From the NCBI GenBank assembly GCA_964539075.1, contig CAZIFU010000057.1:22153-86152 (forward strand): 64,000 nt of DNA, in the 5' to 3' direction. Source of the DNA: an uncultured Verrucomicrobiota bacterium. GTDB lineage: Bacteria; Verrucomicrobiota; Verrucomicrobiia; Limisphaerales; CAZIFU01. The notes under the pieces were generated by a model that did not search any database, had not been told where the DNA came from, and saw nothing but the letters and a program-made list of their open reading frames with translations. Made by a program: the position numbers and the translations under genes. This document shows positions 1 through 64,000 of this stretch, piece after piece. Each line of letters begins with the position of its first letter. Positions within the stretch are counted from its first letter, which is position 1.

Positions 1-592
1 GGGACTTCTCCGCCGTCAGAATGGCCCGCATCGCCGCCAGGTCCTCCGCGATGGACTGGCTGATGATGAGATAATCGAAGTTTCTCCATTGCGCAATCTC
101 CTGCCGCGCCACACTCATCCGCTTCTGGATCGCCGCCGGGGAATCCAGCCCGCGTTTCTTCAGCCGCTTCTCCAGCACCGCCAGCGACGGCGGTGTCAGA
201 AAGACCGTCACCAGCGCCGCCTTCAATCCAGCCTCCTGCTCCGCCTGCGCGCGAATGGCGGCGGCGCCCTGCACGTCAATGGTCAGCAGCACGTCTTTGT
301 TCTGGCGCAGCTTGCCGAGCACTTCGGATTTGAGCGTCCCGTAGCTGTTGCCATAGACCGTGGCGTGTTCGAGGAAATTGCCCGCCTGCACCCGCTTGAG
401 AAACGTGGTCGCGTCCAGAAAATAATAATCCACCCCGTCGCGTTCCCCCTCACGCGGCGCGCGCGTCGTGCAGGTGATGGCGCGCGCCATATCGGGGCAG
501 GCGGCCAGCAACTGGTGGCACAGCGTGGTCTTGCCGCCGCCCGACGGGGCGGTGAGCACAATCAACAGCGGATGCTCCAAAGGGTCACCCAT
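1..592 (-). CDS. gmk: Guanylate kinase (C-terminal few residues run off the left window edge)
   Basis: My translation from ATG at 592: MGDPLEHPLLIVLTAPSGGGKTTLCHQLL...ITCTTRAPREGERDGVDYYFL...YGNSYGT. P-loop and GMP-binding motifs present. Not in the ORF track because it has no stop in the window. Lies 2 nt downstream of yicC. Confidence 0.9.
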   Translation of the reverse strand, partial: MGDPLEHPLLIVLTAPSGGGKTTLCHQLLAACPDMARAITCTTRAPREGERDGVDYYFLDATTFLKRVQAGNFLEHATVYGNSYGTLKSEVLGKLRQNKDVLLTIDVQGAAAIRAQAEQEAGLKAALVTVFLTPPSLAVLEKRLKKRGLDSPAAIQKRMSVARQEIAQWRNFDYLIISQSIAEDLAAMRAILTAEKS

Positions 593-594
593 GG

Positions 595-1476
595 TTACTC
601 GACGTTCTGCGCCTGCTCGCGAAATTTTTCCAGCTCGGTTTTGAGCGTCACGACTTCGCGCGCAATCAGGCTGTCGTTGGCCTTGGCGCCGACGGTGTTG
701 ATCTCGCGGTTCATTTCCTGCGCCAGGAAATCCAGCGTGCGGCCCACCGGCTCGCCCGACTGCGCGCAGTCCTCGAACTGCTGGAAATGGCTTTGCAGCC
801 GGGCCAGTTCCTCGGAAATGTCCGAACGATCGGCGAACAGGACCACTTCCTTGAGCAACCGTTCGTCGTGCAAGTCGAGCGCTTCAAGACCGGCGGTTTT
901 GATCCGTTGAAAAAGTTGCTCGCGATAGCGCGCCTGCACCAGCGGCGCCTGTTTCTGCACGCTGGCGGCGGCTTTGCGCATCATCCGGATGCGGGCGGCC
1001 AGGTCCTTCGCCAGATGGTCCCCTTCCCGCTCGCGCATTTTGACCAGGGTGTTGAGCGCCTGCTGCAGCGCCTTGTCCACCGACGGCCAGAAATCTTCCG
1101 CGTCGCCCGTGTCTTCGTCGGTTTGCAGCACGCCGGGAGAGCGGGCCAGCAAGTCGAGCGAGAGGGCGCCCGTCAGTTTGAGTTCTTTCGCCAGCTTGCC
1201 CAGCTCGCGCGCATAAGCCCGGGCCAGCGACCGGTTCAAGCGCACCCGCCCCGCCAGGCGGTCCTCGCCGGCGTGCAACGTCACCCGCACCGTCACGCGC
1301 CCGCGCGAGACTCGCCGGTGAATGGCTTCGCGGATTTGCGCTTCGAGCACGTCGAGGTCCGGCGGCAGATTCACCGCGATCTCGCCTTGCTTGCGGTTGA
1401 CGGAACTGACCTCGACCGTGATTTTGAAGCCAGCCTGGGCGCATTCGCCGCGCCCGTAGCCCGTCATTGATTTCAT
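595..1476 (-). CDS. yicC: YicC-family stress-induced protein / endoribonuclease
   Basis: ORF 595..1506. Family-typical N-terminus MKSMTGYGRG begins at the internal ATG 1476. C-terminal DFLAQEMNREINTVGAKAN motif. Conserved yicC-gmk adjacency. Confidence 0.85.
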   Translation of the reverse strand: MKSMTGYGRGECAQAGFKITVEVSSVNRKQGEIAVNLPPDLDVLEAQIREAIHRRVSRGRVTVRVTLHAGEDRLAGRVRLNRSLARAYARELGKLAKELKLTGALSLDLLARSPGVLQTDEDTGDAEDFWPSVDKALQQALNTLVKMREREGDHLAKDLAARIRMMRKAAASVQKQAPLVQARYREQLFQRIKTAGLEALDLHDERLLKEVVLFADRSDISEELARLQSHFQQFEDCAQSGEPVGRTLDFLAQEMNREINTVGAKANDSLIAREVVTLKTELEKFREQAQNVE

Positions 1477-1616
1477 TCGTGGAAGGAATATGCGGAAAGC
1501 CGCCACGGCAGGCGAACTAAATTTTCCTGGATCGCCGCAGAAATGAAGGCGGAGCGTGCAGCGGCAACGGTCAATGGTTCGGAGTTCCCGCTGCAGCCGT
1601 AACTATACGATTGAAG

Positions 1617-1942
1617 TTGCCCCTCTCCCCAACCCTGCCCATGAACCGTTCGTACCACCGCATGGTCTTGGAGTGCGCCAGTCCTCTGGCGCTTTGGAAG
1701 TCGTGGGTTGTCGAAAGCGCCAGAGGACTGGCGCAGTCCAAGACGCTGACGCGATTAAGTTCGGTTTTCGCCGGTTCAGGGGCGCAAATCGCGAACTTTG
1801 GTCCGTGGACTCTCTCCCCGTCGGACGGGGAGAGGGAGAAGCCCTCCGAGATCTGTTGTTGGTCACCAAACGGCGACTGTCCGCGATTCGTGGGGAATAT
1901 TTCCCTCTCCCCATCCGATGGGGAGAGGGACAGGGAGAGGGG
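1617..1942. repeat. Composite palindromic MITE-like element, copy 1 (core 1638-1810, long hairpin 1665-1744, GGGGAGAGGG-type hairpins 1811-1836 and 1903-1942)
   Basis: About 170-nt core nearly identical to 5947-6118. 31-nt arms 1665-1695/1714-1744 around an 18-nt loop. Right end is the same hairpin type as 6119-6162. Left terminal repeat is degenerate. Confidence 0.85.
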
Positions 1943-2072
1943 CCGGTTCAACTGCCTAGTTACGGCTTCAGCCTGGTTGCGTCGGGTAGCAGCCTGAAGG
2001 TTGGAGTTCAGGCTTTAGCCTGTCTGGGAGGTGCGCAGCCCCGCCATCGCGGGACTGAAATCCAAACAGATT

Positions 2073-3455
2073 TTAAGAAAGCCCCGGCAACTTGCCGGTG
2101 CTGTCGCCCACGCGCTCGGCGGCGACGCCCATCCGCTCCAGCATCGAGAGGTAAAGATTGGTCATTGGCAACCGGTCGTTCAGCTTCAGGTGGCGCCCGG
2201 GCTTGATCGTGCCCCCGCCCCGGCCCGCCAGCAAAATGGGCAGTTCATCATGGCGATGCCGGTTGCCGTCGCTGATGCCACCACCGTAAACAATCATGCA
2301 ATGATCCAGCAACGTGCCCCCGCCTTCCGGCGTGGCTTTCAGTTTTTTCAGGAAATAGGCGAATTGCTCCACGTGAAAACGGTTGATCTTCGCGATCTTT
2401 TCCTTCTTCTCCGGGTCGTTGCCGTGATGGGAAAGATTGTGGTGGCCGTCGGGCACGCCCAACTCCGGATAACTGCGGTTGCTGCCGTCGTGCGCCATCA
2501 AAAAAGTCGCGATGCGCGTGGTGTCGGTCTGGAACCCCAGCGCCATCAGGTCATACATCAGGCGGACGTGCTGCGCGAACTCCGCCGGAACACCCGTGGG
2601 CTTGTCGAAGTCCGGCAGGGTCGCGGCGAACTTCTCGGCCTGCTCGATGCGCTGCTCCATCTCGCGGATGGCGGCGAGGTACTCGTCAAGCTTGCGGCGG
2701 TCGGTGGCGCCAAGACTGGCCTTCAAGCGATTGGCGTCTTCGAGCGCAAAATCCAGGATGCTCTTCTGATAACGCTCGCGGTGCGACTGGCTTTCCTCGG
2801 CTTCGCTCTTGTTGCCGTTGCCAAAGAGCCGCTCGAACACCTGACGCGGGTCTGTTTCCGGCGGCATGGGCGTCGAGGCCGTCTTCCAGGAAAAGTTGAA
2901 CTGGTAGGCGCAACTGTAACCGGAATCGCACGAGCCGGTCTGACGCCCGCGGTCGCAACTCAATTCCAGCGACGGCAGCCGCGTCCGCCTACCGGCCACT
3001 GCGGCGGCGATCTGGTCCACGGAGACGCCGATGCGGATGTCTGCGCCGGCGGTTTTGCGCGCCTGGCAGCCGGTGAGGAATGTGGCGTTCGCGCGGGCAT
3101 GATCGCCGGCGCCGTCGCCGTTGGACCGGGCCTTGTCGTGGGCCAGGCCGCTGATGACCATGAAATCTTTTTGCACCGGCTTGAGCGGCTCCAGAGTGGC
3201 GGGCAATTGGAATTTGGCCCCGACGGCCTCGGGGGTCCAATGCTCCATGATGACGCCATTGGGGATATAGACAAACGCCATGCGATTGGGGAACGCCTTG
3301 GCGGCAGCACCGGCGCCGGCAGCCAGCGCCTTGAGCGACGGGACCATCGCGTCGAGCATGGGCAGGGCGATGGTGGTGCCGAGTCCCCGCAAAAAGGTCC
3401 GGCGCGGTATTTGCCAGGTTTTGTGCATATTCCGTTTAATAGACGCTCGACCCAA
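2073..3455 (-). CDS. DUF1552-like protein with TAT-type signal (PVC-group family)
   Basis: ORF 460 aa. N-terminus RRTFLRGLGTTIALPMLDAM, then FVYIPNGVIMEHWTPE and GDHARANATFLTG. The family assignment is from memory of DUF1552 consensus, not a search. Confidence 0.7.
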   Translation of the reverse strand: MGRASIKRNMHKTWQIPRRTFLRGLGTTIALPMLDAMVPSLKALAAGAGAAAKAFPNRMAFVYIPNGVIMEHWTPEAVGAKFQLPATLEPLKPVQKDFMVISGLAHDKARSNGDGAGDHARANATFLTGCQARKTAGADIRIGVSVDQIAAAVAGRRTRLPSLELSCDRGRQTGSCDSGYSCAYQFNFSWKTASTPMPPETDPRQVFERLFGNGNKSEAEESQSHRERYQKSILDFALEDANRLKASLGATDRRKLDEYLAAIREMEQRIEQAEKFAATLPDFDKPTGVPAEFAQHVRLMYDLMALGFQTDTTRIATFLMAHDGSNRSYPELGVPDGHHNLSHHGNDPEKKEKIAKINRFHVEQFAYFLKKLKATPEGGGTLLDHCMIVYGGGISDGNRHRHDELPILLAGRGGGTIKPGRHLKLNDRLPMTNLYLSMLERMGVAAERVGDSTGKLPGLS

Positions 3456-3629
3456 TGCGCATCTTCAACGAAAGACGGTGATTACGCCTGCAAGGTAACA
3501 ATCGGCGGGGAGAAAGCAACCGCGAAGTCAGAACGCCTGGGGCGTAGAAAGTTTAACTGGCGAGGACACCCCGGCTTCATACCCTTGAAAGTTTTCACAC
3601 AGGCTCGCGCGGTGTTACGCGGCGACGGT

Positions 3630-4100
3630 TCAATTCCGTCGCGGAATAGCGATTGTAACCACATAATCGGCTGAACCGTTCGGCGAGTCACAAAGGTAGA
3701 GGTCGAAACCGTCTGCCGTTCGTTCGAGCGCGGTTATATCACGCCCTTTGCGTTTCACGATCCACGCTCTGGTCAAATCCAATCGGCCGCTGAAATCGCG
3801 CCAGACGGAAGGTGTGCGGTCCAAGTTGGTCCAAGGTTCGCCGTCAAAGGTGACATCCGTCGGTGGCGACCATTTCTTGTGTTCATAACGCACAGTGCGG
3901 CTGGTGAAAATGATCCGTCCGCTTCCATCTACCTTGGCAGTTATGCGAAGCAATTTCAGATATGCATCGGATGAATCTTCGGATGTCGTTGCGATTTTGC
4001 CTATGTTCGACTTGGTAGCCGCATCAGTTTTCTTAGAGGTGATGCAGCCACACAAGCTGAAACAAACTACCAAGACCAAACCGAGTTTTAGTATTTTCAT
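3630..4100 (-). CDS. Hypothetical lipoprotein
   Basis: ORF 3630..4139. Internal start MKILKLGLVLVVCFSLCGC gives a signal peptide plus lipobox Cys. Locally lower GC than the flanks. No recognisable family. Confidence 0.6.
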   Translation of the reverse strand: MKILKLGLVLVVCFSLCGCITSKKTDAATKSNIGKIATTSEDSSDAYLKLLRITAKVDGSGRIIFTSRTVRYEHKKWSPPTDVTFDGEPWTNLDRTPSVWRDFSGRLDLTRAWIVKRKGRDITALERTADGFDLYLCDSPNGSADYVVTIAIPRRN

Positions 4101-4289
4101 GGCATATCCTTTCCATTTGCGTTTTTGATTTTTGGGCATGTGATAGTCATCAGGCGCTGCCGGCTAACGGACGAAAGTTAGGCCACTCAGTTCTGTGGCC
4201 CTAATAGTTTACTTCTTTTGCGGTGGGAGCAGTCTATGCCCCTGTGGCTGTCGAGCAAGCGTTGTTTTGGGCAGGAATGAGGCCGCCAG

Positions 4290-4447
4290 CCCCGTCAGGG
4301 GCAAAATGTTTATAGTGCCACCGTCAACCATCCTCCCCAGCTCCGTCAGGAGCGGCATGGACACGCCAGAACCTGTGATGCCGCCCCGCTGGGGCTTGGG
4401 TTTTTTCGTCCGCGCGACTCTATAAATATGCCGCTCCTGACGGAGCT
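4290..4447. repeat. Nested inverted repeat (perfect 20-bp arms 4339-4358 / 4428-4447; outer arm 4290-4315)
   Basis: agctccgtcaggagcggcat and its exact reverse complement atgccgctcctgacggagct. Outer ccccgtcaggggcaaaatgtttatag pairs imperfectly with ctataaatatgccgctcctgacggagc. Confidence 0.8.
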
Positions 4448-4543
4448 TAAAACCCGCAGGCGACCGGGCGTGCCAATCCTCACATTCACCAAAGCCGAAT
4501 TTTGAAAACCGGATCCAGCACGTCAAATCTCCAGGAGCGCGTG

Positions 4544-4685
4544 TTCTTCCTCTCCCCACGACGCAGGAGTGGGGAGAGGATCGAGGAGAGGGGCCAGCCC
4601 CAAATACAAACGCGCCTCCTCTCCCCGCCCCTCTCCTCCATCCGATGGAGGAGAGGGAGTGTCTCTGGTTGCGGCTTGGCCGCGT
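4544..4685. repeat. About 140-bp double-hairpin repeat, copy 1
   Basis: Aligns along its length with 15095-15223. Hairpins ctctcccca..tggggagag and cctctcctccat..atggaggagagg. Confidence 0.85.
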
Positions 4686-4727
4686 TAAGCCTTTGCCCCT
4701 CGGCTTCCTGGCGTTGAAGGTCGTAGT

Positions 4728-4751
4728 GGGACTGCGTAGCTCGTCCCTCCG
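4728..4751. repeat. Solo arm of the GGGACTCGCGTAGCTCGTCCCTCC hairpin family
   Basis: gggactgcgtagctcgtccctccg matches the right arms at 39568-39593 and 41778-41801. No partner arm seen nearby. Confidence 0.6.
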
Positions 4752-4831
4752 AATTCAAGCAGTTTCCCGTTCAAAATGCCTGTTGACTTGTGCGGCTTGT
4801 TTGCTAGTTTCACCCCTCCTTAATTCAGGAT

Positions 4832-5269
4832 TTGATGAAAACATTTTTACCGAAAATCAAACTGGACGAGCGCAAATGGCATGTGATTGATGCCGACGGC
4901 GCCATCCTCGGCCGCCTTGCCGTGCAGATCGCCGATATTTTGCGTGGTAAAAACAAGCCGGTCTTCACGCCGCACCTGGACGCCGGTGATTTCGTGGTGG
5001 TGGTCAACGCCGAAAAAGTGGTGCTCACCGGCAAAAAGGAAACTGAAAAGCTGTTGATGACCTATTCGGGCTGGAAAGGCGGCGAGAAATTCACCTCCGT
5101 CGCCCAGATTCGCGCGAAGCACCCGGAAAAACTCATCTCCCACGCCGTGCACGGCATGGTGCCCAAAAACCGCCTGGGCCGCGTGCTGTTGACCAAACTG
5201 AAAGTTTACAAAGGCCCGGACCATCCGCACGCCGCGCAACAGCCTGCCGTCCTCAAGGCCGAGAACTGA
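4832..5269 (+). CDS. rplM: 50S ribosomal protein L13
   Basis: ORF 145 aa: KWHVIDADGAILGRLAVQIADILRGKNKPVFTPHLDAGDFVVVVNAEK. Followed by rpsI. Confidence 0.95.
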   Translation: MMKTFLPKIKLDERKWHVIDADGAILGRLAVQIADILRGKNKPVFTPHLDAGDFVVVVNAEKVVLTGKKETEKLLMTYSGWKGGEKFTSVAQIRAKHPEKLISHAVHGMVPKNRLGRVLLTKLKVYKGPDHPHAAQQPAVLKAEN

Positions 5270-5327
5270 CCAGTTTTAACGATTTAACGATTCAACTCAT
5301 TTAACGCCTCATCTCTCAACCCGTCAC

Positions 5328-5729
5328 ATGGCAGAACCCAAAGCTCCCGAATTCCTCGGCACCGGCCGGCGCAAAACCGCCGTCGCCCGCGTGCGGCTCG
5401 CGCCGGGCAACGGCAAAATCACGGTCAACGGCCGCGCGTTCGAACATTATTTCGTCACCGAAACGCTCCGGGGCGTTGTCACCCAGCCGCTGGCGCTCAC
5501 CGAGACGGCGGCCCGGTTCGACGTGCGGGTGAATGTCGAAGGCGGCGGTCCCTCCGGCCAGGCCGGCGCGGTGCGGCACGGCATCTCGCGCGCGCTGCTC
5601 AAGGTGGACGCGAACCTGCGGCCCGCCCTCAAGGCGCAAGGGTTGTTGACCCGCGACCCGCGCATGAGGGAGCGCAAGAAATACGGCCAGCCGGGCGCCC
5701 GGAAACGTTTCCAGTACAGCAAGCGTTGA
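5328..5729 (+). CDS. rpsI: 30S ribosomal protein S9
   Basis: ORF 133 aa: [14 protein letters not shown]...[19 protein letters not shown]...[20 protein letters not shown]. Confidence 0.95.
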
Positions 5730-5746
5730 TCGAGTCCAGTTTTCAC

Positions 5747-5782
5747 GCCCCGCTGGCTCCGACCGGCGGGGCTTTTTGTTTT
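5747..5782 (+). terminator. Candidate rho-independent terminator after rpsI
   Basis: gccccgc (5747-5753) / gcggggc (5766-5772) stem followed by tttttgtttt, 18 nt after the rpsI stop. Confidence 0.6.
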
Positions 5783-5848
5783 GGAACAGGCCGTTTCTCG
5801 AATCCGACTTTTGGTTTGGTCAATGCAAAATGAAACACGCAACATCAA

Positions 5849-6162
5849 CCCCTCACCCTGACCCTCTCCCCATCGGATGGGGAGAGGGAAGGCGCGCGGC
5901 CCTTGAGCCTCAGGCTTGCGCGTGCGGCCTGCGCGGAGATTCCCTACCCATGAAACGTTCGTACCACCGCAAGGTCTTGGAGTGCGCCAGTCCTCTGGCG
6001 CTTTCGACAACCCACGACTTCCAAAGCGCCAGAGGACTGGCGCAGTCCAAGACGCTGACGCGATTAAGTTCGGTTTTCGCCGGTTCAGGGGCGCAAACCG
6101 CGAACTTTGGTTCGTGGACCCTCTCCCCTCATCCGATGAGGGGAGAGGGTCAGGGTGAGGGG
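5849..6162. mobile_element. 314-bp MITE-like non-autonomous element, copy 2, with perfect 23-bp terminal inverted repeats
   Basis: Left end cccctcaccctgaccctctcccc (5849-5871) is the exact reverse complement of the right end ggggagagggtcagggtgagggg (6140-6162). Each end is also a local hairpin. Core 5947-6118 matches 1638-1810. No coding capacity. Confidence 0.8.
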
Positions 6163-6263
6163 TGTTTCCGCGCAGTCCATCGCTTAACGACATGACAGCA
6201 CCCGAAATCCAGGTCGAGGATTTGAATTGTCTTTTCCTGGTTTCTTGAGTTCCTAATTGAACC

Positions 6264-7331
6264 ATGCAATCGCAACCCGTCAACGTGGCCATCGTCGGCG
6301 CTTCCGGCTATTCCGGCGAAGAACTGGTGCGCCTGCTCCTGGCGCATCCGCACGCGCAACTGGCCGCCGTCACCTCGCGCCAATTCGCCGGCCAGATGCT
6401 CGCGCAGGTGTTCCCCAAATTCGCCCACCAGCCGCGCGCCAAAACGCTGCGCTTCAGCGAACCGAACGCCGAACTGCTCGCGCGCCAGGCGCAGGCCGTT
6501 TTCCTGGCGTTGCCGCACGGTGTGGCCGCGGAGTTCGCCGTGCCCCTGCTCCAACTGGGCTGCCAGGTCATTGATTTGAGCGCTGATTTCCGGCTCAAAA
6601 GCGCCGCCACCTACAAGGAGTTCTACGCGCACGATCATCCCGCGCCGGAACTGCTGGCGAAATCCGTTTATGGTTTGCCGGAAATTTACCGCGCGGAAAT
6701 CCGAAAGGCGTCGCTGGTCGCGTCGCCCGGCTGTTATCCCACGAGCATTTTGCTGCCGGTCCTCCCCTTGTTGCGCGCGGGCCTGGTCAAGCCCAGTGGG
6801 ATCATCGCCGATTCGCTCAGCGGCATCAGCGGCGCGGGCCGGAAGGTCGAGGCCGACTTTCTCTTCGTGGAATGCAATGAAAGCGTCCGGCCTTACGGCG
6901 TGCCACGGCACCGGCATTTGTCGGAGATCGAACAGGAACTTTCCCTCGCAACCAAGATACCCGTGACGATCCAATTCACGCCGCACCTCATCCCGATCAA
7001 CCGCGGCATCCTCACCACGCTGTACCTCGCGCCGGCCAACCATTTCGAAAACGCCAAAGAAATGGAGGACTTGAACGAAAAAATCGCTGCCTGCTACCAG
7101 TCCGCTTACGGCCAGGAACCGTTCATCCGCCTGCTCGAAGGCAAGTCGCTCCCCGACACCAAGAACGTCGCCGGCACCAACGTCCTCGAAATCGCGTGGC
7201 GCCTGGATCCGCGCACCGGCCGGCTCGTTGTCCTGAGCGCGCTGGACAACCTCGTCAAAGGCGCCAGCGGCCAGGCCGTGCAGAGCCTGAATATCTTATG
7301 CGGGTTTCCGGAGACGGCGGGGCTGATTTGA
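6264..7331 (+). CDS. argC: N-acetyl-gamma-glutamyl-phosphate reductase
   Basis: ORF 355 aa: VAIVGASGYSGEELVRLL, SPGCYPTS active-site Cys region, LDNLVKGASGQAVQ. Confidence 0.93.
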   Translation: MQSQPVNVAIVGASGYSGEELVRLLLAHPHAQLAAVTSRQFAGQMLAQVFPKFAHQPRAKTLRFSEPNAELLARQAQAVFLALPHGVAAEFAVPLLQLGCQVIDLSADFRLKSAATYKEFYAHDHPAPELLAKSVYGLPEIYRAEIRKASLVASPGCYPTSILLPVLPLLRAGLVKPSGIIADSLSGISGAGRKVEADFLFVECNESVRPYGVPRHRHLSEIEQELSLATKIPVTIQFTPHLIPINRGILTTLYLAPANHFENAKEMEDLNEKIAACYQSAYGQEPFIRLLEGKSLPDTKNVAGTNVLEIAWRLDPRTGRLVVLSALDNLVKGASGQAVQSLNILCGFPETAGLI

Positions 7332-7371
7332 TTTCGCGTCCGTTCGAGTGCTCCTCGTTCAGGCAATTTTC

Positions 7372-8772
7372 ATGAAAGCAAAGCTCAAGTTGATTGAAGG
7401 CTCCATCGTTGCGCCGCAGGGCTTCCTTGCCGCGGGCGTATTTTGCGACATCAAACGGCTCGGCACCGGCAAAGGCTCGCAAAAAGGCAAAAAGCGCGAC
7501 CTCGCGCTCATCGTCTCCCAAGCCCCGTGCAGCGTGGCGGGAATGTTTACGACCAACCAGGTCTGCGCCGCACCGGTCAAAGTCTGCCTCGAACGCGTTA
7601 AAGGTGGCACTGCCCAGGCCATCGTCGTCAACTCCGGCAACGCCAACGCCTGCACCGGCAAGCAGGGTCTCGAGGACGCCTGCGCGATGACCGTAATGGC
7701 CGCCAAGGCCGTGGCTGCGAACGTGAGTTCGCGGCTGATTTCCTCCCCGGCTGTAAAAAGTCATCCGCGTTCTCACGAACGCAGCCACGGAATGCTCAAC
7801 GAACACGTTTTTGTCGGTTCCACCGGACGCATCGGGGTCACCCTCCCGATGGCCAATGTGCGCCGGGGCATCGAAGCTGCCGCGAAGTTGTTGGGCTGTT
7901 CGCCCACGAACGCCGACCACGCTGCTGAAGCCATCATGACCAGCGACACGCGGCCCAAGCAGATCGCAGTCGAATTCAAGCTGGGCGGCAAGACGGTCCG
8001 TATCGGCGGCATCTGCAAAGGCGCCGGCATGATTCAGCCCGGCATGAGCGCCAGCGGCGCGCGCCCCGCCGCCATGCCGTTGCACGCCACGATGCTCTGC
8101 TTCCTCACCACCGACGCCGCGATTGAGTCGAACACCTTGCAGGCCGCGTTGCGCGAAGCCGTCGCACAAAGCTTTAACCGCCTCACCGTGGACGGCGACA
8201 TGAGCACCAACGATACCGTGCTGGTGCTGGCGAACGGCCTCGCCGGCAATTCCAGACTAAAAACTCAAAACTCAAAACTAAAAAAATTTCAGCTCGCCCT
8301 CACCCACGTCTGCCTCGAACTCGCGCAGATGATCGTCCGCGACGGCGAGGGCGTCTCGCGCTTCGTCACCGTCCGCGTCACCGGCGCACGCACGCCCGGC
8401 GAAGCCGACGCCGCCGCGCGCGCGGTGGCGAACAGTTCGCTGGTGAAAACCAGTTGGTGCGGTGGCGACCCGAACTGGGGCCGCATCATCGCCGCGCTCG
8501 GCTACTCGTCCGCAAAAGTCATCGAGGAGAAAGTGGGCATCGCCTACAGCGCACCCGGCAGCCGAAAGCGGTACTATTCGCTCCAGCGCGGCCAGCCGGC
8601 CCGCGTGCCTTTCCAGGCTCTTTGCCGGGCCGTCGCGCGGAGGGAATTCGACTTGCACATCAACTTGAATCTGGGCAAAGCAAGCGCGGTGATTTACTCC
8701 TGCGACCTGACGGAAGATTACGTGGACTTCAACAAAGGCGACGTGACCGACCCGGCGAACCTTGGCGGATGA
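7372..8772 (+). CDS. argJ: Bifunctional glutamate N-acetyltransferase / amino-acid acetyltransferase
   Basis: ORF 7348..8772, likely start MKAKLKLIEGS at 7372. Autoprocessing site HATMLCFLTTDA. IVRDGEGVSRF motif. Carries two atypical segments (see findings). Confidence 0.92.
   Translation: MKAKLKLIEGSIVAPQGFLAAGVFCDIKRLGTGKGSQKGKKRDLALIVSQAPCSVAGMFTTNQVCAAPVKVCLERVKGGTAQAIVVNSGNANACTGKQGLEDACAMTVMAAKAVAANVSSRLISSPAVKSHPRSHERSHGMLNEHVFVGSTGRIGVTLPMANVRRGIEAAAKLLGCSPTNADHAAEAIMTSDTRPKQIAVEFKLGGKTVRIGGICKGAGMIQPGMSASGARPAAMPLHATMLCFLTTDAAIESNTLQAALREAVAQSFNRLTVDGDMSTNDTVLVLANGLAGNSRLKTQNSKLKKFQLALTHVCLELAQMIVRDGEGVSRFVTVRVTGARTPGEADAAARAVANSSLVKTSWCGGDPNWGRIIAALGYSSAKVIEEKVGIAYSAPGSRKRYYSLQRGQPARVPFQALCRAVARREFDLHINLNLGKASAVIYSCDLTEDYVDFNKGDVTDPANLGG
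7714..7785. repeat. Twin mini-hairpin element inside argJ (hairpins 7717-7732 and 7767-7782)
   Basis: gcgaac-GTGA-gttcgc on the + strand and gcgttc-GTGA-gaacgc on the - strand, about 34 nt apart. Encodes NVSSRLISSPAVKSHPRSHERSH. Confidence 0.6.
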
Positions 8773-9658
8773 TCCCCCGGCCATGCAAGACCTCATCGCC
8801 AAAGCCGCCACGCTGCTCGAAGCGCTGCCTTACATCCAGCGCTTCAGCGGCGCGACCTTTGTCATCAAGTACGGCGGCAGTTTCATGGACTCGCCCAACC
8901 CGGCCGTGCGCAAAGGCGTGGCCCGCGACATCGTGTTTCTCGAAGCCGTCGAGATCCATCCCGTCGTCGTCCACGGCGGCGGCAAGGCCATCACGCGCGC
9001 GATGGACGCCGCGGGACTCAAGGCCCATTTCATTCAGGGCATGCGCGTCACCGATGAAGCCGCGGTCAACGTCGTCGAACGCGTTCTTTCGCGGGAGATC
9101 AACCCGGAGATCGTGCAAGCCATCAACGCGCTGGGCGGCAAGGCGTGCGGGTTTTCTGGCACGGATATTTTCACCTGCCGCAAGCTCCGGTTGGACGGCC
9201 CTGACGGCGACCCGCCCGATCTCGGCTACGTCGGCGAGGTGGTCTCCGTGAACTCTGCGCCGTTGCTGGAGTGCATCGAGCGCGGCATCGTGCCCGTCAT
9301 CAGCCCCACCGCGCGCGGCGAGGACGGCCGGATTTACAACTGCAACGCCGACGTCGCCGCCGCGCAGGCCGCCCTCGCGCTCCACGCCAAACGGTTGGTC
9401 TTCATGAGCGACGTGCCCGGCCTGCTGCGCAACCCCAAGGACCCCACCACGGTCATCCGCAAACTGCATATCGCCGAAGTGGACGCGCTCAAACAAAGCG
9501 GCATCGTGGACCAGGGAATGATTCCCAAAGTGGACAGCGCCGTCGCCGCCGTGAAGGCCGGAGTCGAGGCGGTCTCATTCGTGGATGGCCGCGTGACGCA
9601 CGCGGTGTTGCTGGAAATCTTCACCGACGAAGGCGTCGGCACGGAGGTCGTGATGTGA
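8762..9658 (+). CDS. argB: Acetylglutamate kinase
   Basis: ORF 298 aa: FVIKYGGSFM, VVVHGGG, NCNADVAA. Overlaps the argJ stop by 11 nt. Confidence 0.93.
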   Translation: MADDPPAMQDLIAKAATLLEALPYIQRFSGATFVIKYGGSFMDSPNPAVRKGVARDIVFLEAVEIHPVVVHGGGKAITRAMDAAGLKAHFIQGMRVTDEAAVNVVERVLSREINPEIVQAINALGGKACGFSGTDIFTCRKLRLDGPDGDPPDLGYVGEVVSVNSAPLLECIERGIVPVISPTARGEDGRIYNCNADVAAAQAALALHAKRLVFMSDVPGLLRNPKDPTTVIRKLHIAEVDALKQSGIVDQGMIPKVDSAVAAVKAGVEAVSFVDGRVTHAVLLEIFTDEGVGTEVVM

Positions 9659-9660
9659 CA

Positions 9661-9747
9661 TTTTCGATTTGCGATTTACGATTGACGCATCGCCCGGTTT
9701 ATCCGGCACCGCAAGACGCGCGTCCATCGTAAATCGCAATTCGCAAA
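9661..9747. repeat. Imperfect inverted repeat of the TCGTAAATCGCAAATCG family between argB and argD
   Basis: Arms 9661-9688 and 9720-9747 (3 mismatches in about 27). Single arms of the same family at 52944-52973 and 54414-54445. Confidence 0.75.
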
Positions 9748-9749
9748 TT

Positions 9750-11099
9750 ATGAGAGACATCGCCCCATCGCCGCCCGCCGTCGTGCGCAACGAGACCGCA
9801 ACGATCCAGGCGCTGTTCCAGAAACATGTCGTGCCCACCTATGCGCGCTTCGAGGTTGCGTTCAGCCACGGGCAGGGATGTTACCTGTGGGACGTGACGG
9901 GCAAGCGCTACCTCGACATGGGCGGCGGCATCGCGGTCTGCTCGCTCGGGCACGCGCACCCGGCCATCAGCGAGGCGCTGGCCGCGCAATCGCGCCGGCT
10001 CGTGCACGTCTCCAACCTCTACTATCACGAGCCGCAGGGCCGGCTCGCGCAACAACTGGCCGGCCTCATCGGCCCGGGGAAATGTTTTTTCTGCAACAGC
10101 GGCGCCGAAGCGAACGAAGGATTGTTCAAGCTCGCCCGCAAGTTCGGCCATGACGAAGGGCGTTTTGAAATTCTCACGGCCGCCAATTCCTTCCACGGCC
10201 GGACGCTGGCGGGCATCGCGGCCACCGGCCAGGAGAAGGTGAAGAAAGGATTTGAGCCGCTGGTGACGGGATTCCGCCACGTTCCCTTCAATGACGTGGA
10301 AGCGGCACGGGCGGCCATTTCTCCGGCCACGGTCGCGATTCTGGTGGAGGGCGTCCAAGGCGAAGGCGGCGTTTTGCCGGCGACGCCGGAATATCTGCTG
10401 GGCCTGCGCCGGCTCTGCGACGAGAAGAAGCTGCTGCTGCTGATGGACGGTGTGCAATGCGGCCATTTCCGCACCGGACGCTTTCAAAGCTACCAACGGA
10501 TTCTTGAAGATTGTAGCAGCCGACGTGAGGAGGCTCATTCTTCCCACCTGAACTCCAGTCAGAGCCTCCTCACGTCGGCTGCTACGGAGTTTGTTCCCGA
10601 CGGCATTGCGATGGCCAAGTCGCTGGGCGGCGGGTTCCCCATCGGCGCGATCTGGATTCGCGAGCCGTACGCGGACCTGCTCGGCCCCGGCACGCACGCC
10701 ACGACGTTCGGCGGCACGCCGCTCGGTTGCGCGGTGGCATTGAAAATCCTCGAAGTCATCCAGCAGGAGAAGCTCGACGAAAACGCCCGCGCGATGGGAG
10801 AATTCCTCAAGCGCGAATTGCAACGACTGGCGCGCGAGCACTCGCAGATTTTGTCGGCGGTGCGCGGCCTGGGTTTGATGATCGGGATCGAACTGGCACA
10901 AAACATTCCGGCGTTGGCAGGGAACCAAAACCAATCGGCCTCGGTCCAGATGGTGAACCGCCTGCACGCAGCCGGGTTGATGACGATACCCGCCGGCAAC
11001 CAGGTCATTCGCCTGTTGCCGCCGTTGAACCTGCGGCAAGGGGAAGCGGAAGAGGCGTTGAAGATTCTGGAATCCGTGGTGAGAGATCTGGCCGCGTGA
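9750..11099 (+). CDS. argD: Acetylornithine aminotransferase
   Basis: ORF 9669..11099. The N-terminal 27 codons translate the repeat, so the likely start is ATG 9750 (MRDIAPSP). Motifs YLDMGGGIAVCSLGH, NSGAEANE, LLLLMDGVQCG, AKSLGGGFP (PLP-Lys). Confidence 0.9.
   Translation: MRDIAPSPPAVVRNETATIQALFQKHVVPTYARFEVAFSHGQGCYLWDVTGKRYLDMGGGIAVCSLGHAHPAISEALAAQSRRLVHVSNLYYHEPQGRLAQQLAGLIGPGKCFFCNSGAEANEGLFKLARKFGHDEGRFEILTAANSFHGRTLAGIAATGQEKVKKGFEPLVTGFRHVPFNDVEAARAAISPATVAILVEGVQGEGGVLPATPEYLLGLRRLCDEKKLLLLMDGVQCGHFRTGRFQSYQRILEDCSSRREEAHSSHLNSSQSLLTSAATEFVPDGIAMAKSLGGGFPIGAIWIREPYADLLGPGTHATTFGGTPLGCAVALKILEVIQQEKLDENARAMGEFLKRELQRLAREHSQILSAVRGLGLMIGIELAQNIPALAGNQNQSASVQMVNRLHAAGLMTIPAGNQVIRLLPPLNLRQGEAEEALKILESVVRDLAA
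10513..10585. repeat. Perfect palindromic element in frame inside argD (24-nt arms, 25-nt loop)
   Basis: gtagcagccgacgtgaggaggctc (10513-10536) and its exact reverse complement gagcctcctcacgtcggctgctac (10562-10585). Related copy at 59926-59992. Confidence 0.9.
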
Positions 11100-11106
11100 C
11101 ACTTTT

Positions 11107-12069
11107 ATGAAACACCTGTTGAGCCTGGAAAAACTGGCGGCGGCGGACATGGAAAAAATCCTGGCCGACGCCACGGCCATCAAAAAGGGGCGCGGACTTG
11201 GCGAAGCGAAGCCGCTGGCCGGACAGCATTGGGCCCTGATTTTCTCCAAATCCTCCACCCGCACGCGCGTCTCTTTCGAGGTCGGCATCCGCGAACTGGG
11301 CGGCCAGGTGATGTTTCTCAACGCCGGCGATATCCAGCTCGGCCGCGGCGAACCGATCCGCGACACCGCCCGCGTCCTCAGCCGGATGATTGATGGCGCT
11401 GTCATCCGCACCTACGCGCAGAGCGACGTCGAGGAGTTCGCGCAATTCGCGGAAATCCCCACCGTCAACGCGCTGACCGACGAGGAGCATCCCTGCCAGA
11501 TTTTGACCGATATTTTCACTTACGAGGAAAAGCGCGGGCCGATTCGCGGCAAGATCGTGACCTTCATCGGCGACGGTGCGTGCAATGTGCCGGCCTCGTG
11601 GATTTTCGCCGCCGCCCGGCGTGGCTTCGAGCTGCGCATCGCCGCGCCGAAAGCCTATCAGCCGGGCGAAGTCCTGCTCCACCGCGCGGGGGCCAGCCAT
11701 TTCCACGTCAGCGACGCGGGGCCGGTGATGGTGCGGCACTTCGATTTTTCCGGCGGCGGGAAAGTGATTTGCACCGGGGACCTGCGGGCCGCGGCGACGG
11801 GCGCGGACCTGCTCTACACCGATGTCTGGGTCTCGATGGGAAAGGAAGCCGAGTCGGCGCAGCGAATCAAGGACCTGAGCGGCTATCAAATCAACGGCGC
11901 GCTGCTCAAGCTGGCCCGGCCCGACGCGCTGGTGATGCATTGCCTGCCCGCCTATCGCGGCAAGGAAATTGACGAGGCCACTTTCGAGGCGCACGCGCAA
12001 ACGATCTTCGACCAGGCGGAAAACCGGTTGCACGTGCAGAAGGCGATTTTGAACTGGCTGGTGGCCTGA
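11107..12069 (+). CDS. argF: Ornithine carbamoyltransferase
   Basis: ORF 320 aa: SKSSTRTRVSFE, EEHPCQIL, YTDVWVSMG, HCLPAYRG. Confidence 0.92.
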   Translation: MKHLLSLEKLAAADMEKILADATAIKKGRGLGEAKPLAGQHWALIFSKSSTRTRVSFEVGIRELGGQVMFLNAGDIQLGRGEPIRDTARVLSRMIDGAVIRTYAQSDVEEFAQFAEIPTVNALTDEEHPCQILTDIFTYEEKRGPIRGKIVTFIGDGACNVPASWIFAAARRGFELRIAAPKAYQPGEVLLHRAGASHFHVSDAGPVMVRHFDFSGGGKVICTGDLRAAATGADLLYTDVWVSMGKEAESAQRIKDLSGYQINGALLKLARPDALVMHCLPAYRGKEIDEATFEAHAQTIFDQAENRLHVQKAILNWLVA

Positions 12070-12187
12070 AGAGGACCGGTTGGCGCTCCGCGGGAGTCGG
12101 GCGCCATTTCATCCGCCCGTGAGCCGTGATGGCAGTTGCCGCGCGCGGAGCCTTTGTGTATGTTGCGCCGCCCGAAATGAAACCACG

Positions 12188-12796
12188 ATGAGCAGGAAAG
12201 AAGAAAATGACCCGGCCACCGGCATGGACCCCGCCGCGGCCGCCGGTGTGGAAACGCAGGCGCCGCTGAATCCGCCGGCGCACGAGGATTCTCCCGACCC
12301 GACCCCGGAGCAGATCGCCGAATGGAAGGTCAATGCGGCGAAGGCGGCCGGCCATTGGGACCGGCTGCTGCGGTTGAACGCCGATTTCGAAAATTTCAAG
12401 AAGCGGGCCGCGCGCGAGCGGCAGGACGCCATCCGGTTCGCCAACGAGGCGTTGCTGGCGAAACTGATCCCGGTTCTCGACCATTTCGAAATGGCCCAGA
12501 CGGCGGCCGACAGCGCGCCCGCCGGCCCGGCGGATTCGTTCAAGACCGGCATCCAGATGGTTTTCAACCAGCTTAAGGCGGCGCTGGCAGAGGCGGGCCT
12601 GGAGGAAATTGATGCGACCGGCCAGCCGTTCAATCCCAATCTGCACGAGGCGGTGTCGCAGCAGGAATCGGCCGAGGCGCCGGAAGGCCAGGTGTTGCAG
12701 CAATTGCGCAAAGGCTACAAGCTGCGCGACCGTCTCCTGCGCCCCGCCGGCGTCGTGGTGGCCAAAAAGCCGGCCGCCGGGAAAACGGAGCAATGA
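12188..12796 (+). CDS. grpE: Nucleotide exchange factor GrpE
   Basis: ORF 12080..12796, plausible start MSRKEEN at 12188. Motifs DFENFKKRAARE, LIPVLDHFEMA, FNPNLHEAV, GYKLRDRLLRPAGVVV. Confidence 0.88.
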   Translation: MSRKEENDPATGMDPAAAAGVETQAPLNPPAHEDSPDPTPEQIAEWKVNAAKAAGHWDRLLRLNADFENFKKRAARERQDAIRFANEALLAKLIPVLDHFEMAQTAADSAPAGPADSFKTGIQMVFNQLKAALAEAGLEEIDATGQPFNPNLHEAVSQQESAEAPEGQVLQQLRKGYKLRDRLLRPAGVVVAKKPAAGKTEQ

Positions 12797-12888
12797 AGCA
12801 ACCGGGTGCTGGAACGATGAAACGGCGACGATTCCCAAATCAGTCCTCCACGGCCGCTTCGCCCCCTCGCTCCCATCGCTTTTGATCC

Positions 12889-14022
12889 ATGGCCAAACGT
12901 GATTATTACGAGATCCTGGGTGTCGAACGGGAAGCCAGCGAGGAGGACATCAAAAAGGCCTACCGCAAACTGGCCCTCAAATATCACCCGGACAAAAATC
13001 CCGGCGACAAGACGGCCGAGGAAAAGTTCAAGGAACTGGGCGAAGCCTACGAGGCGTTGAGCGATCCGCAGAAACGCGCCGCCTACAACCACTACGGCCA
13101 TGCGGCGTTTGACGCGCGCTCGCGCGCCGGGCGCACCGATGGATTTCACGATCCCTTCGATATTTTCCGCGAGGTGTTCAGCAGCGGCGGTGGCGGCAGC
13201 ATCTTTGATGAACTGTTCGGCAACGAACGGCGTGAGCCGGCCGGGCCGCAGCGCGGGCCGGACCTCCGTTACGACCTGGAGATCAGTTTTGAGGAGGCGG
13301 CGCTCGGTTGTGAGAGGGAGATTTCGGTGAGCAAACTGGACGCCTGCGACGCCTGTCGCGGCACTGGCGCGGAAGCCGGCTCCAACGTCAAGACCTGCCC
13401 CACCTGCGAGGGCCACGGCCAGGTCATCAGTTCGCGCGGCATCTTCAGCATCCGGCAAACCTGCCCGCGGTGCGAGGGGGCGGGCCGCGTGTTGGATAAA
13501 CCCTGCCGCGCCTGCCGCGGAACCGGCCGACGCGAGCGAAACTCCAAAATCAAAATCAAGATTCCCCCCGGCGTGGACACCGGCGCGCGCCTGCGGTCCA
13601 CGGGCAACGGCGAGGCCGGCGTGCGCGGCGGGCCGGCGGGCGATTTGTACCTGGTGCTGCACGTCCAGCCGCACGATATTTTCGAGCGTGACGGAGATGA
13701 TTTGATTTGCGAAGTGCCGGTCAGCTTCGTGCAGGCCGCGCTGGGCGCGGAACTGGAGGTGCCCACGCTCAACGGCGCCGCGCACATTAAAATCCCGCCA
13801 GGCACCCAATCGGGCGCGGTCTTCCGTATCAAAGGCAAGGGGGTAAAAAATGTGCAGGGCTACGGGACGGGCGATTTGCACGTGCGCATGTCGGTCGAAG
13901 TGCCGACGCATCTGAATGGCGCGCAGCGCGCCAAGCTCCAGGAGTTCGCCGACCTGTGCGATCCCAATGTGAACCCCATCAGCAAGAGTTTTTTCGAGCG
14001 GGCCAGGAATTTTTTCCGATGA
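12889..14022 (+). CDS. dnaJ: Molecular chaperone DnaJ
   Basis: ORF 377 aa: J-domain DYYEILGV...KYHPDKNP, G-rich linker, four CxxCxGxG zinc-finger repeats. Confidence 0.95.
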
Positions 14023-14055
14023 TGAAGGCGATCAGAACTCGACGGGGTTTCCCAA

Positions 14056-14124
14056 GGTGGGGCGAGACTCCGTCGAGCCAATTCTATTCACGTCCGGCTC
14101 GGCTCGACAGAGTCTCGCCCCACC
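14056..14124. repeat. 24-nt-arm hairpin repeat downstream of dnaJ
   Basis: ggtggggcgagactccgtcgagcc (14056-14079) vs ggctcgacagagtctcgccccacc (14101-14124). One mismatch, 21-nt loop. Confidence 0.85.
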
Positions 14125-14184
14125 TGCGCAGGATTTATGAAAGCGCCTGGATGAGGCCCACATTTCCGCCCCCTTCGGCTTCAT

Positions 14185-14225
14185 AATCTTGATCTTAATC
14201 TTGATCTTAATCTTAATCTTAATCT
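14185..14225. repeat. Tandem hexamer microsatellite (A/G)ATCTT, about 7 units
   Basis: aatctt gatctt aatctt gatctt aatctt aatctt aatct. AT-rich island 37 nt upstream of rsmE. Confidence 0.9.
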
Positions 14226-14261
14226 GACTCCTGCTCTTCATCTCGAACCCGCGCCCCTGCC

Positions 14262-15014
14262 ATGCACCGCTTTCATCTGCCGCCGGCCGAGTGCCAGAAA
14301 TCCCCGCTCACCTTGTCCGAGCGCGAGTCCCACCATGCGGTGAATGTGTTGCGGCTCAAACCCGGCCAGCGGGCGGTCGTGCTGGACGGCGCCGGCCAGG
14401 AGTTGATGTGCGAAGTCATGGAAGCCGGCCCGCGGCGCGTCACTCTGAAAGTCGCGCAGAAAAATTTCACTCCTCCGCTGCCTTACCAGGTCACGCTGTT
14501 GCAGGCGATCACCCGGGGGAAAAACATGGACCTGATCGTTCAGAAGGCGGTGGAACTCGGCGCGCATCGCATCGTGCCGCTGCTGGCCGAGCGCACCACC
14601 GTCCAGTTGGAGGAGGAAGACGCCGGGAACAAGGTGGAAAAGTGGAACGCGACGGCGATCGGCGCGATCAAACAGTGCGGTTCGGCCTGGCTGCCAATAA
14701 TTGAAGCGCCCCTGACGCCCAAAGCCTGGCTGGCCCGCGGGGAGAAATTTGAATTGTCGCTGCTCGCCTGCCTGCAAAGCGACAGCCGGCACCCGCGGGA
14801 ATATTTCCGGGAATTTGCCGCGGAAAAAAATCGGGCGCCGGAATCGGTCTGCGTCTGGGTCGGCCCGGAGGGCGACTTCACGCCGGCGGAAATCGGCGGC
14901 ATCAAATCGGCCGGCGCGCGGCCGATCACACTGGGGCCGTTGGTGCTGCGCAGCGAGACGGCGGCGATTTATTGCCTGGCGGTGTTAAATTACGAATTAC
15001 AGTCGCAACAATGA
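14262..15014 (+). CDS. rsmE: 16S rRNA (uracil1498-N3)-methyltransferase
   Basis: ORF 250 aa: MHRFHLP...HHAVNVLRLKPG...QKAVELGAHRIVPL...VGPEGDFTPAEI...LGPLVLRSETAAI. Confidence 0.88.
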   Translation: MHRFHLPPAECQKSPLTLSERESHHAVNVLRLKPGQRAVVLDGAGQELMCEVMEAGPRRVTLKVAQKNFTPPLPYQVTLLQAITRGKNMDLIVQKAVELGAHRIVPLLAERTTVQLEEEDAGNKVEKWNATAIGAIKQCGSAWLPIIEAPLTPKAWLARGEKFELSLLACLQSDSRHPREYFREFAAEKNRAPESVCVWVGPEGDFTPAEIGGIKSAGARPITLGPLVLRSETAAIYCLAVLNYELQSQQ

Positions 15015-15094
15015 ACGCGGCCCTGCGCCGGCTCCAAAGCCGGTCAATTTTTCTGTGCTACTATCGCTCAAAGTTTTCGCAAACCGCGCATATT

Positions 15095-15223
15095 TTCTTC
15101 CTTTCCCCACGACGAAGGAGTGGGGAGAGGACCGAGAAGAGGGGCAATCCAAAAACGCGCCTCCTCTCCCCCGCCCTCTCCTCCATCAAATGGAGGAGAG
15201 GAAGTGGTTGCGGCTTCGCCGCG
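15095..15223. repeat. About 130-bp double-hairpin repeat, copy 2
   Basis: Collinear with 4544-4685, with small indels. Confidence 0.85.
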
Positions 15224-15272
15224 CTGTGTTTCCTCTGAATTGTCCCGCGGCTAAAATCCACGGCCCATCGCC

Positions 15273-16670
15273 ATGACCCATCACGGCCTTCCCCTGATCG
15301 CTCCGAAAGTCACCCCCGTTCTGCATCCTGATTTCCGGCCTGCCGTGCTGGCCGACCGCTCCTTTCACGCCGCCGTCCAGGCCACCGGCAGCGCGCGGCG
15401 CGTGCGACTCGCGCTGGAACAGGCCGACGGCTCCGTGTTCCACCACCTCACGGCAATTTTTCCCGACGATCACGCGGAGGCAGCGGGCAACTTCACTTGC
15501 CTCGAGCGCCTCGTGAAATTTCTTCTCTGGGCCTGGGGCGGCTGGCGGATTCACTTCGACGGCCCGCCCGCGCTTGCGGCGCAGTTGCAGCGGCATTTTC
15601 GCGAGACACCCACGGGCCAATTCGATTCGAATCTGATTGGCGAACGCATTTATGACCGGCCCATCGAAGTCGTGACGACGCGCCACCTGCCGCCGCCGCA
15701 GGCCAAAACGCAGCCGCTGGGACGGCATCTCGACGGCTGCCGCATCGGCTTCGATCTCGGTGGCAGCGACCGCAAGGTGGCCGCCGTCAGGGATGGCAAG
15801 GTCGTGTTCAGCGACGAAACCGTTTGGGACCCGTATCCGCAGCCCGATCCGAAGTATCACTTTGAGGGCATCATGGATTCGTTGAAAAAAGCGGCGGCGC
15901 ACCTGCCACGTGTGGATGCCATCGGCGGCAGCGCGGCGGGTTGTTACGTGAACAACCGCGTGAAGGCCGCCTCGCTCTTCCGCGGCGTCCCGCTGGACGT
16001 GTTCAACCGCCGCGTGAAAGACCTCTTCCTCGAAGTGCAGCGCGCGATGGGCGGCGTGCCGTTGGAAGTCGTCAATGACGGCGAAGTGACCGCGCTGGCC
16101 GGCTCGATGGCGCTGGGCAAGAATGCCGTGCTCGGCCTCGCATTGGGCACGAGCCTCGCCGCCGGTTACGTCACGCGCGACGGCAACATCACTTCGTGGC
16201 TCAACGAACTCGCGTTCGCCCCGGTGGATTACGACCCGGACGCGCCGCGCGACGAGTGGAGTGGTGATTACGGCGTGGGCGCGCAATATTTCTCTCAACA
16301 AGCCGTCGGCCGCCTGCTGCCCATCGCGGGCATCCCTGCCGATGCCGCGCTGCCTTTGCCGGAGCAGTTGAAACTCGTACAGCAACTCATGGCGCAGGGC
16401 GACGCGCGCGCGCGGACCATTTACCAGACCCTTGGCGCATATCTCGGCTACGCGGTGGCGCATTATGCGGACTTCTACGATTTCGACCACGTGCTCGTCC
16501 TCGGCCGCGTCACGAGCGGCGAAGGCGGCGATGTCATCCTCGCCGGCGCGAAGGAAGTGTTGCAGGTGGAGTTTCCCGAACTCGCCAGCCGCATCGCTTT
16601 CCACACGCCGGATGAAAAGGACAAGCGCCATGGCCAGGCCGTGGCCGCGGCGAGCTTGCCGCAAATCTGA
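15273..16670 (+). CDS. ROK-family (sugar kinase-like) protein with an N-terminal extension of about 150 aa
   Basis: ORF 465 aa: RIGFDLGGSDRKVAAV, VVNDGEVTALAG, LGLALGTSLAAGYV. ASKHA/ROK-like glycine motifs. Substrate unknown. Confidence 0.65.
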   Translation: MTHHGLPLIAPKVTPVLHPDFRPAVLADRSFHAAVQATGSARRVRLALEQADGSVFHHLTAIFPDDHAEAAGNFTCLERLVKFLLWAWGGWRIHFDGPPALAAQLQRHFRETPTGQFDSNLIGERIYDRPIEVVTTRHLPPPQAKTQPLGRHLDGCRIGFDLGGSDRKVAAVRDGKVVFSDETVWDPYPQPDPKYHFEGIMDSLKKAAAHLPRVDAIGGSAAGCYVNNRVKAASLFRGVPLDVFNRRVKDLFLEVQRAMGGVPLEVVNDGEVTALAGSMALGKNAVLGLALGTSLAAGYVTRDGNITSWLNELAFAPVDYDPDAPRDEWSGDYGVGAQYFSQQAVGRLLPIAGIPADAALPLPEQLKLVQQLMAQGDARARTIYQTLGAYLGYAVAHYADFYDFDHVLVLGRVTSGEGGDVILAGAKEVLQVEFPELASRIAFHTPDEKDKRHGQAVAAASLPQI

Positions 16671-16758
16671 ACACGCTGCCGCGGTTCAGCCCTTCGCCAC
16701 CCGGCCCGACCTCAGCGCCTCCGACGCCGGTGGCCTCGAGCCGCGGCAGACTTTCGAC

Positions 16759-18888
16759 TCAACGCGCGGCTTCGCATTCCGCGATCTTCAGGACGTAGAA
16801 TTCGTTCGCGAGCAATCCCTCTTCAAAGAGGAGTTTGAGATCCCGCAAGCGTCCGGCGACTTGCCGCTTGTTGAATTTGGGAGCCTCACCCGCATTGCCA
16901 GCGGCGGCGACTTTGGCCTGGGCAGCGAGAGCGGTCGGCATCACGGGAGTACTTTTGGGAGCTGGTTTGTAAGTTGGGTTGAAAACCTCGACCTTCAGTT
17001 CTGCGGCAGGAACGAGATGCCGCCACAAGAAGGCCTGCATCCGATCTTCCGCGGGAACCGCCTCATGGGTGACGTCACGTCCATCTATTCGCGCGGTGCC
17101 CGCGATGGACAGGCTGAAGCTGACCGGTTCCTTCACCGGAGCCCAGTCGGTTTTCAGTTTCAACTGCGCCACTTGCTGGGTGCCCGAGAGCGAGACGGTG
17201 GTTGACGAAAATCCCTTCGGGGCATTCTTCAGGTTCACATAAATGGGGCCGGTGAACCCGTCCTTGCGGATGGCATGGATGCTGACGGTCGCGGAGGATT
17301 TGCCGCGCAGGGCCACGCTGGACGGCACGACGCGCAGCGCGAAATCCGGTCGCGGCGGGCTGATGCGCAGACGGTAGCCAAATTCCTCGCCGCCACTGCG
17401 TCCGGTATCGCCCAGATGAACGTAATAGGTTCCGTCGGCGGGCAGCGTGACCATGAGATAAGAGTCCGCATGGTGCGTGTTCACCCCGGCTCCCAGGTCT
17501 TCACGATCATCGTTGAACGCCAGCACGGTGCCCGCTGCATCGGTGAGTTTGAGAATGGAGTCGAGCGGCGAGTCGAGCCGGCGCGCAAGAACTTCCGCGA
17601 CGATCGTATCGCCCTTGTGTCCGGCGAATTGGAACACGTCCCAGTCATCCGCCCGATCCACGCGCCCGTTGATGATGACCGGCAGGTTCACCTTCTGGGC
17701 AGTCTGCAGGGTGTCGTTGGTTTCCTGTTCGAGAACTTCCGGCAGCGTGTCCAAGGCGAAAGGCATGCGGTTCAAAACGAAGCCATCCTCGATCGCGGCG
17801 AACGGATGGATTCCCGGTTCGATGATTCTTGCCGGCGGCGCCAGTTCAGCCGTCCCCAGATTGGCGCCTTTCATTTTGATCGAAACCGGCTCGCCCACCC
17901 GCGCTCCCAACGGGAAGATGCTCGTTACATACGGCAGTTCGCCAACGGTGATGCGATACACAAAGTCCTCGCGCCCGCGGTAGATGCTGTCGTTGATCGT
18001 GAACACGTATTCGCCATCCTCGGGCACTTTGTAAACAATGATCGGGTCGGGTTTGAAACGGAAATCGTCCACGTAGGCGACCTCCTTCCCGGTCGAGTCA
18101 TGGAGCGTCAGCACAGGTTGAAACCAGCCAGGCACCGCGTCGGCAATGTAGGGGATCAATTGTCGCGCCAGGGTGGCGATGACCAGTTGCTGGCCTTTGC
18201 GCGCCGCGAAGCGATACCGGTCCACTTCGCCGGAGGCAATCTGGCCGTTCACCGTGCAGGGCACGGTGATACGAACCTCGGCCTCGTTGGCCGGTCTCTT
18301 GCGGAGGGCAAGTTCCTCCTTGCCCAGCACCTGAACCGGGCAGGTGCCCATCGGCTTCCGTGAGACTTCGGGGAGCTGGCCGACGTGGAAGACCATGGGG
18401 TTCGAAACTCCGGACGGCGTTCCCAGCCGGAGCTCGCGCTCGCCGGGCTTGGCGTCCGGAGCCATCGTGACCTCGATGATGGCAATGTTTGCGATCGAGA
18501 CGCAGGCGGGCCGGTTGACGAATTCGGACATCCGCTTCTCGATCCTCGCCTTGAGCATCTGAGTTCCCTCATCTTTTCCGGAGGATTCCTGCGACCGCTT
18601 GCCCGCTTTTCTCAATTCACTCAATTGCTCCCGCAACAGCGTCATGTCTTGAGGAGTGAGTCGTCGGTAATACTCGATCACTCTCGCCTTCACGCCGGAG
18701 CCGGTGACAAATACCTTGTTGACGTCGCCCAACCCCTGGCCACCCACCTTGATTTGAAACGTCATGCCCTGCTGGCCGCCGGCGGGATAGACAAAACCAA
18801 TGTAAGGCCGCGTCTGCGCGTGCGCCGCCGACGCCATTGCCAGCCCGGCGACCATTCCCATGATGGGGAACCATGAAGATCGTTTCAT
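16759..18888 (-). CDS. Secreted protein with pre-peptidase C-terminal (PPC)-like domains
   Basis: ORF 709 aa. Signal peptide MKRSSWFPIMGMVAGLAMASAAHA. Segments such as DDWDVFQFAGHKGDTIVAEV...LKLTDAAGTVLAFNDD look PPC-like. Last gene of a three-gene minus-strand unit. Confidence 0.6.
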   Translation of the reverse strand: MKRSSWFPIMGMVAGLAMASAAHAQTRPYIGFVYPAGGQQGMTFQIKVGGQGLGDVNKVFVTGSGVKARVIEYYRRLTPQDMTLLREQLSELRKAGKRSQESSGKDEGTQMLKARIEKRMSEFVNRPACVSIANIAIIEVTMAPDAKPGERELRLGTPSGVSNPMVFHVGQLPEVSRKPMGTCPVQVLGKEELALRKRPANEAEVRITVPCTVNGQIASGEVDRYRFAARKGQQLVIATLARQLIPYIADAVPGWFQPVLTLHDSTGKEVAYVDDFRFKPDPIIVYKVPEDGEYVFTINDSIYRGREDFVYRITVGELPYVTSIFPLGARVGEPVSIKMKGANLGTAELAPPARIIEPGIHPFAAIEDGFVLNRMPFALDTLPEVLEQETNDTLQTAQKVNLPVIINGRVDRADDWDVFQFAGHKGDTIVAEVLARRLDSPLDSILKLTDAAGTVLAFNDDREDLGAGVNTHHADSYLMVTLPADGTYYVHLGDTGRSGGEEFGYRLRISPPRPDFALRVVPSSVALRGKSSATVSIHAIRKDGFTGPIYVNLKNAPKGFSSTTVSLSGTQQVAQLKLKTDWAPVKEPVSFSLSIAGTARIDGRDVTHEAVPAEDRMQAFLWRHLVPAAELKVEVFNPTYKPAPKSTPVMPTALAAQAKVAAAGNAGEAPKFNKRQVAGRLRDLKLLFEEGLLANEFYVLKIAECEAAR

Positions 18889-18963
18889 CAGCTGGTCAAG
18901 TTTCTGCCCAGTTCAACCGACGCGGCGCGTGCGCAGCGTGTCCCGCCTGTGGGCCGACGACTG

Positions 18964-20370
18964 CTACATGATCTCAGTCAAAAGTCCGGTTGACTTCACG
19001 CCTTCCGCGGCGGAGGGCAACACGTGAGCTTCGAGGCCCATGGGATGCGGCAGCCTGGTGTCCGCATCGATGCCGGCCAGGTGGTAGATGCTGCCGAGCA
19101 GGTCCACGGGATACACCGGCCGGTCCTTGACCTCTTCGGCTTTCGCGTCCGAGGCCCCGACTACATGGCCGCCCTTGAAGCCGCCACCGGCGACCAGGGC
19201 GGTGAAGACAGCGCCATGATGGTTGCGACCGCCATTCCACGGCGGTTGCCAGTCAACCTTGGGACCGCGGCCGAACTCGCCGCAACACCACACGAGGGTG
19301 CTTTCCAGCAGGCCATGTTCTTTCAAATCCTGCAGCAGCATGGCCAGGCCTTGGTCCAATTGCGGGCACTGCCGGGTCATGGTCTGAAAGTGGTTGCTGT
19401 GCGTATCCCAGCCTCCGGGGTAGTTGATGACGATATACGGAACGCCCGCTTCGACCATGCGTCGCGCCACCAGGCAGTCCTGCCCGAAAGTGTGACGACC
19501 GTAGCGATCACGCACTTCGGGTTTCTCCCTCGAAAGATCGAACACCTCTTTGCCCTGGCCCAGAATCAATTCATACGCCTGTCGCCGGGCCTCTTCCGAG
19601 GCAGCCAACTGGGGATTGTCGGCCATCGTGTTGCCCATCGCGTTCAGCTTCTTGAGTAATTCGCGCCGGGCTTTTTGCCGGTCGTCGGTGATGCCCCGCG
19701 AGACGATGCCTTCCACCTCGAACCGCTCGGCGTTCGGATCGCCGCCGGTGGCAAATGGTTTCAGCCGAGGACCCAGAAATCCCTCTTCGGAAAACCGACC
19801 CTGCGGCTGCGTCAGCACCACGTAGGGCGGAATGACGCCTTTGTATCCGGCGCTTTTGAAAAACGAGAACACGGCGCCGACACTCGGATATGCCAGCCGT
19901 TCGCCGGGCGTGTGCGCGGTCTGAACGAGGTAAGCCGCCGTTTCATGGCTGTTGTTGCGATGGGTCATGCTGCGGATGAGCGAGTATTTGTCCGCTTGCT
20001 TCGCGAGGTTGGGAAACCATTCGCTGACTTGTATCCCCTCCACGTTGGTGGCGAGAGGCGCCTTCAGCGGGCCGTTGTAGTCGTAACCGGCATCCGGTTT
20101 GGGATCCCACGTGTCCGAATGCGACATGCCGCCCCACAAAAAAATCTGGATGACCGATTTGGCCTTGGTCATGACCGGAGCGGTGGCGAAGGCTTTCACC
20201 GGTGGCGACGCGGGAGCGGCACCGGACGCCCGGTGGTTGGCGAACAACAACCCAGCCGTGCTGAAGACACCGATGCGCACGGCTTCGCGTCGCGACATCG
20301 GCAGGCTCAAAGTCATGCCCATCAAATTCGCTGCCTGTGATTCACAATTGGAAAAGTGCTGTTGGTTCAT
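18964..20370 (-). CDS. DUF1501 domain protein (sulfatase-fold, TAT signal)
   Basis: ORF 468 aa: SRREAVRIG, IQIFLWGGMSHSDTWDPKP, GEFGRGP. Confidence 0.8.
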   Translation of the reverse strand: MNQQHFSNCESQAANLMGMTLSLPMSRREAVRIGVFSTAGLLFANHRASGAAPASPPVKAFATAPVMTKAKSVIQIFLWGGMSHSDTWDPKPDAGYDYNGPLKAPLATNVEGIQVSEWFPNLAKQADKYSLIRSMTHRNNSHETAAYLVQTAHTPGERLAYPSVGAVFSFFKSAGYKGVIPPYVVLTQPQGRFSEEGFLGPRLKPFATGGDPNAERFEVEGIVSRGITDDRQKARRELLKKLNAMGNTMADNPQLAASEEARRQAYELILGQGKEVFDLSREKPEVRDRYGRHTFGQDCLVARRMVEAGVPYIVINYPGGWDTHSNHFQTMTRQCPQLDQGLAMLLQDLKEHGLLESTLVWCCGEFGRGPKVDWQPPWNGGRNHHGAVFTALVAGGGFKGGHVVGASDAKAEEVKDRPVYPVDLLGSIYHLAGIDADTRLPHPMGLEAHVLPSAAEGVKSTGLLTEIM

Positions 20371-20397
20371 GGCTTTGCTTTCATTTGTTGGGGCGCG

Positions 20398-22221
20398 TTA
20401 GTGCCGATACAGGAACTCCTCGCTGTTGATCAAAGCCCAGGCGATGTCCACCCAGTCGCCGCGTTTTTTCCCACCAGCCGCGGTTCCGGACTTGTCGGAC
20501 CGGGCGGGCGCTCCGGGCGTGCCATACTCTTGAGCGACCTTTACCTCCTCCGGCGTTGGGAAGCGTGATAAAATGGTCAGATAAAGTTCCTCCACGATTT
20601 CAGAGTCCTTTCGCTTGGAATCGAGAATCGCCCTGAGCTTGGGGCCTTGTTCCAACTTGCGCTGGATGTGACTCGAATTAAGGAGGTGAAGCGACTGGGC
20701 GGGAAACACCTTGTTGACGCGTTCATTTTCCATCCCGGTGGCGCGTGCCGAGCGTCCGAACAAGGCGAGGAACGGACTGGTGATGCTGCCGTCCGCCAGC
20801 GCAATCGCCGGCGTGTCCGTCGGAATGTAGGTGAACGGCTCCGGGATGGGGCTGGTGTAAAGCTCCGACGTGCCGGTGATCTTGTTGACGGCGTCAATCA
20901 ACACCTCCGCATCCAGCCGGCGCAGCGGGTAGCTCGCAAAATTCGCCCCGGCTTGAGGACCAATGGACTTCGGCTGCGACGAGAGTTGATACGTTCTGGA
21001 GTTCAGGATCAACCGGTAGAGGTGCTTCAAGTCATAGTTGGCCGTGACCAGTTCCTTCTCCAGAAACGCCAGCAATTCGGGGTTGGCGGGCGGGTTGTTC
21101 TCCCGGATATCGTCCGCCTCGTGGATGATGCCCCGCCCCAGCAGCCAGGACCAGACGCGGTTCGCGATGTTGCGGGTGAACCACGGGTTCTTCGGAGTGA
21201 TCAACCAATCGGCAAAGAGTTCGCGCGGATCGCGATTCGGGGGCAATTGGACCTTGCTCCCATCCGGGAAGATCGCCACCACCGGCGCGTCGCTGACCGG
21301 CGGTGCCGTGGAAACTTGCACCCCATTGTTGGTCGCCCGGGCGCTGTTCAGGGGATCCCAGAAAACAATCTCCTCCTTCCACTCGCGGGAGGGCTTGTAC
21401 CCGATCTGCGAGAAGACGACCGCCATGCCCGCCAGCTTGCCAGGTGACCAGGCCTCCGTGCGCGCTCCCATGACCGTCAGAGCCACCGTGGTCGCGATGC
21501 CTTCCGGGGTGCGGTCCTGCATGGCACGATAGAAGTTGGCCGGGCCAACGCGAAAATTGCTGCCGCTCGACGTGAGCAACTCCCGGACGAACCTGTCATA
21601 CGGCTTGTTCCCGGCGATGGAGGCCCGGACCCAGTGGTGATAAGCCTGCGCGGCATTGGGCCAGAGGTTGATGGGAAACTCAGCTTTGATTCGCAGAATG
21701 TCGGCCCACTTCATCGCCCAGTAATCCGCAAACTCTTCCCGCTCCAGCAGGCGGTCTATCAGGCCAAGACGCTTGGTCGGGTCGCGGTTGGAAATGAATT
21801 CACCCGCCTCCCTGGCCGTGGGCAGCGTGCCGATGACATCCAGATAAGCACGCCGGACAAACACGGCGTCCGTGCAACTGTCGGCTGGTTGAACGCGCAT
21901 GTAGGCGAGCTGGTTGAAGACAAAGTCGTCGATGCAATTGCCCGTGAGTGGTTTCCGGGAGACAACGCTCGCCGGCTGCGCGACAGGAGTTCGTTGCGCC
22001 GGCTTCTTCTGCGTTAAAAACCACCCCGCCAGAGCCAGTCCGATCACCCCTGCCCCTCCGGCGATCGCGAGCACCCGAAACCCGGCGCGACGAAACCAAC
22101 CAGAGCGATCGCACGGCTCTTTCAGCGCGGGACACGAAACCGGCTCCGAAGCAGCCGCCCCGAATTCCGGCGCGTCCATCACGTCGGTTTCATTCATATG
22201 GCGCTCCGAGCACAGATTCAA
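20398..22221 (-). CDS. DUF1549/DUF1553 domain protein
   Basis: ORF 607 aa: DDFVFNQL...FVRRAYLDVIGTLPTAREAGEF (DUF1549-like) and a C-terminal DUF1553-like region. Canonical partner of the downstream DUF1501 gene. Confidence 0.8.
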   Translation of the reverse strand: MNLCSERHMNETDVMDAPEFGAAASEPVSCPALKEPCDRSGWFRRAGFRVLAIAGGAGVIGLALAGWFLTQKKPAQRTPVAQPASVVSRKPLTGNCIDDFVFNQLAYMRVQPADSCTDAVFVRRAYLDVIGTLPTAREAGEFISNRDPTKRLGLIDRLLEREEFADYWAMKWADILRIKAEFPINLWPNAAQAYHHWVRASIAGNKPYDRFVRELLTSSGSNFRVGPANFYRAMQDRTPEGIATTVALTVMGARTEAWSPGKLAGMAVVFSQIGYKPSREWKEEIVFWDPLNSARATNNGVQVSTAPPVSDAPVVAIFPDGSKVQLPPNRDPRELFADWLITPKNPWFTRNIANRVWSWLLGRGIIHEADDIRENNPPANPELLAFLEKELVTANYDLKHLYRLILNSRTYQLSSQPKSIGPQAGANFASYPLRRLDAEVLIDAVNKITGTSELYTSPIPEPFTYIPTDTPAIALADGSITSPFLALFGRSARATGMENERVNKVFPAQSLHLLNSSHIQRKLEQGPKLRAILDSKRKDSEIVEELYLTILSRFPTPEEVKVAQEYGTPGAPARSDKSGTAAGGKKRGDWVDIAWALINSEEFLYRH

Positions 22222-22254
22222 ATCGCGCCGGCGAACCGGATGGGTTGCAGGGGT

Positions 22255-23625
22255 TCATACCTCCCACCCCGCCGGCGTGTCTTGGGTGAAACCGTTCACC
22301 GCTTGGCCGCAAACTTCATCCTTTTGATGGAGCGCCGAGAAAGCGACACCTTCGATCTCCACCAACAGGTCGGGCCGGCAGATGTCTGCGTGCGCGTAGA
22401 TGGTTGGCAAGTGACCCAACCGCCGTTCACACGCTGCCCGGCACTTGAGGTAATCCTCCGGTCGCTTGATATAGACGCGCACTTTGGCCAGATCACGCAG
22501 CGTGGCGCCGGCACCAGACACTCCTTGACGCGCGAGATTGTTGGAAGAGATCAGGCATTCGATGTTGTCGATGGTCTGTTCGGTCTGGCGTTCGATGTCG
22601 CCGAGGTGGCGCGTCTCGGAGTTCACAATGCTTGCCGTGCCCGAAATCCAAGTTGTCATGTAGTTGCCGAGCAGCACCGCCATCGCGCGGGAGAACTTCG
22701 GACTCTGGAGCGAAAACTTCTGCTCGTATTTGTGCGAGGGCGTCTGCAAGGGATTCTCCAGCGGGATCAAACGGACGTCCCTGCGCGACGTCTGAAGGGC
22801 GAGACAACTGGTCACCAACCCCCGACCCAGCGTGCCGATGCCGGTGCTGGCGGGATAAAAACCGTTGCCCGCATCGTGCGCGAGTCCGTTGCTTCCGAAA
22901 GGGACGTTCGCGAAGAAATCCGTGCGCGCCCGATTCAACTCGCGGTAGCGCTCCGTTCCAGATTCATCCGCGGTGATGCCGCCCTGATACAGCCAGACCC
23001 GGACGACCTCATGAAATCCGACACCCGCCTTCGCGAGCACATCGCACATCCGCCCGAAGGCATTCGCCGTCTGGTCATGTGCCGTCGGCGCCTTGGGTGA
23101 AACGCCCGCGCAATGAAACCACTTGATTCCGTCATAAGCGACCGTCACGAGGTTCGGCGCGGGAAACTGCACGTCCGCCTCCCCACCGCCAACCGCCCAG
23201 GCCTCGACCGCCAGCGCCGCGCCACAGCACGGAGGTTGAAGAACAAAATTGGTCGCCGGCATCTGCCGACCGTAGTAAGCCTCGAACAGCGTCCGGCACT
23301 GGCCGACGTCTTCCGGATGTCGCAGGAACACGGTCTGAATCGTAACCGTCAGCGCTTCGCGCTGCCGCACGCGGATCTTCTCGATGGCGCTCAATATCTC
23401 GCAAGCCTGCTCCGCGAGGCTGCCACGCGACTTGGGCGCGATCGCCAGGGCGACGCGCACCACCCGGTTCAGGCCGAGCATCGAGCGACCATCCTCCCGC
23501 AACGGGGACAGCAAACCGTAGCGAGGAGAACCGGAGTGGTTCGGCAAGCTCCAATCCGCGGCGCCATCCGCTGGAGGTTTGCATCTGCTGCCCTGGCCGA
23601 ATTGCAATGCAGTCTCGATCTTCAT
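22255..23625 (-). CDS. Multi-domain YjgF/RidA-fold protein, possibly FkbO/Hyg5-type chorismatase-like
   Basis: ORF 456 aa. C-terminal ISGTASIV...HLGDIERQTEQTIDNIECLI...VRVYIKRPEDY...ADICRPDLLVEIEG is RidA-like. An earlier segment, HEVVRVWLYQGGI, suggests a second such domain. Functional call is inference. Confidence 0.5.
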   Translation of the reverse strand: MKIETALQFGQGSRCKPPADGAADWSLPNHSGSPRYGLLSPLREDGRSMLGLNRVVRVALAIAPKSRGSLAEQACEILSAIEKIRVRQREALTVTIQTVFLRHPEDVGQCRTLFEAYYGRQMPATNFVLQPPCCGAALAVEAWAVGGGEADVQFPAPNLVTVAYDGIKWFHCAGVSPKAPTAHDQTANAFGRMCDVLAKAGVGFHEVVRVWLYQGGITADESGTERYRELNRARTDFFANVPFGSNGLAHDAGNGFYPASTGIGTLGRGLVTSCLALQTSRRDVRLIPLENPLQTPSHKYEQKFSLQSPKFSRAMAVLLGNYMTTWISGTASIVNSETRHLGDIERQTEQTIDNIECLISSNNLARQGVSGAGATLRDLAKVRVYIKRPEDYLKCRAACERRLGHLPTIYAHADICRPDLLVEIEGVAFSALHQKDEVCGQAVNGFTQDTPAGWEV

Positions 23626-23827
23626 AAGTCTCCATTCTCATGTTCAGCAGCCGTCAACGGTCAACGGCAGCCAGTATTTAGAACATCAGACGGGTTTCGG
23701 CGGGGGGTGGGCTTTACCGTTTTTGACTTTTTCCAAACCTTTTTTGCCGACGCCCGCGCGGGCAGGCTGAGCCGCACGAAGGGAGGGTTGAAGAGCGGGT
23801 TTGCCGGGGGTGAAATAATTTCAACCG

Positions 23828-25450
23828 TTATTGCAGAAGGGCACGATAAAACCGGCTGCTGAAATTCGACGCCTGGGTATCCATGAATTGAAAAGTGCTT
23901 CCCGAAAGTGTGTTGGTGGCAAGGGGCGTCCAATGAGAGAGGTCCGTCGAAGCCTGAATCACCACCCGCTGCCCGGTGAATCCATTCACGGTACATCTGA
24001 ACTGATCATTGGAAAAGACCAGCGAGGCCAGCCGCGGAGCCTGCAAGGTCGGATTGAGGATCAGCAACTCCGGCGCATACAGGTAGCGCGTCCGCGTGCC
24101 GTCGCTGATTCGCGCGCCGAGCGCGTAAATGCCGGGAACGGTGTTGGTCGGATTTGAAATGTAACCGAGGCTGGCGATGCCGATTCCGTTTGTTCCCGTC
24201 GCCTGCCCGGTCACCTGTTGAATCTCCTTTTCGTTCCCGCTGTAAGGATTGAGGTCATCATCGAGGAAAATGCGAATGTCCACCGGTTGCACGGTTCCTG
24301 GACCAAACTGGTAATAGAGCTTCAAGGAGTTCGTCTCGCCGATGGCGGCCTGGTTTGTTCCGATCAGGTCAAACTTGATGAGGTTCGGCCAGGTGCCGTT
24401 GTTGGCCGGCAACGCGGTCCGATTGGCGGCCTGCCCGGCCCCGAAGTCCCACACCTTGTTGTAGCCGTCGCTGATCCGGCCCTTGCCAGCGCCGGCAGGT
24501 TCGTCGTTGCTCAACCGGTCCCCGCCGACGATCAAGCTGTAGAGGAAGCCGGCGTTGGTGCCTCCTGCTTCGTAGCTCGTCCACCATTGCTGGCGTTGCG
24601 TGGTGCCGATCGTCGCGCCGTCCACGGTGACCGGAGTGTGCCAATCAACCGTGCCGTGGTACCAGAGGTGGACGTCGCTGTGTGGAGAAGAGTTCCCGCC
24701 GGAAAGGCTGGTGAGCTGGCGATTGTACGAGCCGAGGATGGATTCGCCGTTCGGGACGAAGACATTGTCGCCCATGTTCTGCCAGTAATTATCCGCAAAG
24801 AGGACGCTCGCGTAGGTCGTGCAGGTGCCGTCCACGGCGCTGTAAGGTTCGCTGTTGCCGTCATTGTTGAGGGGATGCGGATCGAGTGTCGTGACGTGGT
24901 CCACCCACACGCCCTGCGCCCCCAGCAGCCGCGCCATCTCGCAGACCAGCGATCCGCCGCGGCTGTGGCCCACCAGGTGCAACGGCAATTCCGCCAGCGC
25001 ATGGCCGCCCAGTTCGGCAAGAAAGTTCGTCTGCAACAGCACAGGCACAATCGCGGCGGCAATCTGCGTCGTGTTGTAATCGGCGCGGAACAAATCGCCC
25101 GCGAAGTCGGACCAATCGAACTTGATGAAGATTTCGCCTGTGTTGGCGGTGAGCGGCGTAATGCCATTCAGATTGGTATGCGTCATCGTGTAATTACCGC
25201 CGCCCAGACTGACCATTTTGATTTCGTAGCAGGGGGCGTTGGTTGCGCCCAGCCGATGGAAATTTTGCGGGATCGCCTGTGCCATCGGGATGATCCACGG
25301 GCCAACGGACGAGTTAAACCCGTGCGTGATGAGGGTCACCCCGGCGGCGTGAGTTTGATCTGACCCGAACAACAGGATGAACCAGCAAAGCAACGGGCCG
25401 GCATATTTGCAGACTGAACTGTTCATTCCGTGTGTTTTAATGACCTCCAA
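23828..25450 (-). CDS. Secreted alpha/beta-hydrolase (lipase-like) protein with C-terminal beta-rich domains
   Basis: ORF 540 aa. Signal-like N-terminus, THGFNSS, nucleophile elbow LVGHSRGG. The C-terminal half has no motif I recognise. Confidence 0.6.
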   Translation of the reverse strand: MEVIKTHGMNSSVCKYAGPLLCWFILLFGSDQTHAAGVTLITHGFNSSVGPWIIPMAQAIPQNFHRLGATNAPCYEIKMVSLGGGNYTMTHTNLNGITPLTANTGEIFIKFDWSDFAGDLFRADYNTTQIAAAIVPVLLQTNFLAELGGHALAELPLHLVGHSRGGSLVCEMARLLGAQGVWVDHVTTLDPHPLNNDGNSEPYSAVDGTCTTYASVLFADNYWQNMGDNVFVPNGESILGSYNRQLTSLSGGNSSPHSDVHLWYHGTVDWHTPVTVDGATIGTTQRQQWWTSYEAGGTNAGFLYSLIVGGDRLSNDEPAGAGKGRISDGYNKVWDFGAGQAANRTALPANNGTWPNLIKFDLIGTNQAAIGETNSLKLYYQFGPGTVQPVDIRIFLDDDLNPYSGNEKEIQQVTGQATGTNGIGIASLGYISNPTNTVPGIYALGARISDGTRTRYLYAPELLILNPTLQAPRLASLVFSNDQFRCTVNGFTGQRVVIQASTDLSHWTPLATNTLSGSTFQFMDTQASNFSSRFYRALLQ

Positions 25451-25547
25451 GTGGCCGCTGGTTCAAGGCAAAACTGGCTCTTCGAAGACGCCCGGATCAC
25501 CAATGAAGGCAAGGGTTGGCCGTCCGGCGATGGCTCCTGTTCGGGCG

Positions 25548-26609
25548 TCAAGGCCGCGCAGAGATTTCCAGCATCCGTTCGATGGGCAGGCGGGCGCGGC
25601 GCATAATGGGCTCCGGCAACTCGATGCGCGGCGCAAGGTGCTTCATGCAGTCGCGCAGCTTCTCCAGCGTATTCAATTTCATGTATTTGCACTCGCTGCA
25701 GCGGCACGAATCCGTCGGCATTTTCATCACGTCATAGACCGGCGCGCAGATAAATTCCTTGCCCGGACACTCCTTCTGCATCCGGTGGATGATGCCAGAC
25801 TCCGTGACGATGACAAATCGCCGGGCCGTGCTCGATTTGCAGTAGGCGATCATTTTCTCGGTCGAACACACCGCGTCGGCCAGGTCGCGCACTTCGCGGA
25901 GGCTCTCGGGATGAACCACCACCTTCGCGTCCGGAAATTTCTCGCGCAGCCGCTGGACGCTGTCGCGCCGGAACTCGACGTGCGCGTAACAGTTGCCGCG
26001 CCACAGCGTCATGGGCCGGCCGGTTTGCTCCATCACCCAGGCGCCGAGATTTTCGTCCGGCACGAAGAGGAGGTCTTTGTCCTGCGGCGCGGCGTTGACG
26101 ATCTTGACGGCGTTGCCGCTGGTGCAGATCACGTCGCTGAGCGCCTTCACGGCGGCGCTGCAATTGATGTAGGTGACGGTATGGAAATTCGGGTTGGTCG
26201 CCTGCAATTCCTTGAGCTTGTCTGCCGGGCAGCTTTCTTCGAGCGAGCAGCCGGCGTCCTTGTCGGGCAGCACGACGATTTTGTGCGGGTTCAAGATCTT
26301 CGCCGTCTCGGCCATGAAGTGAACGCCGCAAAAGACAATCACGTCCGCCGGCGTCCTGGCTGCCTGCTGGGAGAGGCCGAGTGAATCGCCCACGTAATCG
26401 GCCACGTCCTGAATTTCGGGCACCTGGTAGCTGTGGGCGAGGATGACAGCATTGAGCTGCTTTTTGAGCGCAAAAATCTCCCTGGCCAGCGGATCGAATT
26501 GGGCGCGCGGCATCGGCTGGCGGACCGGGAATCGGTCCACGCCAGGCAACTGGATTTCGGCAACGTCAATCATGCATGGAACGGTAATGCGTGGAATGGA
26601 ATCGGGCAA
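25548..26609 (-). CDS. nadA: Quinolinate synthase
   Basis: ORF 353 aa: ILAHSYQVPEIQDVADYVGDSLGLS, FCGVHFMAETAKIL, conserved Cys ligands. Confidence 0.92.
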   Translation of the reverse strand: MPDSIPRITVPCMIDVAEIQLPGVDRFPVRQPMPRAQFDPLAREIFALKKQLNAVILAHSYQVPEIQDVADYVGDSLGLSQQAARTPADVIVFCGVHFMAETAKILNPHKIVVLPDKDAGCSLEESCPADKLKELQATNPNFHTVTYINCSAAVKALSDVICTSGNAVKIVNAAPQDKDLLFVPDENLGAWVMEQTGRPMTLWRGNCYAHVEFRRDSVQRLREKFPDAKVVVHPESLREVRDLADAVCSTEKMIAYCKSSTARRFVIVTESGIIHRMQKECPGKEFICAPVYDVMKMPTDSCRCSECKYMKLNTLEKLRDCMKHLAPRIELPEPIMRRARLPIERMLEISARP

Positions 26610-26703
26610 CCCTTGGATTAGAATCCGTCGCGTGCCGATAAAAATAGCAGGGTCCCGTCGCGAGTGTCTCTGAACTCCCGGTTGACCGCGTCAGGGGGCG
26701 ACG

Positions 26704-27075
26704 TCAATGCAATAAGTCAGGCAGAAAGCGACTCACCATGGCATTGATGACTCCTGGCTGCTCAAAAAGAAGAAATGTTGCCAGCCCAATGCTGCTAACG
26801 ACAATCGCACCGGCGGCGATATCTCTGGACCTTTTTCCAGTGCGAAATCCCTGCCAAACGGCGAGTGAAGCAAGAACGAATGGAATGAGCGCTGACACTG
26901 CCACTACGATGAGTGAACTCTGAGAACAAATTACGAACACGACCAACGCGAGAAACAGTGCTGGCACCCCATAAAACAACCCAACAAACGGACTGCGCCC
27001 GCCTTCAGTACTGAGACACCCTACAGCGCCAATCAAACAGGCCACGAAGAGCAAGAAAGATAATACGATGATCAC
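26704..27075 (-). CDS. Hypothetical integral membrane protein (about 4 TM)
   Basis: ORF 123 aa, almost entirely hydrophobic helices. Lower GC than neighbours. No family recognised. Confidence 0.5.
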   Translation of the reverse strand: MIIVLSFLLFVACLIGAVGCLSTEGGRSPFVGLFYGVPALFLALVVFVICSQSSLIVVAVSALIPFVLASLAVWQGFRTGKRSRDIAAGAIVVSSIGLATFLLFEQPGVINAMVSRFLPDLLH

Positions 27076-27132
27076 GGTGATGGACGTTTAACGCGCGGCT
27101 TGATGCGGATTTGCGCTGCTTAACAGTTTCCT

Positions 27133-27726
27133 TCACTTCCGATGCCGCGCGAGGAACCCCGGCTCGTTGCCGGCCAGGTCCGCGCGGCGCTGCCGCGCGA
27201 GCACCGCCCCATAAACGGACACGTCGCGCACCAGCATTTCCAGCCTCTGTTGCAGCGCCATGCTGACGATCTTCCCCTCCTTCACGTCCTCGTCCTCGAT
27301 GAACGACACGCCGTAGGGCAGCGTCCACGCGTAGCATTGGCGCGCCACGGTGCGGAGCTGGTCGGTCACGGTCAGCCCTTTTTCGTGCGAGGCGACGAGC
27401 GTGGCGAACAGCTTGCCGGCAAACTCGTGCCAGAAGTGGTCGAGAAAATTTTTCATCGCGCTGCTGATGCTGCCGTGATAATCGGGCGTGCCGAGCAGAT
27501 AGACATCCGCGGCCTCCACCCGCCCTTGCAGCGCCGGGAAATGCGCCGCGTCGTAGGCGGTGTCCGGGTTGTAAAGCGGCAGCGGGTCTTTTTGAAAATC
27601 CAGCAGGTCCACGGCGCAGCCGCCGGTCTGAAGTTGCTCGACGACGTGACCGACCACGGCGCGGGTTACCGAGGACCCGTGCAGGCTGCCGACGACGGCA
27701 AGCACCTTGAGCGGGGTTTCAGACAT
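27133..27726 (-). CDS. NADPH-dependent FMN reductase family protein
   Basis: ORF 197 aa: KVLAVVGSLHGSSVTR, LGTPDYHGSISSAMKNFLD. Confidence 0.8.
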   Translation of the reverse strand: MSETPLKVLAVVGSLHGSSVTRAVVGHVVEQLQTGGCAVDLLDFQKDPLPLYNPDTAYDAAHFPALQGRVEAADVYLLGTPDYHGSISSAMKNFLDHFWHEFAGKLFATLVASHEKGLTVTDQLRTVARQCYAWTLPYGVSFIEDEDVKEGKIVSMALQQRLEMLVRDVSVYGAVLARQRRADLAGNEPGFLARHRK

Positions 27727-27774
27727 GCGGAGAGGGTAACAGGTTTTCCGCCGGGCGCAACGGCGCGCCCGCCG

Positions 27775-28107
27775 CTAAATGCCCAGGTTGGCCAGCGTGA
27801 CGGAGATGCGGTTCACGATGGCCACCAGCCGCGGATGCGATGATTCGAACCCTTCCACCGAAGAAGCCAGCCCATCGAGGGAGTGCTTGAGCAGTTGCGG
27901 ATTTTTCTGCGCGCGCGTGGCTTCGTGGGTGGAAACCTCGGCGAAGCCGGCGATGCTGCGGGCCTGTTCGGCGTCCGTCTTGGAAAACTCCGTCATCTCG
28001 GCCTTCAAGGTCGTGAGCAACTGGAGCAGCTCGCGCTTGTTTTCCTCCTTCAGCGCGTCGGCGCTTTGAATCCGGTCTTCGATTTTCCCGATGGTTTCGT
28101 GAATCAT
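27775..28107 (-). CDS. DUF4404-like small helical protein
   Basis: ORF 27775..28353. The upstream 82 codons look non-coding, so the start is taken at ATG 28107 (MIHETIGKIEDRI...). Family call from memory. Confidence 0.55.
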   Translation of the reverse strand: MIHETIGKIEDRIQSADALKEENKRELLQLLTTLKAEMTEFSKTDAEQARSIAGFAEVSTHEATRAQKNPQLLKHSLDGLASSVEGFESSHPRLVAIVNRISVTLANLGI

Positions 28108-28207
28108 GGCAAAACCTCTTCCGTTAACTTCATCCTTCAAACCATACCCGGTCTGCAAACAAAAGGAAACGCCTTCGCCGCGGGAAAAATTCCGGCCGGG
28201 GCAGCGT

Positions 28208-28945
28208 TCATTGCTTCCTGCCCGGCTCGAGCACGCCGGCCGCAGACGGGCCGGGCTGGCCGGCCCCTCTCTGGCTGGCGTGATCCAGGGTTTTCTCCAC
28301 TGCGGCGGTGCTGTGTTCCAGAATGGCTTTGAGCACCTGTCTGGCCAACTCAATCGCGTTAATGCCGTCGGAATCCCTGCCCAGGTTCTGGAGGCGGATC
28401 TCCATCAACGGAAGAATAAACGCCCGTTCTCCCGAGAGAGTTGTCAGGTTCACAGTGACGTGGGCGTCGCGGATGAGGAAGTCGTCCACTTGCAATTTCT
28501 TCGCGGGTTTACGGGCGCCGGACGGCGGCGCGACAGCTTGGCTGGCGGTGAATTGTTCAAAGCTCCGGAGGATTTGGCCCAGGTTGTTGCTGCTCCATGC
28601 GCCCTCAAAATTGATCGCGGGGGCCTGCAGCGTCACGGAGTGGACGATGATTTTTTGGGAGAACAGCGACGACGGCTGCAAGCTCACGTCCGCCCGGCTG
28701 ATTTTGATGGCGTAACCGCTCCGATACCCTTTGGGGTTGCCGACGAGCAGGCCCTTGATTTCGCCCCGGCCGGAGAACAATGAGAGGTTCACCATCTCCA
28801 GCTTCATTTCCACGCCGGCGATTTTGGGACCCATTGTTTCCACGCCTTGCTTGATGAGGGTGTGCATATAGAAAACCACCGCCACGATGAACAGCGCCAT
28901 GGCCAGCAGCGCCATGGCCGTCAATCGGAGGGCCAGCTTTTTCAT
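28208..28945 (-). CDS. Membrane-anchored AsmA-like / DUF748-like protein
   Basis: ORF 245 aa. N-terminal TM helix, then VNLSLFSGRGEIKGLLVGNPKGYRSGYAIKISRADVSL...IIVHSVTLQAPAINFEG. Confidence 0.5.
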   Translation of the reverse strand: MKKLALRLTAMALLAMALFIVAVVFYMHTLIKQGVETMGPKIAGVEMKLEMVNLSLFSGRGEIKGLLVGNPKGYRSGYAIKISRADVSLQPSSLFSQKIIVHSVTLQAPAINFEGAWSSNNLGQILRSFEQFTASQAVAPPSGARKPAKKLQVDDFLIRDAHVTVNLTTLSGERAFILPLMEIRLQNLGRDSDGINAIELARQVLKAILEHSTAAVEKTLDHASQRGAGQPGPSAAGVLEPGRKQ

Positions 28946-29118
28946 AGGAAAACGCGCTGAACAGACATAAACGGCACTCGATTCGCCATCTCGAACAGTC
29001 TAGGGTCCTGGCCTGATTTGTAAAGTTTTCAAATGGGCGCTCTGACCAACAGGCTGTTGATCTGATTCGGCGCGCGGGAGTTCAATCCCCCGTTTGACAT
29101 TCCGGTTAAACTGTAACG

Positions 29119-29622
29119 ATGCAAAAACTGGAGCCGCCCGACAGCCACTATTTGTCCGCCGCCATCGGCTGGCTGGAACTGGGCAATCAGCGCGAGGCCG
29201 ATGCGGAATTGGGACAAATCAATCCCGCCTTCGCCCGGCACCCCGACGTGCTGGAAATCCGCTGCGTCATCCACGCGCAGGAAAATCATTGGGCGCAAGC
29301 CCTCCAAACAGCCCGCGACTTGATCGCCGCCGACCCGGGGCGGTCCGCGGGTTATTTGCACCAGGCCTATGCGTTGCGGCGCGTTCCCGAAGGCGGCGTT
29401 CAGGCGGCGTGGGCGGCGCTGTTGCCCGCCTATGAGCGTTTCCCTGAAGACGCGATCATCCCCTATAATTTGTCCTGCTACACCTGCCAATTGGAACAGT
29501 TGGACACGGCGCGGCAATGGTTGCAATGCGCCATTCGCGTGGCCGGCAAGGAGACCATCAAACGCCTGGCGCTGCACGATCCCGATCTGAAACCGCTGCG
29601 GGAGGAAATTCAAAAGTTGTGA
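29119..29622 (+). CDS. TPR-like repeat protein
   Basis: ORF 167 aa with helical-repeat character (AIGWLELGNQREADAEL...). Function unknown. Confidence 0.55.
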   Translation: MQKLEPPDSHYLSAAIGWLELGNQREADAELGQINPAFARHPDVLEIRCVIHAQENHWAQALQTARDLIAADPGRSAGYLHQAYALRRVPEGGVQAAWAALLPAYERFPEDAIIPYNLSCYTCQLEQLDTARQWLQCAIRVAGKETIKRLALHDPDLKPLREEIQKL

Positions 29623-29665
29623 GCGCGAGGTTGACCTCGCGCCGGCGTCCACGCAAAATGCGCCC

Positions 29666-30304
29666 ATGAGTTTTCTGCCGGCGCAAGTCGCGGCCGGGTT
29701 GCAGCATTTGCGCCGGGCCGATCCGGTGATGCGCCGGTTGATCGAAGCGGCCGGTCCCTTTGCCCTGCGCCTGAAGCGGGACCGGTTTCAAAGCCTGGTG
29801 CGCGCGATCATCGCGCAGCAGATTTCCACCAGCGCCGCGCGCTCGATCCGGCGCCGGCTGGCCGAGCATCTGGCGCCCGGAAGAATTTCGCCGGCCACGC
29901 TCGCCGGGAAGACGCCGGCGCAATTGCGCCACGCGGGATTGTCCAAACAGAAATCCGCGTATCTTTTGGATCTCACGCGCCGGGTGCAATCCGGCCAGGT
30001 GCGCCTCAAAAACCTGCACCGCCGGGCCGACGACGAGGTGGTCGCCGAACTGGTGCAGGTCAACGGCATCGGCGTCTGGACGGCGCAAATGTTTCTGATC
30101 TTTTGCCTGGGCCGGCCCGATGTTTTTCCGCACGCCGACCTGGGCATCCGTACCGCGCTGCGCAACCTTTATCGGCTCGAGACGTTGCCGGATGAGGAGA
30201 CCAGCCACGCCATCGCCCGGCCGTGGCGGCCCTTTGCCACGATGGCCAGTTGGTATTGCTGGCGCAGTCTGGAACTGGAAACCATCCCGGGGAACGGGCA
30301 GTAG
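29666..30304 (+). CDS. DNA-3-methyladenine glycosylase II family (HhH-GPD)
   Basis: ORF 212 aa: FQSLVRAIIAQQISTSAARSI, VNGIGVWTAQMFLIF, PHADLGIRTAL. Confidence 0.8.
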   Translation: MSFLPAQVAAGLQHLRRADPVMRRLIEAAGPFALRLKRDRFQSLVRAIIAQQISTSAARSIRRRLAEHLAPGRISPATLAGKTPAQLRHAGLSKQKSAYLLDLTRRVQSGQVRLKNLHRRADDEVVAELVQVNGIGVWTAQMFLIFCLGRPDVFPHADLGIRTALRNLYRLETLPDEETSHAIARPWRPFATMASWYCWRSLELETIPGNGQ

Positions 30305-30562
30305 TAAGTGGCGCGCTTCAATCCGGCAAGGGTTCGGCGGGTCGCCGAAGCAATCGTTCAGACAACGCCCGTCCAGAAGGATGCCATTGAGAAAGGGGAG
30401 CGCAGCCGCCCCGGCTGCAGCCATTGGCGCCTCGCCGATGGCATCGGACAGCAAACGAGCGCACTGAATCGTCCGTGGGTTAACCCGGCAGACGTGATCA
30501 GCGAGGCGCCGAACACCGCACTCGCGGCGCGTGAGCTCCCCAAACCACTTTCATCGTTTCGG

Positions 30563-31453
30563 TCAAGGCACCCAGAGTTTCTGCGGCCGGCTTTCTGCCC
30601 TCAGTTCATGTTTCCGGCGCGCCTTGAACTTGATGTAAGGCGCCACGTAACAACTGCGGTGCCCAAAACTGCCCGGCTCGGCCTTCGGGTCGGCATGGCG
30701 CGGCTCCATCACGTCCTCGATCACGAAGCCGGCCTGGCACAGTCCGCCGAGCAGTTGTTCCCAGCGATGCAGGAACTCGACCGTGCCGGCCTCGCGGTGC
30801 GACAGGTTGCCGTCCACCACCGGTGGCAAGGGGCCGGTGCGCACATACGGTTCCTGGAGAACGTAACCGCGCCGCGACGGCAGCGCCGCCGCCTGCAGGC
30901 TGACCGGCTGCTTGTGCTGGCTCACATAGACGCCGCCGGGCCGCGTGACGCGCGCCACCTGTCGATACACTTTCACAATGTCCGGCACGTAACAGGTGCT
31001 CACCGGCTGCAGCACAATGTCGAACTCCGCCTCCTCAAGCATCGAAAGATCATCCATCGAGGCCTCGAGAGTCCGCACCTTCAACCCGCGCGCCCCGGCC
31101 ATCTGGCGATCCAGTTCGAGCATCCGGGGGCTGAGGTCAACGACGGTGACGATCGCCCCCGCCGCGGCGAACAACACGCTGTGCCGCCCGCCGCCCGCCG
31201 CCAGGCAGAGCAACCGTTTGCCCGTGACATCGCCACCCAGCCAGCCGCATTGGTCCACGACCCCCAGCGGATTCTGGAAATCCTTTTCTGTGGCTGGGAC
31301 GGCGTAGAGTTTTTCTTCGCGCACCCGGTCGTCCCAAGCGCGGCGGTTGTGGGCGTGAGCGGTGGTGGGGACGGAGTGAGGCAATGATGGAGTGAGGGAG
31401 TGTTGGGGACGCGTCCTGCTCATTACTCCATTGCTCCATTCCGCCCCGCTCAC
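30563..31453 (-). CDS. Class I SAM-dependent methyltransferase
   Basis: ORF 296 aa: RLLCLAAGGGRHSVLFAAAGAIVTVVDLSPRML (motif I). The first ~25 codons translate an imperfect inverted repeat (31373-31442), so the true start is uncertain (possibly 31423). Confidence 0.7.
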   Translation of the reverse strand: MSGAEWSNGVMSRTRPQHSLTPSLPHSVPTTAHAHNRRAWDDRVREEKLYAVPATEKDFQNPLGVVDQCGWLGGDVTGKRLLCLAAGGGRHSVLFAAAGAIVTVVDLSPRMLELDRQMAGARGLKVRTLEASMDDLSMLEEAEFDIVLQPVSTCYVPDIVKVYRQVARVTRPGGVYVSQHKQPVSLQAAALPSRRGYVLQEPYVRTGPLPPVVDGNLSHREAGTVEFLHRWEQLLGGLCQAGFVIEDVMEPRHADPKAEPGSFGHRSCYVAPYIKFKARRKHELRAESRPQKLWVP

Positions 31454-31881
31454 TTCTCAACCGGTTTCCCCGCTTTTTCCCAGGCGCGAAAACCTTCCGG
31501 CAGATGGTAAAGCGACTGAAATTTCTGTTCCTGCATCAGAGTGCTGGCCTTGGCGCTGCGCCCGCCCGCCGCACAATGCACGAGGTAGGTCCTGCCCTTG
31601 TCCAGTTTCGCCACGTTTTGCGCGAAGCCCTTGTCGTAAAAATCCACGTTGACCGCGCCGGGGATGTGGCCGGCTTTGAACTCCTCCGGCGTGCGGACAT
31701 CGAGCACAATGATCTGCTTGTTTTTCTGCAACAATTTTTCCGCTTCCGCGATGGTGACATTTTTGGGTTTGGAGGCAGTCGCGGCGTCGGCGCCCAGCGG
31801 AGCGGTTTTGCGTGGTGTCTGGGCGGTGGCAACTCCAGCCAGCAAGCTGACCGAACAAACGAGGATCAAGGTTTTTTTCAT
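31450..31881 (-). CDS. Secreted rhodanese-domain protein
   Basis: ORF 31450..32181. Real start most likely ATG 31881 (MKKTLILVCSVSLLAGVATA signal). Active-site loop HCAAGGRS. Confidence 0.8.
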   Translation of the reverse strand: MKKTLILVCSVSLLAGVATAQTPRKTAPLGADAATASKPKNVTIAEAEKLLQKNKQIIVLDVRTPEEFKAGHIPGAVNVDFYDKGFAQNVAKLDKGRTYLVHCAAGGRSAKASTLMQEQKFQSLYHLPEGFRAWEKAGKPVEK

Positions 31882-32036
31882 GGACGTTTCTTTCGATGGC
31901 ATGCGTTGCTCGCGGCGAACCTGGAAATGGTGCGACCCGGCAACTTCACCGCCGCGTGACGGAAAAGCCGCGATGATGTTTGCCGGGCCGGAAGTGCCAC
32001 CGCGACAGGCGCGGTGGCGCCAGGACGCACATTTGT

Positions 32037-33413
32037 TTAGACGGAGGTGAACGCCTCGCCCGGGATGATGCTGTCGTAGCTCAACGGCTTCACGACTTTC
32101 CCCTCGCCGGTCCGGATGGTGCGGGTTTTCTCGTCGAACAGCAGCGTCAGGCTCATGCGCTCGGCCATCTCCGCCATGCACAAGACGGTCATCGCCCGGA
32201 CGGCCAGGTCCACGTTTGCGAAGGGGGTCGCGCCCGAACGGATGCAGTCGAAGAAGTTCTTCTCCAGCCGCGGCACTTCACCGATCTTCGACGGATCGTT
32301 GAATTCTTCCGGATCAATTTCCTCGGCGAAAATCCGTTCCGGTTTCAGTTCCACGCGGTTCTGGCCGGTGGAGAAATACAGCGTGGCCTTGCGGCCGCGG
32401 ATCATATCGGGCAGGCCCTGCTCGTTGACCGTGCTGCCGGCCACGATGAACGTGAGGCCGCTGGGGAACTCGGCCAGCAGGTGCGTGGTGTCGGTGATTT
32501 CCCGGTCGGTGGAAACTTTGCGGGTGCCGGTGCAGGTGACACGCCGCGGGAATTCCGGATTGCCGGTGGCCAGCATCAAGGGGAGGAATTTGTGCGGGAG
32601 CAAATTGCCCAGGATGCCGGAGTTGTAGGCGTAATATTTGTGCCAACTGAAGTAATGATTGGCATTGAACGGAATCTTCGGCGCCTTGCCCAGCCAGCGA
32701 TTCCAGTCGAGATTTTTTTCGCCGGCGTCGGCATCCACCGGGTAGGTCCATTCGCTGTTGTTCTTGTTGTTGCGGCAATACGACCCCTGCGCCCACACCA
32801 GCGGACCGAGTTTGCCGGCTTTGATCCACGCGGCGGCCTTGTGAATCATCGGGTCGGCGCAATACTGCGAGCCGAGCTGGAACACTTTGCCCGTCCGCTT
32901 GACGGTGTCATACACCTGGAAGGACTCTTCGAGGTAGCGCGTCATCGGTTTTTCGCCGTACACGTGCTTGCCGGCTTGCAGCGCATCGATGGCCACCTGG
33001 GCGTGCCAGTTGTCCACCGTCGAGACGGTGATGGCATCAATGTCTTTTCGTTCGAGCAATTTGCGGTGGTCGGTGTAGGTGTCGGAGTCCTTCAGACCGG
33101 CAAACTCCTTTGCCGCGTTGAGCCGCTTTTGATAAACGTCGCAGACGGCGGCCTGGACGATGTTGTTTTCCTTGGCGTTGTTTTTCTGGTGGCGGACGTG
33201 CGTCATGCCCTGGTTGCCGACGCCGACGTAGGCGACCACGATGCGGTCATTGGCGCCGATGACGCGGCCGGGTGAAGGCGCCTGGTTTTGTCCATAGACG
33301 GGCGTTTTGAAAAGATTGGCGGTGGCCACGGTCGCCGTCACCGCCGCCGCCTGCTTGATGAAAGAACGGCGCGTGGCGCCGTCCGCCGGAAGAGAATTTG
33401 CGTTAGGATTCAT
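32037..33413 (-). CDS. Gfo/Idh/MocA family oxidoreductase with TAT signal
   Basis: ORF 458 aa: RRSFIKQAAAVTATVA, IVVAYVGVGNQG Rossmann motif. Confidence 0.8.
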   Translation of the reverse strand: MNPNANSLPADGATRRSFIKQAAAVTATVATANLFKTPVYGQNQAPSPGRVIGANDRIVVAYVGVGNQGMTHVRHQKNNAKENNIVQAAVCDVYQKRLNAAKEFAGLKDSDTYTDHRKLLERKDIDAITVSTVDNWHAQVAIDALQAGKHVYGEKPMTRYLEESFQVYDTVKRTGKVFQLGSQYCADPMIHKAAAWIKAGKLGPLVWAQGSYCRNNKNNSEWTYPVDADAGEKNLDWNRWLGKAPKIPFNANHYFSWHKYYAYNSGILGNLLPHKFLPLMLATGNPEFPRRVTCTGTRKVSTDREITDTTHLLAEFPSGLTFIVAGSTVNEQGLPDMIRGRKATLYFSTGQNRVELKPERIFAEEIDPEEFNDPSKIGEVPRLEKNFFDCIRSGATPFANVDLAVRAMTVLCMAEMAERMSLTLLFDEKTRTIRTGEGKVVKPLSYDSIIPGEAFTSV

Positions 33414-33677
33414 ATTGGGTTGAGGGGACAGGTTCTTGTTGGTTGATTCAAGTAAAACAGTTTCAGCGATTCTGTGCCATTCTTTGACGAAAGGCGAGCA
33501 TTTTTATTTAATCCCGTCTGGGCGAGGCGAAGCTGGCAACCGGGGCAGGCTCGAAACGTTGCCGTCACAACGGCAGGATCGAATGATGAAAACGAAATGA
33601 TGGCAGAATGATGAACAAGGCGCATAATGGCCTTCGTTGTGAACGGCTGGTTGCGTGACTACGGTCTATCCTTGAAT

Positions 33678-35233
33678 ATGAAGCTAACGTGTCTCCTGCT
33701 CCTGCTCTGCGTTCCCGTCATCACGCCGCTTGCGCGCGGAGCGGATGCGCCCGGTCGCCGGCCAAACATCCTGTTTCTCATGACCGACCAGCAGCGCTGG
33801 GATTGCGTCGGCGCGAATGGCAACAAGCTCATCAAGACCCGAACCTCGACCGGTTGGCCGCGCGCGGAGCGAACTTCACGCATGCTTTCGTGGCCTCGCC
33901 GGTTTGCGTGCCGTCGCGCATCAGTTTCTTCACCGGCCGCTACGCCCATTCTCATCGCAATCGGGTGAACTACACGCCGCTGGACCGCTCGGAGATCTTG
34001 CTCCAGGCCCGGCTGAAGGAGGCGGGCTATCGCACGGCGTCGGTCGGCAAGCTGCACTACACTCCGCCGACGCCCGAGGAGGCGCAGCGCACGGGCTTCG
34101 ACATCGTCGAACTGCACGACAGCGCGGCGTTCACCGACCGCTGGTCCGACTACGTGAAATGGCGGCAGGCGAACGATCCGAAAAAAGCCCTCAACTACCA
34201 CGCCGTCGCCAAAGACATCGCGCCGGGGAAGAATCCGTTTCGCGCCGCGCTCGATGCGGAGTTCACGGAGACCGGATGGGCCGGCCAGCGCGCGCGGCAT
34301 TGGCTGAAGGAACTTGCGCGCGGGCCGCAGCCGTTTTTTCTGCACGTCTCGTTTTGGAAACCGCATTCGCCCTTCGAAGTCGCCGCGCCTTACGACGCGA
34401 TGTATGACGAGGTCGAGATTCCCGTCCCGGACAGCTTCACCGGGGACGACTTGAAAAAGCTGCCGCTGCCGTTGCAGAAGCTTGCCACGCGCGATCGCGG
34501 CGGCATGCAGAAGCCCGACCGTCAGCGGCTCGAATGGACATACCGGAGCTACTACGGCGCGATCAGCCACGTGGATCACGAGATCGGCCTCCTACTCGAC
34601 ACGCTGGCAGCCAGCGGCCAGGCGGACAACACGCTCATCGTGTTCAGCTCCGATCACGGCGACCAGTTGTTCGAGCACGGCATCACGGGGAAGAACTGCT
34701 TTTTCGAATCGTCGGTGCGCGTCCCTTTCATGCTGAGTCTCCCTGGACGCGTGAAAGCGAGACGCTACGATGAACTCATTGAGACCGTGGATTTGCTGCC
34801 GACGTTGTTTGAGTTCATTGGTCTGCCGGAACCGCACGAGTGCCAGGGCCGCAGCTTCGCGCCGCTCATCGCAGATGTGGGCCGTCCCTACACGCCGCAC
34901 GACACGGTCTTCAGCGAGAACATCATCCCTGAAGTCATCACCGGCGGCAATTTCGACCTGCCCTTCGAGAAGGGCAAAGGAGTGGATGGCATCCGTCATC
35001 CCGACGCGAAAATGGTCCGGACCGAACGCTGGAAATACTGCCACTACGCCGACGGCGGCGCGGAGCTTTATGATCTAAACGCCGACCCGCGCGAGCGCAT
35101 CAATCTCGCGGGCCGCGCCGAGCTTCACGCCGTGGAGGATGATCTGCGGCTGCGCCTGCTCAACTGGCTCATCAACAGTTCCGAGACCGACCAGATCGCG
35201 CCGCGTTGGTTGCTTCCGGAAAAAACGAGGTGA
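33678..35233 (+). pseudogene. Sulfatase split by a 1-nt deletion (or sequencing error) in a C-run at 33838-33840
   Basis: Signal peptide plus NILFLMTDQQRWDCVGANGNKLIKT is in one frame (ORF 33627..33968). PNLDRLAARGANF...SPVCVPSRISFFTGRY continues in the ORF 33689..35233 frame. One extra C restores LIKTPNLDRL, as in the paralog at 35275. Confidence 0.8.
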
Positions 35234-35274
35234 TTTCGAACAGTCATACACATGGATCAATCCAACCCCTGATC

Positions 35275-36870
35275 ATGAATCACAATTTTCTTCGGTTCGT
35301 TTTGTGTCTCCTCTTGGTTCCATCGTTTGCGCACGCCGCCGCAGCCAGGCGCCCGGTCAATGTGCTCTTCATCATCACCGACCAGCAGCGTTGGGACACG
35401 ATGGGTTGCGCCGGCAACAAGATTATCAAGACACCGAACCTTGACCGCCTCGCCCGCGAGGGCGCACGGTTCGCCAATGCCTACTCTTCGTGCCCGGTCT
35501 GCGTGCCCGCGCGCACCGTCATCCTTACCGGGCGCACCTGTGAAGCGAACAAGGTGATCAGCAACAACGATCTCAACCTCCGCGATCTGCCTGATTTCTC
35601 CACCTTCGATCAAATTCTGATCCGGCACGGCTACCGTGGCGAGTATTACGGCAAGTGGCACAGCCCTTACAAATTCGCGCTCGATTACCAGAACGCCGTA
35701 CGCTGGGTGAACGGCCCGCGGCCGCCCGGCTGCAAAGCCGACATGTCCGAGAGCGAGGCCTTCAGGAAATACATCGAAGCAAACGTCCCGGAACGTCCGC
35801 TCCAACCGGGCGAACATCTCGCCAACATGTATGGACGCCCTTACCAGCCCGATCCGCTCGACGGCGCCTACCGCCTGACCGCCGAGCAGGTGAAGCGGTT
35901 GGGGCGCGACAAGGATGCGCTGGCCAAAGCCGAGGTGGGTCAGGGGACAACTTACGGTTTGCTCGACGTGCCGCCCGAACACACGCTCGCCGCCTGGACC
36001 GCGAAGGAAGGTCTCGCCGCGCTGGACCGCCTCAAAGACGGTCCGTTCACGCTGACCATTTCCATCGGCCCGCCGCATCCGCCGATGGTGCTGCCCAGGC
36101 CTTACTACGGAATGTATCCGGCGGAAAAGATTCCCGCACCCGCCAGCATCGGCGACCCGCGCGCCAACTCGCCCTATGCCGAATCCAAAAACGCGCCGCC
36201 GTCCTATCGCGACCCGGCCAAGGTGCGGCAGATGATTTCCGACTATTATGGAATGATCACCGAGGACGACGATTGGATTGGCAGGATACTGAAACGACTC
36301 GATGAACTTGGCCTGACCGATCACACGCTCGTCGTGTTTACAGCCGACCACGGCGAGATGCTGGGCGATCACGGCATGTTCAGCAAATTCGTTTTCTACG
36401 AAGGCTCCGTGCATATCCCGCTGTTGATGCGCCTGCCCAGCGTGATTCCGGCGGGCACGGTGATCCACGCGCCCGTGGCGCAACTCGATCTTTTCTCCAC
36501 GATCCTCGATTACTGCGGCATCAGCGACGAAACGTCGGCTGGCCGGGACTTGCGCCCGCTGATCGAAGGCACAGACACCGGCGCGGTACGCGTCGCGTTC
36601 TCCGAGTGGCAGGGCACGGCGGTTCCGGCGTTCATGGTGTTCGATGGCCGTTGGAAGTTTCTGTTCGGGCGCACCGCCACCGCGCGATCGCTGGATGCGC
36701 TCTACGACTTGAAGAACGACCCGCTGGAGCTGAACAACCTGGTCGGCCTCAATCCCGACCGCGCGAAACACCGCGTCGAAGCGGAGCGGATGAAAGGGCT
36801 GCTGGTCGGGTGGTTGGCGCGCGTGAAGTCGCCCCTTTTGGAAGCGGTGAAAGCGCGACCTGCGCCGTGA
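35275..36870 (+). CDS. Sulfatase (formylglycine-type)
   Basis: ORF 35206..36870, start MNHNFLRFVLCLLLV at 35275. Motifs NVLFIITDQQRWD, CPVCVPARTVILTGR, TADHGEMLGDHG. Confidence 0.85.
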   Translation: MNHNFLRFVLCLLLVPSFAHAAAARRPVNVLFIITDQQRWDTMGCAGNKIIKTPNLDRLAREGARFANAYSSCPVCVPARTVILTGRTCEANKVISNNDLNLRDLPDFSTFDQILIRHGYRGEYYGKWHSPYKFALDYQNAVRWVNGPRPPGCKADMSESEAFRKYIEANVPERPLQPGEHLANMYGRPYQPDPLDGAYRLTAEQVKRLGRDKDALAKAEVGQGTTYGLLDVPPEHTLAAWTAKEGLAALDRLKDGPFTLTISIGPPHPPMVLPRPYYGMYPAEKIPAPASIGDPRANSPYAESKNAPPSYRDPAKVRQMISDYYGMITEDDDWIGRILKRLDELGLTDHTLVVFTADHGEMLGDHGMFSKFVFYEGSVHIPLLMRLPSVIPAGTVIHAPVAQLDLFSTILDYCGISDETSAGRDLRPLIEGTDTGAVRVAFSEWQGTAVPAFMVFDGRWKFLFGRTATARSLDALYDLKNDPLELNNLVGLNPDRAKHRVEAERMKGLLVGWLARVKSPLLEAVKARPAP

Positions 36871-36996
36871 CTCAGAAGCAAGTGTTGCTGTGGTTGAGGC
36901 CGGGAATGATCTGCCCTCTTGCAGCCGTTTTTAGTTTGCTTGAGCCGGAGGAGTCCGGTAGGTAAGCGGCGCCATCAACCAAATAACATTGCGAAA

Positions 36997-38244
36997 ATGC
37001 ATATGCCCCGCCCGCTCATCCCCACCCTGCTCAGTCTGTTTACCCTGACCTCCCTCGCCGCTGCCTCTGAAGGCGACTGGCCGCAATGGCGCGGGCCGAA
37101 CCGGGACAACCTCTCCACCGAGACCGGCCTGCTCAGGCAATGGCCGGCGACCGGGCCCAAGCTCGTGTGGAAGGCCACCGGCATCGGCGGCGGCTTTTCC
37201 AGCGTGTCCCTGGTCGGCAACCGCATCTACACGATGGGCGATGGGCCGGACGATCTGTTTGTCCACGCGCTGGACCGCGACACCGGCAAAATCGCCTGGA
37301 GCACAAAGGTGGGTTTGCCAGGCGGCCACAAGAACTATCCCGGTCCGCGCGGCACGCCGACGGTGGACGGCGGCGCGCTCTACGTGCTCACGCAACACGG
37401 CGACCTGATCTGCCTGGATGCCGCCAAAGGCTCGGTGCGCTGGCGCAAGAACACGGAACGGGACTTCGGGGGCGCGATGATGTCCGGCTGGCGCTGGTCC
37501 GAATCCCCGCTCGTGGACGGCGACAAGGTCGTGTGCACGCCGGGTGGCCCGCAAGGAACGGTGGTGGCGCTCAACAAACAAACGGGCGCGCTGCTGTGGC
37601 GCTCGAAGGAATGGACCGACAAGGCGGCTTATTCCTCCCTCGTGCCCGTGGAAATCGGCGGCGTGCGGCAATACGTCCAACTCACGGGCGCCAGCGTGGG
37701 CAGCGTCGCAGCGGCCAGCGGCAAGCTGCTCTGGCGCGCGGATCGGCCCGGCAAAACGGCGGTCATCCCGACGCCGGTTTACAAGGACGGGCTGGTGTTC
37801 GTCACGTCGGGCTACAACATCGGGTGCAACCTGTTCAAGATTTCCGGCAGCGGGAACGTCTTCAAGGCCGAGCAAATTTACGCCAACACTGACATGGCCG
37901 TTCACCACGGCGGAATCGTTCTGGTCGGCGATCATGTTTACGGCCAGAGCGGCCGCGGCGACCTCACGTGCATGGAGTTGAAGTCGGGCAAGGTCGCGTG
38001 GACTGACCGCAGCGTCGGCAAAGGTTCGATTGCCTACGCCGACGGCCATCTCTATGTCCGCAGCGAAAGCAAGGGCGAGGTCGCACTCGTGGAAGCCACG
38101 CCCGGCGGCTACAAGGAAACGAGCCGCTTCACGCAGCCCGAACGGACGACGCGCATGGCCTGGCCGCACCCAGTCATCGCCGGCGGCAAACTCTACCTGC
38201 GCGATCAGGACAAGTTGTTTTGCTACGATGTGAAGGGCAAGTGA
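36997..38244 (+). CDS. PQQ-like beta-propeller repeat protein (secreted)
   Basis: ORF 36919..38244, start MHMPRPLIPTLLSL at 36997. DWPQWRGPNRDN and repeated propeller blades. Confidence 0.75.
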   Translation: MHMPRPLIPTLLSLFTLTSLAAASEGDWPQWRGPNRDNLSTETGLLRQWPATGPKLVWKATGIGGGFSSVSLVGNRIYTMGDGPDDLFVHALDRDTGKIAWSTKVGLPGGHKNYPGPRGTPTVDGGALYVLTQHGDLICLDAAKGSVRWRKNTERDFGGAMMSGWRWSESPLVDGDKVVCTPGGPQGTVVALNKQTGALLWRSKEWTDKAAYSSLVPVEIGGVRQYVQLTGASVGSVAAASGKLLWRADRPGKTAVIPTPVYKDGLVFVTSGYNIGCNLFKISGSGNVFKAEQIYANTDMAVHHGGIVLVGDHVYGQSGRGDLTCMELKSGKVAWTDRSVGKGSIAYADGHLYVRSESKGEVALVEATPGGYKETSRFTQPERTTRMAWPHPVIAGGKLYLRDQDKLFCYDVKGK

Positions 38245-38261
38245 AGGCCCGCAGATCGGCG

Positions 38262-38545
38262 AAGCACCAAGCTCCAACATCCAAGCACCAGGGAAGCTCC
38301 AAACCTCAATCACCAAAACACGTTTCGGTAGCCCTTTATAAGTATCGGTCCAAATCGCCGCGGGCCGCGACGATTATTGCGCAGCGCGGACAGCCTTGTC
38401 CGCACGTTGATTTGCCGGCACCTCAGACTCGCGGACAAAGCTGTCCGCGCTCCTTTGGTTGCGGTGCCAGCCGCGCTGTGAGAATTGGTGTTTGAGGTTT
38501 CTCTGGAGGTTGGAGCTTGGAATTTGGAGCTTTTCGAGGTTATGC
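38262..38545. repeat. Composite palindrome between convergent genes (inner arms 38383-38403 / 38431-38451; outer imperfect arms about 38262-38335 / 38483-38545)
   Basis: agcgcggacagccttgtccgc vs gcggacaaagctgtccgcgct (1 mismatch). Each arm is itself a mini-palindrome gcggaca..tgtccgc. The outer CCAAGCTCCAA / TTGGAGCTTGG-rich arms are partly complementary. Confidence 0.75.
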
Positions 38546-38564
38546 GGAAACTCCGTGTCTTGCT

Positions 38565-41500
38565 TTATTTCCGCGCCTCCGGCACCACTGTGAGTTTTAC
38601 TTTCTGGCCGTCACGTTGCACGACGATTTCCACCGGCTGGCCGATCTTCACCGCGTCCAACGCGTAGGTGTAATCGTAGATGTTCGTGATTTTCTGACCG
38701 CCGAACTCGATGATGACGTCGCCTCCTTTCAATCCCGCTTTCTCCGCCGGGCTGCCGCCGCGCACACCGCTCAATTTCACGCCCTGCACTTCCGTCGTGT
38801 AGTCCGGGATGGTGCCGAGATAGGCGCGCAACGTCTCGCGCCCGCCGCCTTCGCCGCCGCCGCTGCGCTGCACCTTCGCGTAGTCGGGCCGCGCGCCCGC
38901 CAACAGGTCGAGCACGAGGCCGCGCGCAAACTGCGCCACGCGTTCCATGCCTTCATAGTTCAACTTGTCGGGCTTATCGGTTGGCCGGTGATAATCCTCG
39001 TGGCTGCCGGTGAAGAAATGCAGCACTGGCAGTTGCTTCGGGTAGAACGCGGTCACGTCGGTCGGTAAATACGGGTCGTCCAGCAACGCGACGTTGAACC
39101 CGGCGGCGACGTTCCGCTTCTCGATCAATCGCCGCCACACCGATGACGACCCGACGCCCTGCAAATCGAGCTTGTTGTCCCGCAATCGGCCCACCATGTC
39201 GAAATTCACGTAGGCAACGATGTTGGAAAGCGGCACCGGTGGGTGCTCCGCGAAATGCGACGAGCCGATCAAGCCGATCTCCTCGCCCGACCACAGTGCG
39301 AAGATGACGCCGCGCGGGAACAACGCCGGTTTCTGCTTCTGTTCGGCGGCGAGCGCGGCGGCCAGTTCGAGCACGACGGCGTCGCCGGAGGCGTTGTCGT
39401 CGGCGCCGTTGTGGATCGCGCCCTCCTCGCCCGCGCGTTCGAGCGAACGTCCCTCGCCGTGGCCGAGGTGATCATAGTGCGCGCCGATCAGGACGTATTC
39501 CACCGCGTCATTGCTCCGGAGGGACGAGCTGCGCGAGCCCCCATCTTTCTGAGAAGTTTTCAAATCAGGGACTCGCGTAGCTCGTCCCTCCGGAATAATT
39601 GGCGGCAGCACGGCGACGACATTGCGGTCGGTCTTGCGGATTTGTTCGACGGCCGTCGCGAGCTTGACCCGCGCGTTGGTAATGGCGAAGCCGCCGTCGG
39701 CATGCGGGTCCTCATTGTCGAGCGCGGTCTGGAGCGTTTTCAACTCCTTGCCCGCAGCGCTGAGGATCGCGCCGGCGGCCTTGTCGTTGATACTTGCGGC
39801 GAGGATGCCGGAGCCGGACAGGCTGGTGTCGAAAGTGAGCGGCGTGAGCTGGCCGGCGTTGGGCGAGTTCGGCCCCGTGACGACGAGCAACGCCTTCGCC
39901 CCGCGCTCGCGGGCGATCATCGCCTTGTAGCGCAGGCCGGCGTAGAGGTTGAGTTCCTGGCGGCGTTTCGGCTCCACGTCTTCGGGCACATAACGGAGCA
40001 CGAGCGCGATCTTGTTGCTCACGTCGAGGCCCGCATAGGAATCGTAGCCGCGTCCGGAGGCGGCCGGGACTTTGAGGCCGTAGCCGGCGAAGACGACCTC
40101 GCCTTCGAACTGGCCGTTGGCCGTGAAGGAGAGCGGGCGAAAATCCTCTTCGGGCTTGAAGACGAGTTCGCCAACGTAGCCGCCGGGCACGGTGACGGAC
40201 AAATTATTTTTCCCCGGCACGGTCTTGATGCCGGAGGTGAACTCGAACTGCTGAAAGTAACGGCCGTCATCGCCAAGCGGTTTCAGGCCGGCCCGTTGCA
40301 ACTGTGCTGCGATATACTCCGCGGCCAGTTGCGCGCCGCGCGAGCCGGTCAGCCGGCCTTCGAGCGCGGCGGCGGCGAGATATTCCACGTCGGCGCGCAA
40401 GTCTTTCACGGTGATGTCCGGTGTGAAACCCACGGGCATCGGCGGGCCGGGCTTTTCGGCAGAGACGGAAGCAGGCTTGGGCGGGGGCGTCGCGGAGGTT
40501 TCTTTCCCCGGCGCCGGTTTCGCGCCGCGCGCCGGCGCCGACCTGAGCGCCGCGAGCGCGGCGGAGTGGTTCCAGCGTGCGAGGAAGAGTTGCGATTTGC
40601 CGTCGCTGGTGCGGTTGGCTGTCCAGCAAAGTTTCTGGCCATCGGGCGACAACACGGGCAGGCCATCGAAGCCTTCGGCGAACGTCACGCGTACCGGTTC
40701 GCGCGCGCCGACGGCGTCCACGAGGAACAGCTCGAAATTGGAAAAGCCCAGCTTGTTCGCGGTGAAGATGACGTATTGGCCGGCGGGATGATAGTAAGGA
40801 GCCCAAGCCATGCAGCCGAAGTCGGTGAGCCGGCGCTGGTCGGTGCCGTCCAGCTTCATGCTGTAAATATCGGCGAGGGTTCCCTGCTCGTTGAAGTGGC
40901 GCCAGATGATGCGCTGGCTGTCGGGCGAAAAGAACGGCCCGCCGTCGTAACCCGGCCAGAGCGTGAGCCGCTTCTGGCCGGAGCCATCGGCGTTCATAAT
41001 GTAGATTTCGCCAAAGTACGCAGGGTCGATGGCGAGACGTTTGAGGTCGGCGGCGGAAAGTTTGTTGGTCGGGTAAGCGTCGCGCAGCGAGCAGAAGACG
41101 ATGTTTTTGCCGTCCGGCGAATATGCGCCCTCGGCATCGTAGCCGGGCGCCGTGGTGAGGCGCTTGAGTTGCGAGCCTTCACGACGCGCGGAAAAAATGT
41201 CCATCTGCTCGTCGTAATCCCACGAATAACGGCGCTCCTGGCCGGCGGCGCGGAATTCCAACTCGGCCCTTTGCTTCGCGCGCGCCTGCGGATCGAGATG
41301 CGTGGAGGCGAAGAGCACTTCGTCGCTGCCGGGGCGGAAGAACGCGCAGGTGGTCTTGCCGAGGCCGGGGGAGACGCGGTGGTTGTCGCCGGTTTCCAGA
41401 TCGAGCAGGAAGATCTGGTAGAACGGATTGTCCGGATCCCGTTCGCTCTGGAAAATGAGCGCCTTGCCGTCGGGCGAGAAGTAGCCTTCGCCGCTGCGCC

Positions 41501-41651
41501 GGCCCTCGAAGGTGAGCTGGCGCGTCTCGCTGAGAAATTGGGCTTCGCCGGCGGGGGCCGTTGGCGCGGCGGGCGCCGTCTGAAACATCACGGCAGCGAC
41601 GCACGCGGCCGCGAGCCATGTCACGCAGAACCTCAACTTCATGGCTGTCAT
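38565..41651 (-). CDS. Secreted multidomain peptidase: TolB-like WD40/PD40 beta-propeller + M28 aminopeptidase + C-terminal PDZ
   Basis: ORF 38565..42071. The first 140 codons cross a repeat, so the start is taken at MTAMKLRFCV (41651). PD40-like repeats (YSPDGK, FSPDSQ), M28 motifs (IGAHYDHLGHG, NGADDNASG, FALWSGEEIGLIGS), PDZ (GSPAEKAGLKGGDVIIEFGG). Confidence 0.8.
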   Translation of the reverse strand: MTAMKLRFCVTWLAAACVAAVMFQTAPAAPTAPAGEAQFLSETRQLTFEGRRSGEGYFSPDGKALIFQSERDPDNPFYQIFLLDLETGDNHRVSPGLGKTTCAFFRPGSDEVLFASTHLDPQARAKQRAELEFRAAGQERRYSWDYDEQMDIFSARREGSQLKRLTTAPGYDAEGAYSPDGKNIVFCSLRDAYPTNKLSAADLKRLAIDPAYFGEIYIMNADGSGQKRLTLWPGYDGGPFFSPDSQRIIWRHFNEQGTLADIYSMKLDGTDQRRLTDFGCMAWAPYYHPAGQYVIFTANKLGFSNFELFLVDAVGAREPVRVTFAEGFDGLPVLSPDGQKLCWTANRTSDGKSQLFLARWNHSAALAALRSAPARGAKPAPGKETSATPPPKPASVSAEKPGPPMPVGFTPDITVKDLRADVEYLAAAALEGRLTGSRGAQLAAEYIAAQLQRAGLKPLGDDGRYFQQFEFTSGIKTVPGKNNLSVTVPGGYVGELVFKPEEDFRPLSFTANGQFEGEVVFAGYGLKVPAASGRGYDSYAGLDVSNKIALVLRYVPEDVEPKRRQELNLYAGLRYKAMIARERGAKALLVVTGPNSPNAGQLTPLTFDTSLSGSGILAASINDKAAGAILSAAGKELKTLQTALDNEDPHADGGFAITNARVKLATAVEQIRKTDRNVVAVLPPIIPEGRATRVPDLKTSQKDGGSRSSSLRSNDAVEYVLIGAHYDHLGHGEGRSLERAGEEGAIHNGADDNASGDAVVLELAAALAAEQKQKPALFPRGVIFALWSGEEIGLIGSSHFAEHPPVPLSNIVAYVNFDMVGRLRDNKLDLQGVGSSSVWRRLIEKRNVAAGFNVALLDDPYLPTDVTAFYPKQLPVLHFFTGSHEDYHRPTDKPDKLNYEGMERVAQFARGLVLDLLAGARPDYAKVQRSGGGEGGGRETLRAYLGTIPDYTTEVQGVKLSGVRGGSPAEKAGLKGGDVIIEFGGQKITNIYDYTYALDAVKIGQPVEIVVQRDGQKVKLTVVPEARK
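39516..39593. repeat. 78-nt hairpin element in frame inside the peptidase gene
   Basis: ccggagggacgagctgcgcgagccc (39516-39540) vs gggactcgcgtagctcgtccctccg (39568-39592). Same family as 41707-41801. Confidence 0.85.
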
Positions 41652-41706
41652 GCTATGCCGTGCGCGCGCGGCGCAAAAGCGCGAAATCACGGGCGGAGGT
41701 CTTTTT

Positions 41707-41801
41707 CGGAGGGACGAGCTACGCGAGTCCCCGTTTGATTCGGAGACGTGAAGGAAGCTTGGGACTCGCGGAAGCTTGGGACTCGCGTCGCTCGTCCCTC
41801 C
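41707..41801. repeat. Intergenic copy of the same hairpin family, with an internal 17-nt tandem duplication
   Basis: Arms 41707-41731 / 41778-41801. gaagcttgggactcgcg occurs twice in tandem (41754-41770, 41771-41787). Confidence 0.85.
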
Positions 41802-41969
41802 AAAGGTGGGCCACCGCCAAGAGCACCCGCCAAGAGCACCCTTGCCAACGTTTCGGCCGCGTGAGAGGCTTGACCAGTTGGAATTGATGCACGATCTGCG
41901 CCGTGAACAATGCCCGGTCTCCCAACGCCGCCAGCGGGGGCTGATTGACCGCCCACCGGCCTGCCCGCC

Positions 41970-44900
41970 ATGTCTGTGAACGCTACCCCGCCCTCCGGCC
42001 CGGAAGCCGAACGCCGGCGGATCCAGCATCAGCATGAAATCCTCAATGCGCTGCCCGACACGGCGTTCCACGATCTTGCCCGGCTGGCGACGCAGCTTTG
42101 CCAGGCCCCCATCGCAGCGATCGCGCTCAGCACCGAGCGTGGCCCGCAGTTCAAGGCGCTGCTGGGTTTGAATTTATCGGACGAACTGCGGAAGGTTTCG
42201 TTTTTCGAGCAGACCGTCGCCCAGGCGGATATCTTCATCGTGGAGGACGCGGCGGCGGACGGACGGTTTGCCGGCGAACCGCTGGTTTGCGGCGAATCGG
42301 GCGTCCGTTTTTACTCCGGCCTGGCGCTGCGCAATGCCGACGGCGCGGCACTGGGTTGGTTTTGCGTGATGGACCGTGTGCCGCGCAAGCTCACCGGTGA
42401 ACAGGCCGAAGCCTTGCGCATCCTGGCCCGCCAGATCATGACCCAGGTGGAGATGCGCCAGGTTTATTCCGAGGCGATCCAATATCAGCAGGCCGAGGAG
42501 GAGTTGCGCGAGAGCGAACTGCGCTTCCGCCAGTTGGCCGAAAACATCCACGAAGTCTTCTGGCTCACGGACTGGGTCACTCATCGCGTCATTTACGTCA
42601 GCCCGGCCTACGAACAAATCTGGGGCCGCACCGCCCGGAACCTGTATGACCATCCGCGCGAATGGCTGGACTCGATCCACCCGGAGGACCGGACGCGCGT
42701 GCGGGACTCTTTCCTCAAGACGGCGGCCAGCGGCAGCTTCGATGAAGAGTTCCGCATCGTGCGGCCCGATCAATCGGTCCGCTGGGTCCATGACCGCGGC
42801 TTCCCGATCCGCAACGACCAGGGCGAGGTGTTCCGCATCGCGGGGATCGCGGAGGACATCACCAAAAACAAGGCGGCAGAAGAGGCGTTGCGTCAGGCCG
42901 AGCAGAAGTACCACAGTATTTTTGAAAACGTCACCGAAGGCATTTTCCAGACGACGCCCGACGGGCATTATCTGGCGGCCAACCCGATGCTGGCGCGCAT
43001 CTATGGATACGCCTCGCCGGAGGAGTTGATGGCGGCCGTCCAGGACATCACTCACCAGCTTTACGTGACGGAGGGCCGGCGGGTGGAATTTGCCCGGCTG
43101 ATGCAGGAAAACGAGGCCATTGCGGATTTTGAATCGCAGATCCATCGCAAGGATGACAGCGTGATCTGGATTTCGGAGAACGCCCGCGCGGTGCGGGACG
43201 CCGGCGGCCACCTGCTCTACTACGAAGGAACGGTGCGGGACATCACGGCCCGCAAACGGGCGGAGGACGCGCTGCTTGACTCGGAAATCCTTTATCACTC
43301 GCTGGTGGAAAGCCTGCCGCAAAACATTTTCCGCAAAGACGCCCAGGAACGGTTCACCTTCGCGAACAAGCGTTTTTGCGACACGCTCGGCAAGCCGCTG
43401 GCGGAAATCCTGGGCCGGACCGACTTCGATTTTTTCCCGGAAGAACTGGCCCGCAAATACCAACAGGACGACCGCCGGGTGATGGAACAGCGGGAAACCT
43501 TCGAGACGGTCGAGGAGCATCAGAAGCCCGACGGCAGCAAGCTCCACGTTCAGCTGATCAAGACCCCGTTGTACGATTTCAGCGGCAACGTCATCGGCGT
43601 GCAGGGCATGTTCTGGGACGTCACCGAGCGCAAAAAAATCGAGCAGACCCTCGCCCACGAACGCGATCTGTTGCGCGCCCTGCTGGACCACGTGCCCGAC
43701 CGGATTTACTTCAAGGACGCGCAATCGCGCTTCCTCAAATGCAGCAAGGCGCTGGCGGAGCGCCTGGGGCTATCCGACCCGGAACTGGCGGTGGGCAAGA
43801 CGGATTTCGACTTTCACCCGCTGGATAAGGCGCGCGAGTTCCACACCGATGAACAACGCATCATCGAGAGCGGCCGGCCGCTGATCAATAAAATCGAAAA
43901 ACAGGTGGACCCCCAGCGCGCCGAAATCTGGGCATCGGTCACCAAGGTGCCGGTCTACAACCAGGCCGGCGTCGTCACCGGCATCATCGGCATCTCGCGC
44001 GACATCACCGCGCTCAAAAAGATTGAGGAGGAACTGGAGATCAATCGCGACGCGGCGCTGGAGCTGGTGCGGCAGAAGTCGCAATTCCTCGCCACCATGA
44101 GCCACGAAATCCGCACGCCGATGAACGGCATCCTGGGGATGATCGGCCTGCTGCTCGACACCCGCCTGACGGTCAAACAGCGCGACTTCGCCGAAACCAT
44201 CCGCGGCAGCGCGGAGGCCTTGCTGACGATCATCAATGACATCCTGGACTTCTCGAAGATCGAGGCCGGCAAGCTGACGTTTGAGACCCTTGACTTCGAT
44301 TTGCGCGAGGCGATGGAAAGCACGGTCGAGCTGCTGGCCGAGCGCGCCCAGGCCAAGCAACTCGAATTGATTTCCTTCGTCCCGCCCGATGCGCCCACCG
44401 CCTTGCGCGGCGATCCGGGCCGCTTCCGGCAGATCCTCACCAACCTCGTCGGCAACGCGGTCAAATTCACCGAACATGGCGAAGTCATCGTGCGCGCCGT
44501 CAAGGAAAGCGAAACCGACCAGCAGGTGTGGTGGAAGTTCCTGGTGTCGGACACGGGCATCGGCGTGCCGGAAGAGGCGAAGGAGAAAATCTTCCAGGCC
44601 TTCACGCAGGCCGACGGCTCGACGACGCGCAAATACGGCGGCACCGGACTGGGTCTGGCCATTTCCAAGCAGCTCGTCGAAATGTTGGGAGGCAGGATCG
44701 GCCTGGAGGACACGCCCGGCCGTGGCTCGGCATTCTGGTTCACGCTGCCGTTTGAAAAGCAGCCGCCCAAAACCGGCGCCGAAAACGCCCGGCTCCAATT
44801 CCCCGGCACGCGAATTCTGGTGGTGGATGACAACACGCTGCACCGCGAATTCCTGGCCGAACATCTGCGGTCTTTGCAGATTGAGACCGAACTGGCCGCC

Positions 44901-46028
44901 ACCGCCGCGGAAACGCTCGAAGCCTTGCGGCGCCGCGGGCAGGCCGGCCACCCTTTCAACCTCGTCGTGATGGACATGAATCTGCCGGAAATGGAAGGAT
45001 TGGCCCTGGCGCGGCAAATCCACGCCGACGCTGTGCTGGGCAACCCGCGGCTGATGCTGTTGACGGGGCTGCGCGCAAAACTGAACGCCGCCGATCTGCG
45101 GGAGACCGGCGTGGCGGCCGTTTTGTTGAAACCTGTCCGTCTCTCCCGCCTGATGGAATGCCTCCGCGCGGTCCTCTCCGGCGAAACGGTCCTGGCGCTG
45201 GAACCCGCCGGCAGCACGGAAACGACTCCCGCCTCGCCGCCCCCCCCGGCCAAACCGATGCGGATTCTTTTGGCCGAGGACAACGTGGTCAATCAAAAGG
45301 TCGCCCTGCACCAGTTGCGCAAGCTCGGCCACTCCGCCGACGCGCTGGCCAACGGCCGCGACGTCCTCGCCGCGCTGCACCGCACGCGTTACGACATCAT
45401 CCTGATGGATTGCGAGATGCCGGAGCTGGACGGCTATGAAGCCACGCGGCAGATCCGGGCACAGGAAAAAGAGTCCGGCACCCATGCCTACATCATCGCC
45501 ATGACCGCCAACGCCCTGCTGGGCGACCGGGAACTATGCGTCGCCGCCGGCATGGATGATTACCTCATGAAGCCGGTGCAACTGGCCAAGCTGAAGGCGG
45601 CGATGGGCCGGGGAATCGAGCACCTTCAGATGCAAGCGGCGCCAGAGCGGGCCAGCGCGCCGCCCGGCGCGATTGATCCCGCGGTGCTGGCGGGGCTGCG
45701 GGAATTGCAGGAGCCGGGCAAGCCCGACCCGCTGGCGGAACTGATTGATCTGTTTCTGCGCGACACCCCGGCCCAGGTCCACAAGATGAACGCGGCCCAC
45801 GCGCAGGGCGATGCGGCCCAGCTCAAGTCGGCCGCGCACAGCCTCAAGGGCAGCGCCAACAACATGGGTGCGCGCACGCTGGCCAATCTCTGCGCCACCG
45901 TGGAAAAGCAGGCCAAGGCCGGCGGCCTGGGCGAGACCGGCCGGTGGCTCGAAGAGGTCGGCGCCGAATTCGCCCGCGTCCAGGCCGAGCTGGAATCGGT
46001 AAAAGCGAAATTAGTTGCAAAAAACTGA
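41970..46028 (+). CDS. Hybrid sensor histidine kinase: GAF - 4x PAS - HisKA - HATPase - REC - REC - Hpt
   Basis: ORF 1352 aa: H-box [14 protein letters not shown]-box GGTGLGLAIS, receivers VVMDMNLPEMEG and ILMDCEMPELDG, Hpt HSLKGSANNMG. Confidence 0.9.
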   Translation: MSVNATPPSGPEAERRRIQHQHEILNALPDTAFHDLARLATQLCQAPIAAIALSTERGPQFKALLGLNLSDELRKVSFFEQTVAQADIFIVEDAAADGRFAGEPLVCGESGVRFYSGLALRNADGAALGWFCVMDRVPRKLTGEQAEALRILARQIMTQVEMRQVYSEAIQYQQAEEELRESELRFRQLAENIHEVFWLTDWVTHRVIYVSPAYEQIWGRTARNLYDHPREWLDSIHPEDRTRVRDSFLKTAASGSFDEEFRIVRPDQSVRWVHDRGFPIRNDQGEVFRIAGIAEDITKNKAAEEALRQAEQKYHSIFENVTEGIFQTTPDGHYLAANPMLARIYGYASPEELMAAVQDITHQLYVTEGRRVEFARLMQENEAIADFESQIHRKDDSVIWISENARAVRDAGGHLLYYEGTVRDITARKRAEDALLDSEILYHSLVESLPQNIFRKDAQERFTFANKRFCDTLGKPLAEILGRTDFDFFPEELARKYQQDDRRVMEQRETFETVEEHQKPDGSKLHVQLIKTPLYDFSGNVIGVQGMFWDVTERKKIEQTLAHERDLLRALLDHVPDRIYFKDAQSRFLKCSKALAERLGLSDPELAVGKTDFDFHPLDKAREFHTDEQRIIESGRPLINKIEKQVDPQRAEIWASVTKVPVYNQAGVVTGIIGISRDITALKKIEEELEINRDAALELVRQKSQFLATMSHEIRTPMNGILGMIGLLLDTRLTVKQRDFAETIRGSAEALLTIINDILDFSKIEAGKLTFETLDFDLREAMESTVELLAERAQAKQLELISFVPPDAPTALRGDPGRFRQILTNLVGNAVKFTEHGEVIVRAVKESETDQQVWWKFLVSDTGIGVPEEAKEKIFQAFTQADGSTTRKYGGTGLGLAISKQLVEMLGGRIGLEDTPGRGSAFWFTLPFEKQPPKTGAENARLQFPGTRILVVDDNTLHREFLAEHLRSLQIETELAATAAETLEALRRRGQAGHPFNLVVMDMNLPEMEGLALARQIHADAVLGNPRLMLLTGLRAKLNAADLRETGVAAVLLKPVRLSRLMECLRAVLSGETVLALEPAGSTETTPASPPPPAKPMRILLAEDNVVNQKVALHQLRKLGHSADALANGRDVLAALHRTRYDIILMDCEMPELDGYEATRQIRAQEKESGTHAYIIAMTANALLGDRELCVAAGMDDYLMKPVQLAKLKAAMGRGIEHLQMQAAPERASAPPGAIDPAVLAGLRELQEPGKPDPLAELIDLFLRDTPAQVHKMNAAHAQGDAAQLKSAAHSLKGSANNMGARTLANLCATVEKQAKAGGLGETGRWLEEVGAEFARVQAELESVKAKLVAKN

Positions 46029-46066
46029 TTTGATTCTATAGCGGAAGGTGGTTTTAATCCCCACCG

Positions 46067-48526
<2,460 letters not shown>

Positions 48527-48541
48527 ACCCGAACCAACGCC

Positions 48542-49705
48542 GTGAAAAAACTTCTCATCATCGAAGACGATCCCGTCATCGCCAACATCTATCGCAGCAT
48601 CTTCGAAAAAGACAACTACCAGGTCGAGGTGGCCACGGATGGACAAAGCGGCTTTTACAAAATCCACGAAGCGCGCCCCGATATCGTGCTTCTGGATCTC
48701 ATGCTGCCGATCATCGGCGGGGTGGACATCCTGAAAAAAATCCGGGCCCAAAAGCAGTTTGAAAAACTGCCGGTGATTGTGTTCACCAACGCCTACCTGC
48801 CCGACATGGTGCAGGACGCCATCAAAGCCGGGGCCATAAACGTCTTCAACAAAGCAACGCTGGCGCCCCGGGACATCATCCAGGCCGTGCATGACGCGCT
48901 CTTTGCCCCCACCCGGCCGGCCGCGGCGGACGCCACGGCCGGAACCACGAAGATGGCCCGGAAGGAAGCCGCGCCCAACAGCGCAGGCGAACTGGACGAA
49001 AGCTTCCTGGAGAACACGCCCGAACTGCTGGCCTCGTTGCGCAGTTTCCTCCAGACGATGGTCAAGAGCGAGGACGAAGCGACCCGCCTGGCGCAATTGA
49101 ACGAACTTTACCGGAAGGTCCACGCGGTCACCAGCGGCGCCGGCATCTCGGGCCTGCGGAGCATTTCCCACATGTGCGCCGCCTTGGAAGCCCTGCTCAA
49201 GGAGCTGTACGAAAAGCCCAAAAGCATCAATGCCTCCAACCTGCGCACGATCGCCCACTCGATTGATTTCCTCGGCGTGCTGTTCAGTTCCCACCGCGAA
49301 ACCGAGGACCAAAAGCCCGTCAGCATTTTGGTGGTCGATGACGAAGTGCTTTCCCGCAAGGCCTTGATTCTGGCGCTGGAAAAAGCCGACTTGAAACCCA
49401 TCAGCGTCCAGGACCCCAACGTCGCCTACAGCCTGCTGCTCGACAATCAGTTCGACCTGGTGATTCTGGACGTGGACATGCCCGGCATGACGGGGTTTGA
49501 GTTGTGCACCAAACTGCGCACCCTGCCCAACTATAAAACCACGCCCGTCATCTTCGTCACCGCCTTGAGCGACTTTGACAACCGGGCCAAATCTAGCATG
49601 AGCGGCGGCAACGATTTGATCGCCAAGCCGTTTTTGTTTATGGAACTCAACGTCAAAGCCCTGACGTTTGTGCTCAAAAACCGCTTGCAGCAGGCCAAAA
49701 CTTGA
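48542..49705 (+). CDS. REC - Hpt-like - REC phosphorelay protein (no output domain)
   Basis: ORF 387 aa: IVLLDLMLPIIGG, central helical segment with HAVTSGAGISG (Hpt-like His), LVILDVDMPGMTG. Confidence 0.8.
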   Translation: MKKLLIIEDDPVIANIYRSIFEKDNYQVEVATDGQSGFYKIHEARPDIVLLDLMLPIIGGVDILKKIRAQKQFEKLPVIVFTNAYLPDMVQDAIKAGAINVFNKATLAPRDIIQAVHDALFAPTRPAAADATAGTTKMARKEAAPNSAGELDESFLENTPELLASLRSFLQTMVKSEDEATRLAQLNELYRKVHAVTSGAGISGLRSISHMCAALEALLKELYEKPKSINASNLRTIAHSIDFLGVLFSSHRETEDQKPVSILVVDDEVLSRKALILALEKADLKPISVQDPNVAYSLLLDNQFDLVILDVDMPGMTGFELCTKLRTLPNYKTTPVIFVTALSDFDNRAKSSMSGGNDLIAKPFLFMELNVKALTFVLKNRLQQAKT

Positions 49706-50052
49706 GCCGGATGGGCAAAGAGCCGCGCCAGTAGAGCCGATCCCCGCGTCGGGCTTGACTCGCTCTCCGTCCAAATCGTCGTCTGCCGCGGGGATTGTGG
49801 CATGAAGAGACACCGATCTTTTAACATCGAACAACGAACTCCGAACCGGCCGCTGACCGGTGCGTCGTTCGATGTTTGGTGTTCGAGGTTGGTTCCGTTT
49901 GGTTGCGGCTGCGCCGCCTTAAGAAATGTGCCGGCTTGCCTCGTGTGAATAGTTCACCTGCCAGCACAACAACCTCCGCCTCGAATCTCCCCTGCCCGCC
50001 TGGCACCCTCCCCGAGCCTCAGGCCGAAATCCCCTCGGTGCTGCGCGCCGAG

Positions 50053-52341
50053 ATGCGAAAACGACTCAGCCCCGCCGCGACCGGTCTCGGTCTGCTCCTC
50101 GCCATCGCCTCCGTCCACCAGGGGTTGATGGTGCCGGCAGCAGCCGCCAGGCCGCTGGTGACCCTGACCGCGGTCAGCGCGGCCATTTTTTTCCTGATTC
50201 GCTGGCTGACCGCTTACGCTTCCCCCACGCTGCGGCGGATCCACCCGCTGGCGACCTGCATGGCGGGACTGGTCCTGGCCAATGCCCTGGCCCGTTTGCA
50301 GGTTACCCCCGATCCGCGGCAGACGATTGACCTGATGCTGCTGCTCATCGCCGCCGGCTGGTTCTTTCTTTCCACGCGCTGGCTGTTGTTGCTCATTGTT
50401 GCGACCTGGTGCGGATGGCTGTTGGTCGGGCCGCTGCGGGAACGACTCCCTTGGAACGCGGAATTGCCACCGGCTGTGGACCCGTCGTCCGCCTGGTGGC
50501 TTTATGGAATCGGACTCTCGTTCGCGACGCTCCTCTCCCTGCTCATTCGCTGGAACCAGGCCGGGCAAATCCGTGATTCATTGCGCCTGCGCCAGTATCA
50601 GGAATCGCCAGCCGACCGCGCCGCCGGCCCGGCGGGGGAAATGCAGGAACGAGAGGAACGCTACCGCCGCCTGTCCGACGCGTCCATCGAAGGAGTGGCC
50701 ATGCATGAATACGGCAAAATCCTGGACACCAACCTCGCCCTGGCCACGATGCTCGGCTACCCGGTCGCCGGCCTGGCGGGCAAAAATATTTTGGACCTCG
50801 TCACGCCGGAATCGCGCCGCCAGATTTCCGCCACCCTTTTCCTGGGCAACTTCAAATCAACCGAGGCCGTCGCCCGCCGCAAGGACGGCTCCACCCTGCC
50901 GGTCGAGTTGTTCAGCAAATCGGTCGCTTTTCGGAACCGCACGGTCATGGTCACGGCCCTGCGGGACATCACCGGGCGCAAACACATCGAGGAGGTCATC
51001 GCCCTGGAGAAGCAACGGCTCGCCCAGCAATACCGCCAGCAAGCCGCCCTCGCCGGAATGAACGTGGCCATTGATAAACCCGACGAACTGGCGGCCGTGT
51101 TTAGTCGCATCGCCGAAGTGGCGACGGAAATTCTGCCCGCCGGCGGCGGCGCCTGTATCATCCTTGCCGACGAAAAAACCGGCGGCTGGAAAATCGCCTC
51201 CATCCTCGAACCCCAGCGCATACCGCAGCCCGTCATCGAGAAACTCGCCGCGCCCGGCGGAGCCACCGAATGGATCACCCGCAACCGGCAATCGCTGATC
51301 GTCTCGGACATGGCCTACGATCCGTTCGCGGCGGAGCAACAATTCATCGAGCAGGGCATCAAAGCTTACGCCGGGTTCCCGCTGCTCGATGAAGGAACGG
51401 TTTTCGGGGTTCTGTACGCCTTCGACATGCATCCACGCACGTATCATCATGCCGACTTGAATTTTCTCAGCGCCCTGGCCAGCCGCGCCGCGGTGGCCAT
51501 CGTCAAGGTGCGGCTCTTCGAGCAGATGCGCAACGCGAACAATCAGCTGGATTCGCAGCGCGCCGAGTTGCAGTTGAAAAACATGGACCTCGCCGAAGCC
51601 AAGGAATTCGCCGAACGCGCCAGCCGCGCCAAGTCGCAGTTCCTCGACACGATAAGCCACGAACTGCGCACGCCGATGAACGGCGTGCTGGGGATGACCG
51701 GCCTGTTGTTGAGCACCGAACTGAGCGCCGAACAGCGGGACTACGTCGAAACCGCCCAGCGCAGCGCCGAAGCGCTGCTCAAATCCATCAACGAGATTCT
51801 CGACTTCGCCAAAATCGAGACCGGCCAATTCCGACGGGAAGCCCGCGCTTTCGACCCCCGCCAACTGGTCGAGGCCACCGTCAAATTCTTCCTCCCCGTC
51901 GCCCAGGAAAAGCAGCTCGCCTTGTCGGCCGGGGTCGCCCCGGAAATTCCCCCCACGCTGCAAGGCGATGCGCCCCGCATTCAGCAGGTGCTTCACCATC
52001 TGGTCGCGAACGCCATCAAGTTCACGCGGCAGGGCAATGTTTCCCTCCGGGTCACCCGGGACCAAGAGACCGACAACGAATGGCAACTCCGCTTTGAAGT
52101 CCAGGACACCGGCATCGGCATCGCGCCGGAAATACGGCCACGCCTCTTTCTGCCCTTCAGCCAGGCCGACGGGTCGGCCTCGCGCAACTTTGGCGGCCTC
52201 GGCCTGGGACTGGCGATGGCCAAACAATTGGTGACGCTGATGCAAGGCCACATCGGCGTGGACAGTGAGGCCGGCCAAGGCTCGACGTTTTGGTTCGTTC
52301 TCGGCCTGAAAAAATCGCCCGCCGCGCCGGCCGCCCCTTGA
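50053..52341 (+). CDS. Membrane sensor histidine kinase: multi-TM - PAS - GAF - HisKA - HATPase
   Basis: ORF 49876..52341, plausible start MRKRLSPAATG at 50053. About 6 hydrophobic helices. SHELRTPMNGVLG, FGGLGLGLAMA. Confidence 0.85.
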   Translation: MRKRLSPAATGLGLLLAIASVHQGLMVPAAAARPLVTLTAVSAAIFFLIRWLTAYASPTLRRIHPLATCMAGLVLANALARLQVTPDPRQTIDLMLLLIAAGWFFLSTRWLLLLIVATWCGWLLVGPLRERLPWNAELPPAVDPSSAWWLYGIGLSFATLLSLLIRWNQAGQIRDSLRLRQYQESPADRAAGPAGEMQEREERYRRLSDASIEGVAMHEYGKILDTNLALATMLGYPVAGLAGKNILDLVTPESRRQISATLFLGNFKSTEAVARRKDGSTLPVELFSKSVAFRNRTVMVTALRDITGRKHIEEVIALEKQRLAQQYRQQAALAGMNVAIDKPDELAAVFSRIAEVATEILPAGGGACIILADEKTGGWKIASILEPQRIPQPVIEKLAAPGGATEWITRNRQSLIVSDMAYDPFAAEQQFIEQGIKAYAGFPLLDEGTVFGVLYAFDMHPRTYHHADLNFLSALASRAAVAIVKVRLFEQMRNANNQLDSQRAELQLKNMDLAEAKEFAERASRAKSQFLDTISHELRTPMNGVLGMTGLLLSTELSAEQRDYVETAQRSAEALLKSINEILDFAKIETGQFRREARAFDPRQLVEATVKFFLPVAQEKQLALSAGVAPEIPPTLQGDAPRIQQVLHHLVANAIKFTRQGNVSLRVTRDQETDNEWQLRFEVQDTGIGIAPEIRPRLFLPFSQADGSASRNFGGLGLGLAMAKQLVTLMQGHIGVDSEAGQGSTFWFVLGLKKSPAAPAAP

Positions 52342-52398
52342 GCCGCCGGCCGCCGCTGCGGTTTTGACAACCCCCCCGGCACCGGCTAGCGTTGCCGC

Positions 52399-52887
52399 AT
52401 GGATTCCCTCCACGCCCCGTGGCGAATTCAATATATTCTGGCGCCCAAAAGCCCGGCGGCCGACGCGTCGCTCTTCACCACCATCGCGCAGTCCAGCGAC
52501 GATGAGGCCCATTACGTGGTCGCCCGCGACCGCACCTGCTACGCGTTGCTCAACACCTTCCCCTACAACGGCGGCCACCTCATGGTCGTTCCCTACAAAC
52601 AGGTCCCCGACTTCAACGGACTGACCGACGAGGAAATGTGCGACCTGATGCACCTGACCCGCCGCTGCCAGAACGCGCTCGCCAGGGTGATGAAACCCGA
52701 CGGCTTCAACATCGGCATCAACCTCGGCAAGATCGCCGGCGCGGGCATCGTCGAGCATCTCCACATTCACGTCGTGCCGCGCTGGTATGGCGACACGAAT
52801 TTCATGCCCGTCGTCGCCAATACCACCGTCATGCCGCAGGCCTTGTCGGAATTGGCCGCGCAACTCCGCGCGGCGCTGGCCCGATGA
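52399..52887 (+). CDS. HIT family hydrolase
   Basis: ORF 162 aa with histidine triad HLHIHVVPRW. Confidence 0.88.
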   Translation: MDSLHAPWRIQYILAPKSPAADASLFTTIAQSSDDEAHYVVARDRTCYALLNTFPYNGGHLMVVPYKQVPDFNGLTDEEMCDLMHLTRRCQNALARVMKPDGFNIGINLGKIAGAGIVEHLHIHVVPRWYGDTNFMPVVANTTVMPQALSELAAQLRAALAR

Positions 52888-52972
52888 CATTGCCCTTCTC
52901 CAATTTCAAATCGGGAACCTGCCGCGGCGCCTGTTGCCTCGTGAATCGTCAGTCGTAAATTGCAAATCGAAA

Positions 52973-53935
52973 ATGCCCTCCGAGACCCTCCACTTCGAGA
53001 ACGCCCGCTTCGCCCAGCAACTCTTCAACAACGACACCCGCAATCTCCAGGCCCTGGAGGAGCAGCTTGAAGTCAAGGCGACCGCCCGCGATGGCTGGAT
53101 CAAACTCGAGGGCCCGGCCGAGGCCGTGGAGCGCGCCCGGCAGATGTTCCAACTGCTCGAAGCCTCGCTCAAATCCGGCTCCCCCATCCGCAACCGCGAA
53201 TTCGCTTATGCGCTCAACGTGGTCCATCACGACGGCATCGCCACGCTCAAAAGCCTCTTTGCCGATCGGATTTTGACTTCGCCCAAAAAGCCCGCCGTCA
53301 CGCCCAAAACGCCCGGCCAGAAAAAATACCTCGAAGCCATCCGCCAGCACGACGTGACCTTCGGCCTCGGACCCGCGGGCACCGGCAAAACCTATCTGGC
53401 CATGGCGATGGCCGTGTCCGCCCTGCGCGAAGAAACCGTCGCGCGCATCATCCTCACGCGCCCCGCCGTGGAGGCCGGCGAAGCACTGGGCTTTCTGCCG
53501 GGCGATTTGCAGGAAAAACTCGCGCCCTACCTGCGCCCCTTGCACGACGCGCTCATGGACATGCTCTCCGCCGAGGAAATCCAGAAACACATGGAACGCG
53601 GCACGATTGAAATCGCGCCGCTGGCTTACATGCGCGGGCGCACGCTCAACCACGCTTTCATCATCCTGGACGAGGCCCAGAATTCCACGGCCGAACAGAT
53701 GTTCATGTTCCTCACCCGGCTGGGCCACAGCGCCAAGGCCGTGATCACGGGTGACCCCACCCAGATTGACCTGCCAGCCCACAAACACTCCGGCCTGCTC
53801 GAAGCCCATCGCGTCCTCCAAAAAGTCGAAGGCGTCGCCATGGTGGAATTTCAGAAGCGCGACGTGGTCCGCCACATCCTCGTGCAACGCATCATCGGCG
53901 CCTACGAGCATCACCGCGGCAAAGCTCATGAATGA
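52973..53935 (+). CDS. phoH: PhoH family ATPase
   Basis: ORF 52787..53935, start MPSETLHF at 52973. Walker A GPAGTGKTYLA. IILDEAQN. Confidence 0.9.
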   Translation: MPSETLHFENARFAQQLFNNDTRNLQALEEQLEVKATARDGWIKLEGPAEAVERARQMFQLLEASLKSGSPIRNREFAYALNVVHHDGIATLKSLFADRILTSPKKPAVTPKTPGQKKYLEAIRQHDVTFGLGPAGTGKTYLAMAMAVSALREETVARIILTRPAVEAGEALGFLPGDLQEKLAPYLRPLHDALMDMLSAEEIQKHMERGTIEIAPLAYMRGRTLNHAFIILDEAQNSTAEQMFMFLTRLGHSAKAVITGDPTQIDLPAHKHSGLLEAHRVLQKVEGVAMVEFQKRDVVRHILVQRIIGAYEHHRGKAHE

Positions 53936-54485
53936 GGTCTGCCTGCGCAACCGCCAGCGCACCCGGCCGGTTGACCTCCGTCTGCTCCGCCGCATCGCCC
54001 TCCGCTTGCTGCGCGAACACCTGCGCGCCGCCGATTTCGAACTGTGCCTCCACCTCGTCGCCGCGCCGGAGATGGCGCGCATCAACGAACAATTCCTCGG
54101 ACACCAAGGCTCGACCGACGTCCTCACCTTCAACTATTCGGACTCCGACACCCAAAATCCCGGACGCCAGGCTTTGCGCGGCGAACTCTTCCTCTGCCTC
54201 GACGCCGCCGTGGCCCAGGCCCGCCGCTTCCGCACCACCTGGCAAAGCGAACTGGTCCGCTACCTCGTCCACGGCGTCCTGCACCTGCTCGGCCATGACG
54301 ACACGCGTGTCGCCGACCGGCGCAAAATGAAATGGGCGGAAGATCGCCTGCTACGCCGGCTCACGGAGCAATTCCCGTTGCGCAAGCTCACGCGGCGGCC
54401 GGTGAGGCGAATCATTCGTAAATCGCAAATCGCCAATCGTAAATCTCCAGCGCTTTGCCTTGAGCCGGCCCGGACGAAAACCTAG
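53928..54485 (+). CDS. ybeY: rRNA maturation RNase YbeY
   Basis: Within ORF 53751..54485, start MNEVCLRN at 53928 (8-nt overlap with phoH). Zinc motif HGVLHLLGHDD. The C-terminal ~25 codons translate a repeat arm (54414-54445). Confidence 0.85.
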   Translation: MNEVCLRNRQRTRPVDLRLLRRIALRLLREHLRAADFELCLHLVAAPEMARINEQFLGHQGSTDVLTFNYSDSDTQNPGRQALRGELFLCLDAAVAQARRFRTTWQSELVRYLVHGVLHLLGHDDTRVADRRKMKWAEDRLLRRLTEQFPLRKLTRRPVRRIIRKSQIANRKSPALCLEPARTKT

Positions 54486-54494
54486 AGTCGTGGC

Positions 54495-55157
54495 ATGAAA
54501 GGTTATTTCGCCGTTTGGCGGGCCAATTTCTATGCCGGCCTGGCCATCGTGCTGCCCGCGGTGATTTCCCTCGCGGTAGTCAAGTGGCTCTTCGGCACCG
54601 TTTCCAATGTCACCGACGCGCTGCTTTTTTTTCTGCCCAAAGACCTGACCCACCAGGCGGCCGGGACGGGATCGATGCATTGGTATTGGAGCCTGGCGGC
54701 GCTGGCGCTGGCCGTGCTGCTCATCGGCTTGATCGGCCGGTCGGCCCGCAATTACCTCGGCAAAAAAATGATCCGTCTCGTGGATGCCTTTTTGCTGCAC
54801 GTGCCGTTGCTCAACAAAATTTACGGCGCCATCAAGCACGTCAACGAAGCGTTTACTTCAACCGATAAATCATCCTTCAAGACCGTCGTGCTGGTGGAAT
54901 TTCCGCGCCCCGGCCTCTACTCGATCGGCTTCATCACCAGCGAGCAACATGCCGAAGTGCAGGCCCGGATGAAGGAGAAAGGGGTTTGCGTGTTTGTCCC
55001 CACCACGCCCAATCCGACCTCCGGTTTTCTGCTCCTGGTGCCGGAAGAAAAAGTCACCAAGCTCGAGATGTCCGTCGCCGACGGGATCAAATACGTGATG
55101 AGCCTTGGCTCGATTGCGCCGGACTACGCGCTGCCGGACAAAAAGCTGAAGGACTGA
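54495..55157 (+). CDS. DUF502 family membrane protein
   Basis: ORF 220 aa: two N-terminal TM helices, VVLVEFPRPGLYSIGFIT, PTTPNPTSGFLLLVP. Confidence 0.8.
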   Translation: MKGYFAVWRANFYAGLAIVLPAVISLAVVKWLFGTVSNVTDALLFFLPKDLTHQAAGTGSMHWYWSLAALALAVLLIGLIGRSARNYLGKKMIRLVDAFLLHVPLLNKIYGAIKHVNEAFTSTDKSSFKTVVLVEFPRPGLYSIGFITSEQHAEVQARMKEKGVCVFVPTTPNPTSGFLLLVPEEKVTKLEMSVADGIKYVMSLGSIAPDYALPDKKLKD

Positions 55158-55197
55158 CCTCTCCTGATGCCATGCGCCAGGACTATTCATTTAAGAA

Positions 55198-55292
55198 ACA
55201 TCCAACATCCAACATCCAACGCCCAACATCCCATGGTTGGGCATCCGGACGTTCATTGGGAATTGGATGTTGGATGTTGGATGTTGGATGTT
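55198..55292. repeat. Heptamer-array inverted repeat (AACATCC x4 facing TTGGATG x4)
   Basis: aacatccaacatccaacatccaacgcccaacatccca ... tgggaattggatgttggatgttggatgttggatgtt. Ends 8 nt before the recO ATG. Confidence 0.85.
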
Positions 55293-55299
55293 CATTGCG

Positions 55300-55929
55300 A
55301 TGATCGAGTCCGCCACCGGCCTGATTCTGCGCACCCGACCGCTGACGGAGACCAGCCTCATCGTGCAGTGGCTCACGCCGGAGTTCGGACGCCTCGCCAC
55401 CGTCGCCAAAGGCGCGCGCCGGCCCAAATCTCCCTTTCTCAGCAAGCTCGATTTGTTTTATCTCGCCGATTTCAGCTTCTACCGCAGCCGCCGCTCCGAT
55501 TTGCATATTTTAAGTGAAGTGAGCCTGCGCGACACGAATGCCGCGCTGCGCCAGGACCTCGCCCGTCTTCAGCAAGCCGCCTACGGCACCACGCTCATCG
55601 AGCAGACCACCGAGACGGATACGCCGCTGGCGGGAATTTTCGGGTTGATGAGCGGTTTTTTGAAACATCTGGTGGAACAACCGCCGCGACCGCAAACCCT
55701 TTTCGCTTTTGAAGTGAAACTGCTCGCGGAACTGGGGCTGCAACCCAGGCTGGACAAGACCTCGCTTACGCCCGGGGCCCGACAAATCGTTGAAAAGCTG
55801 GCCGGCGCCGATTGGCCCGCGATTGGCCGCCTGAAACTCAGCGAGGCGCAAACCACCGAACTGCGCCAGTTCCTGCACGGATTTTTGATTTTCCACCTCG
55901 GTAAGATTCCAAAAGGGCGAAGTCTTTGA
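55300..55929 (+). CDS. recO: DNA repair protein RecO
   Basis: ORF 55237..55929. The first 21 codons translate the heptamer repeat. Start MIESATGLILRTRPLTETSLIV at 55300. Confidence 0.85.
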   Translation: MIESATGLILRTRPLTETSLIVQWLTPEFGRLATVAKGARRPKSPFLSKLDLFYLADFSFYRSRRSDLHILSEVSLRDTNAALRQDLARLQQAAYGTTLIEQTTETDTPLAGIFGLMSGFLKHLVEQPPRPQTLFAFEVKLLAELGLQPRLDKTSLTPGARQIVEKLAGADWPAIGRLKLSEAQTTELRQFLHGFLIFHLGKIPKGRSL

Positions 55930-55961
55930 CCGTTCATTTTCGCCGGGAAAAGCGGAGGAGG

Positions 55962-56048
55962 GCCACCGCACTCCAGGACGCTGACGCGCCATCTGCCGCT
56001 CCCGAAGTGCGCGAAGCGTCTTGGAGTGCGCCAGCCCTCTGGCGCTTT
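55962..56048. repeat. Rearranged partial copy of the long-hairpin repeat (outer arm halves only)
   Basis: cgcactccaggacgctgacgcg and gcgtcttggagtgcgccagccctctggcgcttt match the outer parts of 1665-1744 and 5974-6053 but lack the loop. Confidence 0.7.
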
Positions 56049-56219
56049 TAAGATGCACGAGTTTTATCCAGCTTTGTTGGTCGCATAATCAAACTTCAAG
56101 AAGATTAAAGACGCGTGCAAAACAAACTGGCTAACGGTCGCGGAAAGGATTTTGCAAATGAGGGACGGATCGGCGGGAAATAACTTTGCGTAGAGCGCGA
56201 ACGCTGATACCTTGCCAGC

Positions 56220-56717
56220 ATGAAATGGGAACAGCTTTGTGACGACAAAACCCTCGAAGGGATTCCCTACCGCGTCGAGCTTACCCGCAACGGTCAACTC
56301 GTTATGAGTCCACACCGAAGCTACCACAGCATTTACCAGAGCCGGATCATACGCTGGCTGAACAGTCTGTTGCCCGACGGCGAGGCGATGCCGGAGTGCC
56401 CCATCGCAACCAATGTCGGCGTGATCGTGGCGGACGTGGCGTGGGCGTCGCCAAAGAAAGTGAAACGCAACTTCGATCTGCCGAACTGGTCAGAATCGCC
56501 GGAAATCGTCGTGGAAGTCTTGTCCCCGTCGAACGCCGGCGACGAAATCCGCAAGAAGCGTGAAGCCGTCTTCGCCAAAGGCGCTGCGGAATTTTGGATC
56601 TGCGACCGAAATGGCACGCTGCAGTTTTTCGACCCGCGCCGACGGCTGGCAAAATCGCGGCTTTGCCCGAAATTCCCCGGCAGCGTGGCTACGCCGCGTT
56701 CGAACTCACGCCACTGA
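56220..56717 (+). CDS. Uma2 family (DUF820) PD-(D/E)xK endonuclease
   Basis: ORF 165 aa: VADVAWAS...PEIVVEVLSPSN...AAEFWICD. Confidence 0.8.
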   Translation: MKWEQLCDDKTLEGIPYRVELTRNGQLVMSPHRSYHSIYQSRIIRWLNSLLPDGEAMPECPIATNVGVIVADVAWASPKKVKRNFDLPNWSESPEIVVEVLSPSNAGDEIRKKREAVFAKGAAEFWICDRNGTLQFFDPRRRLAKSRLCPKFPGSVATPRSNSRH

Positions 56718-56767
56718 ACGAACGCTCGCGAGTGACCCCCGGCAAACGCGCTCCTCGAAGGCAGCAT

Positions 56768-56947
56768 CTACGGCGTGGCGGTAGCACTCCGCGAAGTAAT
56801 GCCCGCGCAAAAACGCTGGTGCAAATCACCCAAAGCATAGTGGTATTCCTGTTTGCAACGCTTCCATTCGCTGCTCAAAGGATCGAGGTGGTTGGCGAAT
56901 CGGTCGTAGAGCGCGGCCAGCCGGGCCAGTTCCGCCGGCGGAATCAT
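56768..56947 (-). CDS. Small hypothetical ORF (59 aa), ATGA-coupled to the upstream interrupted ORF
   Basis: My translation: MIPPAELARLAALYDRFANHLDPLSSEWKRCKQEYHYALGDLHQRF.... Below the ORF-track size cutoff. Coding status uncertain, and the 3' end may be frameshifted at a T5 run. Confidence 0.3.
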   Translation of the reverse strand: MIPPAELARLAALYDRFANHLDPLSSEWKRCKQEYHYALGDLHQRFCAGITSRSATATP

Positions 56948-57276
56948 GCGTAGAGCGCCAGCATCTCGGACGCGGCATGGCGAATCTCCAGGATGCGGTC
57001 CAGTGAAGGATGAACGCCGGAATGTTTCGTGGCCAGGCTCTGGACGCGTTTGGCGGCGCGGTCAATAACATCGAGAGTTTCACGCCAGACGGCGGCCGCG
57101 CGCGCCATTTCCTGCTCGCGTCGAACCGCTAGAACGGCGAAGCGGTAGAGCGAGAGGAGAAAGTTCTCAATCTCCGCCAGTTGCGCGTCGAACTGGTCTT
57201 CCGTCGTGCGGCTGAGTTATTCCAGCGCTTCTTCGTTGGCGCTGCGCAATTCCGACAATTCCAAGGTCAACGTCAT
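56944..57276 (-). pseudogene. Small helical-protein ORF interrupted by an in-frame TAA (57217-57219)
   Basis: My translation: MTLTLELSELRSANEEALE*LSRTTEDQFDAQLAEIENFLLSLYRFAVLAVRREQEMARAAAVWRETLDVIDRAAKRVQSLATKHSGVHPSLDRILEIRHAASEMLALYA. Protein-like on both sides of the stop. Confidence 0.4.
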
Positions 57277-57392
57277 GGTGGGAACATTACGCCGGTAATC
57301 AGGCTCAGGCAAGTAGCTGATCTAGTTCGGCAACAGATGCCTTGCGCTCTTGGTAATGTTCGGTTGGCTTGAGCACGTCGAAAGGTTTTGGC

Positions 57393-58187
57393 TTAAAGTT
57401 CGTCCTCTCGCAGGAAATCAATCTTAATGCGGTAGTATCGTATGGAGATATTCGGGTTGGACTTTACCGCATAGGTCAAGTTCTTGTCTTTTTCGTGGGA
57501 CAAAATTAGGCCGAAGACCTTTTGCGAACCTGCAAGCTCCTCCATCACCCAGCCAAGGTAACGGCTTAGTTGACCGACCACAGAATCGGAGACTCTTTGC
57601 TTTTTTAGTTCTTGCACCAAGAAATCTCCATTCGGTCGTACGCACAATAAGTCAATTGGCCCGACATCCGTTGGGTACTGGCGGCCATCACGACCATTAT
57701 CGTCAACAAACAGTCGAAGGCCCGGCTCAACCAGATGAAGGTTTGCAGCGATGAAATCTTCGACCTGTCGTTCCAATGCCAAAGGAATCGTGACCGACGC
57801 CTTGACGGTTTGCGGAGCAACCGCTTCATCTCCGTCAGCGGCCTTCTCGCTTTCAACTTCGGCTATATCCACCTGCGCTTGTTGCGTCATCGAGATTGGT
57901 ACGAGTCGTACGACGTGACGGCCATCGACCATTTCCTGGGGGTCATATTTCACCAGAATCTTTGTCCCTGGAGTGATGTTGTTCTTTACAAACCATTCAG
58001 CGCATTGAGTCAGTTGATTGGCGTGGTGGCGTTTCATGTACGACTTCCGACCGTTGCCATCAATTACGGCAAGAATCGTTTTGTGCTCCCCGAATTTGCT
58101 TCCGTACCGAGTTCCGTAATCGTCCGTCAAGTTGATGTATTGCGCGGAGACTTCCGATCCATTTTGCAGGTGTTCAAATTCAATCAT
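57393..58187 (-). CDS. NucS/DUF91-like PD-(D/E)xK nuclease domain fused to an unrecognised ~110-aa N-terminal domain
   Basis: ORF 264 aa. C-terminal LERQVEDFIAANLHLVEPGLRL...PTDVGPIDLLCVRPNGDFLVQELKKQRVSDSVVGQLSRYLGWV...VFGLILSHE. Clearly lower GC than the flanks. Confidence 0.7.
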   Translation of the reverse strand: MIEFEHLQNGSEVSAQYINLTDDYGTRYGSKFGEHKTILAVIDGNGRKSYMKRHHANQLTQCAEWFVKNNITPGTKILVKYDPQEMVDGRHVVRLVPISMTQQAQVDIAEVESEKAADGDEAVAPQTVKASVTIPLALERQVEDFIAANLHLVEPGLRLFVDDNGRDGRQYPTDVGPIDLLCVRPNGDFLVQELKKQRVSDSVVGQLSRYLGWVMEELAGSQKVFGLILSHEKDKNLTYAVKSNPNISIRYYRIKIDFLREDEL

Positions 58188-58232
58188 AGGTCGTCCCTGG
58201 GATTTGTCTTCGAGCGGCTCAACGCGAAACCG

Positions 58233-58343
58233 TTACGCGCGGTGGAGCGCAGTATCGGCTAGTGTCTCCGGCTCAACCCACTTCCCGTGTTCACGGATCA
58301 AATCCACGAGGCGTTCCACGGCTTCGGGGTTAAATCGAGTCAT
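58233..58343 (-). other. Displaced duplicate of the ispG 3' end (36-codon remnant ORF)
   Basis: MTRFNPEAVERLVDLIREHGKWVEPETLADTALHRA. 58268-58326 is about 92% identical to 59012-59070, and the shared 19 residues EAVERLVDLIREHGKWVEP are identical to the IspG C-terminus. Confidence 0.8.
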
Positions 58344-58519
58344 GCCGCGAGAGCCGCACGCTTTCGGTGAGTCGTTCGTTTGGGGGCATGAACCAGCCGT
58401 TTGCCGGCCTTGGCTTCCTCACCCCGTACCAACGTGGCGAGCCGTTTCAAATCATAACCACATTCCGCCCCGATTTCATCGCGCACGCGCCAGACTTCTT
58501 TCAACAGATTGTTTTTCAT
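58340..58519 (-). CDS. Small protein (59 aa) downstream of the PIN gene, putative partner/antitoxin
   Basis: My translation: MKNNLLKEVWRVRDEIGAECGYDLKRLATLVRGEEAKAGKRLVHAPKRTTHRKRAALAA. Lies 7 nt after the PIN stop. Its stop overlaps the remnant ATG (ATGA). Confidence 0.5.
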   Translation of the reverse strand: MKNNLLKEVWRVRDEIGAECGYDLKRLATLVRGEEAKAGKRLVHAPKRTTHRKRAALAA

Positions 58520-58526
58520 AAGCAGA

Positions 58527-58974
58527 TTATAGCATCAATTCAAAGGGCGTGCAGATGACGGGCGCAGGGTAGCCCGCCGCTGTGCAGGCCGCACGCACTT
58601 TGTCCACAATGGCAGCGTTGGCAATGTGCCGGCAATTCCAGGTCAACAGAAAGTCCATCCGATGAACCGCCGCCACCGCGATGTGCGCCGCATCTACCGC
58701 CGCCCTGGCAGGCATCAAGCGAGTCGCAAGAATTCTGCGCGCCAAATCCTGCGCCGCCGGTGAATACTCGAGAACTTTACAGCCCGCTAAAACTTCATCC
58801 CTCGCCGTCGCCGCCGAAGCATCGCCCCGGCGCGACTCCGCCAGCACGAGGCCAGACACGAAAAGCTGGTAGTGTTGCCGCCGTTCGTCCCACCAATCGC
58901 GCGTGGCCTGTTGTTGCCCGGCAATCAAAACATCACGACTGGGCCAGGCCGTCAAGAGACTCGGAATCGTTGTT

Positions 58975-58997
<23 letters not shown>
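58527..58997 (-). CDS. PIN-domain (VapC-like) toxin
   Basis: ORF 156 aa: VYLETTIPSLLTA...DAAHIAVAAVHRMDFLLTWNCRHIAN. The first 23 nt overlap the end of ispG. Confidence 0.75.
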
Positions 58998-60902
<1,905 letters not shown>

Positions 60903-60906
<4 letters not shown>

Positions 60907-62315
60907 TTCGCCGGCGCGGGGGCCGGCGGCTCGGGCGTCTTTTCGGCCTGCTCGATCTGAATGTCCTTTTTGAACATGGATTTGAACAACGGGAAGCGGC
61001 GGACATCAAAAAACGTCACATACGCCATGAACGAGATCAGCAGCACGGCAAAGGCGGTTGTGGCGTATTCCTGGATTCTCGCGCTGATCGGCCGGCGGCG
61101 GATCTTTTCAACAAGGGCCAGGAGAATATGGCCGCCATCCAAAACCGGGACGGGCAGCAGATTCAGGACGGCGAGGTTGATATTCAGCAGCACGAGGAAG
61201 TTGAGCGCCAGGCGATAATCAGTGTTCACCCACGCCGCGAGGATCGCGAGAATGCCCACCGGACCGCTCAAATCCTTGGCGCCCACTCCGGTTTGTTTGG
61301 AGTGCAGCAGCGCGCTGAGAGTGCCGATGGTTTTGTCCCACACATCGGCGACATTTTCCCACGGGGTCGGGCCGGGTTTCATCAACTGATAGACCATTGT
61401 TGCGCTCCCCGTCAACGCGACGCCGATGCGGCCGGTCTTCTTTATCGGATCAATGATCTTCGGTGTCACGGTCAGCGTAATGCGGTCCCTGCCGCGTTCG
61501 ACTTCGACTTTCGTCGCTTCACCGCCGCGTTTGCGGATCAGGCCGACGAGCTGCTCCTGGCCGACAATCGGAACGCCGCCGAAGGAAACGAATTTATCAT
61601 TCTCCTTCAAGCCGGCGATTTCTGCCGGGCTGTCCGCGTCCACTTTGGCGATGACCGGATGGTCGCGCGGATCGAGGTTCAACATTTTCAAGCCGATGAC
61701 CTCGTTGATTTTCGTGGTCAGGCGATTGGTGGCGCGGACGCCCTCCCGTTCGGTCACCACCGCCAGGACGTTGGTTCGGGCGAGCGCCGTGACCGTGTGA
61801 ACGTCCTCCCAGGATTTCACCAGGCGGCCGTTGACCATGACGATGCGGTCGCCGTCGCGAATTCCCATTTGATACTCCGGCGAGTCCGGTTCGACGTTGC
61901 CGATGATGGACGGGTTGACCGCCACCGGCAGTCCGACGAAATAGATCAATGTCGCAATCGCAAAGGCAAAAACGACATTCATGAAGGGGCCGGCAAAAGC
62001 GACCAGGATTTTGGACCACGGGGAGGCCGGGGGAATTGTTTCAGCGCCTGCCTGATCCTTCCCTTCCAAGGCCTCGGAGGTGATCATCTGCGGCAGCTTC
62101 ACGAAGCCGCCGGCGGGAATCCAGCGCCAGGAATAATCAATCCCGTCGCGCGTCCAACTGAAAATCTTCGGTCCGAACCCGATGGCGAAGGCCTCGACTT
62201 TCAGGCCGCACCGCCGGGCCATCCAATAATGGCCGTACTCATGAACAAAAATCGCCGCCCCGAAAAGGAGCAGCACCGCCGCGACGACGTAGAGGTAACT
62301 AAACAAGTCAGCCAT
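60903..62315 (-). CDS. rseP: RIP metalloprotease RseP (site-2 protease)
   Basis: ORF 60903..62450, start MADLFSYLYVV at 62315. HEYGHYWMA zinc motif, PDZ domains, NLLPVPVLDGGH. Confidence 0.9.
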
Positions 62316-62581
62316 GTTAAAAACGCCGCCACGACAGCGGCCTTCCGAATGTAACGGGCAAGAGATGGACTGGCAACCTTGGAAACTCGTTTTTTGCCGA
62401 TTCTGCTCGGAGTGGCTGTCTTTGACGGCGGGGTGCGAGTGCGTGTCCACAACGCGTCAAGGAGTTTCTGGCGCTCAGAATTGCGGGCGTTTGCGTTGAA
62501 GTTGTGGTGACGTTCGTAAAGATTCGCGGGCCGTGGTTGTGTTGGCGGCGGCCCTTGGAAACCTGTGGTAACAATGGGCGT

Positions 62582-64000
62582 ATGCCTGTGGATTCCACGC
62601 ATCCCGATTACGACGCCAAACTCGTTGCGTGGGGGTGCGCCCGTGATGTCATTGCGGGTGAAAATGCCGTGAAGGCCGCTGCCACCCGTTAGCTGCCGCG
62701 GCTGGATTCCCGGACCGACGATGAGTATGCCGCTTACAAGAAGCGCGCCTCCTTCTTCAACGCCACCGCGCGCACGGCTAAAGGCTACCTTGGGCTTGTT
62801 TTCCGACGACCGCCGTTTGTGGAACTACCGGAGGACGGCCGTCGAGAAGGAGCAAATGAGAGTGGACGGCCGCACCTCACCCCAACCCTCTCCCCAGAGC
62901 GGAGAGGGAGGTCTTTGCAGACAGCCACTGTGTCCGCGCTCGCGAGAGCGATGGAGCAGTTTCGCAACGATGCGGACATGCTGGGCACCGCCCTGCTGAA
63001 TCACGCCAAGAGTATCGTGAGTGAGGTTGTGGCTGTCGGACGTGCCGGCACGCTCATTGATTGGGAGAGCGATTTTGAGAACCGCGTGCATGCTTCGCTC
63101 TACGCCGCTGAGAACATCCTCAATTGGCGGGTCGGGCGGATCAACGGCCGCAACATTCCGACGATGGTTGTCCTCCATGAAGCGTCCGGCGCGCGACCGT
63201 TGCCAGGTAAAGATGAAGATGCCTTCGCCACGGTGACGCCCGAACAAATCCGCTTTCTGAAACTCGTTCGCGGCGAGGCTGTGGCCGACTCCAAGAAGCT
63301 GCCTTACTCCTACGCCGTCGAAATCCGGCAGCGTATCGACGTTCAGGCGGGTCAGCGGAAGCAGCGCAAAAGCGAGTGGAAACTCGTGGAGACTCGCGTG
63401 CCTTTGCGCCTTGGAAAACCTTTGCCGCTGATTCCGTTTGTGTTTCACGGTTCCCGCCATTCCCTGCCTGCCGTTGAGAAGTTGCCGCTTGCCGACCTCA
63501 TTGCCGTCAATCATGATCACTACCAGCTCAATGCCGATTACAAGCACGGCGTCCATTTCACCGCCCTGCCGACTGCCTGGGTGAGCGGCTTTGACAAATC
63601 CTCGACGCTCCGCATTGGTTCAAGCACGGCCTGGGTGACTGAGACGCCGGGTGCCACCGCCGGATTCCTGGAATTCACCGGCCAGGGGCTGGAAACCTTT
63701 GAGCGAGCGATGGACCGTGATGAGAAGCTGCTCGCTGTGCTTGGCTCGCGCCTGTTGGAATCACAGAAGAAAGTGGGTGAAACCGCGCAAGCCATCGAGC
63801 TTCGGCAGAGTGGCGAGAACAGCATCCTTGCGAACCTTGCCACGAGTGTCAGCGCCTCGCTGACGCAAGCACTTCGTTGGGCTTACTGGTGGAACTCAAC
63901 TGAAGAATCCCCCGATGATGTGACGAATGAGCAGGTGCTCGTTGAATTGAATACGGACTTCAGCACGAAGGGACTGAGCGCACCGGAGATCCAATCCATC
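62582..64000 (+). pseudogene. DUF4055-type phage portal-like protein, interrupted by in-frame TAG at 62690-62692; 3' end beyond window
   Basis: MPVDSTHPDYDAKLVAWGCARDVIAGENAVKAAATR*LPRLDSRTDDEYAAYKKRASFFNATARTAKGYLGLVFRRPP.... I checked that the same frame stays open from 62693 to 64000. Family call from memory of the DUF4055 N-terminal consensus (..YLP..Y..Y..RA.FYNAT.RT). Confidence 0.65.
62873..62911. repeat. GGAGAGGG-type hairpin in frame inside the portal-like gene
   Basis: cacctcaccccaaccctctccccagagcggagagggagg. Encodes HLTPTLSPERRGR. Confidence 0.75.

Follow-up and report, generated by a model that had tools for sequence, protein, structure and literature searches.

Two related hairpins in intergenic spacers

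The window, a 64,000-nucleotide stretch of contig CAZIFU010000057.1 (positions 22,153 to 86,152) from an uncultured Verrucomicrobiota bacterium, contains two hairpins in what is otherwise ordinary chromosome (arg genes, grpE/dnaJ, DUF1501, DUF1549, and DUF1553 genes, sulfatase genes, recO, ispG, and rseP). The first hairpin, copy 1, is located in the 566 bp that separate two minus-strand genes, yicC and a DUF1552 gene. Copy 2 lies between the plus-strand genes rpsI and argC, in a spacer of 534 bp, downstream of the rpsI terminator. The closest non-self YicC, which is 75% identical, comes from Pedosphaera-like Verrucomicrobiota MAGs. Exact-protein look-ups for orthologous loci, conducted with the products of rpsI, argC, yicC, and the DUF1552 gene, returned short Logan contigs only. 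The Logan contigs (k = 31) of SRR9952630 and SRR9952632 are exact matches to the window and end at the repeat edges at 1636 and 5875. GC skew across the window was uninformative on the direction of replication.

A position-by-position comparison of the two copies showed that the left arms (1665-1695 in copy 1 and 5974-6004 in copy 2) are identical at 31 of 31 positions, as are the right arms (1714-1744 and 6023-6053). The 18-nt loop, or spacer, enclosed by the arms of copy 1, GGAAGTCGTGGGTTGTCG (1696-1713, plus strand), is the exact reverse complement of the loop of copy 2, CGACAACCCACGACTTCC (6005-6022, plus strand). When the loops are read directly, 12 of the 18 positions are unlike, and over 80 positions the top strand of copy 1 has just 2 differences from the bottom strand of copy 2. 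Read in the direction of the neighboring genes, the loops of both copies are alike. The sole arm mismatch in copy 1 is G1673·G1736, and the same site is present in copy 2 at an offset of 4309. G1673 thus provides an outer-stem marker of orientation that is not inverted between the copies. Inside the mismatch, the stem is perfect over 22 bp (1674-1695/1714-1735). One of the bases flanking the hairpin also differs, with T at 1663 in copy 1 and A at 5972 in copy 2.

Homology between the two copies extends over 187 nt (1633-1819 and 5942-6128), with 6 substitutions outside the hairpin, and ends sharply beyond these limits. To the left of the hairpin, the two copies are collinear for 32 nt (1633-1664), and to the right for 75 nt (1745-1819), with 3 mismatches on each side. 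These comparisons confirm the initial annotation in its description of two hairpins with 31-nt arms and exactly reverse-complemented 18-nt loops, and in placing the single arm mismatch at the same site in both. Its estimate of about 100 nt of collinear sequence on each side was too generous. Its conclusion that only the loop and at most the inner stem had inverted is upheld by the position of the mismatch and by the collinear flanks, with the correction that the inner stem is 22 bp long rather than 21 bp. It was also right that ordinary point divergence cannot give this pattern.

The hairpin is no product of chance. The 21-nt core of the arm occurs five times in the window, compared to 0.00 occurrences expected from shuffled sequence, and the DNA fold of the hairpin has an energy of about -43 kcal/mol (z about -9 to -10). 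The entire repeat unit of copy 1 (1633-1819, plus strand), recognized from its homology to 5942-6128 and from its fold, is a long imperfect palindrome that holds the hairpin and folds as a single extended hairpin (-56.7 kcal/mol; z = -8). The unequal internal parts of this palindrome of ∼190 nt give the unit a direction, and the unit of copy 2 (5942-6128, plus strand) has the same orientation as that of copy 1. Near the ends of the copy 1 unit are two motifs resembling terminal inverted repeats, CCCATGAACCG on the left (1638-1648, plus strand) and CGGTTCAGGGG on the right (1772-1782, plus strand), which pair with each other in the fold. The motif CCATGAACCG is found in the same place, at the left terminal motif, in copies from other genomes, and CGGTTCA, at the right terminal motif, also recurs in family copies. 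Each 31-nt arm contains a small REP-like palindrome with a 7-bp stem and a 4-nt center, GCGCCAG-TCCT-CTGGCGC in the left arm (1675-1692 in copy 1) and GCGCCAG-AGGA-CTGGCGC in the right arm (1717-1734). A singlet, the unpaired left arm GTCTTGGAGTGCGCCAGCCCTCTGGCGCTTT, is present at about 56010-56050 (plus strand).

Neither hairpin has the signature of an intrinsic terminator or a promoter, as both lack a T-run and a consensus site, and the rpsI terminator is a separate structure upstream of copy 2. A function of the hairpins as terminator or promoter was therefore rejected. A known RNA family was rejected as well, as no Rfam model matched the window at gathering thresholds; at E-value thresholds, the matches were to generic long-hairpin miRNA-precursor models only, far below the cutoffs. 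Integron attC sites were considered because of the imperfect-palindrome shape and were set aside, as the hairpins have neither the R'/R'' core-site consensus nor a cassette context.

A dispersed repeat family resembling REPINs

A search with the arm cores against a genome collection with one genome per species yielded 43 loci, almost all of them from Verrucomicrobiota-type MAGs, with the family present in about a dozen MAGs. One MAG with contigs of 0.2 to 1.25 Mb (CAVVMW) accounted for 24 of the 43 loci and for at least 27 copies when the search was relaxed. The relaxed search and an nhmmer arm search together recovered 49 distinct copies and six solo arms. In a scan of metagenomes with loop-specific queries, three of seven matches were true family members. 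Plasmid and phage records gave no match to the element. By crude gene calls, the copies are nearly all intergenic. The density in the window is two copies and one singlet per 64 kb. The family is a dispersed, noncoding, intergenic repeat, and the two hairpins in the window are paralogous copies of it in a Pedosphaera-like Verrucomicrobiota genome.

The arms are near-invariant across the family, an estimate that carries the bias of retrieval by an exact 17-nt arm pattern, and the loops are variable, with a median distance of 4 of 18 positions. At position 9, a polymorphism in the outer stem, the two arms were concordant in 41 cases and discordant in 6. Double changes that compensate each other between the arms were detected in L016 and L040:3809, and double changes compensated within one arm were detected in L041:6008, L042:3240, and L050. 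An element of ∼200 nt at locus L007, which sits between a DUF1553 gene and a DUF1501 gene, shares 85% identity with copy 2 over about 200 nt. The orthologous spacer in the window (20371-20397) is 27 nt long and does not have the element. Such a difference in presence would be expected of a mobile or once-mobile repeat. A transposase may have mobilized the family.

REPINs are inverted doublets of REP sequences with a spacer, for which alternative long-hairpin and 'clover' folds have been described (PMC3116915, PMC3337134). As in the REPINs of Pseudomonas and E. coli (Bertels & Rainey 2011), inverted imperfect palindromes enclose a variable spacer in the Verrucomicrobiota family. Each arm contains a short palindrome (7-bp stem and 4-nt center), and the inverted doublet forms a hairpin with 31-nt arms and an 18-nt spacer. 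Many dispersed extragenic copies are present (at least 27 in the CAVVMW loci fetched), and there are singlets. Further likenesses are the combination of conserved arms with a variable spacer, here in copies chosen by the exact 17-nt arm pattern, the compensatory changes, the intergenic dispersal, and the occurrence of singlets as remnants. Like REPINs, the family unit has two possible folds, one long hairpin or a 'clover' of small hairpins, and the concordant and compensated arm variants agree with this model. The asymmetry of the palindrome center marks orientation in both cases (TCCT/AGGA here and TT/AA in REPINs). Unlike REPINs, the family unit is embedded in a quasi-palindrome of ∼190 nt with terminal inverted motifs of its own; the sequence is unrelated, and the host phylum is Verrucomicrobiota. 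REP sequences have a GTAG or CGTC tetranucleotide directly at the foot of the stem (PMC3733652). The GTAG tag is absent beside the REP stem of the family, and CGTC is found 7 nt from the stem in one arm only (AGCGTCTTGGACT-GCGCCAG), with CGTT in the CAVVMW MAG. Furthermore, CGTC REPs are described as having A/T first pairs and a CCA tail, both of which are missing from the family stem.

The cognate transposase of REPINs, RAYT (Y1/HUH; PF01797), is usually the product of a single-copy gene with the same REPs on either side. The 40 open reading frames scanned against Pfam (about 50 are predicted in the window) included no recombinase, invertase, or Y1/HUH gene, and tblastn with an approximate RayT-like query detected no full-length Y1 transposase in the window and 69 loci. 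RayT-like N-terminal pseudogene fragments were located ∼140 nt from the copies in L033 and L040. The closest database relatives of these fragments are all truncated open reading frames of 31 to 75 amino acids, some of which are annotated as RayT or PF01797, and the same fragment was found in 16 other loci that have no hairpin. On architecture, the element appears to be REPIN-like, short of a proven REPIN, and it probably represents a REPIN-like family of soil Verrucomicrobiota that has not been described so far.

Loop orientation across the family

The orientation of the loop was scored for each copy against the asymmetric flanks, independently of the loop itself. The flipped orientation was found in about 7 of about 39 scorable copies (∼18:82, i.e., about 7:32), all of which had been retrieved by an exact-match pattern. 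Copy 1 has the minority orientation relative to its flanks, and copy 2 has the majority orientation. A binomial comparison with a 1:1 ratio gave P = 7e-5 overall, a value that is only a guide because the copies are phylogenetically non-independent. In the CAVVMW MAG, in which copies are likewise non-independent, 4 of 23 orientable copies were flipped (P = 0.003 versus 0.5). The loop consensus in this MAG, CGCGTCCCCAGGGTCCAA, reads in one direction in 19 of the 23 copies and is reversed in L002, L031, L034, and L040:3809; the calls for L002, L031, and L034 come from short flank motifs only.

As in the window pair, the loops of L035 and L040:3809 in the CAVVMW MAG are exact reverse complements. 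The flanks of these two copies are the most alike, with collinear stretches of ∼30 nt to the left of the hairpin and ∼75 nt to its right. Among 171 pairs of loops in this MAG, the median distance was 4 and only 2 pairs were identical, one of them being the flipped pair, which also has the closest flanks.

A similar relationship was observed in the subfamily to which the window copies belong. The loop of L050/L051 is the exact reverse complement of the loop of L047, and copy 2, L003, L007, and L047 have one orientation, with copy 1 and L050/L051 in the other. The loop variant CGACAACC ('A') is common to copies 1 and 2, and the variant CGACCACC ('C') is common to L050 and L047. Because the two pairs share different loop variants, at least two independent flips must have taken place in this subfamily. 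L024, which belongs to a third group, has its loop in the opposite orientation to those of L020, L027, and L037. Altogether, flipped loops occur in at least four genome or metagenome groups, and the inverted spacers are complete, with lengths of 18 to 23 nt.

The orientation of the loop was not associated with the direction of neighboring genes in the CAVVMW MAG (10 consistent and 11 inconsistent copies), and flipped copies were present on both sides. An orientation fixed relative to transcription was rejected on these counts. The flips recur throughout the family and are apparently sporadic and neutral.

Origin of the flips and comparison with known systems

The explanation that we favor, with a probability of about two-thirds, is sporadic inversion of the spacer in situ by replication template switching within a REPIN-like repeat, with no regulated switch. 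Copies 1 and 2 would descend from a common ancestor, and the spacer of copy 1 would then have inverted in place, together with a stretch of undefinable length from the perfect 22-bp inner stem. During replication, the nascent strand may quit its template within one arm, pair with the complementary arm, copy the spacer backwards, and switch back inside the other arm. Recombination between the arms mediated by a hairpin or cruciform would have the same outcome. The breakpoints are placed inside the 22-bp perfect stem by the G·G mismatch and the asymmetric flanks, which have kept their orientation. An exact reverse complement bounded by inverted repeats within unchanged flanks, as in a small inversion, is seen in the window pair, in L035/L040:3809, and in L047/L050, and such inversions have recurred, with about 7 flips in 4 genome/metagenome groups. 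Template switching is known to invert the loops of hairpins and to homogenize their arms (PMC8794818, PMC8604942, PMC7202029). Inversions of this kind are on record for hairpins in plastids, rRNA, and miRNA and for quasipalindromes. When arms are identical, template switching, arm-arm recombination, and conversion from an inverted paralogue are indistinguishable by their product. Template switching is the most likely route of the flip.

Conversion from a paralogue would be an ectopic event in which an inverted family copy served as donor and replaced the loop and inner stem of copy 1, with the conversion tract ending in the palindromic arms. Identical arms read the same on both strands, so that an inverted paralogue would be homologous to either side of the loop; copies in both orientations are, in addition, present within one genome. 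However, it is the copy with the closest flanks that holds the exact reverse-complement loop, both in the window pair and in L035/L040:3809. With a median loop distance of 4 of 18 positions and just 2 identical pairs among 171, a random inverted donor would rarely be exact, and an in-situ event is favored over conversion from such a paralogue. The homology available, 22 to 31 bp per side, is also short for RecA-dependent conversion, and gene conversion is considered an unlikely source of the flips. The exact reverse-complement loop in the copy with the closest flanks is likewise left unexplained by a RAYT-like Y1/HUH transposase, which would excise the single-stranded REP-spacer-REP core from either strand and reinsert it at a REP singlet in either orientation. 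The REPIN-like architecture, the singlets, and the RayT-like N-terminal fragments ∼140 nt from the L033 and L040 copies are consistent with this explanation, as are published REPIN excisions, which take the spacer and parts of both REPs and leave a singlet (PMC3116915, PMC3337134). Nevertheless, in neither the window nor the 69 loci did the search with the approximate query reveal a full-length Y1 transposase, the 16 other loci have the RayT-like fragment without a hairpin, and there is no GTAG tag beside the REP stem. Thus, it seems very unlikely that a transposase flipped the loops. A wider proposition, that the flips are either the footprint of RAYT-like core transposition or a sign that the hairpins are still flipping at measurable rates within populations, is regarded as quite improbable; if the transposition footprint were true, the orientation of the spacer would record the chemistry of transposition.

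A programmed invertible element, phase-variation-like or parvovirus-like, that interconverts in the population would account for two states that are exact reverse complements and that both recur across genomes. Several observations make such an element highly improbable. No invertase or nickase gene was found in the 40 scanned of about 50 open reading frames in the window, and the invertible part is only 18 to 62 nt long, which to our knowledge is too short for known recombinase synapses. The hairpins are internal rather than terminal, and the two states are found at about 18:82 instead of 50:50. Orientation is unrelated to the direction of genes (10 versus 11), copy 2 lies beyond the rpsI terminator, and neither hairpin is associated with a terminator or promoter signature. 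One and the same state is found in the L050 and L051 records, which are possibly non-independent. The least probable of the explanations considered is an assembly artifact in which the inverted repeat was traversed in the wrong direction at one locus. The window does come from a metagenome-type assembly, the k = 31 Logan contigs break at the repeat edges, which indicates a region that is hard to assemble, and the top strand of copy 1 is nearly the same as the bottom strand of copy 2 (2 of 80 positions). On the other hand, the G·G mismatch is 22 nt from the loop, and any spanning k-mer or read of at least 24 nt should fix the orientation. Moreover, like flips were found in several independent assemblies and in the MAG with contigs of 0.2 to 1.25 Mb, probably assembled from long reads.

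The flip is a real and recurring class of evolutionary event that most likely arises through a process already known, namely template-switch or hairpin-associated small inversion. It points to neither a new mechanism nor a regulatory switch. Its significance lies in the complete inversion of an 18- to 23-nt spacer between long perfect arms as a common mutation in such repeats, affecting about one copy in five, and in the natural data set that the family provides for template-switch inversion in bacterial chromosomes. The flips also serve as a warning for alignment-based dating and phylogeny of repeat families, in which a single event mimics 12 substitutions, and for assemblers and variant callers at inverted repeats.

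Parvovirus flip/flop takes place at a terminal hairpin on a linear single-stranded DNA genome that is nicked by Rep/NS1 at the terminal resolution site, and hairpin transfer in each round of replication leads to states at about 1:1. As in parvovirus/AAV, two hairpin states with a reverse-complemented asymmetric internal part are found here. Unlike those of parvovirus/AAV, the copies are at internal chromosomal sites, between yicC and the DUF1552 gene and between rpsI and argC, with no Rep-like or other HUH gene in the 40 open reading frames scanned and with states at about 1:4 (∼7:32). In site-specific switches such as fimS, Hin/Gin, and the 'invertons' of gut bacteria, a tyrosine or serine recombinase, usually encoded beside the switch, inverts hundreds of base pairs that carry a promoter or part of a coding sequence. 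The likeness to the hairpins is a segment bounded by inverted repeats and present in two orientations. In contrast to these switches, the segment is 18 to 62 nt long and has no promoter or terminator signature, its orientation is independent of gene direction, and there is no recombinase among the 40 open reading frames scanned. A parvovirus-like or invertase-like mechanism is not supported. In proposing copying or recombination across the stem, the initial annotation had named a sensible class of mechanism, but its analogies with parvovirus telomeres and invertible switches are not supported for internal sites with about 7 of 39 copies flipped and no recombinase among the open reading frames scanned. 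The linked recombinase or HUH-like gene that it suggested looking for was found neither among the 40 of ∼50 window open reading frames compared with Pfam nor by tblastn with the approximate RayT-like query. The survey of orientations, with about 7 of 39 copies flipped in at least four genomes or metagenomes, showed that the flip is not the one-off event that the annotation had put forward as an alternative.

Closer parallels are found among mutations at hairpins. Kelchner and Wendel reportedly described hairpin-associated small inversions in plastid genomes in 1996. According to Kim & Lee 2005, as cited in PMC12928735, small inversions in plastids are 5 to 50 bp long, are bounded by inverted repeats of 11 to 24 bp, and have flip-flop states. 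These inversions are like the flips described here in that both loop orientations are found, in noncoding spacers, and in that they are recurrent and homoplasious in close relatives. The plastid cases are single-copy organelle loci compared across species, whereas the flips in the present family are found among paralogues of a bacterial repeat with longer arms of 22 to 31 bp. For REPINs, spacer inversion is not mentioned in PMC3116915 and PMC3337134. Template-switch mutations at quasipalindromes (PMC5453318, PMC8794818, PMC8604942, PMC7202029) predict inversion of the spacer with breakpoints in the arms. Homogenization of the arms is also predicted by template switching, for which any inverted repeat serves and no dedicated enzyme is required. 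Loop inversions on record in rRNA are mostly of 4 nt, with a few of 7 to 8 nt, whereas the inversions in this family involve spacers of 18 to 23 nt in about one-fifth of its members.

Occurrence and surroundings of the hairpin element

In L007, a contig from a related metagenome-assembled genome, the hairpin element, about 200 nt long (1527-1741 of that locus), occupies the intergenic spacer between the DUF1553 and DUF1501 genes. Comparison with L007 showed that this element is not in the orthologous spacer of the window, which is 27 nt long (20371-20397). The Bifidobacterium label of the L007 contig is probably the result of mis-binning.

Within the window, a right-arm-like remnant, GCACTCCAGGACGCTGACGCG (55965-55990), comes before a solo left arm of the element's family (56010-56050). 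The pair is flanked by recO and a Uma2-family gene and resembles a family copy that has decayed or been rearranged. A small hairpin, CTCTCCCC-N7-11-GGGGAGAG, is present in five copies (1812-1834, 1905-1927, 5864-5886, 6121-6147, and 59510-59532), compared to zero expected by chance. One such hairpin directly follows each copy of the ∼190-nt element, and one sits within the ispG ORF.

RayT-like fragments

N-terminal fragments resembling RayT, the REP-linked transposase (PF01797-related), were detected in loci from other genomes and metagenomes (L033, 3768-3863 and 2461-2547; L040, 631-726; L052-L067). The fragments are about 30 to 50 amino acids long, and each is accompanied by a conserved upstream region of ∼150 nt. 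RayT-like fragments are carried by many soil metagenomes, where they are invariably truncated (31 to 75 amino acids). The truncated 5′ end of the transposase gene appears to constitute a separate repeat module.

Further hairpin repeats, palindromes, and unusual ORFs

REPIN-style elements with several unrelated sequences are abundant in this genome. Further long-arm hairpin repeats are located at 39510-39599 and 41705-41804, as well as at 14055-14125 and 38383-38451, and they include a two-copy family, GGAGGGACGAGCTNCGCGAGYCCC, with spacers of 26 and 46 nt. An imperfect palindrome with 39-nt arms, made up of inverted arrays of the heptamer AACATCC/GGATGTT, is found where the recO ORF begins (55197-55292).

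Codon-position GC is atypical in two long ORFs (38517-39068 and 39243-41738; GC1, about 0.8). Neither ORF has a match in Pfam, and GGAGGGACGAGC hairpins flank or lie within them. These ORFs may or may not encode proteins.

GC content falls to 0.567 at 56 to 60 kb, a stretch that holds Uma2-like and NucS-like nuclease genes, and a DUF4055 (phage-portal-like) ORF at 62819-64000 extends past the window end. The features at 56000-60000 and 62819-64000 may represent the boundary of a prophage or island.

Hairpins within ORFs

Another hairpin-repeat family, whose ends read GTAG...CTAC (GTAGCAGCCGACGTGAGGAGGCTC ... GAGCCTCCTCACGTCGGCTGCTAC), has two copies in the window, both within ORFs. One (10513-10585) lies in an argD-like aminotransferase ORF (9669-11099), between its two Pfam stretches, and the other (59923-59995) lies in the ispG ORF (58975-60906). 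These copies look like in-frame intragenic REP/REPIN insertions, such as those that have been reported for Opitutus terrae (PMC3733652).

Follow-up and report, generated by a model that had tools for sequence, protein, structure and literature searches.

Di Nocera, De Gregorio and Rocco (2013, BMC Genomics 14:522; PMC3733652) defined the GTAG and CGTC superfamilies of REP sequences, together with their dimers, heterodimers and linkage to RAYT genes; the GTAG superfamily is delimited by a stem of 5–13 bp and a loop of 2–20 nt beside the tag. Intragenic GTAG REPs are most numerous in Opitutus terrae, with about 70 entries, many of them dimers that encode 20–30 residues, and repair genes are enriched among the hosts (PMC3733652). 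In E. coli, TnpA-REP, a monomeric HUH/Y1 enzyme, binds the 5′ GTAG and an imperfect hairpin and cleaves single-stranded DNA, with no target duplication (Messing et al. 2012, PMC3479197). The Rickettsia palindromic elements (RPEs; Ogata et al. 2000, via PMC3733652) include the intragenic RPE-4 and RPE-6 of R. conorii, which in the account given in PMC3733652 belong to the CGTC-tagged class, a class without a dedicated transposase.

The DNA analyzed here is a stretch of 64,000 nucleotides, hereafter the window, in which a preliminary description had recognized a palindrome in frame within argD. We consider it probable that this 73-nt palindrome is a non-autonomous REPIN-like element, consisting of two 24-nt GTAG REP stem-loops placed tail to tail around a variable spacer, moved by a RAYT and translated in a permissive loop. 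Its family, family A, is a newly described GTAG REP family; intragenic REP dimers are already known from Opitutus terrae (PMC3733652), and the earlier impression that such behavior was undescribed for Verrucomicrobia-like genomes was therefore mistaken.

Family A resembles the Opitutus terrae REPs in its GTAG head and short stem-loop, which lies within the bounds of the superfamily, in its RAYT linkage, in forming homo- and heterodimers in head-to-head and tail-to-tail arrangements, and in having a verrucomicrobial host with in-gene copies of 20–30 residues and DNA-repair hosts (UvrA, MutS and XseA for family A). The two differ in unit sequence and in order (Opitutales versus Limisphaerales), and neither the family-A peptides and 15-mer nor argD and ispG as hosts appear in the tables or supplements of PMC3733652. 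Same-site REPs are noted there only for Xanthomonas recB, with no multi-family turnover of one loop. Our literature search found nothing that links Pedosphaera or Limisphaerales with REPs. With REPIN–RAYT systems, family A shares inverted REPs, a less conserved spacer, a hairpin and a RAYT flanked by REPs (Bertels and Rainey 2011, PMC3116915), as well as long persistence near a master sequence and sister RAYT clades with sister REPs (2022 preprint 10.1101/2021.07.10.451892; PMC3116915). In contrast to REPINs, which are described as almost exclusively extragenic, about a quarter of family-A dimers lie in frame in genes; the family-A element is also shorter (65–100 nt) and its RAYT divergent (NCBIfam score 45 bits). 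The REP/BIME elements of E. coli are likewise extragenic, at gene 3′ ends, whereas family A is also found in genes. The CT dinucleotide at which the E. coli system cleaves (PMC3479197) is only weakly enriched beside the heads of family A; no sharply positioned CT was found beside GTAG, the flanks showing instead a diffuse enrichment in pyrimidines.

The preliminary description had likened the palindrome to RPEs, and the parallel in behavior holds, family A being a palindromic repeat in frame in protein-coding genes. As far as RPEs are described in PMC3733652 (after Ogata et al. 2000), both have genic and intergenic copies and lie in frame in housekeeping genes where loops tolerate them; RPEs are translated in surface loops there, and from its reading frames family A would be too. 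In-frame insertion without disruption of the gene is a behavior in common with RPEs, which does not establish membership among them. The GTAG tag of family A and the CGTC tag of RPE-4 and RPE-6 set the two apart by description, and no sequence relation is evident; RPE-1 is longer than the family-A element, and the RPE host is an obligate intracellular alphaproteobacterium, that of family A a free-living soil or freshwater verrucomicrobium.

The argD palindrome and the anatomy of family A

The features of the window that are referred to below are as follows.

9750–11099, plus strand: argD, acetylornithine aminotransferase, class III; intact, product identical to database protein P0001
10509–10589, plus strand: insert of 27 codons, DCSSRREEAHSSHLNSSQSLLTSAATE, in place of the 7-codon loop GVPGGEx of empty orthologues
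10513–10536, plus strand: REP unit 1, GTAGCAGCCGACGTGAGGAGGCTC, with GTAG head, 4-bp stem (AGCC/GGCT), tandem G.A, C-G pair and GTGA loop
10537–10561, no strand assigned: spacer of 25 nt, ATTCTTCCCACCTGAACTCCAGTCA
10562–10585, minus strand: REP unit 2, inverted, with its head outermost; reverse complement of unit 1 without mismatch
58975–60843, minus strand: ispG (GcpE, long form), host gene of the second dimer
59924–59994, minus strand: second family-A dimer, 71 nt, with arms at 59924–59947 and 59971–59994 and a spacer of 23 nt

As had been reported, the arms at 10513–10536 and 10562–10585 match exactly over 24 nt (100% complementary; spacer 25 nt), and the argD frame is continuous and stop-free across them (...QRILEDCSSRREEAHSSHLNSSQSLLTSAATEFVPDG...; peptide stretch across the insert, SSRREEAHSSHLNSSQSLLTSAATEF). 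Shuffles of the window gave an expectation of 0 chance matches to the arm pattern. When an 89-nt stretch was folded, the free energy was −32.1 kcal/mol as DNA (z = −9.1) and −53.9 kcal/mol as RNA (z = −8.2), with 0 of 200 shuffles as good in either case; the RNA, with a perfect 24-bp stem and about −54 kcal/mol, could be a substrate of RNase III. Rfam at its gathering threshold gave no match in the whole window. REP unit 1 of the argD copy is the commonest, or master, family-A 24-mer (56 of 233 arms), and the first 8 nt of the spacer are common to copies at other loci (L077, L010). The sibling announced for ispG is real and lies in frame on the minus strand, reading VGDDVRRLTSKSEIDQSLLTSSPA, with an extent of 59924–59994 rather than 59926–59992; its arms are of the beta type and have 3 inter-arm mismatches.

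A degenerate-arm scan of 185,579 species-representative genomes located the arm in at least 118 stretches from about 85 species-level assemblies, which substantiates the dispersed repeat family that had been proposed. Among the matches listed, nearly all genomes are labelled Verrucomicrobiota, Limisphaerales or subdivision 3. A single metagenome-assembled genome, JACRJZ01, has at least 8 family-A loci, and the window has two dimers. Across the window and the loci, about 1 Mb, we counted 79 full dimers and 77 solo units, with conserved arms and variable spacers (16–106 nt, clustering at 17, 22, 25 and 46 nt). The arm consensus is GTAG[C/G]AG[C/A]CGA[C/G]GT[G/A]A[G/C]GAG[G/T]CTC, and its GTAG head is near-invariant (G1 76/76, T2 72/76, A3 74/76 and G4 76/76 for the 5′ arms of 76 dimers; 3′ arms similar).

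Each arm forms a stem-loop of its own, in which positions 5/6–9 pair with 20–23/24 and position 12 with 17 around a GTGA or GTAA loop. Positions 12 and 17 covary as C-G or G-C, 8 and 21 as C-G or A-T, and 6 and 23 as A-T or C-G, and double-sided changes were identified at all 6 intra-arm pairs. Intra-arm cells are paired in 82% of cases as compared to 70% in shuffles; the covariation score over 91 distinct arms is 0.273, as compared to 0.083 ± 0.013 in shuffles (0 of 500 reach it) and 0.02–0.095 for slid partners. The dimers include 30 CG/CG homodimers and at least 14 CG/CG + CG/GC heterodimers, and the latter keep their intra-arm pairs and lose the inter-arm ones. Because the arms covary internally and heterodimers lose only inter-arm pairing, the functional unit is the 24-nt REP and the element a tail-to-tail dimer of it. 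The earlier designation as a 24-bp-stem element is thus apt for the perfect palindrome in argD, but the perfect stem is confined to the homodimer case and the functional unit is the 24-nt REP stem-loop. Flanks common to copies extend for at most 16–20 nt, so that no larger composite element was found around the dimer.

RAYT genes flanked by family-A units

We searched for the candidate transposase with phmmer, using E. coli YafM as the query against 7,419 ORFs. Two RAYT-like genes were identified, at L016:884-1558 (E = 3.8e-6) and L043:2-289. The L016 ORF (L016:935-1561) matches nearly the full profile of NCBIfam NF047646, "REP-associated tyrosine transposase", with E = 9.4e-12, and the L043 gene matches it with E = 9.4e-5; the best of these matches, at 45 bits, is under the 80-bit equivalog cutoff and marks both as divergent relatives. 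Pfam Y1_Tnp gave no significant match to either gene, and both proteins contain the HUH motif (PDHIHLVW in L016).

The L016 gene is bracketed by family-A units at 819-916, 1516-1539 and 1591-1614: upstream lies a dimer with a perfect leading unit, its end 19 nt from the start codon, and on the 3′ side an inverted unit overlaps the gene end and is followed by a perfect inverted unit. When a metagenome scan with the L016 protein was used to collect RAYT homologues by protein similarity alone, 23 loci were recovered, 10 of which are flanked by family-A units, mostly as dimers on both sides. The other 13 form a sister group flanked by a sister GTAG REP (GTAGCCGCCGACGTNAGTCGGCGC and a compensated variant), in which positions 10-11 and 18-19 are Watson–Crick pairs. 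Divergent RAYT genes flanked by family-A units are present at 12 loci, all in other genomes. Since family-A units flank RAYT genes, these loci qualify as REPtrons and reveal RAYT–REP specificity, and the matched RAYT and REP sister pairs offer a system in which element movement and uniformity can be studied.

Neither phmmer of the ORFs nor narrow HUH/RAYT motif patterns identified a RAYT gene within the 64-kb window, and therefore RAYT mobilization in the source genome is only extrapolated. In L085 and L035, inspection of the ORFs that separate distant arms revealed no transposase, nor did Pfam identify one among ten arm-adjacent ORFs. In the mechanism that we propose, a RAYT (an HUH tyrosine transposase) acting in trans would recognize the single-stranded hairpin units and cut and join them, leaving no target-site duplication.

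A short non-coding core between inverted arms, present in many dispersed copies, might also be taken for a classical MITE, that is, a derivative of a DDE insertion sequence whose arms are terminal inverted repeats and which moves as double-stranded DNA with target-site duplication. We regard this as highly unlikely for family A. Direct repeats at the junctions are distributed as at random positions, no commoner than in controls, and 69 of 75 dimers have no adjacent repeat; each arm contains a covarying stem-loop that a terminal inverted repeat does not need; solo arms and heterodimers are common; and the adjoining transposase genes are HUH/Y1 RAYTs rather than DDE enzymes.

Family-A copies in coding sequence

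By conservative criteria, 19–22 of 78 dimers, about a quarter, lie in ORFs whose GC3 is of the coding type and are read through, and only 1–2 intragenic copies break a frame. Apart from the TAG of GTAG the arms are stop-free in all frames, and the reading phase of GTAG is xGT-AGN in 17 copies, GTA-GNN in 5 and TAG in frame in 0. A copy within a gene would persist only in a permissive loop, with the frame kept and in either of the two reading phases free of TAG. The hosts confirmed by Pfam include MnmA, a second class-III aminotransferase, an Eco57I-type methylase, AcrB, MauG, two P-type ATPases, GluRS/GlnRS, NuoE/F, MutS, XseA, UvrA and a class-I aminotransferase, among others. Splicing of the insert from the mRNA was rejected as a candidate, frame-breaking intragenic copies being rare.

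The segment of argD was compared with solved ArgD structures and with an alignment of 120 homologues, about 70% identical and all from Verrucomicrobiota. Distant ArgDs lack it, as do many close orthologues, which establishes it as the insertion that had been suspected. Query residues 250–280 (31 residues) stand opposite 3 residues of T. maritima ArgD (2ORD), leaving about 28 extra residues, and to this extent the original figure of about 28 codons stands; the closest orthologues have the empty loop GVPGGEx, so that the net gain over these nearest empty alleles is 20 codons. The accompanying statement that about 10 residues separate GRTG from the AK lysine is contradicted by T. maritima ArgD, which has 17. 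In the window ArgD the catalytic lysine is within AMAKSLGGG.

The AlphaFold2 (AF2) model of ArgD computed from the 120 sequences has a pLDDT of 76 overall, a pTM of 0.78 and a TM-score of 0.88 to 2ORD; an earlier model from 45 sequences (pLDDT 56) was set aside in its favor. As the preliminary description had suggested, the insert can be located on such a model, where it falls in a low-confidence loop between the predicted helix 245–260 and the predicted strand 284–290 that bears Lys289. Confidence is lowest in the insert loop (pLDDT 30–52, and below 50 for residues 254–276), and the model thus depicts the insert as an extra floppy loop just before the catalytic-lysine strand. The element would occupy a loop preceded by the helix after the PLP-aspartate strand and followed by the strand of the Schiff-base lysine, and would be translated as a disordered excursion of about 25 residues, with the enzyme fold presumably tolerating it intact.

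The position near the active-site lysine strand, together with the occurrence of the peptide SSRGNEALTSKSE..QSLLTSAAT in dozens of ArgD orthologues, could be read as a protein-level innovation in which selection maintains the 25 or so extra residues as a functional loop of ArgD and the palindrome is incidental. This seems to us very improbable. Arm peptides differ with the phase of the host (VAADVRRL..., ...EPPHVGCY, ...ASSRRLLR), and such unlike peptides from the same arms argue against a function at the protein level, as they do against removal from the mRNA. Moreover, nowhere in the protein is model confidence lower than in this segment, which is absent or replaced by unrelated sequence in sister lineages, and the conservation of the peptide is explained by that of the repeat at the DNA level.

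Elements of the REPIN/RAYT type, usually called extragenic, therefore colonize coding sequence extensively in an order widespread in soil and freshwater, and they would add predicted disordered loops of about 25 residues to core enzymes (ArgD, IspG, ArgJ, MutS, UvrA, GluRS). The copies amount to a natural experiment on which protein loops tolerate insertions. They also call for caution in Verrucomicrobiota, where the inserts make proteins longer and can cause gene calls to be split and alignments, trees and structure predictions to be distorted.

Different occupants of the ArgD and IspG loops

In the 120-homologue alignment, the ArgD loop between QRILE and F(L/V)PDG is the short GVPGGEx in about 35 sequences (in L004, for example, the empty allele is GAAGGCGTTCCTGGCGGCGAAAACTTT) and is filled in various ways in the rest. 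The VPGG of the empty alleles is kept in none of about 80 filled loops. Of the filled argD loops that we retrieved, three are long hairpins, each of a sequence family unrelated to the other two, and heptamer arrays are found at the same site; the preliminary description had overlooked these other occupants. The occupants are as follows.

Family A hairpin: the family of the window copy
Second GTAG-headed family: L127 and L006, GTAG + GACAGGCG-TCG-CGCCTGTC
CATG-ended family (family C): L005
Inverted heptamer array: L126
Purely direct heptamer array: L125, (AAACTCG)~5

Most argD orthologues with family A carry a heterodimer (SRGNEA arm) with 3–5 arm mismatches, the window copy being the perfect homodimer case, and the junction positions are identical in all family-A argD genes. 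Between argD copies, 39–47 of 48 arm positions are identical (81–98%) where third codon positions are 0.50–0.58 identical (p ≤ 1e-5); over the argD genes compared, third-position identity is 0.46–0.58. The spacer common to L002, L003 and L105 is 68–84% identical among them; that of the window is unrelated to these (44–48%) and resembles copies at other loci.

The conservation of the arms, and in L002, L003 and L105 also of the spacer, well beyond synonymous sites, the very stable RNA fold and the identical junctions would be in keeping with a locally selected regulatory hairpin of argD, acting through ribosome pausing, RNase III cleavage or attenuation, the conservation then being due to regulation rather than mobility. 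We judge this improbable, since the same sequence is found at more than 100 unrelated loci, mostly intergenic or in other genes, and its conservation tracks the genome-wide family consensus with nothing specific to argD. Close relatives have unrelated hairpins, heptamer arrays or nothing at the argD site; L002 and L005, with 92% protein identity in ArgD, nevertheless carry family A and family C, respectively.

Identical junctions are also compatible with one ancient insertion that was inherited vertically and decayed neutrally, and the origin of the window in a metagenome-assembled contig might raise the suspicion of an assembly artefact of palindromic reads; both are extremely improbable. The arms are too alike for neutral decay, given that third codon positions are saturated. 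The spacer of the window, resembling copies at other loci rather than other argD copies, speaks against a single insertion, as do the carriers of family A, which are not monophyletic in a neighbor-joining tree of ArgD (loop masked, weakly resolved) and have close relatives with other families. An artefact is countered by the presence of the insert in dozens of independent assemblies (NCBI, ENA, JGI, Logan). A search for a near-identical genome pair with recent presence or absence of a copy found none. The argD copy is not a drifting relic: its arms are kept near the family consensus, and copies at this site have been exchanged within family A and between families.

The loops of IspG are occupied in a similar manner. 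Of 120 orthologues, 53 have family A (alpha and beta types) at site 1, 48 have another insert there, and 19 have a short heptamer-like loop. Some orthologues have no insert at site 2, and others have one of at least 6 types, which include a family-A variant and the SLSPSDGER block of the window. The same loops of ArgD and IspG hold several unrelated hairpin families or heptamer arrays in different lineages. A tentative extension, which we find possible but on the whole doubtful, is that a few loops of housekeeping proteins in Limisphaerales act as persistent landing pads, at which REP families, their alleles and 7-nt arrays replace one another like cassettes, so that turnover would be site-directed rather than the outcome of random insertion and selection. 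Replacement might then proceed by the action of a RAYT at the resident GTAG unit or by gene conversion through the 24-nt arms. If this were so, the loops would be hypervariable in otherwise conserved enzymes, and directed replacement at fixed positions would give bacterial proteins a new way of becoming hypervariable in their loops. In our opinion, three points are worth following: the presence of several families in the same loops, the unusually strong conservation of the family-A arms, and the association with heptamer arrays.

Hairpins are also present in two further genes. In the argJ of the window, a hairpin of another family corresponds to a 25-residue insertion that is absent from relatives, and the argJ gene call is split in L001; an ORF for an M28 peptidase contains two more hairpins.

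In-frame hairpins in argJ, ispG and an M28 peptidase gene

At least six hairpin families were recognized in the 64-kb window, and the copies that lie within coding sequence include the following.

7709-7790 (82 nt), + strand: hairpin of a family other than A (CCGTGGCTGCGAACGTGAGTTCGCGG...), inside the argJ ORF 7327-8769
59470-59565, - strand: second in-frame block of IspG (GIETTQPLTPSLSPSDGERVSRKAGSGEGNFW), consisting of two small hairpins
39510-39599 and 41705-41804: pair of hairpins belonging to a third family (GGAGGGACGAGCTGCGCGAG...), in ORF 38568-42173 on the - strand

Translated in frame as VAANVSSRLISSPAVKSHPRSHERSHG, the argJ hairpin gives rise to a 25-residue insertion that is absent from the ArgJ proteins of the three relatives compared (L002, L004, and L005). 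In some orthologues, its family also occupies IspG site 1 (as VAANVSSRLT...), the loop that in the window holds a dimer of family A, the 24-nt GTAG-headed REP unit. At the second IspG site, some orthologues are empty and read KDCLNFEPVPLEP; others contain at least six different types of insert, one of which is a family-A variant. Both third-family hairpins are in frame within a 1202-residue M28 peptidase/PD40/PDZ protein.

In L001, the closest relative of the window, argJ carries a family-A dimer at 7049-7117. The frame is shifted at the left junction of this dimer and the gene call is fragmented, the explanation being a pseudogene or else an indel in the assembly.

Family A and a sister repeat in other genomes

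Two further features were identified on contigs other than that of the window.

L011 7089-7157: family-A dimer, in frame as VGADVRSLKSKPRKNEPPHVGCY, in a class-III aminotransferase other than ArgD
L135-L149: sister clade of REP-associated tyrosine transposases (RAYTs) with flanking sister GTAG REP (e.g., L136 1400-1500 and 2070-2160)

The insertion point in the L011 aminotransferase differs from the ArgD site, the loop filled by family A in the window. This contig is one of nine (L011, L021, L022, L049, L064, L070, L088, L089, and L099) on which the verrucomicrobial family-A repeat occurs in MAGs with Bifidobacterium, Klebsiella or Akkermansia muciniphila in their titles; these MAGs are probably mislabelled bins. 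The sister REP (GTAGCCGCCGACGTNAGTCGGCGC / GTAGCCGCGGACGTCAGTCCGCGC) has its first 17 nt in common with family A, and a unit intermediate between the two, GTAGCAGCCGACGTGAGTCGGCTC, is translated as VAADVSPL... in the IspG of some orthologues.

Heptamer arrays and intergenic hairpins

Window 55197-55292 and 9660-9748; L125 3745-3819; L126 3064-3228: 7-nt tandem repeat arrays
Window 1665-1744 and 5974-6053: 80-nt hairpin element (GTCTTGGAGTGCGCCAGTCCTCTGGCGCTTT...; arm length 34 nt), present as two oppositely oriented copies, probably intergenic
Window 14055-14125, 38383-38451, 4339-4447, and 30395-30541: additional intergenic hairpins that differ in sequence type from those above

The 7-nt arrays were found alongside hairpin or REP elements in four ways. 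Some are inverted and form hairpins; others make up sequence within the spacers of REP dimers, where the length modes of 25 nt and 46 nt are 3 x 7 nt apart; in some orthologues, they are all that the ArgD, IspG, and ArgJ loops contain; and, in the window, they also lie immediately 5' of argD.

Follow-up and report, generated by a model that had tools for sequence, protein, structure and literature searches.

A low-GC single-gene cassette in a variable ispG-recO islet joins a predicted B3-like head to a NucS-type nuclease and may encode a solitary, Type IV-like restriction endonuclease

NucS/EndoMS (2vld, 5gke), a housekeeping mismatch endonuclease of archaea and actinobacteria with two domains and about 250 aa, carries a C-terminal PD-(D/E)xK domain with the arrangement D...ExK...QxxxY. 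The Type IIE enzyme EcoRII places an N-terminal B3-like pseudobarrel before a C-terminal PD-(D/E)xK domain and has an adjoining Dcm-type methyltransferase, and its B3-like head is reported to be able to auto-inhibit its own nuclease (PMC2770665). LlaJI, whose LlaJI.R1 subunit also bears such a head (6c5d), comes with cognate methyltransferases. In END-Mag, an iEndoIII reader and a NucS-like nuclease share one polypeptide that restricts phages with modified (hypermodified) G, and the same reader is also found on McrB (PMC12191111). Shedu (SduA, DUF4263) is a single gene combining a head of variable type with a PD-(D/E)xK nuclease of the NucS clan. A further single gene, PDC-S02, is listed by PADLOC as an unvalidated candidate for phage defence; in the sole published test of a representative, against T4, T5 and T7, it does not appear among the systems that protected. 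The catalogue of Menshen sensors includes B3-like heads as well (PMC12065111). A literature search found no paper combining a B3-like domain with NucS. To our knowledge, every characterised prokaryotic B3-like head (EcoRII, BfiI, NgoAVII, LlaJI.R1) reads unmodified sequence, with a cognate methyltransferase present (PMC3973309, PMC12191111).

The gene described here lies in a 64,000-nucleotide stretch of DNA (the window) from an uncultured Verrucomicrobiota bacterium. It starts with ATG and encodes 264 aa; the protein has the sequence quoted in the initial annotation and is identical to a public protein (P0001). The gene is part of an islet that separates recO from ispG, two housekeeping genes in convergent orientation (Table 1), and that had been described as a nuclease/toxin islet. 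Comparison with relatives whose IspG is 76-84% identical showed it to be variable, as the ispG-recO site is either empty, with a gap of about 50-160 bp (L073, L081, L088, L093, L106, L080 and L109), or filled with other toxin/defence cassettes (L067, L068, L094, L138, L071 and L069). The nuclease gene itself is missing from 80 of 80 close relatives of the window genome. Single-gene toxin/defence cassettes collect at the ispG-recO junction, which makes it a clear natural case of a micro hot spot.

Table 1 Features of the ispG-recO islet, its borders and the nuclease gene (window coordinates)
Feature	Position	Strand	Evidence or details
recO, housekeeping	55237..55929	+	
Variable islet, 3.05 kb, between convergent recO and ispG	55930..58974		Comparison with relatives
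Uma2-family PD-(D/E)xK gene, convergent	56220..56717	+	Pfam Uma2, 53.4 bits
Downstream ORF pair, 4-nt overlap	56768..57276	-	110-aa ORF 56944..57276; 59-aa ORF 56768..56947
Whole nuclease gene, predicted B3-like plus NucS-type, 264 aa	57393..58187	-	ORF list; stop codon 57393-57395
NucS-type PD-(D/E)xK nuclease domain, aa 133-264	57396..57791	-	Pfam NucS_C, Foldseek, PADLOC
Catalytic core	57558..57653	-	D179 57651-57653; E193 57609-57611; K195 57603-57605; Q206; Y210 57558-57560
Acidic disordered linker, aa 99-132	57792..57893	-	7 D/E, 2 K/R
N-terminal domain, aa 1-98, B3-like DNA-binding pseudobarrel (predicted)	57894..58187	-	AF2 model and Foldseek
ispG 3' end relic, 36-aa ORF	58233..58343	-	Direct repeat D1; holds repeat copy 58266-58327
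PIN plus 59-aa cassette (islet context, separate from the nuclease gene)	58340..58997	-	PIN 58527..58997; 59-aa ORF 58340..58519
ispG, housekeeping	58975..60906	-	

The PIN gene of the islet (Pfam PIN, 25 bits) belongs to an independent insertion of 742 bp. A 62-nt stretch of the ispG 3' end is duplicated around this insertion, and the two copies (58266-58327 and 59008-59069) are 92% identical. The PIN cassette and the ispG relic also occur together in L071 and L087, and in L002 the relic was called as a 36-aa gene; it marks the ancestral ispG stop, from which 45 nt lead down to the start codon of the nuclease gene. No repeats or target duplication flanking the nuclease gene itself were found, the sole strong repeat being the one around the PIN cassette. 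The downstream 110-aa/59-aa pair is without a Pfam match and is not conserved beside homologues; its 110-aa ORF is interrupted by TAA at codon 20 in the window and is intact in contig L001. A Uma2 gene was located at the same place in one relative (L075) by tblastn. Among the neighbours first listed, the PIN gene and the convergent Uma2 nuclease are thus confirmed, whereas one of the two small ORFs is broken and the PIN cassette is an insertion of its own.

The GC content of the nuclease gene, 0.492, lies below the window mean of 0.614 (SD 0.029, 795-bp windows), and every other 795-bp window of the stretch is higher. GC at third codon positions (GC3) is 0.543 in this gene, 0.567 in the 59-aa ORF of the PIN cassette and 0.66-0.80 in most neighbours, and the dip is therefore limited to the nuclease gene, over exactly the interval where the initial annotation had placed it. 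In a promoter scan, the sole -10-like hexamer near the gene overlapped its start codon and is therefore uninformative.

The C-terminal half had been read as NucS-type from its motif layout, and profile and fold searches agree with this reading. Pfam NucS_C (PF01939) matches aa 139-232 with 37.8 bits (cut-off 24), and a Foldseek search with the full-length model (pLDDT 85.6) returned EndoMS 5gke and NucS 2vld as the best matches, with E about 1e-6. When aligned with P. abyssi NucS, the motifs correspond at D179 (IDLL), E193-x-K195 (QELKK) and Q206...Y210 (GQLSRY), and across 24 homologues each of these five residues is either invariant or conserved to at least 90%. The PADLOC PDC-S02 model PDLC04824 also matches, with E=2.9e-30. 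The match takes in positions 173-305 of the 308-position profile and lies in the nuclease half only, indicating that the N-terminal 170 model positions are replaced here by the B3-like head. The remainder of the protein differs from NucS as well. No NucS N-domain model in Pfam matches it, the head is predicted to be B3-like, and the gene is accessory, low in GC and patchy, unlike the housekeeping NucS. The NCBIfam NucS equivalogs reach 41.2 bits (NF003270, cut-off 216) and 30.4 bits (NF002876, cut-off 252), and on domain content and these scores, far under the cut-offs, the protein was rejected as a NucS orthologue. Between the two halves, pLDDT falls below 50 over residues 101-130, in a linker whose length and sequence vary among homologues (gap-rich region of alignment A1).

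The N-terminal domain, described at first as matching nothing recognisable, is indeed unrecognised by sequence. Pfam gave nothing below E=0.1, and a PDB sequence search including a profile gave nothing at E<=10; Pfam on 16 family members, a PDB profile search and PHROGs likewise returned nothing usable for the head. Pfam B3 (PF02362) was without a match in the window protein and 16 homologues, and sub-threshold B3 scores were obtained for two relatives, P0041 (28.9 bits, cut-off 30.1) and P0112 (19.2 bits). By fold, however, the domain can be placed. An AF2 model of the domain alone (pLDDT 96.8) shows the element order b1-a1-b2-b3-b4-b5-a2-b6-b7, a seven-stranded open barrel with two helices that superposes on B3 domains. 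In a Foldseek search of the PDB with this model, the best 24 matches were all B3 domains (TM 0.55-0.69, query-normalised), the LlaJI.R1 head (6c5d) being one of them, and EcoRII-N, NgoAVII-B3 and BfiI-C came next. The model thus predicts a B3-like DNA-binding pseudobarrel of the kind present in EcoRII-N, BfiI-C and LlaJI.R1-N. With 12 K/R and 11 D/E, the head has no basic character.

A profile of the head, searched against 1.84 billion cluster representatives, found only 128 clusters. These came from an exhaustive search of the representatives; a word-indexed search gave short fragments and stand-alone heads only. The head is combined with a NucS-type domain in about 15 representatives, and elsewhere it is attached to HNH/HNH_2, HSDR_N and NOV_C nucleases, to McrB-like AAA_5 GTPases, and to the DNA-binding modules Mrr_N, DpnI_C and HARE-HTH. 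Two McrB fusions (P0090 and P0077) lie directly upstream of McrC without a methyltransferase, and the island that contains P0090 also holds an Argonaute gene. The residues of the head signature, YINLTD...YG..F...NQ(I/L)..W, are kept in all effector fusion classes, and the conserved residues of the head include N19, D22, H35, R47, H54, N57 and Q58. The fusion partners suggest that the head binds DNA. In the sigma-54 activator P0074 the head occupies the sensor position, so that its ligand may be something other than DNA.

Homologues of the nuclease gene are distributed patchily over Verrucomicrobia, Acidobacteria, Bacteroidota, Deltaproteobacteria and Archaea. The Verrucomicrobia among these hosts, together with a DUF1552-like ORF recognised by reading its translation, point loosely to a host in the PVC group. 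At every locus the GC of the gene is lower than that of the locus, and toxin-antitoxin genes or integrases are found nearby. According to the initial annotation, homologues uniformly linked to housekeeping genes would have spoken against a role in defence; the contexts proved to be unrelated, accessory and low in GC, and hence not uniformly of that kind. No DNA methyltransferase was present in the Pfam-annotated neighbourhoods of the window gene or its homologues, and no methyltransferase-motif ORF was detected within ±10 kb at 13 loci (a local check by a crude regular expression used without a positive control). Viral relatives were found neither in IMG/VR (pattern scan) nor in GenBank phages (tblastn), the head alignment being too variable to serve for a viral pattern scan, and a fold search of BFVD gave one unnamed match only. 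Full-length relatives were essentially absent from plasmids, where the matches were nuclease-domain relatives labelled 'endonuclease NucS domain-containing protein' and one hypothetical protein of Burkholderia, 25% identical, whose surroundings were uninformative.

We consider it about an even chance (probability roughly 0.5) that the gene, a single-gene cassette acquired horizontally, specifies a self-contained DNA endonuclease of the restriction type, acting most likely in a Type IV-like mode. This mode is favoured because no methyltransferase lies alongside the gene and because the same head occurs on McrB in McrBC operons, on HNH proteins and on other PD-(D/E)xK nucleases. In such an enzyme, the B3-like pseudobarrel of aa 1-98 would be the DNA reader, aa 99-132 would form a roughly 34-residue acidic flexible tether, and aa 133-264 would carry out Mg-dependent cleavage via D179/E193/K195 with Q206/Y210. 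The head would recognise a feature of foreign DNA that is absent from host DNA, most plausibly a base modification, and would then recruit or release the nuclease, which probably works as a dimer. Cutting near the recognised feature would restrict phages or other mobile DNA, in a putative defence function. Several points weigh against this reading: the characterised prokaryotic B3-like heads all read unmodified sequence, the head lacks a basic surplus and also serves in a sigma-54 activator, the methyltransferase check covered local DNA only, the tested PDC-S02 representative gave no reported protection, the phage and viral searches yielded no relatives and the plasmid search essentially none of full length, and one copy is frameshifted and another truncated.

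This arrangement resembles described systems only in part. The order of domains is that of EcoRII, but the catalytic domain is NucS-type, with no match to the EcoRII-C Pfam domain, the protein is about 140 aa shorter, and no Dcm-type methyltransferase adjoins the gene. The head family is shared with McrB proteins encoded beside McrC, and yet the head of the window protein is fused straight to the nuclease, without a GTPase motor and without McrC; unlike LlaJI, the loci of this family showed no cognate methyltransferase. As in END-Mag, a reader common to McrB-type GTPases and a NucS-like PD-(D/E)xK nuclease are joined in one polypeptide. The END-Mag reader, however, has an inactivated EndoIII/Ogg1-like glycosylase fold and not a B3-like one.

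Activation by infection without any reading of modification would make the protein a Shedu-like or abortive-infection effector, in which the head auto-inhibits the nuclease until infection supplies a signal (for example free DNA ends, replication intermediates or a phage protein) that frees it for indiscriminate DNA degradation. The joining of a variable head to a NucS-clan nuclease by a flexible linker is consistent with this, as are the PDC-S02 match of the nuclease half, the toxin-antitoxin-rich neighbourhoods and the reported precedent of EcoRII for auto-inhibition (PMC2770665). Against it, the head of the window protein is a conserved B3-like module and not a variable Shedu N-domain; it is highly conserved within the family and common to McrB and HNH proteins, which are classic DNA-reading contexts. 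No match to Pfam DUF4263 or to PADLOC Shedu was obtained at E<=0.1, SduA (8ps5) was a weak fold match at Foldseek rank 27 (E=0.11), and membership of Shedu was rejected on the HMM evidence. The Shedu-type architecture proposed earlier holds in that a reader or sensor and a NucS-fold nuclease are encoded by a single gene, but Shedu itself is an analogy. In its logic the protein appears closer to modular restriction enzymes of a Type IV-like or EcoRII-like kind, and we regard a Shedu-like effector as unlikely.

The position of the gene also raises the idea of a selfish homing-type endonuclease or addiction gene, which would cut a rare site in genomes without the gene and spread by repair copying, with no benefit to the host. 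Single low-GC genes lie directly 3' of housekeeping genes, ispG in the window and gltX in L004, L006 and L008, and others are found near uvrB in L056-L061. L056 and L059 share 99.6% identity in the flank but only 94.4% in the nuclease gene. The relatedness of the nuclease gene is likewise incongruent with that of GltX, as identity across three Verrucomicrobia is 70-77% for the gene and 86-93% for the adjoining GltX, and decayed copies occur (L014, frameshifted; P0018, truncated). These observations fit homing, but at the gltX site the gene is kept in three species-level genomes with its catalytic residues intact, and it has neither flanking repeats nor a target duplication. Moreover, the modules that accompany the head elsewhere (McrB with McrC, Mrr_N and DpnI_C) belong to restriction systems and not to homing endonucleases, and relatives are absent from the phage and viral collections searched (IMG/VR, GenBank phages). 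Homing therefore seems improbable to us.

An orphan or unlinked Type II/IIE-like enzyme would read an unmodified sequence, and host DNA would escape cutting because a methyltransferase gene elsewhere in the genome shields it or because the site is rare. The EcoRII domain order and the habit of the characterised bacterial B3-like heads, all of which read unmodified sites, argue for this reading. Neither an EcoRII-C domain nor an adjoining methyltransferase, as expected of an EcoRII-like Type IIE enzyme, is present in the window protein or its locus, and the methyltransferase checks of the homologous loci, in Pfam-annotated neighbourhoods and within ±10 kb at 13 loci, speak against it as well. 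Sequence-specific restriction enzymes usually diversify their specificity, whereas the reader residues are nearly invariant here across phyla and effector types. In addition, a Type II enzyme that moved horizontally as a single gene, with no protection for the recipient's DNA, would be expected to be lethal. Such an enzyme is, in our judgement, rather unlikely.

A further reading makes the nuclease a type II toxin, held in check by a small antitoxin whose gene lies upstream. Toxin-antitoxin genes are frequent neighbours of the family, and in L056-L058 the start of the nuclease gene shares 14 nt with a MazE/PrlF-like gene of 91 aa. Neither the near-identical locus L059 nor the window nor any of the other loci has this MazE/PrlF-like gene, and upstream of the nuclease the window and the other loci carry different genes (gltX, an MNT-like nucleotidyltransferase, DUF4160 or, in the window, the ispG relic). 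Because the antitoxin-like gene is confined to L056-L058 and not conserved, this very improbable reading was rejected. Least probable of all is a housekeeping role in DNA repair, in which a divergent NucS/EndoMS would act on mismatched or branched DNA, for although the NucS_C match, the intact catalytic set and the EndoMS/NucS fold matches suit it, the protein has no NucS N-domain and scores far below the equivalog cut-offs, the gene is patchy, low in GC, located in an islet and absent from all 80 close relatives, and the C-terminal tail (...IKIDFLREDEL) and the family consensus, read by eye, show no obvious motif of the QxxLxxFF type for binding a sliding clamp (PCNA or beta-clamp).

The Type IV-like restriction endonuclease thus remains our preferred reading, and it bears on how related proteins are named, since the label 'endonuclease NucS domain-containing protein' can mask accessory defence-type enzymes that are not the NucS of mismatch repair. 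The predicted fold of the head also links that of the plant B3 transcription factors to a pool of prokaryotic restriction heads beyond EcoRII, BfiI, NgoAVII and LlaJI. We put forward, as a doubtful but possible extension, that the YLNLTD/NQIWG pseudobarrel represents an unrecognised class of B3-type readers for modified or non-self DNA, which would make it the first modification-dependent B3-like domain and would define a Type IV family. If this is true, one head would be plugged into NucS-type, HSDR_N, NOV_C and HNH nucleases and into McrBC systems, in bacteria as well as archaea. Should the head read modified DNA, a compact reader of about 100 aa would join the few already known, namely SRA, EVE/YTH/ASCH, DUF3427, NEco, winged helix and iEndoIII domains; readers of modified DNA are useful as epigenetic tools and in predicting which phages a host can restrict.

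The 264-aa protein quoted in the initial annotation is the product of the nuclease gene, and the NucS-type PD-(D/E)xK layout read in its C-terminal half was borne out by a Pfam NucS_C match above the gathering score (37.8 bits, aa 139-232). Residue-level alignment placed D179, E193-x-K195 and Q206...Y210 at the catalytic positions of Pyrococcus abyssi NucS. The 23 full-length homologues share a common two-domain layout (44-58% identity, 252-293 aa); D179 is invariant among them, and E193, K195, Q206 and Y210 are at least 90% conserved, being absent only where sequences are truncated. In an AlphaFold2 model of the whole protein (mean pLDDT 85.6), two well-folded domains flank a disordered connecting stretch (residues 101-130, pLDDT <50), which is acidic (7 D/E vs 2 K/R) and varies in length among homologues. 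The drop in GC claimed for exactly this gene is real and limited to it, since its GC3 is 0.543, whereas that of most neighbouring genes is 0.66-0.80 (0.567 in the 59-aa ORF of the PIN cassette). With a GC of 0.492 against a window mean of 0.614 (SD 0.029, same-length windows), it is the lowest of all 795-bp stretches in the window. The sole other patch of about 0.50 GC is listed in the table with its ORFs.

Features of the nuclease islet and of other parts of the window
Feature	Coordinates	Strand	Remarks
ORF adjoining the 169-aa ORF	2073..3455	minus	DUF1552-like by eye
Second low-GC patch	~3350-4270
169-aa ORF	3630..4139	minus	lipoprotein-like signal sequence; in the second low-GC patch
Conserved 220-aa ORF	54495..55157
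Inverted repeat, 35 nt	55948-55982 / 56015-56049		80% complementary, 32-nt loop; right after recO stop codon
Uma2 gene	56220..56717		convergent
59-aa ORF	56768..56947		4-nt overlap with 110-aa ORF
110-aa ORF	56944-57276	minus	disrupted
Nuclease gene	57393..58187	minus	264 aa
ispG tail relic ORF	58233..58343	minus	left behind
Direct repeats, 62 nt	58266-58327 and 59008-59069		copy ispG 3' end; 92% identical
PIN cassette	58340-58997		between the direct repeats
59-aa ORF of PIN cassette	58340..58519
PIN gene	58527..58997

The N-terminal domain (the head, aa 1-98) had been called unrecognised, which holds for its sequence but not for its fold. Searches of 16 members against Pfam gave no match below E=0.1, a head profile found nothing among PDB chains at E<=10, and the head family has no Pfam entry. 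On the other hand, a head-only model (pLDDT 96.8) with the element order b1-a1-b2-b3-b4-b5-a2-b6-b7 had B3 DNA-binding domains as all 24 of its best 24 PDB fold matches (query-normalised TM-scores 0.55-0.69), among them FUS3, At1g16640, VAL1, TEM1, NGA1, LEC2, ARFs, VRN1 and the N-terminal head of Helicobacter LlaJI.R1, followed by EcoRII-N, NgoAVII-B3 and BfiI-C. A full-length fold search agreed. Because these matches are joined by sub-threshold Pfam B3 matches in the distant relatives P0041 (28.9 bits, cut-off 30.1) and P0112 (E=1e-3), the head is a divergent prokaryotic B3-like pseudobarrel. Its most conserved residues (N19-L20-x-D22, G25, G29, H35, D43, G46-R47, H54, N57-Q58 and W65) group in the region of b2 and in two loops, b2-b3 and b4-b5. 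Judged by topology, these parts probably correspond to the N-arm and C-arm of EcoRII-N and BfiI-C, which are the DNA contacts in those proteins. These results establish the three parts of the protein: the B3-like head, an acidic linker that is flexible, and a nuclease of NucS type whose catalytic set is intact.

As a module of restriction enzymes, the head has been shuffled between effectors. Its family is rare: when 1.84 billion representative proteins were searched exhaustively with its profile, only 128 clusters came up at E<=1e-3, about 15 of which carry the NucS-type C-domain. Elsewhere the head is combined with HNH or HNH_2 nucleases (P0049, P0065, P0072, P0087, P0103, P0120), HSDR_N-type PD-(D/E)xK (P0054, P0091, P0097, P0158), NOV_C PD-(D/E)xK (P0051), a McrB-like AAA_5 GTPase (P0077, P0090, P0132), Mrr_N (P0052), DpnI_C (P0145), HARE-HTH (P0117) or the RNA polymerase alpha CTD (P0099), and it occurs in tandem in P0041 and P0042. 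P0077 and P0090 are genuine homologues of McrB, and Thermococcus gammatolerans McrB (PDB 6UT3) came up in the search that retrieved them; McrC lies directly downstream of each, and no methyltransferase was found near either. The island of P0090 (L149/L150) contains an Argonaute gene (PAZ and Piwi); it also encodes an SbcCD-like ATPase/phosphoesterase pair and a superfamily-1 helicase. Since the signature YLNLTD...YG..FP...NQIWG.L..W is preserved in every effector class, one common ligand rather than diversified sequence specificities is suggested for the head. In P0074 (511 aa), a sigma-54 enhancer-binding protein (Sigma54_activat and HTH_8), the head takes the place of the N-terminal sensor, an odd placement for a DNA reader, which hints that the head might bind something else in some contexts.

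We compared the ispG-recO junction of the window (55930-58974) with loci L067-L146. The order rseP-ispG, convergent recO and the conserved 220-aa ORF are kept in these 80 metagenomic relatives (IspG 62-84% identical), and the nuclease gene is absent from all 80. The 3.05-kb islet is a hot spot in which toxin and defence cassettes collect, and the nuclease gene entered it as a lineage-specific insertion, because the ispG-recO gap is only about 50-160 bp in some relatives (L073, L081, L088, L093, L106, L080, L109) and holds different cargo in others: Uma2 alone (L075), a MazF/PemK toxin (L067), AbiEii-like nucleotidyltransferases (L094, L079), an AAA_15 ATPase with DUF3226 (L071) or a MUG113/T5orf172 protein (L069). 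The neighbours named in the initial annotation are largely present. Uma2 is convergent as described; the upstream PIN gene is there too, but with a 59-aa ORF it forms an independent 742-bp insertion bracketed by ispG 3'-end repeats, and the ispG relic stops 45 nt upstream of the nuclease start codon. Since L071 and L087 share cassette and relic at the same site, the ispG end may be what a toxin-antitoxin cassette targets, or the route by which it is exchanged. Two small ORFs do lie downstream, but they measure 110 aa and 59 aa, and the first, intact in another sample (L001:1048-1380), carries a CAA-to-TAA nonsense change at codon 20 that leaves the 54-aa ORF originally seen; neither has a Pfam match. 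The inverted repeat may be a terminator or REP-like element.

Full-length relatives occur in archaea (Archaeoglobaceae and another archaeon) and in bacteria (Limisphaerales, Verrucomicrobia subdivision 3, Acidobacteria of the Acidiferrales and Terriglobia, Bacteroidota and one deltaproteobacterium); one more is in a bin labelled Bifidobacteriaceae, where the gltX context matches that of the Verrucomicrobia loci. At every locus the gene is lower in GC than its surroundings (for example, 0.458 vs 0.590, 0.481 vs 0.601, 0.462 vs 0.613 and 0.348 vs 0.425). Neighbours vary between loci: the homologue directly follows gltX in three Verrucomicrobia, lies near uvrB in an acidobacterial-type lineage, and elsewhere adjoins toxin-antitoxin genes (HigBA-like, DUF4160 and MNT-like nucleotidyltransferase genes, read by eye in translated ORFs; RelE/HTH, DUF3368 and PIN/Phd). 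P0017 adjoins an integrase fragment and a RelB-like gene, and P0018 lies at the edge of an integrative element with integrase, primase and helicase genes. At the P0018 locus (L152:6513-8549), the copy, which is the closest relative of the window protein (58% identity), is truncated to 182 aa and directly follows the integrase of this small element, whose other genes code for an excisionase-like HTH, a Toprim primase and an AAA_25 helicase-type protein. A Terriglobia copy (L014:10001-10764) is split into 164-aa and 84-aa ORFs, by either a frameshift/pseudogene or an assembly error. No methyltransferase was found in any Pfam-annotated neighbourhood, nor were methyltransferase motifs found in ORFs of at least 150 aa within 10 kb on either side at 13 loci, in a crude motif screen without positive control.

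By analogy, the protein would work most like a modular restriction endonuclease. The head would bind DNA, and the nuclease, probably dimeric like NucS and most PD-(D/E)xK restriction enzymes, would cut nearby. Because the gene travels alone without a methyltransferase, because McrBC motors and HNH nucleases with the same head also lack one, and because the head signature is invariant across chassis, the protein may be a Type IV-like nuclease that depends on no methyltransferase, and what it recognises would be a feature that host DNA lacks, with a base modification as the most plausible candidate. We put the probability of a solitary restriction or defence nuclease at about 0.5; dependence on modification specifically is less probable. 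To our knowledge, all B3-like heads characterised in bacteria read unmodified sequence and belong to systems that have a methyltransferase, which counts against modification reading, as do the non-basic character of the head and its presence in the sensor slot of a sigma-54 activator. By a published rule, a reader joined to an HNH or PD-(D/E)xK nuclease with no methyltransferase nearby indicates a modification-dependent enzyme (PMC6765204). END-Mag, a NucS-like nuclease with an inactivated EndoIII/Ogg1 reader that is found on McrB too, restricts phages with modified guanine (PMC12191111) and is a direct precedent for a reader on a NucS-like chassis. B3-like heads are listed among the sensor domains of Menshen systems (PMC12065111). 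The protein resembles END-Mag in chassis, LlaJI/McrB in type of head and EcoRII in domain order; membership in the EcoRII family was rejected.

The Shedu-type defence effector proposed initially, here an auto-inhibited one, is analogous in architecture; it is improbable, as no DUF4263 or Shedu HMM matched and SduA was just a weak match by fold, and Shedu membership was rejected. The PADLOC candidate PDC-S02, itself unvalidated, matches only the nuclease half (profile positions 173-305 of 308). In the only published test, its representative was not among the systems protecting against T4, T5 or T7. A selfish homing-type gene, no more probable, would account for insertion beside conserved genes, for decayed copies and for the contrast in identity between flank and gene: after gltX (L004, L006, L008) the nuclease gene is 70-77% identical vs 86-93% for GltX, with a different order of relatedness, and between L056 and L059 it is only 94.4% identical in a 99.6% identical flank. 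Two points speak against such a gene: the domains belong to a restriction-type guild, and the gene has been retained with catalytic residues intact. Slightly less credible is an orphan Type II/IIE-like enzyme with an unlinked methyltransferase. A toxin of a toxin-antitoxin pair is very unlikely: a 91-aa MazE/PrlF-like antitoxin gene (L056:7739-8014) lies upstream in L056-L058, where it shares 14 nt with the start of the nuclease gene, but in the sister locus L059 it is missing, replaced by 93 unrelated bases. Least probable is a NucS-type repair enzyme, since the N-domain, equivalog scores and distribution led us to reject NucS/EndoMS membership.

We found no paper that brings together a B3-like domain and NucS. 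The B3-NucS feature is real and well defined, and through it a new class of Type IV restriction readers may come to light.
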